From Balanoglossus misakiensis (lineage: Eukaryota > Animalia > Hemichordata): DNA of 64,000 bases. This document shows, piece after piece, positions 1-64,000 of this stretch. The translations under genes were made by a program, and so were the position numbers. How positions within the stretch are numbered: the stretch's first letter is position 1; the number at the start of each line of letters is the position of its first letter. The notes below the pieces were generated by a model that made no database searches, was not told the DNA's origin, and saw only the letters and a program-made list of their open reading frames with translations. Where the stretch lies: contig CM082596.2 in assembly GCA_040954595.2 (NCBI GenBank), positions 8,693,124 through 8,757,123 of the forward strand, in the 5' to 3' direction.

Positions 1-855
1 AGATAGAGAAATTAATGAATTCTGTACAGCAACATACGTAGTTGATTTTTTAATCATGGTCTTCATATACAGCTGTGAATTTGATTCATCAAGTCTTTCA
101 CAGAGTTGCTTCAATTTCAAGCAGCCATTACGAGAATAACGCATCTTGGTAAACCCTCTTTCGACTCTGAGGTCGAACATGACCAATCCAAAACAATGGA
201 TTTGGATCAAACCACTGTGGTGAAAGGGTTAAACTATTAAATACTAATTGAAAAAACCAGTTACACATGATTCAGAGGTGAAATTTGACAGCTGTGATTG
301 AAAAGAAATGTCATCATGAACAGAATGCCCACTATCCTTTAATAATCTGTGGGTGGTCACTTCACAGGCTGACGATCGTCTTATGTGCAATACATGTTCT
401 GCAAATTTGGCGTTCGACACATTCAAATAGTGGACTGCCTTCATGTCCTTCCATAATTCTTGTGCATCGTATAAGAAGACTTTTAGTTTTGTGCCTTCTT
501 TTCACAAAATTTGCTGTCTTTTCCCAATCTCTGACACAGACTATGGTCACCACCATCTTGCCTGTTGCTAGGACAACACACTGCCTTATGGCATTGACTG
601 TATACAATTTTTGTAACCAGAGTCTCTGGTTAGGCACATGCCCATAAGACGATCCTTGCCCTTTAAACCTTTCACCCGCAGTTCCCTCTTAAGAGGTTGG
701 TCCAACTTTACTACAGAAAACAATGGGTCTGGACTAAACCATGGTGGTGTAAAAGGGTTAATGACATGTCTCAGATACTGTACATCATCTTCCATCAATA
801 TGAATGAAAATTATTTCAGGCAAGACCGACTAGCTACTAGTATATAGACAAGCTA

Positions 856-975
<120 letters not shown>

Positions 976-991
976 CTAACTGCCACTCCAT

Positions 992-2947
992 TTAAATGTT
1001 TTTTCCACATTCATTGCATGCAAATGGTCTCTCATTTGAATGGATCCTCATGTGGCTCTTCTGATGGCCACTCCATCTAAATGTTTTCCCACATTCTTTA
1101 CATGCAAATGGTCTTTCATTCGAATGGATCCTCATGTGTTCCTTTAGACTGTCTCTCCGTGTAAATGTTTTTCCACATTCATTGCATGCAAATGGTCTTT
1201 CATTTGAATGGATCCTCATGTGTCTCTTCTTAGTGCCACTCTTTGTAAATGTTTTTCCACATTCTTTGCATGCAAATGGTCTTTCATTTGAATGGATCCT
1301 CATGTGGCTCTTCTGATGGCCACTCCGTCTAAATGTTTTCCCACATTCTTTACATGCAAATGGTCTTTCATTTGAATGGGTCTTCATGTGTTTCTTTAGA
1401 CTCCCTCTCCGTCTAAATGTTTCCCCACATTCTTTACATGTAAATGGTCTTTCATTTGAATGGATCCTCATGTGTTTCTTTAGACTGTCTCTCCATGTAA
1501 ATGTTTTTCCACATTCATTGCATGCAAATGGTCTTTCATTTGAATGGATCCTCATGTGTTTCTTTAGACTGTCTCTCGATGTAAATGTTTTTCCACATTC
1601 ATTGCATGCAAATGGTCTTTCATTTGAATGGATCCTCATGTGGCTCTTCTGATGGCCACTCCGTCTAAATGTTTTCCCACATTCTTTACATGCAAATGGT
1701 CTTTCATTTGAATGGATCCTCATGTGTTCCTTTAGACTCTCTCTCCGTGTAAATGTATTTCCACATTCATTGCATGCAAATGGTCTTTCATTTGAATGGA
1801 TCCTCATGTGTCTCTTCTTAGTGCCACTCTTTGTAAACGTTTTTCCACATTCTTTGCATGCAAATGGTCTTTCATTTGAATGGATCTTCATGTGTTTCTT
1901 CTGATCGCCACTCCATTTAAATGTTTTCCCACATTCTTTACATGCAAATGGTCTTTCATTTGAATGGGTCTTCATGTGTTCCTTTAGACTCCCTCTCCGT
2001 CTAAATGTTTTCCCACATTCATTGCATTCAAATGGTCTTTCATTTGAATGGATCCTCACGTGTGTCTTCTGATGGCCCCTCTGTGTAAATGTTTTCCCAC
2101 ATTCATTGCATGCAAATGGTCTTCCATTTGAATGGATCTTCATGGGTTTCTTCCGACTGCCTAATGTGTGGTTTCCTATGTGGCTGCATGACTGTGCCTT
2201 AAACTCATCACTTGTTTTGCTGGCATGATCACCACACTCTTCAAGTACTAACCATCTTCGGCCCTGTCCACTGTTGCAATCGTGATGCAACATGTCTGAT
2301 CCACCAAGTTCTTGACCATGTTCAACATGTTGACTGCTGACATCATCCAGTAGGCTCACTTGAATATGGCCAGAGTGTGCCAGAGTGTGGATTATCAGTG
2401 ATACATCTGTTGGATGATAACAAAACAGCTACTTAAATACAGGCTTCAAGCACACTTAATAAGTAACATTACTACTGATTACCAATCACATCGTCTCAGG
2501 GTGTCAGGAGACAGATTCCCTCTTCTGAACCCCCCCCCCCCCACACACACCCTTTAACGTTGCCGGCTAATGGCTGATGCCCATCTTGAGATAGGTTATA
2601 CTGAAGATAACTTAAGCAATCATGTATGAGCAGACTGATTATTTGTTGATGTGCTGAACTATTGGCAAAGAATGATCACAACAATGGTGTGATTGACTTC
2701 AAGGGAACACCCACTTTCAATTTGTATACATCATCTTTCTCCAAAGGGAAAGCTTTGTTTTGTTTCAAGAGACAAGAAACAGCAGGACTAGTAATATGTA
2801 ACAAAAGAGATTATGCTTGCTTACCATCAAAGGATTCAGCACCCTCTTCAAATCGATGTGTTACTTTACTATGTGATGATTCCAACAGTCTGCCAAGTTC
2901 ATGTAACTTATTTGAATGTCTGTACTGTGTGCACACTTCAGAACATT
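992..2947 (-). CDS. C2H2 zinc-finger gene copy 1 (type A, 13 fingers), 5' end unresolved
   Basis: Exons 2947-2825 and 2406-992 join in phase 1 (ttccag/gtaagc, ccaacag). Repeats of CxxCGKTFx8[11 protein letters not shown]. Ends at a +1 frameshift (CGKNI*), with degenerate fingers continuing to ~896. Confidence 0.8.
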
Positions 2948-4164
2948 CTGGAAAAGTAAGGCATGAGTATTAAGTTACATAAGGTGACAGTCTATATTTT
3001 CTTTGTGCATGACCATTCCCAATAAACAACTATGAATAATGCAAACATTACATTAATCCAAAACCCCTGACTTGCTGCACCAGGGTTTACGTTAAAATTT
3101 AGAGTATACCGCGGGTAGTTACCATATACATGTAGTTTATACATTGTTGTTGTGGTGGTTGATTTCTTTAAAAATTACACAATTTACAAAACCCCTGCAA
3201 GTATGTGGACAGCAAAACTAGATTGCGTCACCAGTCACAGTGGATTAGAGGGTGAGCAGTGAAAAAAAAAACATGAACCATGATGGTTTGAGGTGGTGTC
3301 TGGAGGGAAACATGTTGGTCATCATTCAGAATCTTTAAATTCTGACTGGCCAAACCCCACACATATCTGTTGCATATTTTTTTAAAACTCTAAAGCCATT
3401 TTTTCAAGCTTGTTAAAAAAACAACTGAAGACTTTATGGGGATATTCCCTGTGGAAAAGCGCATATACTTGGATCTTTTCGATGCTTGGTGCACGTGTTG
3501 AGCAAAACCAGGGTCCCTATAAATTTTATCACAAGGTCATGAAACAAAGTTGGATGCTAGTCGATAGCCTAGGCTTTGTTTTAAAGTGTGAATCACCTAC
3601 TCCCAAAAATCAAAGCTTGTTACTGCTTGCAGTCAAGTGACACCTACCATAGACAGTAGAGGGGGTAACAGGAAATACCATTTCAGATAATTTGCTTATG
3701 TAGATGTACATGGTGACTAAATCAGATAGGTTGCCAAATTGAACTTGAAGAGACAGTCACTTTTTAGGATTTTTTAGGATTTCCAGACGACACCCCATTC
3801 ACCTTCAAACCTTGCAGAAGTATAATATGAACAGACAGTCTGTAACAGTCTTGTATTATTACGTTCGTTCCCATCTGGATTCGAACGATAATGTTGATCT
3901 AAATGTTATCACACTTGTGTAATTGGTTTGTGAAGTTCATTCCAACTTTGCTACAGTTGTTGTACAGTTTATATGCTTTGCGGCAAACACAAACAGGATT
4001 AATGGTTTCTTACCCGGTAGGATGCTTCGCCAGTTTGTTTAAATAAGACAATAAAACGAGTCAACTGATTGGCGCTACCCTGACTTTATTTAATAGCCCT
4101 GTGTGTGGTAAAAGTTTCGCGGGAATACTGCAAATCCAACGTGTTTAGTCGCTGTCGGTTCACC

Positions 4165-4734
4165 ATGGCCGAGTATATGTTCAAGGTTGAGTTTTCCTAT
4201 TATTCTCAAACGCGGATTGTGCCAGTCTTCATTTCTGACGAGGACTTTCACAGTATGTCTTATAGCGACTTCGAAAACAGAATCACTAGTGATACTCCGT
4301 ATCTGCGAAGGATGGTCTCACTTCGTCTGCAAGTCATGGATTACGAAGGGCAAAGAATTGACCTTCCGACGACAAACAGATTCAGACAACTTATTGACGA
4401 CAACGCATCTAAAAAGGGAGGAACACTCAACGTGAAATTGTTCGTTCTCGACGGTACCTCGCCATCCATAAAACGTTCACATTCTGGTGATTCTGAGATC
4501 GATCACTGTACTCCACAGAGTCATTCTATTGCGAGTAAAAGAACGCGAACTAAATTGCAGTACGCTCAAGATGAAAGGGGACCGGAAGTCAACAAACTGA
4601 AGCCGACTGATGGACCGACCATAGAAAACCGCCGCGATGTACTTGGTGAAAAACTAGACACTCTGACTAAAGCAAAAATTGTCATGGAACGAGAACTGAC
4701 TGACCTAAAAGCCCCTCCACCGCAGAAGGTGTAG
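4165..4734 (+). CDS. Unknown cargo/accessory protein (PB1/ubiquitin-like N-terminus suspected, coiled coil), probably 3'-truncated
   Basis: ATG in strong context (CACCATGG); ~190-aa ORF with codon-like composition inside the TA-flanked element. The fold call is inference only. Confidence 0.5.
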   Translation: MAEYMFKVEFSYYSQTRIVPVFISDEDFHSMSYSDFENRITSDTPYLRRMVSLRLQVMDYEGQRIDLPTTNRFRQLIDDNASKKGGTLNVKLFVLDGTSPSIKRSHSGDSEIDHCTPQSHSIASKRTRTKLQYAQDERGPEVNKLKPTDGPTIENRRDVLGEKLDTLTKAKIVMERELTDLKAPPPQKV

Positions 4735-4906
4735 TGTACGAAAAGTCACCCGTGTTGACAAACTTTTGACAAATGGTACATACGGTCGACTTCGAAATGC
4801 CGATCGCGCGTGATATCTGTCCATATGACCTGCCCTCGAGGTACATTTCCACAATTTTCTCACGTACAGCTTGTGGTGTTGGTATACCGCCTTTCCCGCG
4901 AATCAT
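4682..4906 (-). pseudogene. Truncated transposase N-terminus (paired-like HTH)
   Basis: GIPTPQAVREKIVEMYLEGRSYGQISRAIGISKSTVCTICQKFVNTG resembles the paired/HTH domain of Tc1/IS630 transposases. No DDE domain follows. Confidence 0.7.
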
Positions 4907-5350
4907 GTTTTATTGTCCACTAGCAGTTCGAAGACAGAGAGCAAAAGGGAAGGACTGGACACGCACGCGTAGATAAAAGTCTTGCTTTAGCAAGCAATGT
5001 GAAGTGTAAGACGATCCTCTTACGACACCCGTAATACCCCACTGTTAGTATTGTAATCAATCTCGATATAACCTCTTTGAATTTACCGCAACATCAACAA
5101 CTGGGCGCCGAAACTGAAGTAAGATAAGGAACAACTTGGCAAACCAAATGTGCAAGTATGGTAACATTTAGATCAACATTATCGTTCGAATCCAGATGGG
5201 AACCAATATAAGCCAATTTCTAGCATTGTATCGATATTTTGCTTCATTATCAACAGTTTCAATGTATTTGTATGACATTATTGTTCAAAATTCGAAGAAA
5301 ACGCTTAGCACACAACATCTTTTTCTTTGAATTTTCATCTCGCTCACCAG

Positions 5351-5540
5351 ATTATAGCCCTGTTCGTGACGTCACACCGCGCGCGGACAAGAATACGTTT
5401 GAATGTTTGACAGACTCGAATTATCAAACTCAAGAGTAACATATGCATATGTTACTCTTGAGTTTGATAATTCGAGTCTGTCAAACATTCAAACGTATTC
5501 TTGTCCGCGCGCGGTGTGACGTCACGAACAGGGCTATAAT
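5351..5540. repeat. Perfect 190-bp palindrome at the LINE 5' junction
   Basis: Runs from ATTATAGCCC to GGGCTATAAT, centred on ATATG|CATAT (5445/5446). Only one arm exists in the other units. Confidence 0.95.
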
Positions 5541-8142
5541 AGACTCAGTTGTTCTCCAACATTGCGAATGTCTTTTTGTTGAAATCCTACTTGAAAAGAG
5601 CAAGGTCATCATAGGTGTCTTATATCGCAGACCAAATACACCTACTCAGGAATTTTTAACCAGTTTATCAGATTGTCTTGATAATCTACGCATTACCAAC
5701 AAAAAATGCGTTTTACTAGGGGATTTCAATATAAATATAGGTGGCGATAACACTGTCTTTAATGAATATATCGCTACTCTTAGTGGTAATAATTTTTATC
5801 AAATCATGGATGTACCGACCAGAATAACTACTCACACCTCCACATTAATAGATCATTGTCATGTAAATTTTCGTGACCAGTTTATTGAAAATGGGACAGT
5901 ACAGACTGATATAAGTGACCATTATCCCATCTTTGCCATCTTTAAGGATTTACGCCATGTATTCAATGTTGAAACAACTGACTTCAAGTGTGATTTTTCT
6001 TCATTTGATCCAGTTTCTTATAAAAATGACTTTGCAAATATTTCTTGGCAGGATGTTTACGACTCTAATGATCCGAATGTTGCCTATAATACCTTTTACA
6101 AATTGTTTCATGATATGGCAACAAGACACGTACCAGTCAAACGGTGTTCAAACCAGCGTAAGCGCTTACGGAAACCATGGATCACAAAAGGACTTCTGGT
6201 CTCAATCAAAAACAAGCATAAGATGTTCTCCAAAACAAAACGCCATTCTGCAAGCTCATCTATTCATCAAGAGTACAAACTTTATCGCAACCTGTTAACA
6301 AAGCTGATGCGACGAGCAAAAAAGAAGTATTTTTGTGATAAATTGCAACTGTCTGTAGCCTCTGGGAAGGACCACAAAAAATGGCAAGTCATCAATGAAA
6401 TCCTGAACAAAAATTCAAAGGTTAATGCTCCACAAAAAATAAAAGATGACAAAAACCCTGGGAATTTTGTTACTAAAAATATTGATATAGCTGACGCTTT
6501 TAATTCTTTTTTTGTCAACATTGGACAAAATCTAGCATCACAAATACATTGTAGCACTAATTTCAATGATTACCTTGGTATTTGTCATTTTAATTCTTTC
6601 TTTTTCCATCCTGTGCACTCTGGTGATATACTCAGAGAAATTAATTTATTAGACCATTGTAAAGCTGCTGGTTTTGATGAAATATATCCAAAACTTGTAA
6701 AGGAAGCAGCTGATTATATTACAGAACCATTTGCTCATATTGTTAATATTTCCTTGTCACAGGGTATTTTTCCAGAGAAACTGAAAATGGCAAGAGTAAC
6801 ACCAATTTTTAAAAAGGGCTGTGTTCATGAAATAGGAAACTACAGACCTATCTCTGTCTTGCCAATATTTAGTAAGCTGTATGAGTCTATTGTAAATAAG
6901 CAACTGTGTTCTTTTTTCGAAAAATTTGATATTCTCACTAACAGCCAATATGGATTTCGTAAGAAATATAGTACTAAGTTAGCTTTAGCAGATCTCACAA
7001 CTGAAATATCAAAGCACATTGATAACGGTCTTGTTACCTTTGGTATCTTTATTGATTTTAAAAAGGCATTTGATACGATTAACCACACAATTTTGTTAGC
7101 TAAGCTATGCCACTATGGGATTAGGGGATCCACACTTAATTGGTTTAAGACTTATATAGAAGACCGACAGCAGTATGTCAAGGTCAATAATTGCACTTCA
7201 AAAGCGAAAAGGATCTCCTGTGGGATTCCACAGGGATCAATTCTAGGTCCACTTCTTTTTTTAGTATATATAAATGATATCTGCAGTTCCTCAGACTATT
7301 TTCAATTCAGGTTATTTGCTGACGATACCAATTTATTTTGTTCAGATAAGCAGGACAAAATCGATCTTGCCACTCTGAATGTTGAGCTAACTAAAGTACA
7401 GACCTGGTGTAAGTCAAATAAACTTACTATTAATATTGACAAAACAAACTATGTTATTTTCAAAACAGCCCAGGCGAAGTTTAAGCCTGAGGGAGATTTA
7501 TATGTCTCTGATTTACCATTACATAATGTTTCTTCTGCTGTTTATCTTGGAGTTACTCTTGACTCATCATTATCCTGGAAGTCTCACATCAACATTATTT
7601 TTAAGAAGGTTAGCCAAAAAATCGGTATTATTTCATATGTACGCCATTATCTCCCTAAGTCTATAATTTTATTATTATACAATTGTCTTATCCTTCCCCA
7701 TATAATGTATTGTATCGAAATATGGGGAAATGCGTATAAAACCTATTTAGATTGTATTTTCAAATTGCAAAAGAGACTTGTAAGACTTATAACATTTTCT
7801 AGCCCCAATACACATAGCGCACCACTTTTTCAGCAACTTGGAATTCTTAATGTTTACAAACTCTGTAAATTTCAAACTTGTGTTTTTGCGTATGATCTAA
7901 AGGCAGGGCATTACGCCCACTCACTAGATCGCTATGCTTCATTTGTATCACACAAATATTTTACAAGATTTGCCTCTACTGATAAGTTTACGCTTCCCAA
8001 AGTAAAACTTACTTCATCTCAAAATAATTTATACTATTCTATTGCCAAGCATTGGAATGAAATTCCTACACAAATAAAATCAATTCAATCAAGGAATTTA
8101 TTTAAAAGCTCTCTGAAAATGTATCTGTTGAGCATAGATTAA
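5443..8142 (+). CDS. LINE ORF2 (partial APE endonuclease + reverse transcriptase); first 33 codons come from inverted flanking DNA
   Basis: Endonuclease motifs YRRPN, GDFN, TLIDH, SDH. RT motifs YRPISVLP, QYGFR, DFKKAFD, GIPQGSILGPLLF, LFADD. Uninterrupted 899-aa frame. Confidence 0.9.
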   Translation: MHMLLLSLIIRVCQTFKRILVRARCDVTNRAIIDSVVLQHCECLFVEILLEKSKVIIGVLYRRPNTPTQEFLTSLSDCLDNLRITNKKCVLLGDFNINIGGDNTVFNEYIATLSGNNFYQIMDVPTRITTHTSTLIDHCHVNFRDQFIENGTVQTDISDHYPIFAIFKDLRHVFNVETTDFKCDFSSFDPVSYKNDFANISWQDVYDSNDPNVAYNTFYKLFHDMATRHVPVKRCSNQRKRLRKPWITKGLLVSIKNKHKMFSKTKRHSASSSIHQEYKLYRNLLTKLMRRAKKKYFCDKLQLSVASGKDHKKWQVINEILNKNSKVNAPQKIKDDKNPGNFVTKNIDIADAFNSFFVNIGQNLASQIHCSTNFNDYLGICHFNSFFFHPVHSGDILREINLLDHCKAAGFDEIYPKLVKEAADYITEPFAHIVNISLSQGIFPEKLKMARVTPIFKKGCVHEIGNYRPISVLPIFSKLYESIVNKQLCSFFEKFDILTNSQYGFRKKYSTKLALADLTTEISKHIDNGLVTFGIFIDFKKAFDTINHTILLAKLCHYGIRGSTLNWFKTYIEDRQQYVKVNNCTSKAKRISCGIPQGSILGPLLFLVYINDICSSSDYFQFRLFADDTNLFCSDKQDKIDLATLNVELTKVQTWCKSNKLTINIDKTNYVIFKTAQAKFKPEGDLYVSDLPLHNVSSAVYLGVTLDSSLSWKSHINIIFKKVSQKIGIISYVRHYLPKSIILLLYNCLILPHIMYCIEIWGNAYKTYLDCIFKLQKRLVRLITFSSPNTHSAPLFQQLGILNVYKLCKFQTCVFAYDLKAGHYAHSLDRYASFVSHKYFTRFASTDKFTLPKVKLTSSQNNLYYSIAKHWNEIPTQIKSIQSRNLFKSSLKMYLLSID

Positions 8143-8365
8143 TTTAACCTCTTTTATAAACCTGTTTACTTTATCACCGCGTTGTTTGACTACCAACTAT
8201 TGTTTTGTGATATGAATTGGCAATTATATTAATTGTTTCAATGATTTGTATGTATTTAGGGCCAGGGACACGACTAGTTCCACTAGAACTACTTCCCTGG
8301 TCCGCACCAGTTATGTAAAATGCATCTTTCTGGTGAAATAAATCTATCTATCTATCTATCTATCT
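5541..8365 (+). mobile_element. 5'-truncated CR1/L2-group LINE
   Basis: Absent from other units. Ends with AATAAA (8337) and an (ATCT)6 tail (8342-8365). No TSD. Confidence 0.9.
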
Positions 8366-9773
8366 ATGATGGACACATACCAGCTCTTGTCAAGTGGTTG
8401 CAAATTAGGGATGATCTTGGTGTGGCATCCATTTGGTTTCCACTTTTCGACAATGCACTCTGGAACGTGTTGACTTCCTCCATTTTACTCTTGAAATGTT
8501 TCGAGTACTGAAGTTAGTGTCGGTTTCGGTTTCGGATTCATTTTCGGATTCAGGTTCGAGAGACTGAAAGTTACAGCATTTTCGTATTTTCGGGCGACCA
8601 TCGCGGTTTGGCATCTGCAGTACAAGTATGAAAATAACTCTGTACAAAATATGGATATAACTCTCTCGACATGTTATGTATGATAATTTTGGCACCAAAA
8701 CTCTGTTTTTTTACATCGGAAATTGTTAAATACATATTTTATCATCGAAAAACATACTTCGATGATAAAAAGATAATATTTTGTAATTTTCGGCTTGAAT
8801 AAATATTGTTTGGGTGAGAAAAATGTCATACATAACAAGTATCAGCGGTGGGGATTGGAGTCAGGGAAACAGACTAGTATCATTCAACTCGGCGATACTG
8901 AAATAAGCCTCGGATTCGGTTTCAGTTTCGGATTCGGAATCGGTTTCGAGAGACTGAAAATTTCGAGGGCATCTGCGTACGAGTATGAAAATTACTTTGC
9001 TAAAACACCAATAAATTTGATTTGTGTGTGAGTCTATCTAAAACACACTGGGTATGGTGACCAGGCTACACCTTGGCACATACACCGAGAATAGCCAAGA
9101 CAGAGAAAAGAACAGCAAAAAAGATCACCAAAGCTAAAAACAGCGCCTAAACTCTATGTCTGATTTTAATCTGATTGCCGTGGACCCTGAGTGAACTCCA
9201 GCAGTGCCATGATACGCTGACAATAACATGAATTCAATCACACATTTTGTTGTACAGTTTTTTTCAGTTAGAAAAGGATGGGTAACATTGTCAATATAAT
9301 CTTACAGGCCATTCCCTTTACCTCCAGTATACCTAATTATGGAAATCGAGAAAAAAACTATTCAAATTCCTTAGCACCTTCAAAGTTCCATGAGGCAACT
9401 AAAATCGGTCAACTGTTTAGATTTACATAAACACTTTATCATTTACATGTTCTGTAATTTGATGTTATATGCTTTGGATTATGAAATTGATATTCAAGAG
9501 GAATACTTTGAATCAATGCCAGGGTTTTGGCCAAGTGGTTGGGTGCCATTTTCCTTGTTGTGTGATTATGTTTAAAGTCCACAGCAATGCAAAAACATAG
9601 GGCCAGGGGCACCAAGGTCCTATATGGATGGTGCTGCAAAGAAATTTAGTCTTCTACCGAATAATCTCTACAAGTTTATTTCTATGGCTAAAGACCATCT
9701 TCCATGAAATACATGAAGAGAGACCTGAATGGTCGACATTAGCAATCCTGAGGCTGTTGTATATGGATCAAAC

Positions 9774-9870
9774 CACAGGTGCTCGTGGACTTGTGCTAGG
9801 GCGACTTCCGAAGGAATTCCGAAGGACTTCCTTCGGAAGTCGCCCTAGCACAAGTCCACGAGCACCTGTG
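9774..9870. mobile_element. 97-bp hairpin MITE (second copy 33256-33352)
   Basis: 43-bp TIRs starting CACAGGTGCTCG; 8-bp TSD GATCAAAC. Empty sites at ~42488 and ~50886. Confidence 0.9.
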
Positions 9871-11219
9871 GATCAAACTACTTTTTCAAAAACAAAATTA
9901 TAATAACTTATACATACAAAATGAAATCCCAACACAATAAAGTGTGGCAACACAATTTATTAAAGTTGAATAAACAGAAACAAGTCTTTCCAATTTTCAA
10001 GCGGGGGAATAAATAATCTTACACTAGCTGCATGCCAAGTTGGCGGTGACAAAAATGCGATTTCAACATGAAAACAAACTGAGAATCTTCAAACGAATAA
10101 TACAGGTATTCTCAGTAATATCGTATTGATAGAGTTCATATACCACAATATTTACACTGATCTGATGACAGTAAATATAAATAGCAGCTGCTGTACAAAA
10201 GTGGTCTTTTTCTTTGATATTTCAAAATGACTGACATGAAGTGCGCCCTCATATGATGGCTACGCATGACTGATAACATTCATTGGAAAATACTTCAGAA
10301 ACTACATTTGCATTGATATGTCACACTCTGCAGAAAGATAACAAAATCAATGCTAACTTCTAGCAAATACAAACTGTACCATAAATTAATCTGTCCAATA
10401 GGGAAAAAATTGACGTTTTCACAGCCACTAGATTTGCATGTCAAAAAGTTACAGGCTCTCTCCCTCACAAAAACTGGTCAATCCCTTCTCTTACAACCCC
10501 CCCCCCCCTCCCACCCTGTATTCTCAACAATTCAACAATCCCCTGACGCCCACTCTAACCCTGGTCAGATAAACTTCACACCTCTCATGGCAATAATATA
10601 TTGTGCGTATCATTTTCTTGGTCAAAAGGAAAATATGAAACCCTACCCTCCCATCCCATCCAAACCAAACCCCGCGCAACCAATCCATAAATATGTGTCT
10701 CTATGTATTTGTTTCAAATGTGCTCTCAACACAAAAATACAAAAGCAAACAAGACGATAGTCACAGAGAAAAATAGTGTCAAGGACACTGTGGTCCCATT
10801 TGAGGATTATGCGGAAACAGTGACACACCAGAATAAAAATTACAGATGACATTGCAAGCAGATATGATCTTACCATATAGAAATATGGAATGTAAAAAAA
10901 TTAACAAGGAACATGCCCAATAAACTGTCATGTGTCATGGCAGTCTTACAAGTGGTGCTAGAAAAAATATGACCAAAAATTGTCTGTACACACACATACG
11001 AGGAGCAACTTCTTTCAGTCAGCCCTGGAACAGACAGACAGACAGACACATACTGACCTGCCACTGCACTGGTAATTAAAATTTTATAGCTGGTGGTCTC
11101 TGTAACAGCTGGCCTATTAAAGTTATGTAAACATATCTTAGTTCGGGGTAACAACTCCTTGTAAACAGTAACTTTAAAAACAACTGGACAATTGGTTTAG
11201 GAGAGGATTTGCTAACCAA

Positions 11220-12200
11220 AAACAAAGAAACTTACAAAAAACACTCGCTAAATATTGAATATTTCTGATATCAGAATTGAATAAAAGTTGCACAAATACA
11301 TGTATGTGTTAAGAAATTATATCCTAAATTTCAAAGCAATCAGAGAAAAAACAAATTTCAAAGCAATCCAACAAGCAGTTTCACAAAAAATATTTGTTCA
11401 AAAATGGCAAAAACACAAATATGCTAATATCACCAAAATTGTACAATATCTTACTTCAATCACTACAAGGAACATGCTGCCAAAGTTCAATGCAATATGA
11501 CAAGCGGTTTCAGAGAAAACAATTTTTGACCAAAATTTCAAAAATTTCCCCAATAACACCTTGATGCAAATATCACATTTTTAAAAAACATATTACTTAG
11601 GTTACCCCTACGAACATGCCTACCAAATTGCAAAGCAATCTGGCATGTGGTTTTAAAGAAAATTTTTTTTTTACCAAAAATGGCAAATATTGCTCAAAAT
11701 TATAAATATGCAAATTTTGCAACAATTTGAACAAAACTATGGTTACTCAGACAACCATTAGGAAGCTTCATACTAAACTTTAAAGAAGTAAGCCCATCAC
11801 TTTCAGAAATGAAGACTTTTTACCAATACCATGGAAAAATACAAAAAAAATGCATAAAAAATAGGAAATCGATAATATTAGCTCAAAACATACAGGACTG
11901 TATGAGGTTGACATAAGGTACGTGCATACCAATTTTCAAATCAATATGACCAGTGGTTGTCGAGTTTTTGAGTTTTGACCAATTTCACATTTTCCCAGCT
12001 AATTTGCATATTTTGGCAATGACAACTTCATTTGAACAAACTCCCATCTACAGCCCTGCCTGCATCTACACACCAAATATCGAGGTCATACGCGCTGCGG
12101 GACATACAGACATATATCCATCCATCCATCCATCCATCCATCCATACATACAGACACAACCGATCCCATAAGGTCCCATGGTACATACCAATGGGACCTA
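11220..12200 (+). repeat. Old interspersed repeat (Helitron/Helentron-like non-autonomous?), also at ~34.7-35.7 kb and ~52.25-53.2 kb
   Basis: Degenerate internal repeats (AAATTTCAAAGCAATC..GACCAAAA), a (CATC)n/(CAGA)n microsatellite, and a terminal hairpin AGGTCCCATGG..CCAATGGGACCT. Family is a guess. Confidence 0.4.
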
Positions 12201-12888
12201 AAAATCAATAGCTGTTACCTCGATTTTGTAATCATTACTATAAGTATCAATTGAATACCTCTACATACACACATATCTGACAAATCCATACTTTGGTCCA
12301 ATTTCTCTCTTTAAAAAAAGTATTTTATTCGAGAATTCAGACAGAAAATAAAATATTTCCATATCTTATGACATGCATTGATCAACACATCTTGAAACAT
12401 GAATATCCCTCCACGACCATCAAAAATATATTTCAAATTCTCTCCATAAATATGCATTATAGGCTTAATGAAATATATAATAACTAACACATTCCCAGTC
12501 ACACAAGATTCCTGGGCATTCCGTGAATTACTACAGAGGTTTTCCAGGAATATTAACAGCGTACAATATCCTTTTTCAGAGATACAGAAATTAATGAATT
12601 CTGTACAGCAACATACATAGTTGATTTTTTAATCATGGTCTTCATATACAGCTGTGAATTTGATTCATCAAGTCTTTTACAGAGTTGCTGTAATTTCAAG
12701 CAGACTTTACGAGAATAACGCATCTTGGAAAACCCTCTTTCGACTCTGAGGTCGAACATGACCAATCCAAAACAATGGATTTGGATCAAACCACTGTGGT
12801 GAAAGGGTTAAACTACTACTAATTGAAAAGACCAGTTACACATGATTCATAGGTGAAATTTGGCAGCTGTGATTGAAAAGAAATGTCA

Positions 12889-13886
12889 TCATGGTCTTTC
12901 ATTTGAATGGATCCTCATGTGCCTCTTCTGATGGCCACTCTGTCTAAATGTTTTCCCACATTCTTTACATGCAAATGGTCTTTCATTTGAATGGATCCTC
13001 ATGTGTTTCTTTAGACCTTCTCTCCATGTAAATGTTTCCCCACATTCATTGCATTCAAATGGTCTTTCATTTGAATGGATCCTCATGTGGCTCTTCTGAT
13101 GGCCACTCCGTCTAAATGTTTTCCCACATTCTTTACATGCAAATGGTCTTTCATTTGAATGGATCCTCATGTGTTCCTTTAGACTGTCTCTCCGTGTAAA
13201 TGTTTTTCCACATTCATTGCATGCAAATAGTCTTTCATTTGAATGGATCCTCATGTGGCTCTTCTGATGGCCACTCCGTCTAAATGTTTTCCCACATTCT
13301 TTACATGCAAATGGTCTTTCATTTGAATGGATCCTCATGTGTTCCTTTAGACTGTCTCTCCGTGTAAATGTTTTTCCACATTCATTGCATGCAAATGGTC
13401 TTTCATTTGAATGGATCCTCATGTGTTCCTTTAGACTGTCTCTCCGTGTAAATGTTTTTCCACATTCATTGCATGCAAATGGTCTTTCATTTGAATGGGT
13501 CTTCATGTGTTCCTTTAGACTGTCTCTCCGTGTAAATGTTTTTCCACATTCATTGCATGCAAATGGTCTTTCATTTAAATGGATCCTCATGTGTTTCTTC
13601 TCATCGCCACTCCATCTAAATGTTTTTCCACATTCTTTACATGCAAATGGTCTTTCATTTGAATGGGTCTTCATGTGTTTCTTTAGACTCCCTCTCCGTC
13701 TAAATGTTTTCCCACACTCTTCAAGTACTAACCATCTTCGGCCCTGTCCACTGTTGCAATCGTGATGCAACATGTCTGATCCACCAAGTTCTTGACCATG
13801 TTCAACATGTTGACTGCTGACATCATCCAGTAGGCTCACTTGAATATGGCCAGAGTGTGCCAGAGTCTGGATTATCAGTGATACAT
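12889..13886 (-). CDS. C2H2 zinc-finger gene copy 2 (type B, 10 finger units); upstream exon at 30568-30446 beyond the Chapaev nest
   Basis: Same acceptor as copy 1 (13886). The first finger lacks its first Cys. The stop is created at a deletion junction. The intron carries the 16.1-kb nest. Confidence 0.8.
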
Positions 13887-16800
13887 CTGTTGGATGATAA
13901 CAAAACAGCTACTTAAATACAGGCTTCAAGCACACTTAATAAGTAACATTACTACTGATTACCAATCACATCGTCTCAGGGTGTCAGGAGACAGATTCCC
14001 TCTTCTGAAACCCCCCCCCCCCCCCCACACACACACACCCTTTAACGTTGCCGGCTAATGGCTGATGCCCATCTTGAGATAGGTTATACTGCAGATAACT
14101 TAAGCAATCATGTATGAGCAGACTGATTATTTGTTGATGTACTGAACTATTGGCAAAGAATGATCACAACAATGGTGTGATTGACTTCCACGTCTGTTTG
14201 AGGGCGATATACTAGTTGGAGTAATAGACTTATTTGCGCGCGAACAAACAGACAATTCAAAATGGCGGCGCCCTCTTGCCATCACTGTGCCTGTGTGTAC
14301 GTGTGTATATTGCGGTTCGTAGTCCTTGCATTTCAAGGGCATATTCACTTTTAATTGCTTGCTTTTGCATAGGTAAAACAGCAAGCATACAGAAACGTAG
14401 GTAGTGAAGTGTGATGATTGTTTCCTTTTTTGAAAACGGATTAAGAAAGTAAGTTCTGTCACTATCATAGAACGTTGTCCTGACTCATATATTCCACTGG
14501 AAAATGAAAACCTTATAACAAAGTGTGACAGTCGTCATAGTAGAAAGCAGGTAGTTGCTACACCAAATGACATCGTTGGTTCTTGCAGTTTCAGTGCATG
14601 CCTCGATTTATTTTACCATTGTTCTGATACGCCCAGAATAGAATTTAATCTAATGTACTTTTACATGATGCATGAGTAAACAAACATGCAGTTGCACTAG
14701 TGACCTTACATATCGGATGACTCTGTATGTATATACCCAATGTATTTTGGACTCTGATTTCATAGGTAAATAAATGATAATAACTGTTCTTATGTGTCTC
14801 ATTTCAATTATTATTAGACTTTATTCAAACCCAATGGACTGCTGAGTGATATTCTCTTGTGACTCAGAGTATTTACACTTAAAATAGATAAAGGCAGATA
14901 TATAGAAGGCAAATGGATACAAGTTCTTGGCAGAGAAACCACGATCACACCAACACTATATTTGTTAGCCTATTGTGGTGTCAAACAAGCAAAAATTTAC
15001 TTGCTGTATAAATGTAAGGGCCTGCTTTATTAGTTGAAAACAGCAATTCTACATATGTATATACAGGTTGTCCTTGTACAGACATTCTAATTAGTAATTT
15101 GTTTTTCCACTCATACATGTGTACCTAAAGTTTACATACTTGCATAAGATTCTTTGCTACCTATGACTTTGTACTTTGAAAAATACTGTACAAGTGGTCC
15201 TTATATAGACACTCTAATTTGAAAATTTCTTTTCCACTCATATTTGCATAGTTTCTGAGTGATTCATTCATTTTATGATGAATTGCCTCAACACCGTTCT
15301 CCCCTAAAAACCCAAGGCCAACTCCATATTTCTGTATCTGAGGCAGAACATGTTCCTCGAGCATGTGAAGCTTGGGTGTTATGGGTACTTGGGGAAAATG
15401 AACTCTGAGATATATAAACAACCCTCTTATGTTAGTACCTGTAAATGAAAAAAAAAAGAATATTGTGTATGAAAGAATTACATGTATGTAAGTATATGCA
15501 ATAAAATGAGAGTGAGGACATGCTGTTTGAAAGTAGTATCTAATTCATGTATGACGTATAATCCACATATGTGTAAAGAATATAATTATAGTATTTTACA
15601 CTATTTTCAATCAACAAGATAATTCAAACACTAGGGTAACAGAATAGTCTAGTTATTTTATACTTACTCAAGGATTCTATTTCATCACCAGTTAATGGCC
15701 TACACAGGTTATATATATTGTGACAGTTGGCAAAGAACATGAAGAGTGGTTGGTACTTGTCATATATATACTCGGCGTCCTCTAAAAGCTCTGGGCAAAC
15801 ATCTGTTACCACAGTTACTGGAGTTAAGCAAATCTTCTCAACATGCTGGGGCTAAACAAAGAGAAAAGACATGAAATAATACTTATTATTTGGCATGAAG
15901 AATGCAACTATGCATTTATAGCATTCACAAAACAGCAAATTTAATGACAAAATCCTAGCCAGTTAATAACCTGTTTACAATCTGCAAGCACTGAAATGTC
16001 ATAAAAAGATCACCCTTTAATAATATTTTGATCCTTGATCACATAAAATTAACCAAATTCTCAATTAGAGACAGCAGTTAATGGTGGTTACATCAGTACA
16101 TCAGTACTAATGTATTTCGACAGAAGGGAAGTTTCTTGAAAACCTCAGACACGTATACACTGACTATGAAGTGAAAAGCATGCATGCAGGATAATTTGAT
16201 GCTGACAAACCTTACAACACCTATCTACATGATTACCAACAAATGAACGCCCATGGTATGCCTGCCTGTGTACTTTTATACTGGCCAATGTCCTATCTAG
16301 TGCTCTAAAACAATAACCTACTTCAGTAGGTAACAAACTGTCTAAATCCCTGGCTTCAATTTCCTAGAAATATCAATGAGATCATGGTTAAAAAGTTGCA
16401 GTCACTACATCTTTAGATAGGAAATATCACTAAACAAGGTATTACTATTTGTAACTTATGTTGAAACTGAAATAGCTGAATATTTTATCAATGTGAATCA
16501 CAGAATCCTAATAAAACATGAACTTCATGCAACCTAGTTATAATTTGTTTTGTTCCTCATCAATTTTGAAAAATGAACACTTCATAAAAGCTATACAACA
16601 GTTCACTATCTTGATCACTAGCTTATAGCGTTTGTGTAATTGTAGGGTTGCAGAATGCTGGTCACCTAATCATTGTATGTTCAGTATTACCCAAAAGATT
16701 ATTACCTTCTCCTCAGCACTACACAGTAACTCGACTCTTTCCTCTTTCAGTCGATGAACTTCACCCAAGGGTACATCGTCTTTGTCATCCTCATCGAGGT

Positions 16801-17316
16801 ACCCAAAGGCGATAAGTTCAGTTTCAATACATTCTGCTTGTTCCCTTAGATCCTCAGACTCAGATGTCAGTTTGAGAACCTACATTATGTGAAGTAATGA
16901 AAATATGTTACTACTTATTTAATACTTTTTCTGTTGATAAACACTAAAAATCTATGCTACATTAGACACAATGGTCAATGACAAACAGATTTTTGACAAT
17001 TATATGAAACAGTATCTCTCAGACAAGATACAAAAGTGATTTTTAGAAAAAAATCCATAGTAACATTGTGATGGAATGTAATTTCACACAAGTTTTATAA
17101 TGTTTGATAACATGTGTAATCTGTATGTAGGTTTGTGTAAAATGTGTAAATATACAATGTACTAATATATAAACTGACTATACACCACTTTCATAAGTAG
17201 CGCCCTCTACAGGCGATGACGTCATTCGGGGGAAAGTTTGAAGAAGCCATTTTGTCAACGGTTTTTTTCTTATGTGGCGCCTGGTCTTTTTTCAACGCGG
17301 TCGCGGGAAGCTGGAA

Positions 17317-19951
17317 ATGGCTGCAAAAATGGTGAGTGCGATTTCAGTTTTCTTCTCAAAGTCCTTATTTGGTTCTGCCAAGTAATTTCAGACTGCCGGT
17401 CACTCATAAATATTCATCGGCGGCATTAATATTCATTACTTAAATATTTACATCCTATTACTTATTCATGTCCTCAACGTACTTGCTCTACGCAGCTCAG
17501 TGATCGAGTTTTCATTCACAACTAATACAAAAGACCCAATAGCTACAATGACACAACATCTGAACCACTAAATACTATTAGCAACTGTTTCACACCTCTG
17601 GTTTTTGTTTCCTTCACGATCTTTTGTTTATTTAACCGCAATATACAAGGGCCAGACAGGGTTACAATTTGTATCACTTTCATTCCATTGACAGGCTATC
17701 CTTTGAGCTACCACTGAGCTGACTGAAGTGGATCATGAGTTTTCAGAACGGTAGTGTGGCAAATGCTGTGCAGCCTAGCTGTAATTGTACAAATGTGAGT
17801 GATTGTTTTTCAGATGCTTCAATAATGGTTACTGCACATGCAAAGTGAGAATTCACATATTTTCAGTAGTAATATGCCTAATTAAAATATTCATTTGTGT
17901 CGATAATTTTTTAATGTTTGAACTACTTTATCCAGGTGACCAGACCCCTAAGTAAATGATTTGACTTTTTTTCTATATAGCTAACTGAGGAAGACATACC
18001 GGGTTCTATTCTATCGAAGGATGTTGAAAAATGCAAAAAGAGTGAACTACAGTTTTGGTTAAAATGCCATGGATTGGTGCACAAGTCGGCGGATACCAGG
18101 GCAACACTCATAACAAGGTCATTATTACTCTTGCTTTTCACTAATATAGTCCGATGTGTTGAATGCTGATATTGATGTTGGTCATTAAATGCTTTGAAAT
18201 ATTTATCAAAACATGTTCCTTTGTATTCCAGAGTCCGGAAGAGGTACCATGATGCCCATACTATTGTTGACCCTGATCCAGGACTGTGTTACACACGGGC
18301 GAAGAGGCTCCGTTGTCCAAGATGTAAAGATGAAGACACTGTTGATAAGACTCAAACTGTGGACATTTCTAGTTATGATGATTGGACCAGTTCTTGTGGT
18401 TCAATACCAACAGGTTTTTCATATGTTCAAATTATGAACCATGTGAAAAAGTCGGGCAAAGTTGTTGGGGATTATGTTGAAAAACCACTTGATAAAGGGT
18501 ACAAATTTTTTTATGAAAATTATGTACACAATGTAAAAAGCTGCAAAACAGACACACATTGTTTAATCAAAGGGAGGTGTTACAGGTCCCAAAAGAAAAA
18601 TGAACCGCCCCATTTTGTCAGCTTGTCACTATGTTCAGTAACAGCTGAGGTTTTTAATGCAAAGTGCTCATGTGTTGCAGGTACTGCAGGACATTGCAAT
18701 CATATAGTGGGACTTTTATATTTACTTGACCACTGCAAGAAATTAAAACTGAGAGAGTTTCCTTTACTGGGAACATGCACAGATAATCCACAAAAGTGGC
18801 ATCGTCCCAGGACTGATGGAATTGCACCTGAACCAATAATGGGATACAATGTATTTAGACCGAAGTATGGGACATCTTCCTCTGGGGTAGCATGTACTTT
18901 GTATGAAGCTAGGGGGAAAGCTGTATTGCAGACATCAAATGATCAATTGAAAGAGCTCAGTAATGATATTCAGGACTTAAATTTGGGTTTTTCTCATTTG
19001 ACCCCCACAACTGATGATACTGATATGGTACCAACAAAAATGGGTTTCCATGTGCCTGTGGGTAGTGTTCTCAGTTACCAGTTGTCCTTAACCGAAGGCA
19101 ATTTTGATGTCCTGTGTAATATTTCCAATGATTTCATTGTAGAATTTATTCCAGAAACCTACCCTAGGCTTCCACTGTCTGCTGTCCCTATCTTCAACGT
19201 TAACGGCCCTTGTATTGAGAGTGTGTCAAAGTTCCTAGATAAACTTAAGCTGAACTCTGATGCATCAGCGCAACTAGAAGAACAGACCCGTGGCCAGTGT
19301 TGTAACCCCTTATGGTTTGAAGCCAGGAAATTCAGATTAACGAGCAGCAAATTTGGGGGGGTTGTTAAAAAAAGACCTTGGGGAAATCATAGCAAATTTG
19401 TACGCAGCTTATTAATCACAAAAGACATGTCGCATATTCCAGCAATAAAATATGGCCAGGATAACGAATCAAAAGCTTTAAAAAAATATGAAGATTTCAT
19501 GATAAGTAGTGGTAGGCAGGTTTCTGTTTTTAGGGCGGGTTTAGTTGTGAACCCATCAATGTCCTGGTGTGGCGCATCACCAGATGCCAAAGTTATTGAT
19601 GAACACAGTGGTGTTGGGATTGCTGAAATAAAATGTGCATATGCATATAGAGATGTCAGCCCCAGAGATGCCTGTAGTGACACAAGATTTTATTGTGAAA
19701 TAGTGGATGGTGTGCCTCGTCTTAAAAAAAATCATAATTATTATTTTCAAGTTCAAGGCCAGATGGGCATATGTGGTGTGTCATGGTGCGACTTCGTTGT
19801 GTACACAAATAAAGGTCTGTTGATAGAGAGAATTAAGTTTGACGTTTCTTTCTGGGAGTCAATGATGGAAAAACTTGTTGGTTTTTACGAGACACATTTT
19901 GTTCCTGTAGCATCTGAAATGATAGATTTTGTAAATATAGATGCAAATTAA
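17317..19951 (+). CDS. ISL2EU accessory protein: SWIM zinc finger + YqaJ/lambda-exonuclease-like domain
   Basis: Exons 17317-17331 (MAAKM|gtgagt), 17981-18117 and 18232-19951 join in phase. SWIM motif CSCVAGTAGHCNH; YqaJ motifs TRGQ..W..AR..RLTSS, YG..NE, GASPD, EIKC, YYFQVQGQM..CDFVVYT. No stops seen. Confidence 0.85.
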
Positions 19952-20029
19952 GCTGAAATGATAGATTTTGTAAATATAGGAGCAAATTAAGCTGAAATGA
20001 TAGATTTTGTAAATATAGATGCAAATTAA
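19914..20029. repeat. 39-bp tandem repeat x3 spanning the YqaJ stop codon
   Basis: CTGAAATGATAGATTTTGTAAATATAGATGCAAATTAAG repeated three times. Confidence 0.9.
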
Positions 20030-21520
20030 ACTACTATTGTACTAGCAGTATGGAATTCAGTCTTGTTTTATTGTTGTCTTAACATGCACAATACAATTCA
20101 ACAAAAACAATTACCATAAGATATCTCATACATGACCCTGTTATTTATTATATTAAAATCTCAGTATTGTCCCGTTATAGCCCCAGTAACACTAATTTTG
20201 AGACACTGTGTCAGTATTTTTTGTTGTTACTCCATATTTCCAAAACATGATGAAAAAATAACAACAGAAATGTTATTTAATAACATTTCTGTTTTTTTTT
20301 TCATCATGTTATACCACTGGGCTTTAATCTGGCACAGAAATGATTGGGTTCTGGAAGAGAGTCAAAAGTGCACAGACTGTCCATATCTGATTGATTGACC
20401 CTGTTAATGACATGGGGATCACAGAATCAAAAATATGGAAATTTTTCACTTTATTTATTGCTCTTTCTACATGGATTCTTTCTGATGCAATCTGCTGAGT
20501 TTCAATAACATCACAATCTGGCATTTGTCCCTTTTGCCCCAGAAATGGTGGGATATTTAGCTTTACATTGATTGGATCAAGTAGATCCTGAATATCAAAG
20601 CCTTTGTCAGCTAGTATGCCATCTCCTGGCTCAAATGAATTTTGCAATAGGCCACTTCTGATGGTCAATTCACGATCTGAAATGCTACCTGTGTACAGCT
20701 GTGAGACAAAGCTGATGTTACCAGCAGGACTGATTCCAATCAGACCTTTCAGTGTGTTTGTTGATTTATAATTTGAATATGATTGAGATTTCAACATTAA
20801 TGATGATGGCATTTCAATCTTTATTTCTGTTGCATCAATGATTATACGTGTATCAGCATATTTCTCTTTGAATGAATCTGGCATTGTGTTCACAACAACC
20901 TGCTTAGATGGCCATATATTTATGGTACCAAGTCGGAGATACAGAAAATTTGACCAGGACAGAACAATATTACTGACAGTGGTGACAGAAACTGAAAATC
21001 GATATGACAGATCACGCTCAAAAAGACCCAACCGTACCCTGCACAAAAAAAGAAAAAACTGATTTTGCACAGACAATTTCCGCGGTCTTCCAACCTTTGT
21101 TCCAGTCTGCTGGTGGGAACTTGCTGTCTGGCGAACATTTACGAGATTTTCACCATTTGGCCCAGGGTTAACATATTTTAGAAGGGAATTAAAAACATGA
21201 ATATTAGGAAAACCTGTGTAAAAAGAAATATCACACTCTTTGATGTTCTGTATTGAAAATTCGGAGTTGCGAAGAGCAATCTCCAGACGATGGTTCTCTA
21301 CAGTTAATTGTTGGATTTTGTTTTTAAGTTCCTCCATTTCTTTGGCCATGGTGTAAAATTTGATAGCAAGTCTCTTGCTGAAAATTTGGTTAATTGCTGT
21401 TATGATAGGGAGAGCCCTCTAGTGGCACCTCCCGCTGTTTGACTTTATCTCCCATGATGCCTTGCAGAACGCCATTTTGTTACCAGTCGCATTTTCTGAG
21501 CAATCTCAATTTGCAATCCG

Positions 21521-22636
21521 ATGTCTTCTAGGCCGCAAAGACTTTGCAGAACCTGTCTTATCGACTTGAAACACCACAAAGGACCTTCCGGACACCTCTG
21601 CAGAGAAAACAAGGACAACTCTTTCGAGATGGACCACAAATCGTCGCCTCAAACCCACGCCAGCATTTCAAGTGTGACACCATGGTCTAAGCCGGACACC
21701 AGCGAAGGTAATCGAGACATTATCAGCCCTAAAAAGCAAATGCTTGAGGCGATTAAGAAGGAAAATGAAGAGCTGGAGATTGAAATAGAATTAAAGAGAG
21801 AACTAGCGAGAAATGAAAAGTTGAAGGCAAAACCGCCTAAAGGTATGGAGGATTCTCAGGACAAGCCCACCATTACATCTCTTCGCCATGATGCTGCTCT
21901 TGGTCGCACAGTCAATAAATTCAAGCACCATACCAAGATGTTTGACACAGATTCCTCAGCATCTTCGTCATCCTGTACAGACTCAGACTCTGCCACGCAG
22001 CTCGAGCAGGGAGGTAAGCAGCACTACAAAACCTTCCGCAAACGCCACAATCGCAAAAAGCCCAAGTCTGGTGTGGCTCGCAGATCCAGCGAGCAAGTGC
22101 GTTACCAAGTTCCATGGCCACACGAATATGCCCACAAGTCCGACAGCAGCATTGATGACCAATCATATGCCACATTGTCAATGCCAGCACTAGTACGTGG
22201 AGAACTATACATCATCCACCATGTAGAGCCACTTGCCACCAGACTTGCCAGAACTGATCACCTTATAGAGCTATTACACCTAGCAGAAATTTACGAATGG
22301 GCCGATGTCAGGGAGCTCCATTGTGCAGTCCTGCGTTCTATCGAGACTGGGGAAAACACATGGCAATATGATTTCACCAAGGAGAAAGCCAGATGTTTAC
22401 ATATCAAGTTGACCAAAGCCCCTATGAGAGCCAACACTAGCTACAAATACAAGACAAACCCCAGATACTGTGCAGACTACCAGCTGGGAAAATGTAAGTT
22501 CAACAATGACCACAACAACCAGGAAGGGATAATGGAACATCACATCTGTCGTTTCTGTTTGCGTATCCGCGACCTTCAACTGTCACACCCACCAAGTGAA
22601 TGTCCATACAAACCAAAAAAGCAAGCCACAGGCTGA
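21521..22636 (+). CDS. Gag-like protein of the YR retrotransposon
   Basis: 371-aa ORF starting just after repeat A1. N-terminal CxxC..H.GP.G..C, a coiled coil, and C-terminal CADYQLGKC..H and HICRFC..HPPSEC zinc-finger-like motifs. Confidence 0.75.
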   Translation: MSSRPQRLCRTCLIDLKHHKGPSGHLCRENKDNSFEMDHKSSPQTHASISSVTPWSKPDTSEGNRDIISPKKQMLEAIKKENEELEIEIELKRELARNEKLKAKPPKGMEDSQDKPTITSLRHDAALGRTVNKFKHHTKMFDTDSSASSSSCTDSDSATQLEQGGKQHYKTFRKRHNRKKPKSGVARRSSEQVRYQVPWPHEYAHKSDSSIDDQSYATLSMPALVRGELYIIHHVEPLATRLARTDHLIELLHLAEIYEWADVRELHCAVLRSIETGENTWQYDFTKEKARCLHIKLTKAPMRANTSYKYKTNPRYCADYQLGKCKFNNDHNNQEGIMEHHICRFCLRIRDLQLSHPPSECPYKPKKQATG

Positions 22637-23239
22637 CTCACCGACACCTACATCCCAGCTGACTTTTCCGCCGCAGTTGCAGATCGCTCTATTGCGAGCT
22701 CCACAGTTGAGACCCCTACCAAACCATCGTCTCTGCATTCAGCTAGATTTCACACAGATGGATCCACTGGACGCGCAATCTACACTACCTCAGCCATGGT
22801 TACCAACCCTTGATTATCAGCACAACAGACACCATTACACAGTCTTCACAACCCACAGTGGGCGAACCTACCTATGTTAGTACAAGTACACACTATTCCG
22901 CCACACTTGCAGCCATCGAATCGTACGTCACTTCTCCCTCAGATGGAATTCGCAATGTCACAGACATATCCGCCTCCATTGCAGCCACTCAGTTCACACC
23001 TGTTTTTCTAATTCAGCCTCAGTTGCAGCTGTACAGGACATGGACACTTTGGACACTGTTGCTTCCGCATGCACCCATTTATCAGACACTGATGACACTA
23101 GTGTTATTGACAGGATCACACTCGCTGCCAATGGACACAGATACATCAACCCTCTGGCTTGCTGCCAAACAGTGCTGTTTGCCCAGTTCTCGCGTATTGC
23201 ATAATGCAATATGATTGAGTTGCTTCCAGCCTCACCCTC

Positions 23240-23520
23240 CTCCCCAGCCTTTGTAATTTACCACCGTAGCACATTTAAACCACTCACTCAGCCTGTTTTA
23301 ACCTAGCGTTTTCGTTCGCTAGTCACCGCCATTGGCCTTGACCCTCTAGGCTTCAGTTTTCACAGCCTCAAGTGAAGGGGGGCCACCACAGCTTCCCTGG
23401 CAGGAGTATCAGACTCGTTGATTCGTTTGCAAGGGGACTGGCGCTCTATAGTATACAAAGATTTTCTTGCCATTCCTGCCACTGAGCGCTTCTACATTAC
23501 TACAATCATGGGCTCTCTCC
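23240..23520 (+). pseudogene. Tyrosine recombinase C-terminal remnant
   Basis: Translation FSFHSLK*RGATTASLAGVSDSLIRLQGDWRSIVYKDF matches the YR boxes H-x-x-R and G-x-W-x-S..Y of DIRS-order recombinases; contains in-frame stops. Confidence 0.75.
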
Positions 23521-26500
23521 CAGGAGCCCTAGCCAGTTTCTCCTCCATTCCTTTCATTTGTCTAAAAAGGGTGGAGGCAGTGGTGGTTTTTTGTAATAGT
23601 TTAGAGTAGTTGAGTTTTCTTTCTTTTTCTCCTTTCTCACATCTTGTTTGGGTAGCTCTGCTTTGGTGGGGTGCTTTGTTAAATCAGTATTGTTCAGTTT
23701 TTCTTGTTGTTACTGGTTATTAAAGCACCTCCAGTTCATGCCAAACAAGATGTGATTTGATTTTGTGCATGCTTGAATTTGTATGTGAACAGTGTGTCCT
23801 TTACCTTTGACCTAGTAGAGGCAATTGTGTAAAATTTGATAGCAAGTCTCTTGCTGAAAATTTGGTTAATTGCTGTTATGATAGGGAGAGCCCTCTAGTG
23901 GCACCTCCCGCTGTTTGACTTTATCTCCCATGATGCCTTGCAGAACGCCATTTTGTTACCAGTCGCATTTTCTCCCACCCTGACGTCATTTCCCTCCCTA
24001 TTAGCTGACTTTTTATACTGTTCAGTTTCAGACTTTGCCATTTGATGATTTTCCTCATCATAGTATTTTGTACTTTGCCTTTCTGTCTTGCCTGTTTCTA
24101 CAGAAAGGTGGGGTGCTTTGTTAAATCAGTATTGTTCAGTTTTTCTTGTTGTTACTGGTTATTAAAGCACCTCCAGTTCATGCCAAACAAGATGTGATTT
24201 GATTTTGTGCATGCTTGAATTTGTATGTGAACAGTGTGTCCTTTACCTTTGGCCATGATTTCAAAACGTGAGGAAGTTTCTTCATCAGCCCTTGCAACCT
24301 TGGTTGATGCATCCCCAGATTCCAACTGCATCATGGTTGTCTGGTTCTCATCCATTTTGCATAACCGCGACAGTTGCAGAGCATTTAATGGCCGACTTGG
24401 CTTAGGCTGAGCTGTTACATGAGGAATATCTTCCCAACACTTAAAAACACACGGGACAGCCCCTGAATGAATCGTCCTCCTGCCACTGAATTGGTGAAAC
24501 TCAATATCATCTTCTCTGAAATGGAGGGAGCAAACAACTGTATGATTTCCAACCTGAAAAATAAAAAAAAATAAGCAATAGTAGAGGGATTATATTTTAG
24601 ATTTAGCATGTTTCCAAAGACTTGATTTGTGTTGGAAAGTTACACAGTGGCTGTGACCTATATTTATATATGTACAACAATTACATATAAATGAAATTTT
24701 CATCTAATTCTTTAGACAGGAATATTTGATTTTTCATTTTTCATAACAGCAAGATGGTGTTTAGGGCTTTAAACAAATCGCTTCCACATATGTTCATTTT
24801 AAGAAATTTAAATACCTTAAAGGACTTGTCTTCATCACGTCTTATTTTTGTCAGCCATATCTTTTTCATTTCTTCATTTTGTGGGAATTTATGATAAGTT
24901 ACAGTACCATGCCCAGGAACAGAAAACTTCCCATAGCTGGTACAGCGTGGCACAGCACAGTTTTTCTTTGTAGCATTCCTGGAGCTCACCTTAGAAAAAA
25001 GCTGAATAAAAAAATAATATGTGATGTAAAAATATATGAAAAAACATCATGGTGGTATCTACAAGTTATGCTGATCACAGCCCTGTCTGGCCCTTGTATA
25101 TTGCGGTTAAATAAACAAAAGATCGTGAAGGAAACAAAAACCAGAGGTGTGAAACAGTTGCTAATAGTATTTAGTGGTTCAGATGTTGTGTCATTGTAGC
25201 TATTGGGTCTTTTGTATTAGTTGTGAATGAAAACTCGATCACTGAGCTGCGTAGAGCAAGTACGTTGAGGACATGAATAAGTAATAGGATGTAAATATTT
25301 AAGTAATGAATATTAATGCCGCCGATGAATATTTATGAGTGACCGGCAGTCTGAAATTACTTGGCAGAACCAAATAAGGACTTTGAGAAGAAAACTGAAA
25401 TCGCACTCACCATTTTTGCAGCCATTTCCAGCTTCCCGCGACCGCGTTGAAAAAAGACCAGGCGCCACATAAGAAAAAAACCGTTGACAAAATGGCTTCT
25501 TCAAACTTTCCCCCGAATGACGTCATCGCCTGTAGAGGGCGCTACTTATGAAAGTGGTGTATACCTTTTCTATAGTTTCAATGTATGTGTTAAAGTTTGC
25601 AGGTTGAAGGACAGGTTCATCCACCTCCCCTGTTGTGCTCAGTTTCTTGTATATTTTCTTGTCAAGTTCTATACACTCAGACTCAAGCATCTTAAAGAAC
25701 ATAAGATATACGCCGAGACTGATGTGCAGCCCTGGCACTGCTACCTGTGAAATAGACAAACATCCAATAATGCAAGTAACTGTCATAAATGGATAAAAGT
25801 CACTTCTGTCTTTTCTTTCCATTAAACAAAGACTAGGAAGAATGAATGCTATAATATTGGAGAGAATACACATTGCACTGGAGAAGAAGTCAACAGACCC
25901 CCCTACATCATATATATAGTTGCATTTCATGTGGGTTGGTTAGACTGTGTGATATAATAAGGTTGATTATAGCACATTGCTTTAAAATTGGCAGTATGTA
26001 CTCACTCTTTCTATTGGGATACTTATGAGTGGAGTGCGGACACAGTTGTTGTACAGTTTTGCTTTCTTCAACACTCCACCACCATCTTTTTCATATTTAT
26101 TATGGTCAGAGATGATTGATTCCAAGGTCCTAGCCTGGACTTGAGGTCTGTCTTCAGGTACCATGGAACATATGTCCTTTGTTGTCAGGCACCACAAACA
26201 AAAGTGTTTTCCTTGGATAAAAAAATAGATGAATCTGATCATAACAACTAACTTACTCATGAAATAGTATGCACCTTAACAGAATAACAAACAGGTTCAC
26301 AACAACATCAAAGACAGTTAACCAGAATAATGATGACTGACTGTGTGCATGTACATGTGACAACATTTTTACAATGTACATCTTACAATTATCAAGCACT
26401 TACCATTTGGTCCACTCAGTCCATACAATTTGGTTAGATATTCATAATCACCCATTACATGCACCTTGATTCTGAAATCTCTGCATAAACAATAGACAAA

Positions 26501-29030
26501 AAAATGTAAGTCAGTATGTGCTTAATAAATGATTGAAACTCAATTTTAAAATGTGTATAGAATAGGTGCATGTAAAAGAGGGAATGAATGGGCCAAACAG
26601 TTGATGATTACAGAAGACAGGTATGAGACAGGTAGGTAAATTGGTGATGTATGAGTCACTAGCTTACAGGTAAAATGTGTAAACTATTTTAGTATTAACA
26701 TGTTAAGATGTGTTCTATGATATATTTATGGTATCTGCAATTTCAGGCTACATCACCAATGGATGAATATATGAGGGGGACTATCTAAACCTGTTATGTA
26801 TTGCCCATACAAGCAAGGGTCAGATCAAACTGTTTGATTAAATACAGTATGACTTGAAATTTGGATAAAGCATACCTCCATTTAGAACCATCAAGATGGT
26901 TTACTTCAGACATTAGATGTTCAGTTGCTGTTTGGAGGTTGTGGTAGGTATCAGTGCCGCGATACATGTTTAGGATTATTGTGCTCTTGATGGAATTTGG
27001 GTGTTCAACATTGCACACCTCCAAACACGTCTTCATTAGATCGCCTCCTTTATCACCACCTACTTTAATCCAAATCTCTTCTTCTGGTATTACTGCTCCA
27101 TGCCACGTCAATTTGTCAGACCTGAATTGAAAGAATTTTTAATCAGAGGTGAAGATATTAAATTGTATGCATCAACTGTTCAATCACTTTGAGAGATTGG
27201 ACATTTATTAAATATGCTTCCACAACATTGAGCTATTCTGAAATGTATGTATGTATGTATGTATGTATGTGTTTTATCATTGTTTTCAATTGATCTCTTA
27301 GTGAATTATATTACAAATACAATTACAATCAGCATTACCTATCTAGTTCCTGAAGGTATCTGAAACAAATACTCTCCAAGTTGGTGCTAATGCTTGGTGC
27401 CAGTCTACATTCAGTGCCAAGTTTTCCAGTCACTGGATTTTTCACATGGAACTGAAGGAGTAGGTTCTTGGCTGACACTTCAATTTCTCCAAGTAGACTC
27501 TTTGCTTCTTCCCTATCCCTATTCTCTCCAGGAAAATTTATTTTCCATTTTTTCAACCACCTATGAATACAACAAGTACATAATGCAATGGCAAATGTAA
27601 ACATGAAGAAAATACACATGAGAGTGATATCATCATGACAACTTTTGGTTATGTTGTACTCATGAATCAGTAAATCTGTAAAATAAATTTTGCCTTTTAT
27701 ATTTCATGGTTAATGTCAATGTACCTAAATTCAAAACATACCTCCGCAATTTTCTCAACTTGTTCCATGGGATTGAGAGGTCTGCTTTGACTGCGAGTCC
27801 TGCACCAGGAGGGATTTGTGGTGTGGTCTTGAGAACATTGTTTGCTCTCCTCCATTCAGTCTGTAGTTGTGTTTTGTTGGAGAGATCATCCTCCCCACTC
27901 AAAACCCTCCTTTGAGACTCGATGTGTTGAGCTCTGCTTCTTTTTGTTGTTGAAGATGCAGTACTACTCTTTGTCTTAGGGTGAGGTGTATATGTCATAT
28001 GGAATGGCTGGTTGTAGCAATGTAAATGTAGAAAGAAAAAAAAGTATTTACTAGTATGTAACAATTCATATTTATAATATGAAAGACACATGATGCAAAT
28101 GCAAACTGATTTCACAATGTAGATAACTGTAGTGTTAAAATCAATGTAGATTTATGAAATGATACTGCCAATTGATACGTGAAAACACACTTACCCCTCC
28201 TTTTGTTTTGAATCGTACAGGTGCTCCTTTCCTACTATCATCTGTTAGATCAAGCTTTCGCTTTACACACTTAGTTGTCAGGTCTTCAAATCCAGGGGTC
28301 TGTTCAATGTTTGGAGTGCCAAGCAATATTTGGACAGCCTTATGTACGTCATGATGAGATTGTTCTCTCCTTACAATTGGAGCAGTCTTGATCTGTGGTG
28401 GAGTTTCTACTGGTTCTACTGGTGATGGTTGTGGCAAGAGGGCATAATCATGCTCAACAAAGATTGGTACAGGCGTGGACTTAACCTGACAATTCTTAAC
28501 ATGATCTTTCAATTCACTAAGTTTAACAATAGCTGTACACCCTTTCCACGCATAGTCACAGGATAGCTTTAGGTCACTAATCAAATTCATCAAGTGCACA
28601 GGAATAGGCAATATACTTGTGGGTGTGATGTCTTTCCTGCATATTGGGCATGTTGGCGAGCTATTCACCCAGTGTTTTATGCATGGAGCACAATAGATAT
28701 GATGACCCTCACACATTAGCTGTATGGGTTCATCAAAAACCTCTTTGCATATTAGGCATTCTAAATTTGCTGTTATTGAATTAAATCTTTCCACACATAA
28801 AGGAATGTGTGTCTTTAATGATTTACAAGCTTTCATTGTAATTTCCTGTTCTAAACTTTCCACTAAATTTCTGTCTACACTGGTGCTTGCTTGTTTAGAA
28901 TTAAATATATCATTTTCAGAAGCACTGGAACAAGGTGTACACTGGGACCTTTGCTTACTACGTTTCCTCCCCTTCTTACTGTACCTGATACACACATGGC
29001 ATTCACCAGTTCTTGAGTGTTTGCACCATT

Positions 29031-29405
29031 CATCGTCGTAAAACCACGACCTGTTTACGGCAACTGCTACGCGCTACCGCCAACAGGCCGTGGTGGATTT
29101 GGAAGGTTTTCGCGGATCCCAGCGTCAGTTCCAGCAGCCAGACAAAGGAACCAATCAGAGAGCCCGTCTCATAAAACTGCATAACTTATTTAAATGACAG
29201 TGCAAAATGGCGGATTTAAAGCTGACAGCAGCCGAAGAGCTCGCGATAAAACGACTACTGATTGGCTAATTCCAATGTCGTTTCTCATGAATAATTCATT
29301 AGACTACGTCCTAAATTCCGGGGTTCCCTACTGTAATCTGCCAGAGCCCGTTTTTTGCGTAGCTCCGCGGAGCGGAAACACGGTCGGCTCTGGCTTGCGA
29401 GAATG
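29031..29405. mobile_element. 375-bp non-autonomous DNA element inserted in Chapaev exon 1 (possibly AcademH-like)
   Basis: Direct repeat GCACCATT at 29023-29030 and 29406-29413 (9 bp if the next C is counted). Imperfect inverted ends CATCGTCGTAAAACCA / CATTCTCGCAAGCCA. Removing it restores the frame IAEWC-KHSRTGECHVC. Family assignment is tentative. Confidence 0.8.
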
Positions 29406-30942
29406 GCACCATTCTGCAATTACTATTTTATGGCTGCAAGATTTTCCAGACAAAGTTGCTGATTTCAAACGTCCAAGTGTCTTTTTGCATTTGTGGCAGA
29501 AATTAGCTGGGTAAGTGGCACTGCTTTCCGGACAATCGATTCCAAAATAAATACGTAAATCCTCCTGAAAATCTGCACATTTATAAATGCGAGACGATCC
29601 TCCAGACGAGCGAATTTTATCTCCACAAATGCGACAACTACTATTGAGGACAAGTTGATGAAAATCAAACGTTTGAGCCATAATTAAAGATGAACTATTC
29701 GGAATTATCGGAAACGTAAACAAATGCCGGCTACCATCAGCTGTCGGCAGAATTGAAAAGGGCGCTCTTTTTACGTAATACGTAAACAATCGATCGTTAC
29801 CATGGAGCTACCGCGGCCGAGAAAGTCTGACTGCGGCCTGGTGCAAACACTGCTTGAACTTTCACACAATGAATCACACTTCACAGTAAAATTACGTTGC
29901 ATATCATAAAAAATCTTTTTAATGATAAAATGTGGCTTAAAATACATACCGTCGATCTAAAAAATAGTGTCACTTCCGGGTAATGGTCATGGTTTTGGCA
30001 AAGGGTTACGTTGACTTCGCGTGAAATATTTCATACAACATTGACGTCGAGCGACTGAACCTTTGACCCCTGAAACGTCCGAGAGTTTACGATGTTGAAA
30101 CGATTATCTTCGTGCTTGACTATGCTTCCATATTTGGAAAAATACGGCAAAATGCCGGACCTGTCCGAAGGAATCCGAAATGGACGCCATCATAGTCTCG
30201 TTCGATATTACAAGTTATCGCGTTAATATATGAGAACTACCGTGCGTTGGTTGTGTTTTCTCTACTCCAATCAGTATGTCGCCCGCACGCGATAATAACA
30301 GACGTGCTTCAAGGGAACACCCCCTTTCAATTTGTATACATCATCTTTCTCCAAAGGGAAAGCTTTGTTCATGCTGTCTTTTGTTTCAAGAGACAAGAAA
30401 CAGCAGGACTAGTAATATGTAACAAAAGAGATTATGCTTGCTTACCATCAAAGGATTCAGCACCCTCTTCAAATCGATGTGTTACTTTACTATGTGATGA
30501 TTCCAACAGTCTGCCAAGTTCATGTAACTTATTTGAATGTCTGTACTGTGTGCACACTTCAGAACATTCTGGAAAAGTAAGGCATGAGTATTAAGTTACA
30601 TAAGGTGACAGTCTATATTTTCTTTGTGCATGACCATTCCCAATAAACAACTATGAATAATGCAAACATTACATTAATCCAAAACCCCTGACTTGCTGCA
30701 CCAGGGTTTACGTTTAAAATTTAGAGTATACGGGGATTACCGCGGGTAGTTACCATATACATGTAGTTTATACATTGTTGTTGAGGTGGTTGATTTCTTT
30801 AAAAATTACACAATTTACAACACCCCTGCAAGTATGTGGACAGCAAAACTAGATTGTGTCACCAGTCACAGTGGATTAGAGGGTGAGCAGTGAAAAAAAA
30901 AACATGAACCATGATGGTTTGAGGTGGCGTCTGGAGGGAAAC

Positions 30943-31064
30943 TAGACTCTCTCACAGCCCCTCTCGTCGTCCATGCAGGCTTATGGACTGATTGCATGTG
31001 TGCCAACACCAACACCACGTCAGTGAAGAGCCTTGCAGCGAACCGTGGGCTGTGAGAGAGTCTA
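30943..31064. mobile_element. 122-bp TAG..CTA MITE with 9-bp TSD (AcademH-like); also at 39336-39457 and 48125-48246
   Basis: TIR TAGACTCTCTCACAGCCC, TSD GAGGGAAAC. Empty site in unit 1 (~3303-3311). Confidence 0.85.
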
Positions 31065-31764
31065 GAGGGAAACATGCTGGTCATCATTCAGAATCTTTAA
31101 ATTCTGACTGGCCAAACCCCACACATATCTGTTGCATATGTTTTTAAAACTCTAAAGCCATTTTTTCAAGCTGGTTAAAAAAAACAACTGAAGACTATAT
31201 GGGGATATTCCCTGTGGAAAAGCGCATATATGATATACTTGGATCTTTTCGATGCTTGGTGCACGTCTTGAGCAAAACCAGAGTCCCTATATCACAAGGT
31301 CATGAAACAAAGTTGGATGCTAGTCGATAGCCTAGGCTTTGTTTTAAAGTGTGAATCACCTACTCCCAAAAATCAAAGCTTGTTACTGCTTGCAGTCAAG
31401 TGACACCTACCATAGACAGTAGAGGGGGAAGAGGAAATACCATTTCAGATAATTTGCTTATGTAGATGTACATGGTGACTAAATCAGACAGGTTGCCGAA
31501 TTGAACTTGAAGAGACAGTCACTTTTTAGGATTTTTTAGGATTTCCAGACGACACCCCGTTCACCTTCAAACCTTGCAGAAGTATAATATGAACAGTCTT
31601 GTATTATTAAGCCAACTTCTAGCATTGTATCGATATTTTGCTTCATTATCAACAGTTTCAATGTATTTGTATGACATTATTGTTCAAAATTCGAAGAAAA
31701 CGCTTAGCACACAACATATTTTTCTTTGAATTTTCATCTCGCCCACCAGATTATAGCCCTGTTC

Positions 31765-31784
31765 GTGACGTCACACCGCGCGCG
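31765..31784. promoter_or_regulatory. CRE palindrome GTGACGTCAC in a CpG-rich patch, candidate promoter of the ZNF unit (also ~5366, ~41005, ~49423)
   Basis: TGACGTCA followed by CCGCGCGCGG, ~1.2 kb upstream of the 123-bp ZNF exon, present in all four units. Function is inferred only. Confidence 0.35.
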
Positions 31785-34700
31785 GACAAGAATACGTCTG
31801 AATGTTTGACAGACACGAATTATCAAACTCAAATGCAATGATGGACACATACCAGCTCTTGTCAAGTGGTTGCAAATTAGTGATGATCTTGGTGTGGCAT
31901 CCATTTGGTTTCCACTTTTCGACAACGCACTCTGGAGTGTGTTGACTTCCTCCATTTTACTCTTGAAATGTTTCGAGTACTGAAGTTAGTGTCGGTTTCG
32001 GATTCGGATTCAGTTTCGGATTCGGGTTCGAGAGACTGAATGTTACAGCATTTTCGCATTTTCGGGCGACCATCGCGGTTTGGCATCTGCAGTACAAGTA
32101 TGAAAATAACTCTGTATAAAATATGGATATATTTGATCAAACTCTCTCGACATGTTATGTATGATAATTTTGGCACCAAAACACTGTTTTTTTACATCGG
32201 AAATTGTTAAATACAAATTTTATCATCGAAAAACATACTTCGATGATAAAAAGATAATATTTTGTAATTTTCGGCTTGAATAAATATTGTTTGGGTGAAA
32301 AAAATGTCATACATAACAAGTATCAGCGGTGGGATTGGGGCAGGGAACCACTAAGACTAGTATCATTCAACTCGACGATACTGAAATAAGCCTCGGATTC
32401 GGTTCCAGTTTCGGATTCGGAATCGGTTTCGAGAGACTGAAAATTTCGAGGGCATCTGCGTACGAGTATGAAAATTACTTTGCTAAAACACCAATAAATT
32501 TGATTTGTGTGTGAGTCAATCTAAAACACACTGGGTATGGTGACCAGGCTACACCTTGGCATATACACCGAGAACAGCCAAGACAGAGAAAAGAACAGCA
32601 AAAAAGATCACCAAAGCTAAAAACAGCGCCTAAACTCTATGTCTGATTTTAATCTGATTGCCGTCGACCCTGAGTGAACGCCAGCAGTGCCATGATACGC
32701 TGACAATATCATGAATTCAATCACACATTTTGTTGTACAGTTTTTTTCAGTTAGAGAAGGATGGGTAACATTGTCAATATAATCTTACAGACCATTCCCT
32801 TTACCTCTAGTATACCTAATTATGGAAATCGAGAAAAGAAACTATTCAAATTCCTTAGCACCTTCAAAGTTCCATGAGGCGACTAAAATCGGTCAACTGT
32901 TTAGATTTACATAAACACTTTATCATTTACATGTTCTGTAATTTGATGTTATATGCTTTGGATTATGAAATTGATATTCAAGAGGAATACTTTGAATCAA
33001 TGCCAGGGTTTTGGCCAAGTGGTTGGGTGCCATTTTCCTTGTAGTGTGATTATGTTTAAAGTCCACAGCAATGCAAAAACATAGGGCCAGGGGCACCAAA
33101 GTCCTATATTGATGGTGCTGCAAAGAAATATAGTCTTCTACCGAATAATCTACAAGTTTATTTCTATGGCTAAAGACCATCTTCCATGAAATACATGAAG
33201 AGAGACCTGAATGGTCGACATTAGCAATCCTGAGGCTGTTGTATATGGATCAAACCACAGGTGCTCGTGGACTTGTGCTAGGGCGACTTCCGAAGGAATT
33301 CCGAAGGACTTCCTTCGGAAGTCGCCCTAGCACAAGTCCACGAGCACCTGTGGATCAAACTACTTTTTCAAAAACAAAATTATAATAACTTAAACATACA
33401 AAATGAAATCCCAACACAATAAAGTGTGGCAACACAATTTATTAAAGTTGAATAAACAGAAACAAGTCTTTCCAATTTTCAAGCGGGGGAATAAATAATC
33501 TTACACTAGCTGCATGCCAAGTTGGCGGTGACAAAAATGCGATTTCAACATGAAAACAAACTGAGAATCTTCAAACGAATAATACAGGTATTCTCAGTAA
33601 TATCGTATTGATAGAGTTCATATACCACAATATTTACACTGATCTGATGACAGTAAATATAAATAGCAGCTGCTGTACAAAAGTGGTCTTTTTCTTTGAT
33701 ATTTCAAAATGACTGACATGAAGTGCGCCCTCATATGATGGCTACGCATGACTGATAACATTCATTGGAAAATACTTCAGAAACTACATTTGCATTGATA
33801 TGTCACACTCTGCAGAAAGATAACAAAATCAATGCTAACTTCTAGCAAATACAAACTGTACCATAAATTAATCTGTCCAATAGGGAAAAAATTGACGTTT
33901 TCACAGCCACTAGATTTGCATGTCAAAAAGTTACAGGCTCTCTCCCTCACAAAAACTGGTCAATCCCTTCTCTTACAACCCCCCCCCCTCCCCACCCTGT
34001 ATTCTCAACAATTCAACAATCCCCTGACGCCCACTCTAACCCTGGTCAGATAAACTTCACACCTCTCATGGCAATAATATATTGTGCGTATCATTTTCTT
34101 GGTCAAAAGGAAAATATGAAACCCTACCCTCCCATCCCATCCAAACCAAACCCCGCGCAACCAATCCATAAATATGTGTCTCTATGTATTTGTTTCAAAT
34201 GTGCTCTCAACACAAAAATACAAAAGCAAACAAGACGATAGTCACAGAGAAAAATAGTGTCAAGGACACTGTGGTCCCATTTGAGGATTATGCGGAAACA
34301 GTGACACACCAGAATAAAAATTACAGATGACATTGCAAGCAGATATGATCTTACCATATAGAAATATGGAATGTAAAAAAATTAACAAGGAACATGCCCA
34401 ATAAACTGTCATGTGTCATGGCAGTCTTACAAGTGGTGCTAGAAAAAATATGACCAAAAATTGTCTGTACACACACATACGAGGAGCAACTTCTTTCAGT
34501 CAGCCCTGGAACAGACAGACAGATACTGACCTGCCACTGCACTGGTAATTAAAATTTTATAGCTGGTGGTCTCTGTAACAGCTGGCCTATTAAAGTTATG
34601 TAAACATATCTTAGTTCGGGGTAACAACTCCTTGTAAACAGTAACTTTAAAAACAACTGGACAATTGGTTTAGGAGAGGATTTGCTAACCAAAAACAAAG

Positions 34701-36368
34701 AAACTTACAAAAAACACTCGCTAAATATTGAATATTTCTGATATCAGAATTGAATAAAAGTTGCACAAATACATGTATGTGTTAAGAAATTATATCCTAA
34801 ATTTCAAAGCAATCAGAGAAAAAACAAATTTCAAAGCAATCCAACAAGCAGTTTCACAAAAAATATTTGTTCAAAAATGGCAAAAACACAAATATGCTAA
34901 TATCACCAAAATTGTACAATATCTTACTTCAATCACTACAAGGAACATGCTGCCAAAGTTCAATGCAATATGACAAGCGGTTTCAGAGAAAACAATTTTT
35001 GACCAAAATTTCAAAAATTTCCCCAATAACACCTTGATGCAAATATCACATTTTTAAAAAACATATTACTTAGGTTACCCCTACGAACATGCCTACCAAA
35101 TTGCAAAGCAATCTGGCATGTGGTTTTAAAGAAAAATTTTTTTGACCAAAAATGGCAAATATTGCTCAAAATTATAAATATGCAAATTTTGCAACAATTT
35201 GAACAAAACTATGGTTACTCAGACAACCATTAGGAAGCTTCATACTAAACTTTAAAGAAGTAAGCCCATCACTTTCAGAAATGAAGACTTTTTACCAATA
35301 CCATGGAAAAATACAAAAAAAATGCATAAAAAATAGGAAATCGATAATATTAGCTCAAAACATACAGGACTGTATGAGGTTGACATAAGGTACGTGCATA
35401 CCAATTTTCAAATCAATATGACCAGTGGTTGTCGAGTTTTTGAGTTTTGACCAATTTCACATTTCCCCAGCTAATTTGCATATTTTGGCAATGACAACTT
35501 CATTTGAACAAACTCCCATCTACAGCCCTGCCTGCATCTACACACCAAATATCGAGGTCATACGCGCTGCGGGACATACAGACATTTATCCATCCATCCA
35601 TCCATCCATCCATACATACAGACACAACCGATCCCATAAGGTCCCATGGTACATACCAATGGGACCTAAAAATCAATAGCTGTTACCTCGATTTTGTAAT
35701 CATTACTATAAGTATCAATTGAATACCTCTACATACACACATATCTGACAAATCCATACTTTGGTCCAATTTCTCTCGTTAAAAAAAGTATTTTATTCGA
35801 GAATTCAGACAGAAAATAAAATATTTCCATATCTTATGACATGCATTGATCAACACATCTTGAAACATGAATATCCCTCCACGACTCGAGTGACGACCAT
35901 CAAAAATATATTTCAAATTCTCTCCATAAATATGCATTATAGGCTTAATGAAATATATAATAACTAACACATTCCCAGTCACACAAGATTCCTGGGCATT
36001 CCGTGAATTACTACAGAGGTTTTCCAGGAATATTTGCAGCGCACAATATCCTTTTTCAGAGATAGAGAAATTAATGAATTCTGTACAGCAACATACATAG
36101 TTGATTTTTTAATCATGGTCTTCATATACAGCTGTGAATTTGATTCATCAAGTCTTTCACAGAGTTGCTTCAATTTCAAGCAGACTTTACGAGAATAACG
36201 CATCTTGGAAAACCCTCTTTCGACTCTGAGGTCGAACATGACCAATCCAAAACAATGGATTTGGATCAAACCACTGTGGTGAAAGGGTTAAACTACTACT
36301 AATTGAAAAGACCAGTTACACATGATTCATAGGTGAAATTTGGCAGCTGTGATTGAAAAGAAATGTCA

Positions 36369-38971
36369 TCATGGTCTTTCATTTGAATGGATCCTCGTGT
36401 GCCTCTTCTGATGGCCACTCTGTCTAAATGTTTTCCCACATTCTTTACATGCAAATGGTCTTTCATTTGAATGGATCCTCATGTGTTTCTTTAGACCTTC
36501 TCTCCATGTAAATGCTTCCCCACATTCATTGCATTCAAATGGTCTTTCATTTGAATGGATCCTCATGTGGCTCTTCTGATGGCCACTCCGTCTAAATGTT
36601 TTCCCACATTCTTTACATGCAAATGGTCTTTCATTTGAATGGATCCTCATGTGTTCCTTTAGACTGTCTCTCCGTGTAAATGTTTTTCCACATTCATTGC
36701 ATGCAAATGGTCTTTCATTTGAATGGATCCTCATGTGTTCCTTTAGACCGTCTCTCCGTGTAAATGTTTTTCCACATTCATTGCATGCAAATGGTCTTTC
36801 ATTTGAATGGATCCTCATGTGTTTCTTCTGATCGCCACTCCATTTAAATGTTTTCCCACATTCTTTACATGCAAATGGTCTTTCATTTGAATGGGTCTTC
36901 ATGTGTTCCTTTAGACTGTCTCTCCGTGTAAATGTTTTTCCACATTCATTGCATGCAAATGGTCTTTCATTTGAATGGATCCTCATGTGTTCCTTTAGAC
37001 TGTCTCTCCGTGTAAATGTTTTTCCACATTCATTGCATGCAAATGGTCTTTCATTTGAATGGGTCTTCATGTGTTCCTTTAGACTGTCTCTCCGTGTAAA
37101 TGTTTTTCCACATTCATTGCATGCAAATGGTCTTTCATTTGAATGGATCCTCATGTGTTCCTTTAGACTGTTTCTCTGTGTAAATGTTTTTCCACATTCA
37201 TTGCATGCAAATGGTCTTTCATTTGAATGGATCCTCATGTGTTCCTTTAGACTGTTTCTCTGTGTAAATGTTTTTCCACATTCATTGCATGCAAATGGTC
37301 TTTCATTTGAATGGGTCTTCATGTGTTCCTTTAGACTGTCTCTCCGTGTAAATGTTTTCTCACATTCTTTACATGCAAATGGTCTATCATTTGAATGGAT
37401 CCTCATGTGTTCCTTTAGACTGTCTCTCCGTGTAAATGTTTTTCCACATTCATTGCATGCAAATGGTCTTTCATTTAAATGGATCCTCATGTGTGTCTTC
37501 TCATCGCCACTCCATCTAAATGTTTTTCCACATTCTTTACATGCAAATGGTCTTTCATTTGAATGGGTCTTCATGTGTTTCTTTAGACTCCCTCTCCGTC
37601 GAAATGTTTTCCCACACTCTTCAAGTACTAACCATCTTCGGCCCTGTCCACTGTTGCAATTGTGATGCAACATGTCTGATCCACCAAGTTCTTGACCATG
37701 TTCAACATGTTGACTGCTGACATCATCCAGTAGGCTCACTTGAATATGGCCAGAGTGTGCCAGAGTGTGGATTATCAGTGATACATCTGTTGGATGATAA
37801 CAAAACAGCTACTTAAATACAGGCTTCAAGCACACTTAATAAGTAACATTACTACTGATTACCAATCACGTCGTCTCAGGGTGTCAGGAGACAGATTCCC
37901 TCTTCTGAAACCCCCCCCCCCCCCCTACACACACACACACCCTTTAACGTTGCCGGCTAATGGCTGATGCCCATCTTGAGATAGGTTATACTGAAGATAA
38001 CTTAAAGGGGAAATCCGCTGTAGCTGATTTCTACATAATTTGGTAGCTTTGATGTCTCTCTTTCAGAAAAAAACATATTCGCCATGTATAGGTCGCGCGA
38101 TTTTTTACAAAATCTAGGGAAAATTGGCAGAATTTCCAATATGGCGTTTACTGTAATTTGAATCATGGGAAAAAAAGCGCCAGGAGCAACTTCCGCCCAC
38201 CTTGGTGTGGGTGATACCATTTTCCGATTGGTGTCACTGTGTCACAAGCTAAGCGTATTTGCATATTTTTCATGGGTTATAGCTCATGAAAACTGTCAAT
38301 AGATGACAAATTTTCGACTTTGCTGATGATTGTTTATCAACTGATGCAAAGAACAAACAATAGCTATGAAAATACGCCTAGTCTGTCGCCCAGTGACACC
38401 AATCGGAGAATGGTATCACCCACACCATGGTGGGCGGAAGTTGCTCCTGGCGCTTTTTTTCCCATGATTCAAATTACAGTAAACGCCATATTGGAAATTC
38501 TGCCAACTTTCCCTAGATTTTGTAAAAAATCGGGCGACCTATACATGGCGAATATGTTTTTTTCTGAAAGAGAGACATCAAAGCTACCAAATTATGTAGA
38601 AATCAGCTACAGCGGATTTCCCCTTTAAGCAATCATGTATGAGCAGACTGATTATTTGTTGATGTACTGAACTATTGGCAAAGAATGATCACAACAATGG
38701 TGTGATTGACTTCAAGGGAACACCCCCTTTCAATTTGTATACATCATCTTTCTCCAAAGGGAAAGCTTTGTTCATGCTGTCTTTTGTTTCAAGAGACAAG
38801 AAACAGCAGGACTAGTAATATGTAACAAAAGAGATTATGCTTGCTTACCATCAAAGGATTCAGCACCCTCTTCAAATCGATGTGTTACTTTACTATGTGA
38901 TGATTCCAACAGTCTGCCAAGTTCATGTAACTTATTTGAATGTCTGTACTGTGTGCACACTTCAGAACATT
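36369..38971 (-). CDS. C2H2 zinc-finger gene copy 3 (type B, 15 finger units)
   Basis: Exons 38971-38849 and 37786-36369; 456-aa ORF in the track. Confidence 0.8.
38006..38624. mobile_element. Kolobok-like MITE
   Basis: TTAA TSD, purine termini AGGGGAAATCC, ~230-bp TIRs. Empty sites in the other units (ATAACTTAAGC). Confidence 0.85.
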
Positions 38972-39701
38972 CTGGAAAAGTAAGGCATGAGTATTAAGTT
39001 ACATAAGGTGACAGTCTATATTTTCTTTGTGCATGACCATTCCCAATAAACAACTATGAATAATGCAAACATTACATTAATCCAAAACCCCTGACTTGCT
39101 GCACCAGGGTTTACGTTAAAATTTAGAGTATACCGCGGGTAGTTACCATATACATGTAGTTTATACATTGTTGTTGAGGTGGTTGATTTCTTTAAAAATT
39201 ACACAATTTACAACACCCCTGCAAGTATGTGGACAGCAAAACTAGATTGCGTCACCAGTCACAGTGGATTAGAGGGTGAGCAGTGAAAAAAAAAACATGA
39301 ACCATGATGGTTTGAGGTGGCGTCTGGAGGGAAACTAGACTCTCTCACAGCCCCTCTCGTCGTCCATGCAGGCTTATGGACTGATTGCATGTGTGCCAAC
39401 ACCAACACCGCGTCAGTGAAGAGCCTTGCAGCGAACCGTGGGCTGTGAGAGAGTCTAGAGGGAAACATGCTGGTCATCATTCAGAATCTTTAAATTCTGA
39501 CTGGCCAAACCCCACACATATCTGTTGCATATGTTTTTAAAACTCTAAAGCCATTTTTTCAAGCTGGTTAAAAAAAACAACTGAAGACTTTATGAGGATA
39601 TTCCCTGTGGAAAAGCGCATATACTTGGATCTTTTCGATGCTTGGTGCATGTGGGATTGGGGCAGGGAACCAGACTACTACTGTCTATCACTTGACTGCA
39701 A

Positions 39702-40806
39702 CATAGACCCTAGAGAAAGAAGGACGCGCAACTCCAGGTTTTTCTTGAAACGATGTTCTTTTGCATACATTATTTTCGGATAATCCCCAATAATCCAATT
39801 TGCAAATAAACTATGTATAAACTAACGCAAAGTCTCGCGTTTTGCGAGAAAAGACGAGAAAACTGCAACGTGGTTGAACTGCAGCGATCATTTATGGAAC
39901 ACATCTGGACAAGTTAAACACGAATTTGGCACTTCTGAGTCTGACAGCATCCAAAACAAGCATCTTTTGTCTAACAGTCCCGGTATTTGACAAGGCTGTG
40001 AGCTAACCGTACCTAGGGTTTCCTGTCGTCGTCAACCACGAAAAACCAAGATGGCGGCCATAGCGCACACGTGAAAATCCACAAAGTTTGTTTACAAATT
40101 GTTTTCGTGAAATCTGTTTCATTGTTCACGCACTGCGAAATAAAATGCCCCTAAACCACAATTTTTGTTTCAATGCTTCACGCAAACATAAAATTATTAC
40201 GAAAAGTGTCAGCATTACCAAGAAGTATGAGTGCCCAGTCGGACATGCAAAAAACATGGATGATTTGTTTACAATTTTTAAATGAAGCCTGTGGCACTAG
40301 AAATGACCGTTCAACCGACAGACGAACACCAAACCATTATAAATAATACAGAAAACGTAATACTTTTTGAATTTTATAAAAAAACGCAGTGGCTGCTGAA
40401 ATATAGGAGTGCCAGTTTTGGTTACTGTCGCGCATCACAGAGTTGCGTTTAGTTTTTTGGTGATATGTTAGTGATATGCTAATGACATCGACGCGTGCCA
40501 AAGTGGAGATTCACACCTGCCACCGTCCTAGGTGTTAAAGGTATACGGTCACCTCCAATTTACATATCGCCATATTTAGTTGAAATGGCGTATTTGAGTG
40601 TTCTAAAGAACGCTTTATTTTCGCGTGTGCCACCCACTGAAAATCTGTGATTGGTTAGATCTCAATTTACCATAGTAACAGTGGCTAAATTTGTATAGGT
40701 GACCGTATACCTTTAATTATATGCAAAAGAACATCATCATACTGATAATCACCAAACCCTTTGATCTTTGCCGCAGTTGCGCGTCCTTCTTTCTCTAGGG
40801 TCTATG
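39702..40806. mobile_element. P-element-like non-autonomous element with a nested 174-bp TTAA MITE (40539-40712)
   Basis: TIRs CATAGACCCTAGAGAAAGAAGGACGCGCAACT; 7-bp TSD ACTGCAA; empty site at ~48484. The nested AGGTATACGGTCACCT element is flanked by TTAA, with an older relative at 57780-57935. Confidence 0.8.
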
Positions 40807-43800
40807 ACTGCAAGCAGTAACAAGCTTTGATTTTTGGGAGTAGGTGATTCACACTTTAAAACAAAGCCTAGGCTATCGACTAGCATCCAACTTTGTTTCA
40901 ATGTATTTGTATGACATCATTGTTCAAAATTCGAAGAAAAAGCTCAGCACACAACATATTTTTCTTCGAATTTTCATCTCGCCCACCAGATTATAGCCCT
41001 GTTCGTGACGTCACACCGCGCGCGGACAAGAATACGTCTGAATGTTTGACAGACTCGAATTATCAAACTCAAGAGTAACATATGCAATGATGGACACATA
41101 CCAGCTCTTGTCAAGTGGTTGCAAATTAGGGATGATCTTGGTGTGGCATCCATTTGGTTTCCACTTTTCGACAACGCACTCTGGAACGTGTTGACTTCCT
41201 CCATTTTACTCTTGAAATGTTTCGAGTACTGAAGTTAGTGTCGGTTTCGGATTCGGATTCAGTTTCGGATTCGGGTTCGAGAGACTGAAAGTTACAGCAT
41301 TTTCGGGCGACCATCGCGGTTTGGCATCTGCAGTACAAGTATGAAAATAACTCTGTAAAAAATATGGATATATTTGATCAAACTCTCTCGACACGTTATG
41401 TATGATAATTATGGCACCAAAACACTGTTTTTTTACATCGGAAATTGTTAAATACATATTTTATCATCGAAAAACATACTTCGATGATAAAAAGATAATA
41501 TTTTGTAATTTTCGGCTTGAATAAATATTGTTTGGGTGAGAAAAATGTCATACATAACAAGTATCAGCGGTGGGATTGGGGCAGGGAACCACTAAGACTA
41601 GTATCATTCAACTCGACGATACTGAAATAAGCCTCGGATTCGGTTCCAGTTTCGGATTCGGAATCGGTTTCGAGAGACTGAAAATTTCGAGGGCATCTGC
41701 GTACGAGTATGAAAATTACTTTGCTAAAACACCAATAAATTTGATTTGTGTGTGAGTCTATCTAAAACACACTGGGTATGGTGACCAGGCTACACCTTGG
41801 CACATACACCGAGAACAGCCAAGACAGAGAAAAGAACAGCAAAAAAGATCACCAAAGCTAAAAACAGCGCCTAAACTCTATGTCTGATTTTAATCTGATT
41901 GCCGTCGACCCTGAGTGAACGCCAGCAGTGCCATGATACGCTGACAATAACATGAATTCAATCACACATTTTGTTGTACAGTTTTTTTCAGTTAGAAAAG
42001 GATGGGTAACATTGTCAATATAATCTTACAGGCCATTCCCTTTACCTCCAGTATACCTAATTATGGAAATCGAGAAAAAAACTATTCAAATTCCTTAGCA
42101 CCTTCAAAGTTCCATGAGGCAACTAAAATCGGTCAACTGTTTAGATTTACATAAACACTTTATCATTTACATGTTCTGTAATTTGATGTTATATGCTTTG
42201 GATTATGAAATTGATATTCAAGAGGAATACTTTGAATCAATGCCAGGGTTTTGGCCAAGTGGTTGGGTGCCATTTTCCTTGTAGTGTGATTATGTTTAAA
42301 GTCCACAGCAATGCAAAAACATAGGGCCAGGGGCACCAAGGTCCTATATGGATGGTGCTGCAAAGAAATATAGTCTTCTACCGAATAATCTACAAGTTTA
42401 TTTCTATGGCTAAAGACCATCTTCCATGAAATACATGAAGAGAGACCTGAATGGTCGACATTAGCAATCCTGAGGCTGTTGTATAAGGATCAAACTACTT
42501 TTTCAAAAAATTATAATAACTTATACATACAAAATGAAATTCCAACACAATAAAGTGTGGCAACACAATTTATTAAAATTGAATAAACAGAAACAAGTCT
42601 TTCCAATTTTCAAGCGGGGGAATAATCTTACACTAGCTGCATGTCAAGTTGGCGGTGACAAAAATGCGATTTCAACATGAAAACAAACTGAGAATCTTCA
42701 AACGGATAATACAGGTATTCTCAGTAATATCGTATTGATAGAGTTCATATACCACAATATTTACACTGATCTGATGACAGTAAATATAAATAGCAGCTGC
42801 TGTACAAAAGTGGTCTTTTTCTTTGATATTTCAAAATGACTGACATGAAGTGCGCCCTCATATGATGGCTACGCATGACTGATAACATTCATTGGAAAAT
42901 ACTTCAGAAACTACATTTGCATTGATATGTCACACTCTGCAGAAAGATAACAAAATCAATGCTAACTTCTAGCAAATACAAACTGTACCATAAATTAATC
43001 TGTCCAATAGGGAAAAAATTGACGTTTTCACAGCCACTAGATTTGCATGTCAAAAAGTTACAGGCTCTCTCCCTCACAAAAAATGGTCAATCCCTTCTCT
43101 TACAACCCCCCCCCCCCCCACCCTGTATTCTCAACAATTCAACAATCCCCTGACGCCCACTCTAACCCTGGTCAGATAAACTTCACACCTCTCATGGCAA
43201 TAATATATTGTGCGTATCATTTTCTTGGTCAAAAGGAAAATATGAAACCCTACCCTCCCATCCCATCCAAACCAAACCCCGCGCAACCAATCCATAAATA
43301 TGTGTCTCTATGTATTTGTTTCAAATGTGCTCTCAACACAAAAATACAAAAGCAAACAAGACGATAGTCACAGAGAAAAATAGCGTCAAGGACACTGTGG
43401 TCCCATTTGAGGATTATGCCGAAACAGTGACACACCAGAATAAAAATTACAGGTGACATTGCAAGCAGATATGATCTCACCATATAGAAATATGGAATGT
43501 GAAAAAATTAACAAGGAACATGCCCAATAAACTGTCATGTGTCATGGCAGTCTTACAAGTGGTGCTAGAAAAAAAATGACCAAAAATTGTCTGTACAAAC
43601 ACATATGAGGAGCAACTTCTTTCAGTCAGCCCTGGAACAGACACACAGACAGACAGACACACACACACACTGACCTGCCACTGGTTATTATAAATTTAAT
43701 AGCTGGTGGTCTCTGTAACAGCTGGCCTATTACAGTTATGTAAACATATCTTAGTTCGGGGTAACAACTCCTTGTAAACAGTAACTTTAAAAACAACTGG

Positions 43801-44351
43801 ACAATTGGTTTAGGAGAAGATTTGCCCACTATCCTTAATAATCTGTGGGTGGTCACTTCACAGGCCGACGATCGTCTTATGTGCAATACATGTTCTGCAA
43901 ATTTGGCGTTCGACACATTCAAATAGTGGACTGCCTTCATGTCCTTCCATAATTCTTGTGCATCGTATAAGAAGACTTTTAGTTTTGTGCCTTCTTTTCA
44001 CAAAATTTGCTGTCTTTTCCCGATCTCTGACACAGACTATGGTCACCACCATCTTGTCTGTTGCTAGGACAACACACTGCCTTATGGCATTGACTGTATA
44101 CAATTTTTGTAACCAGAGTCTCTGGTTAGGCACATGCCCATAAGACGATCCTTGCCCTTTAAACCTTTCACCCGCAGTTCCCTCTTAAGAGGTCGGTCCA
44201 ACTTTACTACAGAAAACAATGGGTCTGGACTAAACCATGGTGGTGTAAAAGGGTTAATGACATGTCTCAGATACTGTACATCATCTTCCATCAATATGAA
44301 TGAAAATTATTTCAGGCAAGACCGACTAGCTACTAGTATATAGACAAGCTA

Positions 44352-44471
<120 letters not shown>

Positions 44472-44824
44472 CTAACTGCCACTCCATTTAAATGTTTTCT
44501 CCACATTCATTGCATGCAAATGGTCTCTCATTTGAATGGATCCTCATGTGGCTCTTCTGATGGCCACTCCATCTAAATGTTTTCCCACATTCTTTACATG
44601 CAAATGGTCTTTCATTCGAATGGATCCTCATGTGTTCCTTTAGACTGTCTCTCCGTGTAAATGTTTTTCCACATTCATTGCATGCAAATGGTCTTTCATT
44701 TAAATGGATCCTCATGTGTCTCTTCTTAGTGCCACTCTTTGTAAATGTTTTTCCACATTCATTGCATGCAAATGGTCTTTCATTTGAATGGATCCTCATG
44801 TGTTTCTTCTGATCCCCACTCCAT

Positions 44825-46782
44825 TTAAATGTTTTTTCCACATTCTTTACATGCAAATGGTCTTTCATTTGAATGGGTCTTCATGTGTTCCTTTAGACTC
44901 CCCCTCCGTCTAAATGTTTTCCCACATTCATTGCATTCAAATGGTCTTTCATTAGAATGGATCCTCATGTGGCTCTTCTGATGGCCACTCCGTCTAAATG
45001 TTTTCCCACATTCTTTACATGCAAATGGTCTCTTATTTGAATGGGTCTTCATGTGTTTCTTTAGACTCCCTCTCCGTCTAAATGTTTCCCCACATTCTTT
45101 ACATGTAAATGGTCTTTCATTTGAATGGATCCTCATGTGTTTCTTTAGACTGTCTCTCCATGTAAATGTTTTTCCACATTCATTGCATGCAAATGGTCTT
45201 TCATTTGAATGGATCCTCATGTGGCTCTTCTTAGTGCCACTCCGTCTAAATGTTTTCCCACATTCTTTACATGCAAATGGTCTTTCATTTGAATGGATCC
45301 TCATGTGTTTCTTTAGACTCCCTCTCTGTTTAAATGTTTCCCAACATTCATTGCATTCAAATGGTCTTTCATTTGAATGGATCCTCATGTGGCTCTTCTG
45401 ATGGCCACTCCGTCTAAATGTTTTCCCACATTCTTTACATGCAAATGGTCTTTCATTTGAATGGATCCTCATGTGTTCCTTTAGACTCTCTCTCCGTGTA
45501 AATGTTTTTCCACATTCATTGCATGCAAATGGTCTTTCATTTGAATGGATCCTCATGTGTCTCTTCCTAGTGCCACTCTTTGTAAACGTTTTTCCACATT
45601 CTTTGCATGCAAATGGTCTTTCATTTGAATGGATCTTCATGTGTTTCTTCTGATCGCCACTCCATTTAAATGTTTTCCCACATTCTTTACATGCAAATGG
45701 TCTTTCATTTGAATGGGTCTTCATGTGTTCCTTTAGACTCCCTCTCCGTCTAAATGTTTTCCCACATTCATTGCATTCAAATGGTCTTTCATTTGAATGG
45801 ATCCTCATGTGGCTCTTCTGATGGCCACTCCGTCTAAATGTTTTCCCACATTCTTTACATTCAAATGGTCTTTCATTAGAATGGATCCTCATGTGTGTCT
45901 TCTGATGGCCCCTCTGTGTAAATGTTTTCCCACATTCATTGCATGCAAATGGTCTTCCATTTGAATGGATCTTCATGGGTTTCTTCCGACTGCCTAATGT
46001 GTGGTTTCCTATGTGGCTGCATGACTGTGCCTTAAACTCATCACTTGTTTTGCCGGCATGATCACCACACTCTTCAAGTACTAACCATCTTCGGCCCTGT
46101 CCACTGTTGCAATCGTGATGCAACATGTCTGATCCACCAAGTTCTTGACCATGTTCAACATGTTGACTGCTGACATCATCCAGTAGGCTCACTTGAATAT
46201 GGCCAGAGTGTGCCAGAGTCTGGATTATCAGTGATACATCTGTTGGATGATAACAAAACAGCTACTTAAATACAGGCTTCAAGCACACTTAATAAGTAAC
46301 ATTACTACTGATTACCAATCACATCGTCTCAGGGTGTCAGGAGACAGATTCCCTCTTCTGAACCCCCCCCCCCCCCCCCCCACACCCTTTAACATTGCCG
46401 GCTAATGGCTGATGCCCATCTTGAGATAGGTTATACTGCAGATAACTTAAGCAATCATGTATGAGCAGACTGATTATTTGTTGATGTACTGAACTATTGG
46501 CAAAGAATGATCACAACAATGGTGTGATTGACTTCAAGGGAACACCCACTTTCAATTTGTATACATCATCTTTCTCCAAAGGGAAAGCTTTGTTTTGTTT
46601 CAAGAGACAAGAAACAGCAGGACTAGTAATATGTAACAAAAGAGATTATGCTTGCTTACCATCAAAGGATTCAGCACCCTCTTCAAATCGATGTGTTACT
46701 TTACTATGTGATGATTCCAACAGTCTGCCAAGTTCATGTAACTTATTTGAATGTCTGTACTGTGTGCACACTTCAGAACATT
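44825..46782 (-). CDS. C2H2 zinc-finger gene copy 4 (type A, 13 fingers in frame, 4 more after a frameshift)
   Basis: Exons 46782-46660 and 46239-44825. A +1 frameshift at ~44833 is followed by fingers in another frame to 44488. Confidence 0.8.
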
Positions 46783-47130
46783 CTGGAAAAGTAAGGCATG
46801 AGTATTAAGTTACATAAGGTGACAGTCTATATTTTCTTTGTGCATGACCATTCCCAATAAACAACTATGAATAATGCAAACATTACATTAATCCAAAACC
46901 CCTGACTTGCTGCACCAGGGTTTACGTTAAAATTTAGAGTATACCGCGGGTAGTTACCATATACATGTAGTTTATACATTGTTGTTGTGGTGGTTAATTT
47001 CTTTAAAAATTACACGATTTACAACACCCCTGCAAGTATGTGGACAGCAAAACTAGACTGTGTCACCAGTCACAGTGGATTAGAGGGTGAGCAGTGAAAA
47101 AAAAGCATGAACCATGCATGATGGTTTGAG

Positions 47131-48098
47131 CACAGACAAAGAGAAAAAACAGACTAGCAACGCGGCATGTCCCTTTGATGTTATGTGCGCCTCGATAAAC
47201 AACGGCTGAGATAAGCTTCAAATGTGTCAGACTCCGCGGAGACCAGGGTTGGTCTCGCGTATGCGTCATTATTGTACGATATTATGCGACAATTGTGGCG
47301 AGATTTCCCAGAATACTTTGCGGTAGCGTCATTTTATCGACAGCAACCTACAGCGTCAACCTATGGCTTCCAACAACGCGAACGATGACATAATATCATA
47401 AGAAACCCTTGTTGTCTTAGAATAGCCGGCGGTAATTTCTTACAGTTTTCATGCTCCAAACGGCAAACTGCAAGTCTGTTAAGTGCAAATGCTATACAAC
47501 GACCCAATGGAAACTATCACCGACATTAAACACAGTAACAACACATCGCATTTTCCTTGACATCCAATTTGACAGATCGTACCATGACCTTGCTTGGCAC
47601 TGCTTTACACTAAGGACACGACTGAACACTACTTCACGACAACTATATTTACACGTTAGAAGTATTATTTACGCTAACAACCTCGCAGATTTACAAAGGA
47701 CAATATTCGGCGAACCGGAATCCATTCCAAAATATTCGTGATTGATGATCAAACCTTTTGAAATTTGCGATCAAACATACTAATTATATATTCATAAATT
47801 TTTCGTACAAACTATTAAAATGGTCAAACTCATCTCTCCGATACTCAAACTTCCTCAAATTTCGCTGTCCACTCGGCTTCCGTCCCAGCTGACTGACAAC
47901 AACAACACGAACTTTCACGAAAACACTTTCGTTTTATAATCGGGAAAATTCCGGACATTGCCGAAGTGGATACGTTCGGAAATCTTCGGAGACAAGCTGC
48001 ACCTTGAAGGCGAGCTGAGACATGCATAGGGGGATTAGGAGGTGTACTTCACACCTTTTGACAATAGCGTTGCTAGTCTGTTTTTCTCTTTGTCTGTG
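47131..48098. mobile_element. P-element-like non-autonomous element
   Basis: TIRs CACAGACAAAGAGAAAAAACAGACTAGCAACGC; 7-bp TSD GTTTGAG; absent from the other units. Confidence 0.8.
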
Positions 48099-48667
48099 GT
48101 TTGAGGTGGCGTCTGGAGGGAAACTAGACTCTCTCACAGCCCCTCTCGTCGTCCATGCAGGCTTATGGACTGATTGCATGTGTGCCAACACCAACACCGC
48201 GTCAGTGAAGAGCCTTGCAGCAGACCGTGGGCTGTGAGAGAGTCTAGAGGGAAACATGCTGGTCATCATTCAGAATCTTTAAATTCTGGCTGGCCAAACC
48301 CCACACTTATCTGTTGCATATGTTTTTAAAACTCTAAAGCCATTTTTTCAAGCTGGTTAAAAAAAACAACTGAAGACTTTATGAGGATATTCCCAGTGGA
48401 AAAGCGCATATACTTGGATCTTTTCGATGCTTGGTGCATGTGGGATTGGGGCAGGGAACCAGACTACTACTGTCTATCACTTGACTGCAAGCAGTATATA
48501 ACAAGCTTTGATTTTTGGGAGTAGGTGATTCACACTTTAAAACAAAGCCTAGGCTATCGACTAGCATCCAACTTTGTTTCAATGTATTTGTATGACATTA
48601 TTGTTCAAAATTCGAAGAAAAAGCTCAGCATACAACATATTTTTCTTTGAATTTTCATCTCGCCCAC

Positions 48668-49394
48668 TAGCTCTGCGTACAGGTCTGTGTGTTCCCGGCG
48701 TTACACGGCCTCCACCACAGCCCTGCAAGGCGCCATAGAAAAAACTGGTGCTTCTGCGGTCCGGATCTGGACCGCAGCTTTTTCGGCCGAAATTCGATTT
48801 TATCGAAGCAAAATCCTTTCCCTGTCTACTTCTGCCTCCTAACCGACTCCAAATATGATGCGACTAACTTGTCCTAACGTCCGAACCACTCGCGTTTGAT
48901 TTATTTTGTGTGTTTACATGTTGAGATCGCCATATTAAATATAAGGCTTACAGCGAGTTTATCTCCATGAGTAAACATAAAAGTTTTAGAAAGCGAGCGG
49001 TTCGGACGTTAGGACAAGTTAATCGCATCATATTTGGAGTCGGTTAGGAGGCAGAAGTAGACAGGGAAAGGATTTTGCTTCGATAAAATCGAATTTCGGC
49101 CGAAAAAGCTGTAAGCCTTATATTTAATATGGCGATCTCAACATGTAAACACACAAAATAAATCAAACGCGAGTGGTTCGGACGTTAGGACAAGTTAGTC
49201 GCATCATATTTGGAGTCGGTTAGGAGGCAGAAGTAGACAGGGAAAGGATTTTGCTTCGATAAAATCGAATTTCGGCCGAAAAAGCTGCGGTCCAGATCCG
49301 GACCGCAGAAGCACCAGTTTTTTCTATGGCGCCTTGCAGGGCTGTGGTGGAGGCCGTGTAACGCCGGGAACACACAGACCTGTACGCAGAGCTA
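48668..49394. mobile_element. TAG..CTA fold-back element with 9-bp TSD (AcademH-like)
   Basis: ~287-bp TIRs; TSD CTCGCCCAC (48659-48667 / 49395-49403); internal ~110-bp extra copy of TIR sequence at ~48998-49110. Confidence 0.85.
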
Positions 49395-52300
49395 CTCGCC
49401 CACCAGATTATAGCCCTGTTCTTGACGTCACACCGCGCGCGGACAAGAATATACGTCTGAATGTTTGTCAGACTCGAATTATCAAACTCAAGAGTAACAT
49501 ATGCAATGATGGACACATACCAGCTCTTGTCAAGTGGTTGCAAATTAGGGATGATCTTGGTGTGGCATCCATTTGGTTTCCACTTTTCGACAACGCACTC
49601 TGGAGTGTGTTGACTTCCTCCATTTTACTCTTGAAATGTTTCGAGTACTGAAGTTAATGTCGGTTTCGGATTCGGATTCAGTTTCGGATTCGGGTTCGAG
49701 AGACTGAAAGTTTAGCATTTTCGCATTTTCGGGCGACCATCGCGGTTTGGCATCTGCAGTACGAGTATGAAAATAACTCTGTAAAAAAATATGGATATAT
49801 TTGATCAAACTCTCTCGACATGTTATGTATGATAATTTTGGCACCAAAACACTGTTTTTTTCACATCGGAAATTGTTAAATACATATTTTATCATCGAAA
49901 AACATACTTCGATGATAAAAATATAATATTTTGTAATTTTCGGCTTGAATAAATATTGTTTGGGTGAGAAAAATGTCATACATAACAAGTATCAGCGGTG
50001 GGATTGGGGTCAGGGAACCAGACTAGTATCATTCAACTCGACGATACTGAAATAAGCCTCGGACTCGGTTTCAGTTTCGGATTCGGAATCGGTTTCGAGA
50101 GACTGAAAATTTCGAGGGCATCTGCGTACGAGTATGAAAATTACTTTGCTAAAACACCAATAAATTTGTGTGTGAGTCTATCTAAAACACACTGGGTATG
50201 GTGACCAGGCTACACCTTGGCACATACACCGAGAACAGCCAAGACAGAGAAAAGAACAGCAAAAAGATCACCAAAGCTAAAAACAGCGCCTAAACTCTAT
50301 GTCTGATTTTAATCTGATTGCCGTCGACCCTGAGTGAACTCCAGCAGTGCCATGATACGCTGACAATATCATGAATTCAATCACACATTTTGTTGTACAG
50401 TTTTTTTCAGTTAGAGAAGGATGGGTAACATTGTCAATATAATCTTACAGACCATTCCCTTTACCTCTAGTATACCTAATTATGGAAATCGAGAAAAAAA
50501 ACTATTCAAATTCCTTAGCACCTTCAAAGTTCCATGAGGCGACTAAAATCGGTCAACTGTTTAGATTTACATAAACACTTTATCATTTACATGTTCTGTA
50601 ATTTGATGTTATATGCTTTGGATTATGAAATTGATATTCAAGAGGAATACTTTGAATCAATGCCAGGGTTTTGGCCAAGTGGTTGGGTGCCATTTTCCTT
50701 GTAGTGTGATTATGTTTAAAGTCCACAGCAATGCAAAAACATAGGGCCAGGGGCTGCAAAGAAATTTAGTCTTCTACCGAATAATCTCTACAAGTTTATT
50801 TCTATGGCTAAAGACCATCTTCCATGAAATACATGAAGAGAGACCTGAATGGTCGACATTAGCAATCCTGAGGCTGTTGTATATGGATCAAACTACTTTT
50901 TCAAAAACAAAATTATAATAACTTATACATACAAAATGAAATCCCAACACAATAAAGTGTGGCAACACAATTTATTAAAGTTGAATAAACAGAAACAAGT
51001 CTTTCCAATTTTCAAGCGGGGGAATAAATAATCTTACACTAGCTGCATGCCAAGTTGGCGGTGACAAAAATGCGATTTCAACATGAAAACAAACTGAGAA
51101 TCTTCATACAGATAACACAGGTATTCTCAGTAATATCGTATTGATAGAGTTCATATACCACAATATTTACACTGATCTGATGACAGTAAATATAAATAGC
51201 AGCTGTTGTACAAAAGTGGTCTTTTTCTTTGATATTTCAAAATGACTGATATGAAGTGCGCCCTCATATGATGGCTACGCATGACTGATAACATTCATTG
51301 GAAAATACTTCAGAAACTACATTTGCACTGATAAGTCACATTCTGCAGAAAGATAACAAAATCAATGCTAGCTTCTAGCAAATACAAACTGTACCATAAA
51401 TTAATCTGTCCAATAGAAAAAAATTGACGTTTTCACAGCCACTAGATTTGCATGTCAAAAAGTTACAGGCTCTCTCCCTCACAAAAACTGGTCAATCCCT
51501 TCTCTTACAACCCCCCCCCCCTCCCCACCCTGTATTCTCAACAATTCAACAATCCCCTGACGCCCACTCTAACCCTGGTCAGATAAACTTCACACCTCTC
51601 ATGGCAATAATATATTGTGCGTATCATTTTCGTGGTCAAAAGGAAAATATGAAACCCTACCCTCCCATCCCATCCAAACCAAACCCCGCGCAACCAATCC
51701 ATAAATATGTGTCTCTATGTATTTGTTTCAAATGTGCTCTTAACACTGGTATGCACAAAAATGCAAAAGCAAACAAGACGATAGTCACAGAGAAAAATAG
51801 CGTCAAGGACACTGTGGTCCCATTTGAGGATTATGCCGAAACAGTGACACACCAGAATAAAAATTACAGGTGACATTGCAAGCAGATATGATCTTACCAT
51901 ATAGAAATATGGAATGTAAAAAACTTAACAAGGAACATGCCCAATAAACTGTCATGTGTCATGGCAGTCTTACAAGTGATGCTAGAAAAAAAATGACCAA
52001 AAATTGTCTGTACAAACACATATGAGAAGCAACTTCTTTCAGTCAGCCCTGGAACAGACATACAGACAGACAGACAGACACACACACTGACCTGCCACTG
52101 CACTGGTAATTAAAAATTTAATAGCTGGTGGTCTCTGTAACAGCTGGCCTATTAAAGTTATGTAAACATGTCTTAGTTCGGGGTAACAATTCCTTGTAAA
52201 CAGTAACTTTAAAAACAACTGGACAATTGGTTTAGGAGAAGATTTGCTAACCAAAAACAAAGAAACTTACAAAAAAACTCGCTAAATAGTGAATATTTCT

Positions 52301-54689
52301 GATATCAGAATTGAATAAAAGTTGCACATATACATGTATGTGTTATGAAATTATATCCTAAATTTCAAAGCAATCAGAGAAAAAACAAATTTCAAAGCAA
52401 TCCAACAAGCAGTTTTACAGATAAAATTTGTTCAACAGTGGCAAAAACACAAATATGCTAATATCACCAAAATTGTACAATATCTTACTTCAATCACTAC
52501 AAGGAACATGCTGCCAAAGTTCAATGCAATATGACAAGCGGTTTCAGAGAAAACAATTTTTGACCAAAATTGCAAAAGTTTCCCCGATAACACCTTTATG
52601 CAAATATCACATTTTGTTAAAACATATTACTTAGGTTACCCCTACGAACATGCCTACCAAATTGCAAAGCAATCTGGCATGCGGTTTTAAAGAAAAAACA
52701 ATTGACCAAAAATGGCAAATATTCCTCAAAATTATAAATATGCAAATTTTGCAACAATTTGAACAAAACTATGGTTACTCAGACAACCATTAGGAAGCTT
52801 CATACTAAACTTTAAAGAAGTAAGCCCATCACTTTCAGAAATGAAGACTTTTTACCAATACCATGGAAAAATACAAAAAAATGCATAAAAAATAGGAAAT
52901 CGATAATATTAGCTCAAAACATACAGGACTGTATGAGGTTGACATAAGGTACATGCATACCAATTTTTAAATCAATATGACCAGTGGTTGTCGAGTTTTT
53001 GAGTTTTGACCAATTTCACATTTCCCCAGCTAATTTGCATATTTTGGCAATGACAACTTCATTTGAACAAACTCCCATCTACAGCCCTGCCTGCATCTAC
53101 ACACCAAATATCGAGGTCATATGCGCTGCGGGACATACAGACATATATCCATCCATCCATCCATCCATACATACAGACACAACCGATCCCATAAGGTCCC
53201 ATGGTACATACCAATGGGACCTAAAAATCAATAGCTGTTACCTCGATTTTGTAATCATTACTATAAGTATCAATTGAATACCTCTACATACACACATATC
53301 TGACAAATCCACACTTTGGTCCAATTTCTCTCTTTAAAAAAAGTATTTTATTCGAGAATTCAGACAGAAAATAAAATATTTCCATATCTTATGACATGCA
53401 TTGATCAACACATCTTGAAACATGAATATCCCTCCACGACCATCAAAAATATATTTCAAATTCTCTCCATAAATATGCATTATAGGCTTAATGAAATATA
53501 TAATAACTAACACTTTCCCAGTCACACAAGATTCCTGCGCATTCCGTGAATTACTACAGAGGTTTTCCAGGAATATTAGCAGCGTACAATATCCTTTTTC
53601 AGAGATAGAGAAATTAATGAATTCTGTACAGCAACATACATAGTTGATTTTTTAATCATGGTCTTCATATACAGCTGTGAATTTGATTCATCAAGTCTTT
53701 CACAGAGTTGCTTCAATTTCAAGCAGACTTTACGAGAATAACGCATCTTGGTAAACCCTCTTTCGACTCTGAGGTCGAACATGGACCAATCCAAAACAAT
53801 GGATTTGGATCAAACCACTGTGGTGAAAGGGTTAAACTATTAAATACTAATTGAAAAGACCAGTTACACATGATTCAGAGGTGAAATTTGGCAGCTGTGA
53901 TTGAAAAGAAATGTCATCATGAACAGAATGCCCACTATCCTTTAATTATCTTTGGGTGGTCACTTCACAGGCCAACGATCGTCTTATGTGCAATACATGT
54001 TCTGCAAATTTGGCGTTCGGCACATGCAAATAGTGGACTGCCTTCATGTCCTTCCATAATTCTTGTGCATCGTATAAGAAGACTTTAGTTTTGTGCCTTC
54101 TTTTCACTCACTTTGCTGTCTTTTCCCGATCTCTGACACAGACTATGGTCACCACCATCTTGTCTGTTGCTAGGACAACACACTGCCTTATGGCATTGAC
54201 TGTATACAATTTTTGTAACCAGAGTCTCTGGTTAGGCACATGCCCATAAGACGATCCTTGCCCTTTAAACCTTTCACCCCGCAGTTCCCTCTTTAGAGGT
54301 CCAACTTTACTACAGAAAACAATGGGTCTGGACTAAACCATAGTGGTGTAAAAGGGTTAATGACATGTCTCAGATACCGTACATCATCTTCCATCAATAT
54401 GAATGAAAATTATTTCAGGCAAGACCGACTAGCTACTAGTATATAGACAAGCTAACTGACAGTAGTGTTCTTGGGTCGAACACTGGACTAACAAGTCTCT
54501 TATGAATTGAGAAAGCTAGTTTAAAGGGAAGTTCTTAGTGAAATTGTAGCCTCAATAGACCCTTGATCATACTGGCAAAATACCTCAGAGGTCGGCAAAA
54601 ATAGCACAAACAAAACAGTTTGTGTAATTGTATTTCAGTATGGAATATGTTGAAAGTATTTGACCCTGCAAGATAAGACAGTTAACTAA

Positions 54690-54824
54690 GGGAGCCTTCA
54701 GTATTTACAAGGGGGGTGGGGTGGGCCGGGGGGATTCAGCGTACACCTGGACTGTAAAAGGTGACCCTCCCCCAAAGACAGGTTTGTAAAAAGTGACCCC
54801 CCTTCGTAATTACTGAAGGCTCCC
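54690..54824. mobile_element. PIF/Harbinger (Tourist-like) MITE
   Basis: TIRs GGGAGCCTTCAGTA, TAA TSD. Confidence 0.75.
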
Positions 54825-55513
54825 TAAGCTTGGGAGATTGAATGATAAACTGGTGCAATTTTGGATTTGGAGTAGCTGTGGTTATAGAATCAGCTAATTT
54901 TCTGGTTGTGTTAACAGTTAAGGATATCAGTATTGTGGAGAGAAAACAATATACATTGCTGTGTATTAAAGTCACATGTGTCGGGATTCAGCCCTGGATA
55001 AGGATACATGTACATGTAAAGTAAAACCTGTCTAAACCGTACCCTATCTAATCTGGAAACCTGTCTATACTAAACACATTTTCCTGCCCCTTTGACATAG
55101 AACCACATGTTAAAAGAACCTCTATAAACCAGACACCTCTACAAACCAAAGTTTCATTTTGCCCTTTGGTGTTTGGTTTAGACAGTGGAAACATAACAGC
55201 TACACTATGGCTACCAGCCAACTATCAAGGCTAATATATTAAATGACAGTGGTGTCAAAATTGACAAGAACAATGACAATATCTATCTTTGGAGTGAAAG
55301 CAGAGAACAGTAGTAGATACATTCACACCCGTAAAGTGCGCTTTAAACTATTATGGAGTCAATTTATTATTTATACAGCATAAGATTTTGGGAGGGCAAC
55401 ATGTTGCTTTTATATAAGAGATGTGCAACACAAGACTGGTCATTAAAGAAAAGTGGATCTTCACACACCACCAGTATAGCAGATGATACACATATGCTGT
55501 GCAGGCAGCTTAA

Positions 55514-55747
55514 AGTGAAGGGGTCGTCGCGCCGCATTTGTTTATAAACATTACAATTCATCCACAAATCCCTGAAATTAGATCATTTTTAGAATGAGGG
55601 AAGCAGCCAGTCGTAGCGTAGACTGGGCATGACAGCAACTGAAGATCCTAGTAGGTCGTGGCGACTGCAGTGAGGTTTATGCTGGTATGGGAGGAGGACA
55701 TATTCTCATCAAGGGGGACACCCACGCGGCGCGACGACCCCTTTCCT
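55514..55747. mobile_element. Degenerate MITE
   Basis: Inverted AGGGGTCGTCGCGCCGC ends, TTAA on the left side. Confidence 0.55.
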
Positions 55748-57213
55748 ATAATGTTGAAGACTGTGTGTACATGGCTGTAATCAATATTACACATGTAAAT
55801 AGGAAATTCTTCCATAGAAATCTATATTTCATTTCAGTGTGATGCTGAAAAGTACATGTAAGTATATGTGTGAGTGTGTGTGTGTGTCTATGTGTGTGTG
55901 CAGTTCAATCTAACCCTAACTGATGATAAAAAATATTCACACTTTCCATTTGCATATTTCTCTCTTTTCATCATGTACATAAAATATGCATCGCACACCT
56001 GAAGCTAACTTTCCTACTGACAAATTAATGTCAATTGATATATATTTCAGAAGCTTTTAAATTAATTCCATGATAAGACCTACAAATGTAGGAAACTGCT
56101 ATACATCAATTGACTTGGAAATAATTTTGTATTGGTAATTTCTATCAGCATGGTAATGAATCCTCAGTTGGCATTGGTCTGAGAGACAAACTTAAATAAT
56201 TCTGCTTCGTATAAACCCTGGTAGTGCACAATACACCGCAGAGAGAGAGAGAGAGAGAGAGAGACTTTGCAAGTGCAGAAACATGGTGGATGACTACTGG
56301 AATTTCAACTGAAAGGTACTTCTCTAAGCATACATAACTTCATGCTTACAAGTAGCATACAGAAACATGTAAAATACAACTCTACGATAAATATTCCATT
56401 CTGCATTTAGGTCACAGAGGGGGTAGAAAACTTCAAAGACTCAGACTTGCCAAGTACGCTTACACTGATGCACACTACAGGAACACATTGGCTGTGTTCT
56501 ATTTTTTTCCAGTCTCAAGCAGAGTTCAAATGAAATTGAAATGCCCATTTTTGCTGGATAATACAATAAGGTATATGTTTCACATGCTAAGTTTAATGCT
56601 AAATAATTGTACATCTAAATAATGGGAGTAGAATAAGACGGTAACATATGCATGGAACACAATAACATTAATTACAGTTTTATATAGAAAATAAAATATA
56701 CTATCCTTTCTTGAAGAAGCAAACCAAAAACTTAAAACAAAACAAAGTAAAGACATACATAAGTAACAATTTGCCAGATTTTTTATATATCTAATTTGTT
56801 CAGGCATATCTTTGAAATACCCTTGGACATAAAACAGGCAACATGGCAGAGTAGTGGCTAGACTATATAGGTATTAATTATTGAAGACACAGAAATTATC
56901 ATGTGCCTATTACTGTGGGTTTTGTCTTTCAAAGACATTGGTGCAGACATGTCAGACTCATGGATATGTGAACGAAAAACACTGGCAAGAAAGTCAGATC
57001 ACACTGTGGAACAAATATGACCTGTCGTGCCAAACTTGAAAGAGGAACACAAGGAAGACAGACTATCAAAACACAATGTGTTAATCCACATTCCTGACTT
57101 GCCTACCAGAGACTGATGATTTTCGACTGTGAGAACAAGGCTTAGTACTGAATAGTTTCTGTGCAAATTATGCGATTGATATCACAGCTTCAAGATGAAA
57201 CCTCTTTCAAATA

Positions 57214-57401
57214 CTGTAAAACTGGAAATTTTTCACAAACAATTAATTTTCGAGAACTCAGTGAGAGCCAAAAAAAAATTAAAATAAAAAGTTGCGTAAA
57301 AATTTTTTTCAGAGATACGGATGCAGAGAAATACGAGCACGAAGAAAATTAATCGGTGACATTGCGAAAATTTCCTGTCACGAAAATTTCCCGTTTTACA
57401 G
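57214..57401. mobile_element. Tc1/mariner-type MITE
   Basis: TA|CTGTAAAAC...GTTTTACAG|TA. Confidence 0.7.
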
Positions 57402-58004
57402 TACCTATACATGATCTGATATGCTTAATTGGACAGTAAAGAATGATACATCTCGCACAACTCTCCAACACCAATATTCCCATTAAAATACATCCTCCAT
57501 AAATGTACACCTATAATACCATAATTTAATTCTGATTTGCCAAATGTAATGTAAAAAATCTTAGGGTCACCAAATGCTGCCATTACAACTGATGACCTAA
57601 AAGAAACTTAATTCTTGCGTTATACCTTTTGATTTGCATTTAATCATTTAAATATTTGACCAAATCTTCAAAGCACACCATGTGTGGCATCTCATCATGT
57701 CAATATTAATTCCTTATAGAAATAACCTGTGACCCCAAAAAGGTCTTTGACCTTGGTATGAACCAAACCTGATTTTTAAAGGTATATGGTCACCTATGGA
57801 AATTGAGGTACTGTTCTACACAATCACAGGGTGGCACACGTGAAAAAAGAGCGCCACCATGTGTTCTTTGGAACACTCAGATACACCATTTTTGCCATAT
57901 ACAGACATATGTAAATTGGAGGTGACCATGTACCTCTAATGCAGCATATAAAGTAGACAGACTGACAAGCTTATCTGAATTTCCCTTGTAGTGATGTCAC
58001 CCTA

Positions 58005-61000
58005 TTATAGAGCTGAGATCAATTTCTCTTCAAAGAGTGCAATTAACAGCATGATGGAGACGCCCGTCAAAATGCCAATATTCTGCAGCACTAGATGACA
58101 CCATAACTTGCTTCCTTTTTTGGAGTCGGTGTGCATCATCTCAGGCAACTGTAAACAAACACAAAGAGATAAACATTGATTTGAAGTCAAAATAGTCTCT
58201 TTTTAGCTTATATGGGTGGGATTGGATGTACATGTCTTGTGTCAAACATAATTAATGGAAAAAGGGCAATGAGAGAGAGACTTTGTCCCTTTAATAGAAA
58301 GGAGAAATACTTAAATTGAAACTTGATTTATCCCTGCTAGTACCTGTACCACCCTATCTTTCTCAGTTCCTTCACGCCCTGCCCTAACGACCCTACCAAT
58401 TAACCAATGCAAAACATAGACTCACCATATCAACCAATGCAATGTAGAGGAACATGCCACCAGCCAGTGCAAATATCCAAAGACTGGCACTCTCAACGCT
58501 GCTGAGTCCAATGCCAATGAACATACCAATGTAGCTCAGCACGGAAGACATTAAACTGTACATCACAGCTTGTTTGACTGGCATGCCCGATGACAGAAGA
58601 ATGGCAAAGTCACCTGAAAAAAAAAAGAGAAATTCAACATTATTAACCCTTTCGGCACTATGGTTCAGTCCAAACCCATTGTTTTCTATGGTAAGGTTGG
58701 ACCTCTAAAGAGGGAACTGGGGGTGAAAGGGTTAAAAGGGTGATGACTGTCTTGTGCGCATGTGCCAAATGCCAAACCAGAGACTCTGGTTACAAAAATT
58801 GTATTACCGTACTTGCCCGGGTAAGAGCCCCTGCTCGGACAAACGCCCCCCCCCCCCCCCTGGTTTTAGGGCCCATTTGAAGATCGAGGTTATATCCGGT
58901 CTAAAACCCCCCAATTCAACGATCACGTAGATGGACGCGCTGCCGCGTATGAGGTCACCGGGGAGCTTTCCAAAGCGGCCGCGTGGAGCTGCTTCAGTCC
59001 GTCCTCGACGCGAAACACCCAAAATTGGAAGATCCCGACTTGGACTCGGAGAATGAACCACTCAAAAATTCCGGTAGAGAAAGGCATGATTGCCACGATT
59101 AAGATAGATATTTACGTGCGTCCGTCCGTCGACGTCTAAGTATTAAATGCATGTGTGGGATCGACCATTTACCAATGTCCCGGTTAAACGGGATGTTTTG
59201 TCTGCGCCCATGGTGTCCCGATTAAACGGCGGCGACTGTAATATGTTTTCTGTATTTCATTTATGGGAAAACAAACTTTTTATTATTTAATAAATACATT
59301 CTTTGACCGTGAAATGTTTTGCCATGTTATTTGTATCATTATTCACCCCTTCCTCGTGTCCCTAGGCCCTCATTTGCATAAATGTCGAGGTTGCGTCCGG
59401 GTAAAAGCCCCCCCCCCCCCCCCCCCCCCTGTTTTTTTGGTTAATTTGTGGGCGCAGCACCCGGGGCTCTTACCTGGGCAAGTACGGTACATGATTGTAC
59501 AGTCAATGCTGTAAAGGCAGTGTGCTGCCCCAACAACAGACAAGATGGCGGCGACCATAGTCTGTGTTGGGGACCGGGAAAGACAGCAAATTGGGTGAAA
59601 AAAGGGGACAAAACTAAAGTCTACTTCAACGGTTAACAAAGGCAGCCCACTATTTGAATGCGTCAAACGCAAAATTTGCAGAACATTTGAATTGGACATA
59701 ATGTATGTATATACATGTAGGAAATTGCACATATGCGCTTGAGACAACCGTCAGGCATTAAGTATGATCAAGGCACTTGTATCAACTTTGAAATGTGTTA
59801 GTATTCAAACATGAACGTGCAAACAAGTGAGTCACTGTCTACCAAAAGGGGTAAAAAATACATACAAGATATATAGTACACACACCAACACAAATGATGA
59901 CATAGATCATTTTCAAGAAATCTCTAAACAAAAGTCTGTTAGAACACACAAGAAAATGACTGTTTTTGAGGATGCACCTACCTAATTCATGTGGTAACTC
60001 GTGGCAAAATATAGCGATGGACGTACTGAGTCCGCCGGAGAGATTGTCGGCAAAGGCAGCACCTACGGCCAAACCATCGCTGAAGTTATGAAGTCCATCG
60101 CCCATGATGACCATCCATGCAACCGAGGCGATTCCCTTGCCCACTTCTGGACCGTAGTGGTGATGATGGTGATGATGTTCATCGTCGTTGTCATGGCTGT
60201 GCACATGAGCTTCTTCCTCGTCTCCATGGTGACTATGGTTGCTATGGTTGCTGTGTAATGTGTTGTCACTTTGGTGAGACTGTTGGGAAAGTTTTCTCTG
60301 CCCAGCATCTTGGATGTAAACGGAAGTGTCTATAGTCACTCCATTTTCTGTAACAGTCAGATTTTTTTTGTTGATTTCTGAAATTAATAATAGACCACAA
60401 TACATTCATAGTGCGTGGCAAAATTCAAGATTACCATTTTTGGATCTCTAAGTAAAGAAAGCTAAGCCAATGCTATTGTGTTACCCCATTCCATACCCAC
60501 ACTGTACGACCTCATTCCATGCCCACAGGGTAGCGTGACCCTATTCAATGCCCAAATTACCATACCACCCAATTTCAGGGAGCACTATGAAGCATAACTG
60601 AGTAATAAGCCCTGAAAAGTCATATATGATCATATATCATGAAACAAATCAATATCCATAGCAACATCATAGTACACTATCGGTATATATCAAAGTGGCA
60701 TGAAATCAGTTCAGGCATGACTGTGTGATATGAGGACTGCTATCTCCACCCACCAGTTATAGTGCAACAGTTGGAGAGTATTACCATTAGGGCAAGTTTC
60801 TGGGTGGAAATAAAATGCCCAAAGGTTAAAGGGACAAAGTCTCTCTCTTGCTACCCTTTTTCCATTAATTATGTTTGATACAACACACCGCTTATACAAT
60901 GTATTATTTAACACGTGGATATATAGTGAATCAACGTTTGACCACACACAACATCCATCCAACTTGTAGACAACAGAGTAAAAAACTCACCAAAATGAAT

Positions 61001-64000
61001 AATCAATGCTTACCAGTCCATTTATTCATTTTGGCGGGATTTTTACTCTCATATCCTACAAACGGGATGGAAGTTGTGTGTCGTTGAATGTTGATTCTCT
61101 ATATATCCACATGTACATGTAGAATAACATAACCGGTGTCTTGTATCAAACATAATTAATGGAAAAGGGCAGCGAGAGAGACTTTGTCCCTTTAACTGCC
61201 CTATGACTGTCTGAATAATGGATCCTATCAGACACACATGCTGTTAGGAACCCTAACCACTGCGCTGCCTACCTTGTTCTGTAACAGGCAGAGCCACCAC
61301 CATCGGTGTACTTTCCATAAATTGGGACTTTCGGTTGGGATCAGAGTAATCACTCAATCTCTCTCCAACCGCATGTTGTTGCTCCTCCATTTGTACTTTG
61401 ATGGCTTCTTTGCGACTGTTCTGTAAGAAAAGTTGAACAAGTACAGTTTTTAAGAATTGGTCGATACTAGTATTGAAAATAATTAATATTTGGTGCCTAT
61501 AGAATGTTTATAAGTGTTTAGTGATGTGTCCTGAACTGTACAACTGTAATCACATACATGGTTGTACCATAGAAATTGTCAAAGCATATCAGTTTATTTG
61601 AGGATAATGTTGATCACTTTTCTACTGTATGTTCTACTTCCCCAGCATTATTTATACTCTGAACCCTTTCACTCCCATTTCTGTGCATACAGAGGTCCAT
61701 CATTGCCATTGGGAACAATGGAGCTGTACCAAACCATTGTGGTGAAAGGGTTTAAATGTGTATTATATCCGGTGGAGTGAAACATCTCCATTTCTGAACT
61801 CCTGTTGAATCACAAAATTGTGACGGAGTTTATACTGCTTACAGCCACAACTGAACACAGATGTAAACAGAATTTGAAAACAAGAAACAGCAGGTGTGTG
61901 TTGTAGTCGCTGCACAGCAGACCTAATTCCTAGTACAAGAATTCTGGCTGCTTTAAATAGGTTTTCACTTTGCATAAAACTCATCAAACTTTTTTCACAT
62001 TTTGTTAGTTTTTCTGTTAAAAAGTTTCACCCATCATCACTTTAGCTTATGAACTCCCATTTCTTAAACATGGCAAAAATCGGCCATCTTGAAATTGTGT
62101 CGACCATATGAGATTTTCATCATTCACTTTGGTAGCTTAAAACCTATTTAAGGTAGGGAGAATTATCATTTATTCAGTGAAATACATGTAAAAGTTAGCA
62201 TACCCTTTTCCTCTTGTCTGAGAATATATGCATCAGACGTTCGGCCATAAAAAAGAAATAAATCCCCAACAGGACAACTAGGCCTCTCAACACTACATCT
62301 GGTGGTCCACTCTTGCCATGGTTGTCTCCAGGCTCATCACCATGGCTACCGTGACTGTCAGTTTCTTCATGGGCATGCAATCCAAAAGACTGGCAAAATG
62401 AACAGAACAGCTGTTTTATTTCATTGTCTCTCTCTAAAAGTTCAGATTATTATTCATTGATGTTGGTAGTAAAACAGAACTGATATTTTTTATCTGTGAT
62501 AAGTAACTGAGATAAAACAGTCTGTTAAAAGCATGTTGAAATAAATACTTTCAGTGTACTTTCATTCACTGTGCTCATGGTTTTTTTTAAAATAAAGTTT
62601 GGATCAAGACCCGCAGATAACAAAAAATTTATATCAATTTGATATATAATTACAGGAAAAAACATGTGAAAATAATAACAATGTTGACAGCAAAAAATGA
62701 GGCATTCAATGGGTTAAATCTATGATTTCATAACAAATTAAGAAGAGAATAAACAATAGACACAGATAGTGACTGTGAATGCATGAAACAACACAATATC
62801 ATGATGACAAATATCCAAACAGACCATTGACAATGCATTCACAATTTCACCAAGATATTCATACTACATTCAGTGACAACATTTAGAGCATGCGAGATGA
62901 CATTTATGTTGTACCATTACAGCCCCAACAGCTGTCACTTTTACCAAGACCATGTTTTTAATTAAAAACATATTTCAATTTTCTCCTCTTTACAATGGGC
63001 AGTTGAATAAATGGGTGTGGCACCCATTTATTAAACTTGTTAATATTTAAGTGTACTACCACAATCAGCTGTTGATAATATGTTTGTGTATTCACAAGTA
63101 AACTCACTTAAAAGGTCCAGTTCAAAAGTAAAATCACGAAAATAATTTTAGAAATTGGCAGTTATTGTGGCTTTAACCAACACTGTTTACACAGTCAATC
63201 AAACAACTTGACAATTTGAGAAAAGATGTTCAAAGATAATTACTTACATGAGGTATGAGATGCAAGACAGCATCGCCCGCTAGAGTCCCTACTGCTAGGG
63301 CCACCAGAAATGTTAACAGTTGTTTGTAAAATTCCGGGAATTTTTTGAATGCTGGCACGGTCAGTATTCCAATCAACGAGACGAGACTAATGATTGTAAT
63401 TGACAGGAAACCGTAACCCCAAACTGTAACAAATTGAAAAAGAAACAAATTACAATCCAGTCATAGCTGCCAGCTGAAGTGCGCCCTCTATAACATGGAC
63501 AGTTGCCAAATGAAGTGCGCCCTCTAAGGGGCATCAGTTGATCACTGCACCTTCTACAAACAGGAGGAAACTGAGGTCAAGTTGAGGAATGCAAAGATCC
63601 ATCCTTTCTGCACACATTCATATGTGTATGAAAAATTCTCCCACTTAAAGATTCTTCACCGGTGTTATGAGATACTTTGAAGTCAGACACTGTACAAGTG
63701 AATTATTACATCCGTTAAACATACTGACCAAAATACACTTTTGAATGCACACTGCAAAGGTGCAGGTAGTTATCGTGGCACTGCAGTGTAAAAATGTATT
63801 CCAAGCCTATCAGTGTAAAAATAGATTTTCACAGAAGAGAACTTTTCCAATGCAGACACTGTGCATATGTGAAAAAATATGCAAATCAAATGCATTCTTC
63901 AGCCATTATATTATCAATGATGGTGGTGATGATGATGATGATGATGATACAAACCTTGCGCAGGAGTACTTTGCAAACTTGGCAATGTTTCATCTTTCTC
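58005..64000 (-). CDS. SLC39A (ZIP) zinc transporter, LIV-1 subfamily (ZIP6/ZIP10-like), 3' part
   Basis: Exons >64000-63955, 63423-63248, 62389-62204, 61420-61273, 60377-59982, 58613-58426, 58148-58005, all in phase. Motifs [18 protein letters not shown], a His-rich loop, [20 protein letters not shown] (the LIV-1 HEXPHEXGD motif) and [11 protein letters not shown]. Confidence 0.93.
58643..58736. mobile_element. Short piggyBac-like MITE (relatives at ~151-232, ~663-760, ~61660-61755 and in each tandem unit)
   Basis: TTAA|CCCTTT...AAAGGG|TTAA. Confidence 0.7.
58807..59487. mobile_element. TcMar/pogo-like non-autonomous element nested in an older MITE
   Basis: TA|CCGTACTTGCCC(G/A)GGTAAGAGCCCC inverted ends. 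It interrupts a minus-oriented copy (58737-59758) of the repeat found at 366-663. Confidence 0.75.
60830..61191. mobile_element. Kolobok-like MITE (partial copy at 58233-58291)
   Basis: TTAA TSD; long imperfect TIRs starting AGGGACAAAGTCTCTCTC. Confidence 0.8.

Follow-up and report, generated by a model that had tools for sequence, protein, structure and literature searches.

RESULTS

A Chapaev transposon with nested insertions

The window (the whole 64-kb stretch of Balanoglossus misakiensis DNA analysed here) contains a Chapaev DNA transposon that inserted recently. It spans 16.1 kb, of which about 8.8 kb is made up of nested elements, and the element proper is 7354 bp in length. Its features, in window coordinates, are as follows.

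14185..14188, no strand: left copy of the target site duplication (TSD), CTTC; empty-site joint 14184->30307
14189..14198, plus strand: short-end terminal block, consistent with CACnnnnGTT, the consensus drawn from 20 ends
14199..14223, plus strand: inner block of the short end; its best, weak matrix site lies at base 15 from the terminus
15161..29681, minus strand: Chapaev transposase gene with 11 exons, placed by tblastn of homologues; all ten introns are GT-AG
17179..25563, no strand: nested ISL2EU/Harbinger-like transposon with ~500-bp terminal inverted repeats (TIRs), THAP, DDE_Tnp_4 and YqaJ
21340..24254, no strand: second-level insertion with split direct repeats, a gag-like ORF and a short recombinase-like remnant; joint 21339->24247
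26876..27121, minus strand: exon 4, with the first catalytic aspartate, D554, in the motif K-x-GGD-x-G
27742..28007, minus strand: exon 2, a helical region at the position of the RAG1 nonamer-binding domain (NBD), then the start of a DDBD-like region (model pLDDT 88.7)
29023..29405, no strand: 383-bp MITE in exon 1 with an 8-9 bp direct repeat; MITE-free copy with X1 joint 29022->29406
30263..30287, minus strand: long-end inner block, where the motif scores best at base 24 counted from the terminus
30288..30296, minus strand: nine extra bases of the long end, ungapped in an X1 contig with a different flank
30297..30306, minus strand: terminal block at the long, 5' end of the element, identical to that of the short end
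30307..30310, no strand: right copy of the TSD, CTTC, supported by the TSD pair and the empty site

The short (left) end, 14189-14223, and the long end at the right, 30306-30263 read as the reverse complement, agree in 10 of their 10 terminal nucleotides (14189-14198 and 30306-30297) and in 21 of the 25 nucleotides of the inner block, with an offset of exactly 9 bp. An earlier sequence-only reading had given these ends and sequences, which we rechecked on the window and found to be right; its CAC-initiated terminal block is identical at both ends, and its inner match and spacing difference are exact on recount. By comparison, among 300 pairs of 60-mers drawn at random from the window no ungapped 25-mer match exceeded 17/25, and the terminal 10-mer has two occurrences within the window, both at the element ends. 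Since the transposase gene is on the minus strand, the 5' end of the element is the long one (30306) and the 3' end the short one (14189). GC-rich, promoter-like sequence follows both ends.

The TSD is 4 bp long at both sides (14185-14188 and 30307-30310) and does not extend to 5 bp. Sequencing data with the window stretch came from three runs of one sample, of which X1 and X2 were used and X3, with little coverage, was left out. Contigs of both runs carry the empty site, joining 14184 to 30307 with four shared letters, and an X1 contig with another flank carries the same long end, ungapped, at a second insertion site. The 9 bp, which the sequence-only reading had recognized might be a private indel, are therefore not private, and the empty site and the second flank rule out an assembly artefact. 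Judging from the contigs' end counts, the short end is retained in a left-end contig that carries four substitutions. Contig depth is not copy number, and we therefore claim two insertion sites and no more. The window-family copies seen are ~99% alike, so their shared 9 bp is uninformative on selection. Among the contig joints listed, none corresponded to an internally deleted derivative with both ends, and an exact-pattern scan of metagenome contigs for window-family ends gave 0 matches.

The transposase gene begins 625 bp inside one end of the element and stops ~970 bp short of the other (upstream and downstream of the gene, respectively). Its exons 1 to 4 lie at 29681-28195 (split by the MITE at 29405-29023), 28007-27742, 27560-27339 and 27121-26876, exons 5 to 8 at 26480-26404, 26211-26006, 25744-25565 and 16879-16706, and exons 9 to 11 at 16363-16211, 15851-15668 and 15438-15161. 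When introns and MITE are skipped, the spliced read-through encodes 1029 amino acids in a Chapa-RING-DDE layout, with one terminal stop and none internal; the MITE disrupts the reading frame of the window copy. The ISL2EU/Harbinger-like transposon sits just past the donor site of intron 7, and a copy without it has the joint 17178->25560. We infer that the second-level insertion inside it is of the Ngaro/DIRS type.

Assignment to Chapaev

The read-through contains the Chapa finger motifs H-x3-L-x3-CRxCG, P-x2-FC-x2-C and W-x2-H...C-x2-C, following the motif definitions in PMC1131882, and matches PF12560 (E = 7e-5) and RING (E = 5.5e-8). The family profile matches mouse RAG1 102-384 with E = 1.6e-26, indicating a homologous N-terminus. 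The DDE core comprises D554, D624, C643/C646 as C(2)C, L713-H714 as LH, H962-x4-H967 as H(4)H, and E988, the last placed by profile alignment to RAG1 E962; sequence similarity of this core to RAG1 is negligible (0.9-4.8 bits).

Both window ends start with CAC, giving the CAC...GTG termini that define Chapaev together with the Chapa domain and the C(2)C/LH/H(4)H core (PMC4079192, PMC4411706). The element thus agrees with Chapaev of the CMC/CMCT clade, whose RING subgroups have these termini, a 4-bp TSD, and Chapa followed by RING and a DDE core; for Chapaev in general, TSDs of 3 to 4 bp are given. On these published defining features the assignment holds. The relatives returned are proteins labelled "uncharacterized", from Glandiceps, Ptychodera, Antedon, Diadema, Branchiostoma and Sycon. 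The duplication also stops at 4 bp in 15/15 TSD-flanked loci listed, these loci having been selected on a 4-bp match.

Two other classes were rejected. Chapaev3, with a 3-bp TWA TSD and a transposase of ~500 amino acids, is ruled out by the 4-bp TSD and the 1029 residues with RING, and membership in RAGL or Transib by a TSD of 4 rather than 5 bp and the lack of RAG2L. No unexplained ORF of at least 120 amino acids that could encode RAG2L occurs on the plus strand of the outer arms within the TIRs, and their minus strand contains transposase exons and short frames and nothing else. The sequence-only reading was correct in describing a Chapaev transposase with a RAG1-type N-terminus (PF12560, RING and the RAG1 102-384 profile match); its heading "RAG1-like transposon" should not be taken to mean membership in RAGL or Transib.

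The offset recurs in related families

The comparison set consisted of 76 loci, most of them too short or broken to display both ends; with that of the window, both ends were found in 10 families. One locus (L058) is the L032 site again and was counted once at the family level, and in the tree the core of L075 was too short and its sibling L021 was used instead. The sole genome-contig match, L076, is without either end, and viral contigs gave 4 and 8 candidate stretches, none confirmed as a relative. Other CAC/GTG pairs, identical at 8-10 of 10 positions and accompanied by a 4-bp repeat, were set aside as chance matches or other elements, since they either failed to recur in sibling copies or were located outside a 10/10 pair closer in.

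Comparing the left with the right inner sequence gives a best match at an offset of 8-12 in 8/10 families (300 shuffles: mean 2.4, maximum 6.2). De novo motif discovery returned the inner motif GGACAYTTA with a score of 203, versus 109-125 in 8 shuffles. This motif is offset by 9-12 bp in 7/10 families, a result that is the same with each clade left out of the matrix. The left and right ends of related Chapaevs, which the sequence-only reading had suggested aligning, show this motif offset in 6/9 families besides the window. With a chance of 0.164 per family for an offset of 9-12, p is ~0.001 for 6/9 and 0.008 for the 4/6 TSD-validated families that have the offset, values that are too favourable because they treat the families as independent when 8/9 comparison families form one clade and five share one assembly prefix, leaving only three deep lineages. 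Both offset windows, 8-12 and 9-12, were chosen after the data had been seen.

In the six relatives the motif starts at base 17-18 at one end and 28-29 at the other, with offsets of 10-12; of the seven offsets that of the window, 9, is the lowest, and the window scores weakly for the motif (1.1-1.9 bits, leave-clade-out). Across all 76 loci, CAYTTA following the CACnnnnGTT anchor starts at 20-21 eight times and at 30-32 sixteen times out of 34, versus 7, 3 and 6 scattered matches for three control anchors. Spacer bases are weakly conserved, and the transposase cores are 30-71% identical among families and 30-36% between the three deep lineages. In the window and L001 the 5' end is the long one, whereas in L017, L016, L032, L043 and L052 the 3' end is, so the polarity of the long end flips between lineages, at least once.

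Three of the 10 families do not fit the 9-12 offset of the motif. The family of L075, L021, L049 and L018, with four TSD-flanked insertions and 20-bp perfect TIRs, has a good motif at the long position alone; the L025 family scores 27/28, which is near-symmetric; and the L041 family has an offset of 8 by pairwise match and -2 by matrix. In the Chapaev3 family Merrow (PMC4079192, as drawn in Fig. S6), a T-rich block, low in complexity and read by eye, has an apparent offset of 9-10 bp in two species and of 0-1 in two lampreys.

A predicted RAG1-type core and a candidate NBD

The predicted model of a homologue, P0151, aligns with RAG1 over 455 residues (Z 28.4, rmsd 3.5), with BbRAG1L at Z 26.5 and with HzTransib at Z 25.4, which predicts a RAG1-type catalytic core fold for this Chapaev relative. 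Chapaev cores have a long helical insertion, located at residues ~694-823 in the P0151 model. The Chapaev enzyme is collinear with RAG1 from the Chapa domain through the C-terminal domain, and some P0151 alignments reach model residue 356, equivalent to RAG1 391, the NBD start. The exon-2 model of the window matches RAG1 395-447 over 51 residues (Z 3.5, rmsd 4.3), ranking 6 of 48,161, within noise as the tool describes it; Foldseek gave a nonsignificant E of 9.3, phmmer gave no RAG match for this domain, and the GRPR/K motif is absent from the alignment of the NBD-position region. The NBD-like match of the modeled domain is thus only suggestive. A homodimer prediction for exon 2 scored 0.00 with the alignment not used and was weighed neither way.

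DISCUSSION

We lean, by a little, toward the view that this Chapaev element moves by cut and paste and that its transposase likely functions as a dimer in the manner of RAG1, for which a short end together with a long end is the best substrate for assembly. By analogy with antibody-gene recombination, the one-turn layout of the ends likely means that this enzyme, a relative of RAG1, brings together one short and one long end. The transposase cores would bind and cut at the terminal blocks, and the helical domain at the RAG1 NBD position would bind the inner GGACAYTTA-type motifs, held on the same face of the DNA helix by the difference of one helical turn. A pivoting dimer of this domain, as published for RAG, where the NBD dimer pivots and enforces 12/23 (PMC10629977), might then favour synapsis of short with long ends in the absence of RAG2; such a preference might be less than absolute. 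Mouse RAG1 on its own is reported to have no 12/23 preference (review PMC8355894), which counts against RAG2-free pairing.

It is appreciably less probable that the asymmetry was selected because the inner motif is a transposase-binding site of the kind found in the unequal subterminal repeats of hAT and piggyBac, serving higher-order assembly with no RAG-type pivoting NBD; binding would perhaps be by the Chapa zinc finger or another domain. Hermes requires unequal ends through BED-domain binding (PMC10368747), the NBD match here is weak, the helical insertion in the P0151 model could support other oligomers, and some active families are without a motif at the short position. However, each end has a single motif, at one of two discrete distances that differ by one turn, which fits the geometry of recombination signal sequences (RSSs), and the enzyme is collinear with RAG1 from the Chapa domain through the C-terminal domain. 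We consider it improbable that the offset is an old, functionless, inherited indel and that the terminal 10-20 bp alone matter, as proposed for most invertebrate RAGL-B. Invertebrate RAGL elements have been proposed to rely on the terminal 15-17 bp (PMC7204232), the L075 family spread with its 20-bp perfect TIRs, and the near-identity of the window-family copies makes their shared 9 bp silent on selection; yet the motif and both of its positions persist despite changed spacer bases and 30-70% changed core residues, and the end polarity has flipped.

Still less probable, to the point of being very unlikely, is that the inner motif serves the host as a transcription-factor or promoter element and that where it lies has no bearing on cleavage. 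In favour of this, the motif is short and rich in A and T, the window ends are followed by GC-rich, promoter-like sequence, and CACTTA resembles an NK-homeodomain site. However, the motif is present at both ends at a distance fixed to the terminus rather than to the gene, and families differ in whether the short form lies upstream or downstream of the gene.

The preferred reading, short-with-long pairing by a RAG1-like dimer, can be set against known systems. As in the 12/23 RSSs of RAG, the ends start with CAC and have two conserved blocks whose spacers differ in length by roughly one helical turn (9 in the window, 10-12 in six relatives), and the RSS nonamer at 20 and 31 is close to the motif positions of those relatives. 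In contrast, the RSS nonamer is A-rich (ACAAAAACC), whereas GGACAYTTA shares only ACA with it and has no A-tract; RAG works with RAG2 and a 5-bp TSD, whereas the window element has no RAG2, a 4-bp TSD and a 10-bp terminal block; and the RAG1 NBD has a GRPR/K hook that the Chapaev region lacks. Transib5, Transib2_AG, TransibN1-3_AG and the subgroup I Transibs are likewise single-protein systems, with RSS12/RSS23-like ends that differ by about one turn (PMC1131882, PMC9435367). Chapaev transposases are only distantly related to Transib (PMC4411706), which has a 5-bp TSD and neither Chapa nor RING. Among RAGL transposons, PflRAGL-A has bipartite asymmetric TIRs with a 10-bp difference (PMC10629977), AanRAGL has 4/13-bp spacers with the same 9-bp difference as the window ends (PMC9435367), and amphioxus ProtoRAG has 27/31 asymmetric TIRs whose spacer length matters for activity (PMC8289069). 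RAGL transposons have RAG2L, a 5-bp TSD (stated for PflRAGL-A and AanRAGL) and mostly a CCGHC tail, none of which the window element has. Hermes, of the hAT family, likewise needs left-right asymmetry for activity (PMC10368747), but it has another type of transposase and many short subterminal repeats over hundreds of bases, unlike the one motif at two distances of Chapaev. We found no description of bipartite, one-turn-asymmetric Chapaev ends, in a search that did not include the 2007 Repbase Reports description of Chapaev or Panchin and Moroz 2008 (PMC2719772).

A stronger claim, which we find possible and somewhat short of probable, is that Chapaev transposases alone may enforce a true 12/23-type rule, with no RAG2, via an NBD-homologous dimer reading a different motif. 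If so, the asymmetric geometry by which ends pair in V(D)J recombination would predate the split between Chapaev and Transib/RAG and would have been kept through all animal evolution while motif sequence and end polarity changed. The origin of the 12/23 rule is debated, with a Transib seed, RAGL-A TIRs or an ancestral Transib/RAGL trait as candidates (PMC8355894, PMC10629977, PMC9435367). If Chapaev ends share the two-turn/three-turn geometry, either it predates that split or the same fold reached it twice. The families described here form a natural test panel: their elements are young, rely on a single protein and have no RAG2, and between them they cover offsets of 9, 10, 11 and 12, both polarities and apparent exceptions. 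On this panel it can be tested directly whether a pairing rule needs RAG2 or an A-rich nonamer.

Transposon ends and their mobility

The short end at 14189 (3' of the transposase gene) and the long end at 30306 (5' of the gene, with 9 extra bases) are genuine transposon ends. As the sequence-only reading had noted, their terminal blocks are identical at 10/10 bases and their inner blocks at 21/25 with an offset of 9, a level that 300 random window pairs do not reach (at most 17/25). A 4-bp duplication, CTTC, lies on both flanks, and the empty site is present in contigs from two runs of a single sample, where 14184 adjoins 30307 with 4 letters shared. The same reading had asked whether the 9 bp is a private indel. 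It is not: a contig of 1479 nt from X1, one of three runs containing the window stretch, matches 29950-30306 with 2 substitutions and no gaps and has a different flank beyond. A left-end contig with 4 substitutions begins its alignment exactly at 14189 (read from from_end counts), and the two contigs may stem from different copies. As the copies are ~99% alike, the shared 9 bp demonstrates transposition of the asymmetric form, not a need for asymmetry.

Gene content and classification

The element proper is 7354 bp, with three levels of nesting in all:

Minus strand: transposase gene, 11 exons and 10 GT-AG introns, 1029 aa with no internal stops when read across the MITE; domain order Chapa zinc finger, RING plus C-terminal zinc finger, helical region, core; core residues D554, D624, C643/C646, LH, H(4)H and E988
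29023-29405: MITE, 383 bp, in exon 1, CAT...ATG ends, 8-bp direct repeat
17179-25563: ISL2EU/Harbinger-like element, 8.4 kb, in Chapaev intron 7, 500-bp TIRs 98% identical, 591-aa ORF with YqaJ domain, transposase with THAP and DDE_Tnp_4
21340-24254: 2.9-kb insertion inside the ISL2EU-like element, 378-aa gag-like ORF, short recombinase-like remnant, split direct repeats (21344-21497 = 23820-23973; 23665-23812 = 24107-24254)

X1 contigs without each of the three insertions exist. The window copy is broken by the MITE, which appears to be hAT-like, and MITE-free copies exist in the family; contig depth over the MITE is far above that of its surroundings in all three runs. The ISL2EU-like element, absent from other copies of this Chapaev, sits directly behind the intron 7 splice donor and leaves the GT intact. 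The innermost insertion is presumably of Ngaro/DIRS type, judging from its motifs. A C2H2 zinc-finger gene cluster with 84-bp repeats (856-2247, 12807-13862, 36287 onward) surrounds the Chapaev element, one array lying ~280 bp from it.

The assignment to Chapaev holds, as the hallmarks listed in the available parts of PMC4079192 and PMC4411706 are present; a known superfamily thereby gains a new member. Chapaev3, Transib and RAGL were rejected, their hallmarks being absent from it. The proposed RAG1-type N-terminus was borne out by a profile of 19 relatives, which matches mouse RAG1 102-384 at E 1.6e-26; against the RAG1 core it scores <5 bits. Among named proteins the nearest come from Glandiceps (68% over the exon searched) and Ptychodera, both hemichordates, with those of other marine invertebrates next.

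End geometry across Chapaev families

Candidate stretches with related copies were confirmed in 75/86 cases on metagenome contigs and in 1/11 on genome contigs. Ends were set independently of the inner sequence (CAC/GTG, terminal identity, 4-bp repeat, sibling-copy homology boundaries), giving nine families with both ends besides the window's. Six are TSD-validated (L017, L075, L025, L032, L043 and L052; 15 loci, 14 distinct sites), and three lack a matching TSD but agree at 9-10/10 terminal bases (L001, L016 and L041). With the window's ends included, a CAC start and TT at 9-10 occur in 20/20 ends and G at 8 in 19/20.

The best ungapped inner match between left and right ends falls at -9 (window), -10, +10, +10, +11, +11, +12, +8, 0 and -19. 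Offsets of 8-12 thus occur in 8/10 families, where 300 shuffles averaged 2.4 and never exceeded 6.2. A Gibbs search of the ends yielded GGACAYTTA, which starts at 17-18 at one end and 28-29 at the other in L001, L017, L016, L032, L043 and L052, and weakly at 15 and 24 in the window; all positions are unchanged when each clade is omitted from the matrix. At a chance of 0.164 per family, 6/9 (without the window) corresponds to p ~0.001 and 4/6 TSD-validated families to p ~0.008, both optimistic because families were taken as independent and the offset window was picked post hoc. When all 76 loci were scanned, with ends not hand-picked, the 371 distinct 50-mers contained 34 occurrences of CAYTTA after CACnnnnGTT, 8 of them at 20-21 and 16 at 30-32. 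Scattered matches numbered 7, 3 and 6 with three control anchors. Since the motif derives from these loci, its positions alone count as a test.

Three families count against the pattern: L075 (4 TSD-flanked insertions, 20-bp perfect TIRs) scores well for the motif at the long position alone, L025 has near-symmetric or degenerate ends, and the L041 offset is ambiguous. Of the nine families, 8 belong to a single clade and 5 derive from one assembly prefix.

Asymmetric bipartite ends are known, according to the portions available of each source, for some Transibs (PMC1131882), subgroup I Transibs and AanRAGL (PMC9435367), PflRAGL-A (PMC10629977) and ProtoRAG (PMC8289069). The word Chapaev is absent from the main text of PMC8355894, PMC10629977, PMC7204232 and PMC9435367, and a preprint from 2026 that deals with the N-terminal finger of RAG1 covers Chapaev proteins and, in the part available, does not discuss their ends. 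We found no description of such a layout for Chapaev in the portions of the literature compared. The finding is a 12/23-like arrangement of the ends, conserved among Chapaev families apart from some exceptions and apparently undescribed.

In Chapaev3 Merrow ends (PMC4079192 supplement Fig. S6, judged by eye from the part available), a low-complexity T-rich block shows an offset of 9-10 bp in two hosts; in two lampreys the offset is 0-1.

Relation to RAG and possible mechanism

In the published definition, an RSS comprises a heptamer, a spacer of 12 or 23, and a nonamer from base 20 or 31 (PMC10629977 and PMC1131882, in the parts available). The ACA-equivalent of the Chapaev motif lies at 19-20 and 30-31; the motif start is a chosen register, and what holds robustly is a difference of 10-12 bp, at distances near two and three turns. 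In sequence, the inner motif differs from the RSS nonamer.

The AlphaFold2 model of P0151, a homologue of the window transposase (pLDDT 76.5), matches RAG1 best (Z 28.4, rmsd 3.5, 455 residues), ahead of BbRAG1L (26.5), HzTransib (25.4) and P-element transposase (12.7); several alignments reach back to model residue 356, equivalent to RAG1 391, at higher rmsd. Folded alone (pLDDT 88.7), the window's exon-2 region, which occupies the position of the RAG1 nonamer-binding domain (NBD), has RAG1 395-447 at rank 6 of 48,161, with Z 3.5. On its own this value is not significant; it is suggestive only in view of the expected position and register. Unlike the RAG1 NBD, this region lacks GRPR/K; it shows a conserved S-x3-T-x2-RR-like pattern.

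We lean towards a mechanism in which a transposase dimer would cut at the CAC termini, and both inner motifs would be gripped by an NBD-like dimer that would favour one short plus one long end, as the NBD dimer does in RAG according to the part of PMC10629977 available. Beyond the sequence pattern, we infer every one of these steps. A hAT-like asymmetric assembly, mediated by another domain, is a serious though less probable alternative.

In a midpoint-rooted IQ-TREE phylogeny of HMM-anchored cores (LG+G4, without RAG1 outgroup), one Ptychodera protein joins the window transposase (100), the place of L001 is among or beside Sycon-type proteins (44 for this grouping), and the other eight families make up a single clade (98). 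Cores are 30-36% identical between the three lineages, and inside the third 40-71%. In the window element and L001 the 5' end is the long one; in the third clade it is the 3' end. A single polarity flip is enough to account for this, and the asymmetry outlasted it, which fits a constraint on the end pair better than a promoter-side constraint. That the offset is a neutral relic seems improbable to us, and that the inner motif is a host-factor site slightly more improbable still.

Observations on individual loci

At L020:66-95, a candidate 5' end (CAC...GTT) whose opposite end lies beyond the contig, ACAAAAAG begins exactly at base 20, as in a 12-RSS nonamer. At L045 the Chapaev copy lies within a further CAC-ended pair (8169 and 15736), which has a 4-bp repeat and long, imperfect TIRs; this is possibly another CMC-type element that was the insertion target. 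At L053:13181, an L052-family short end in reverse orientation, 247 bp past this copy's long end, suggests an adjacent or nested second copy. The Chapaev core at L076, on a 2.3-kb contig from a Deltaproteobacteria MAG, is probably not bacterial but DNA of the host animal that was binned with the bacterium.
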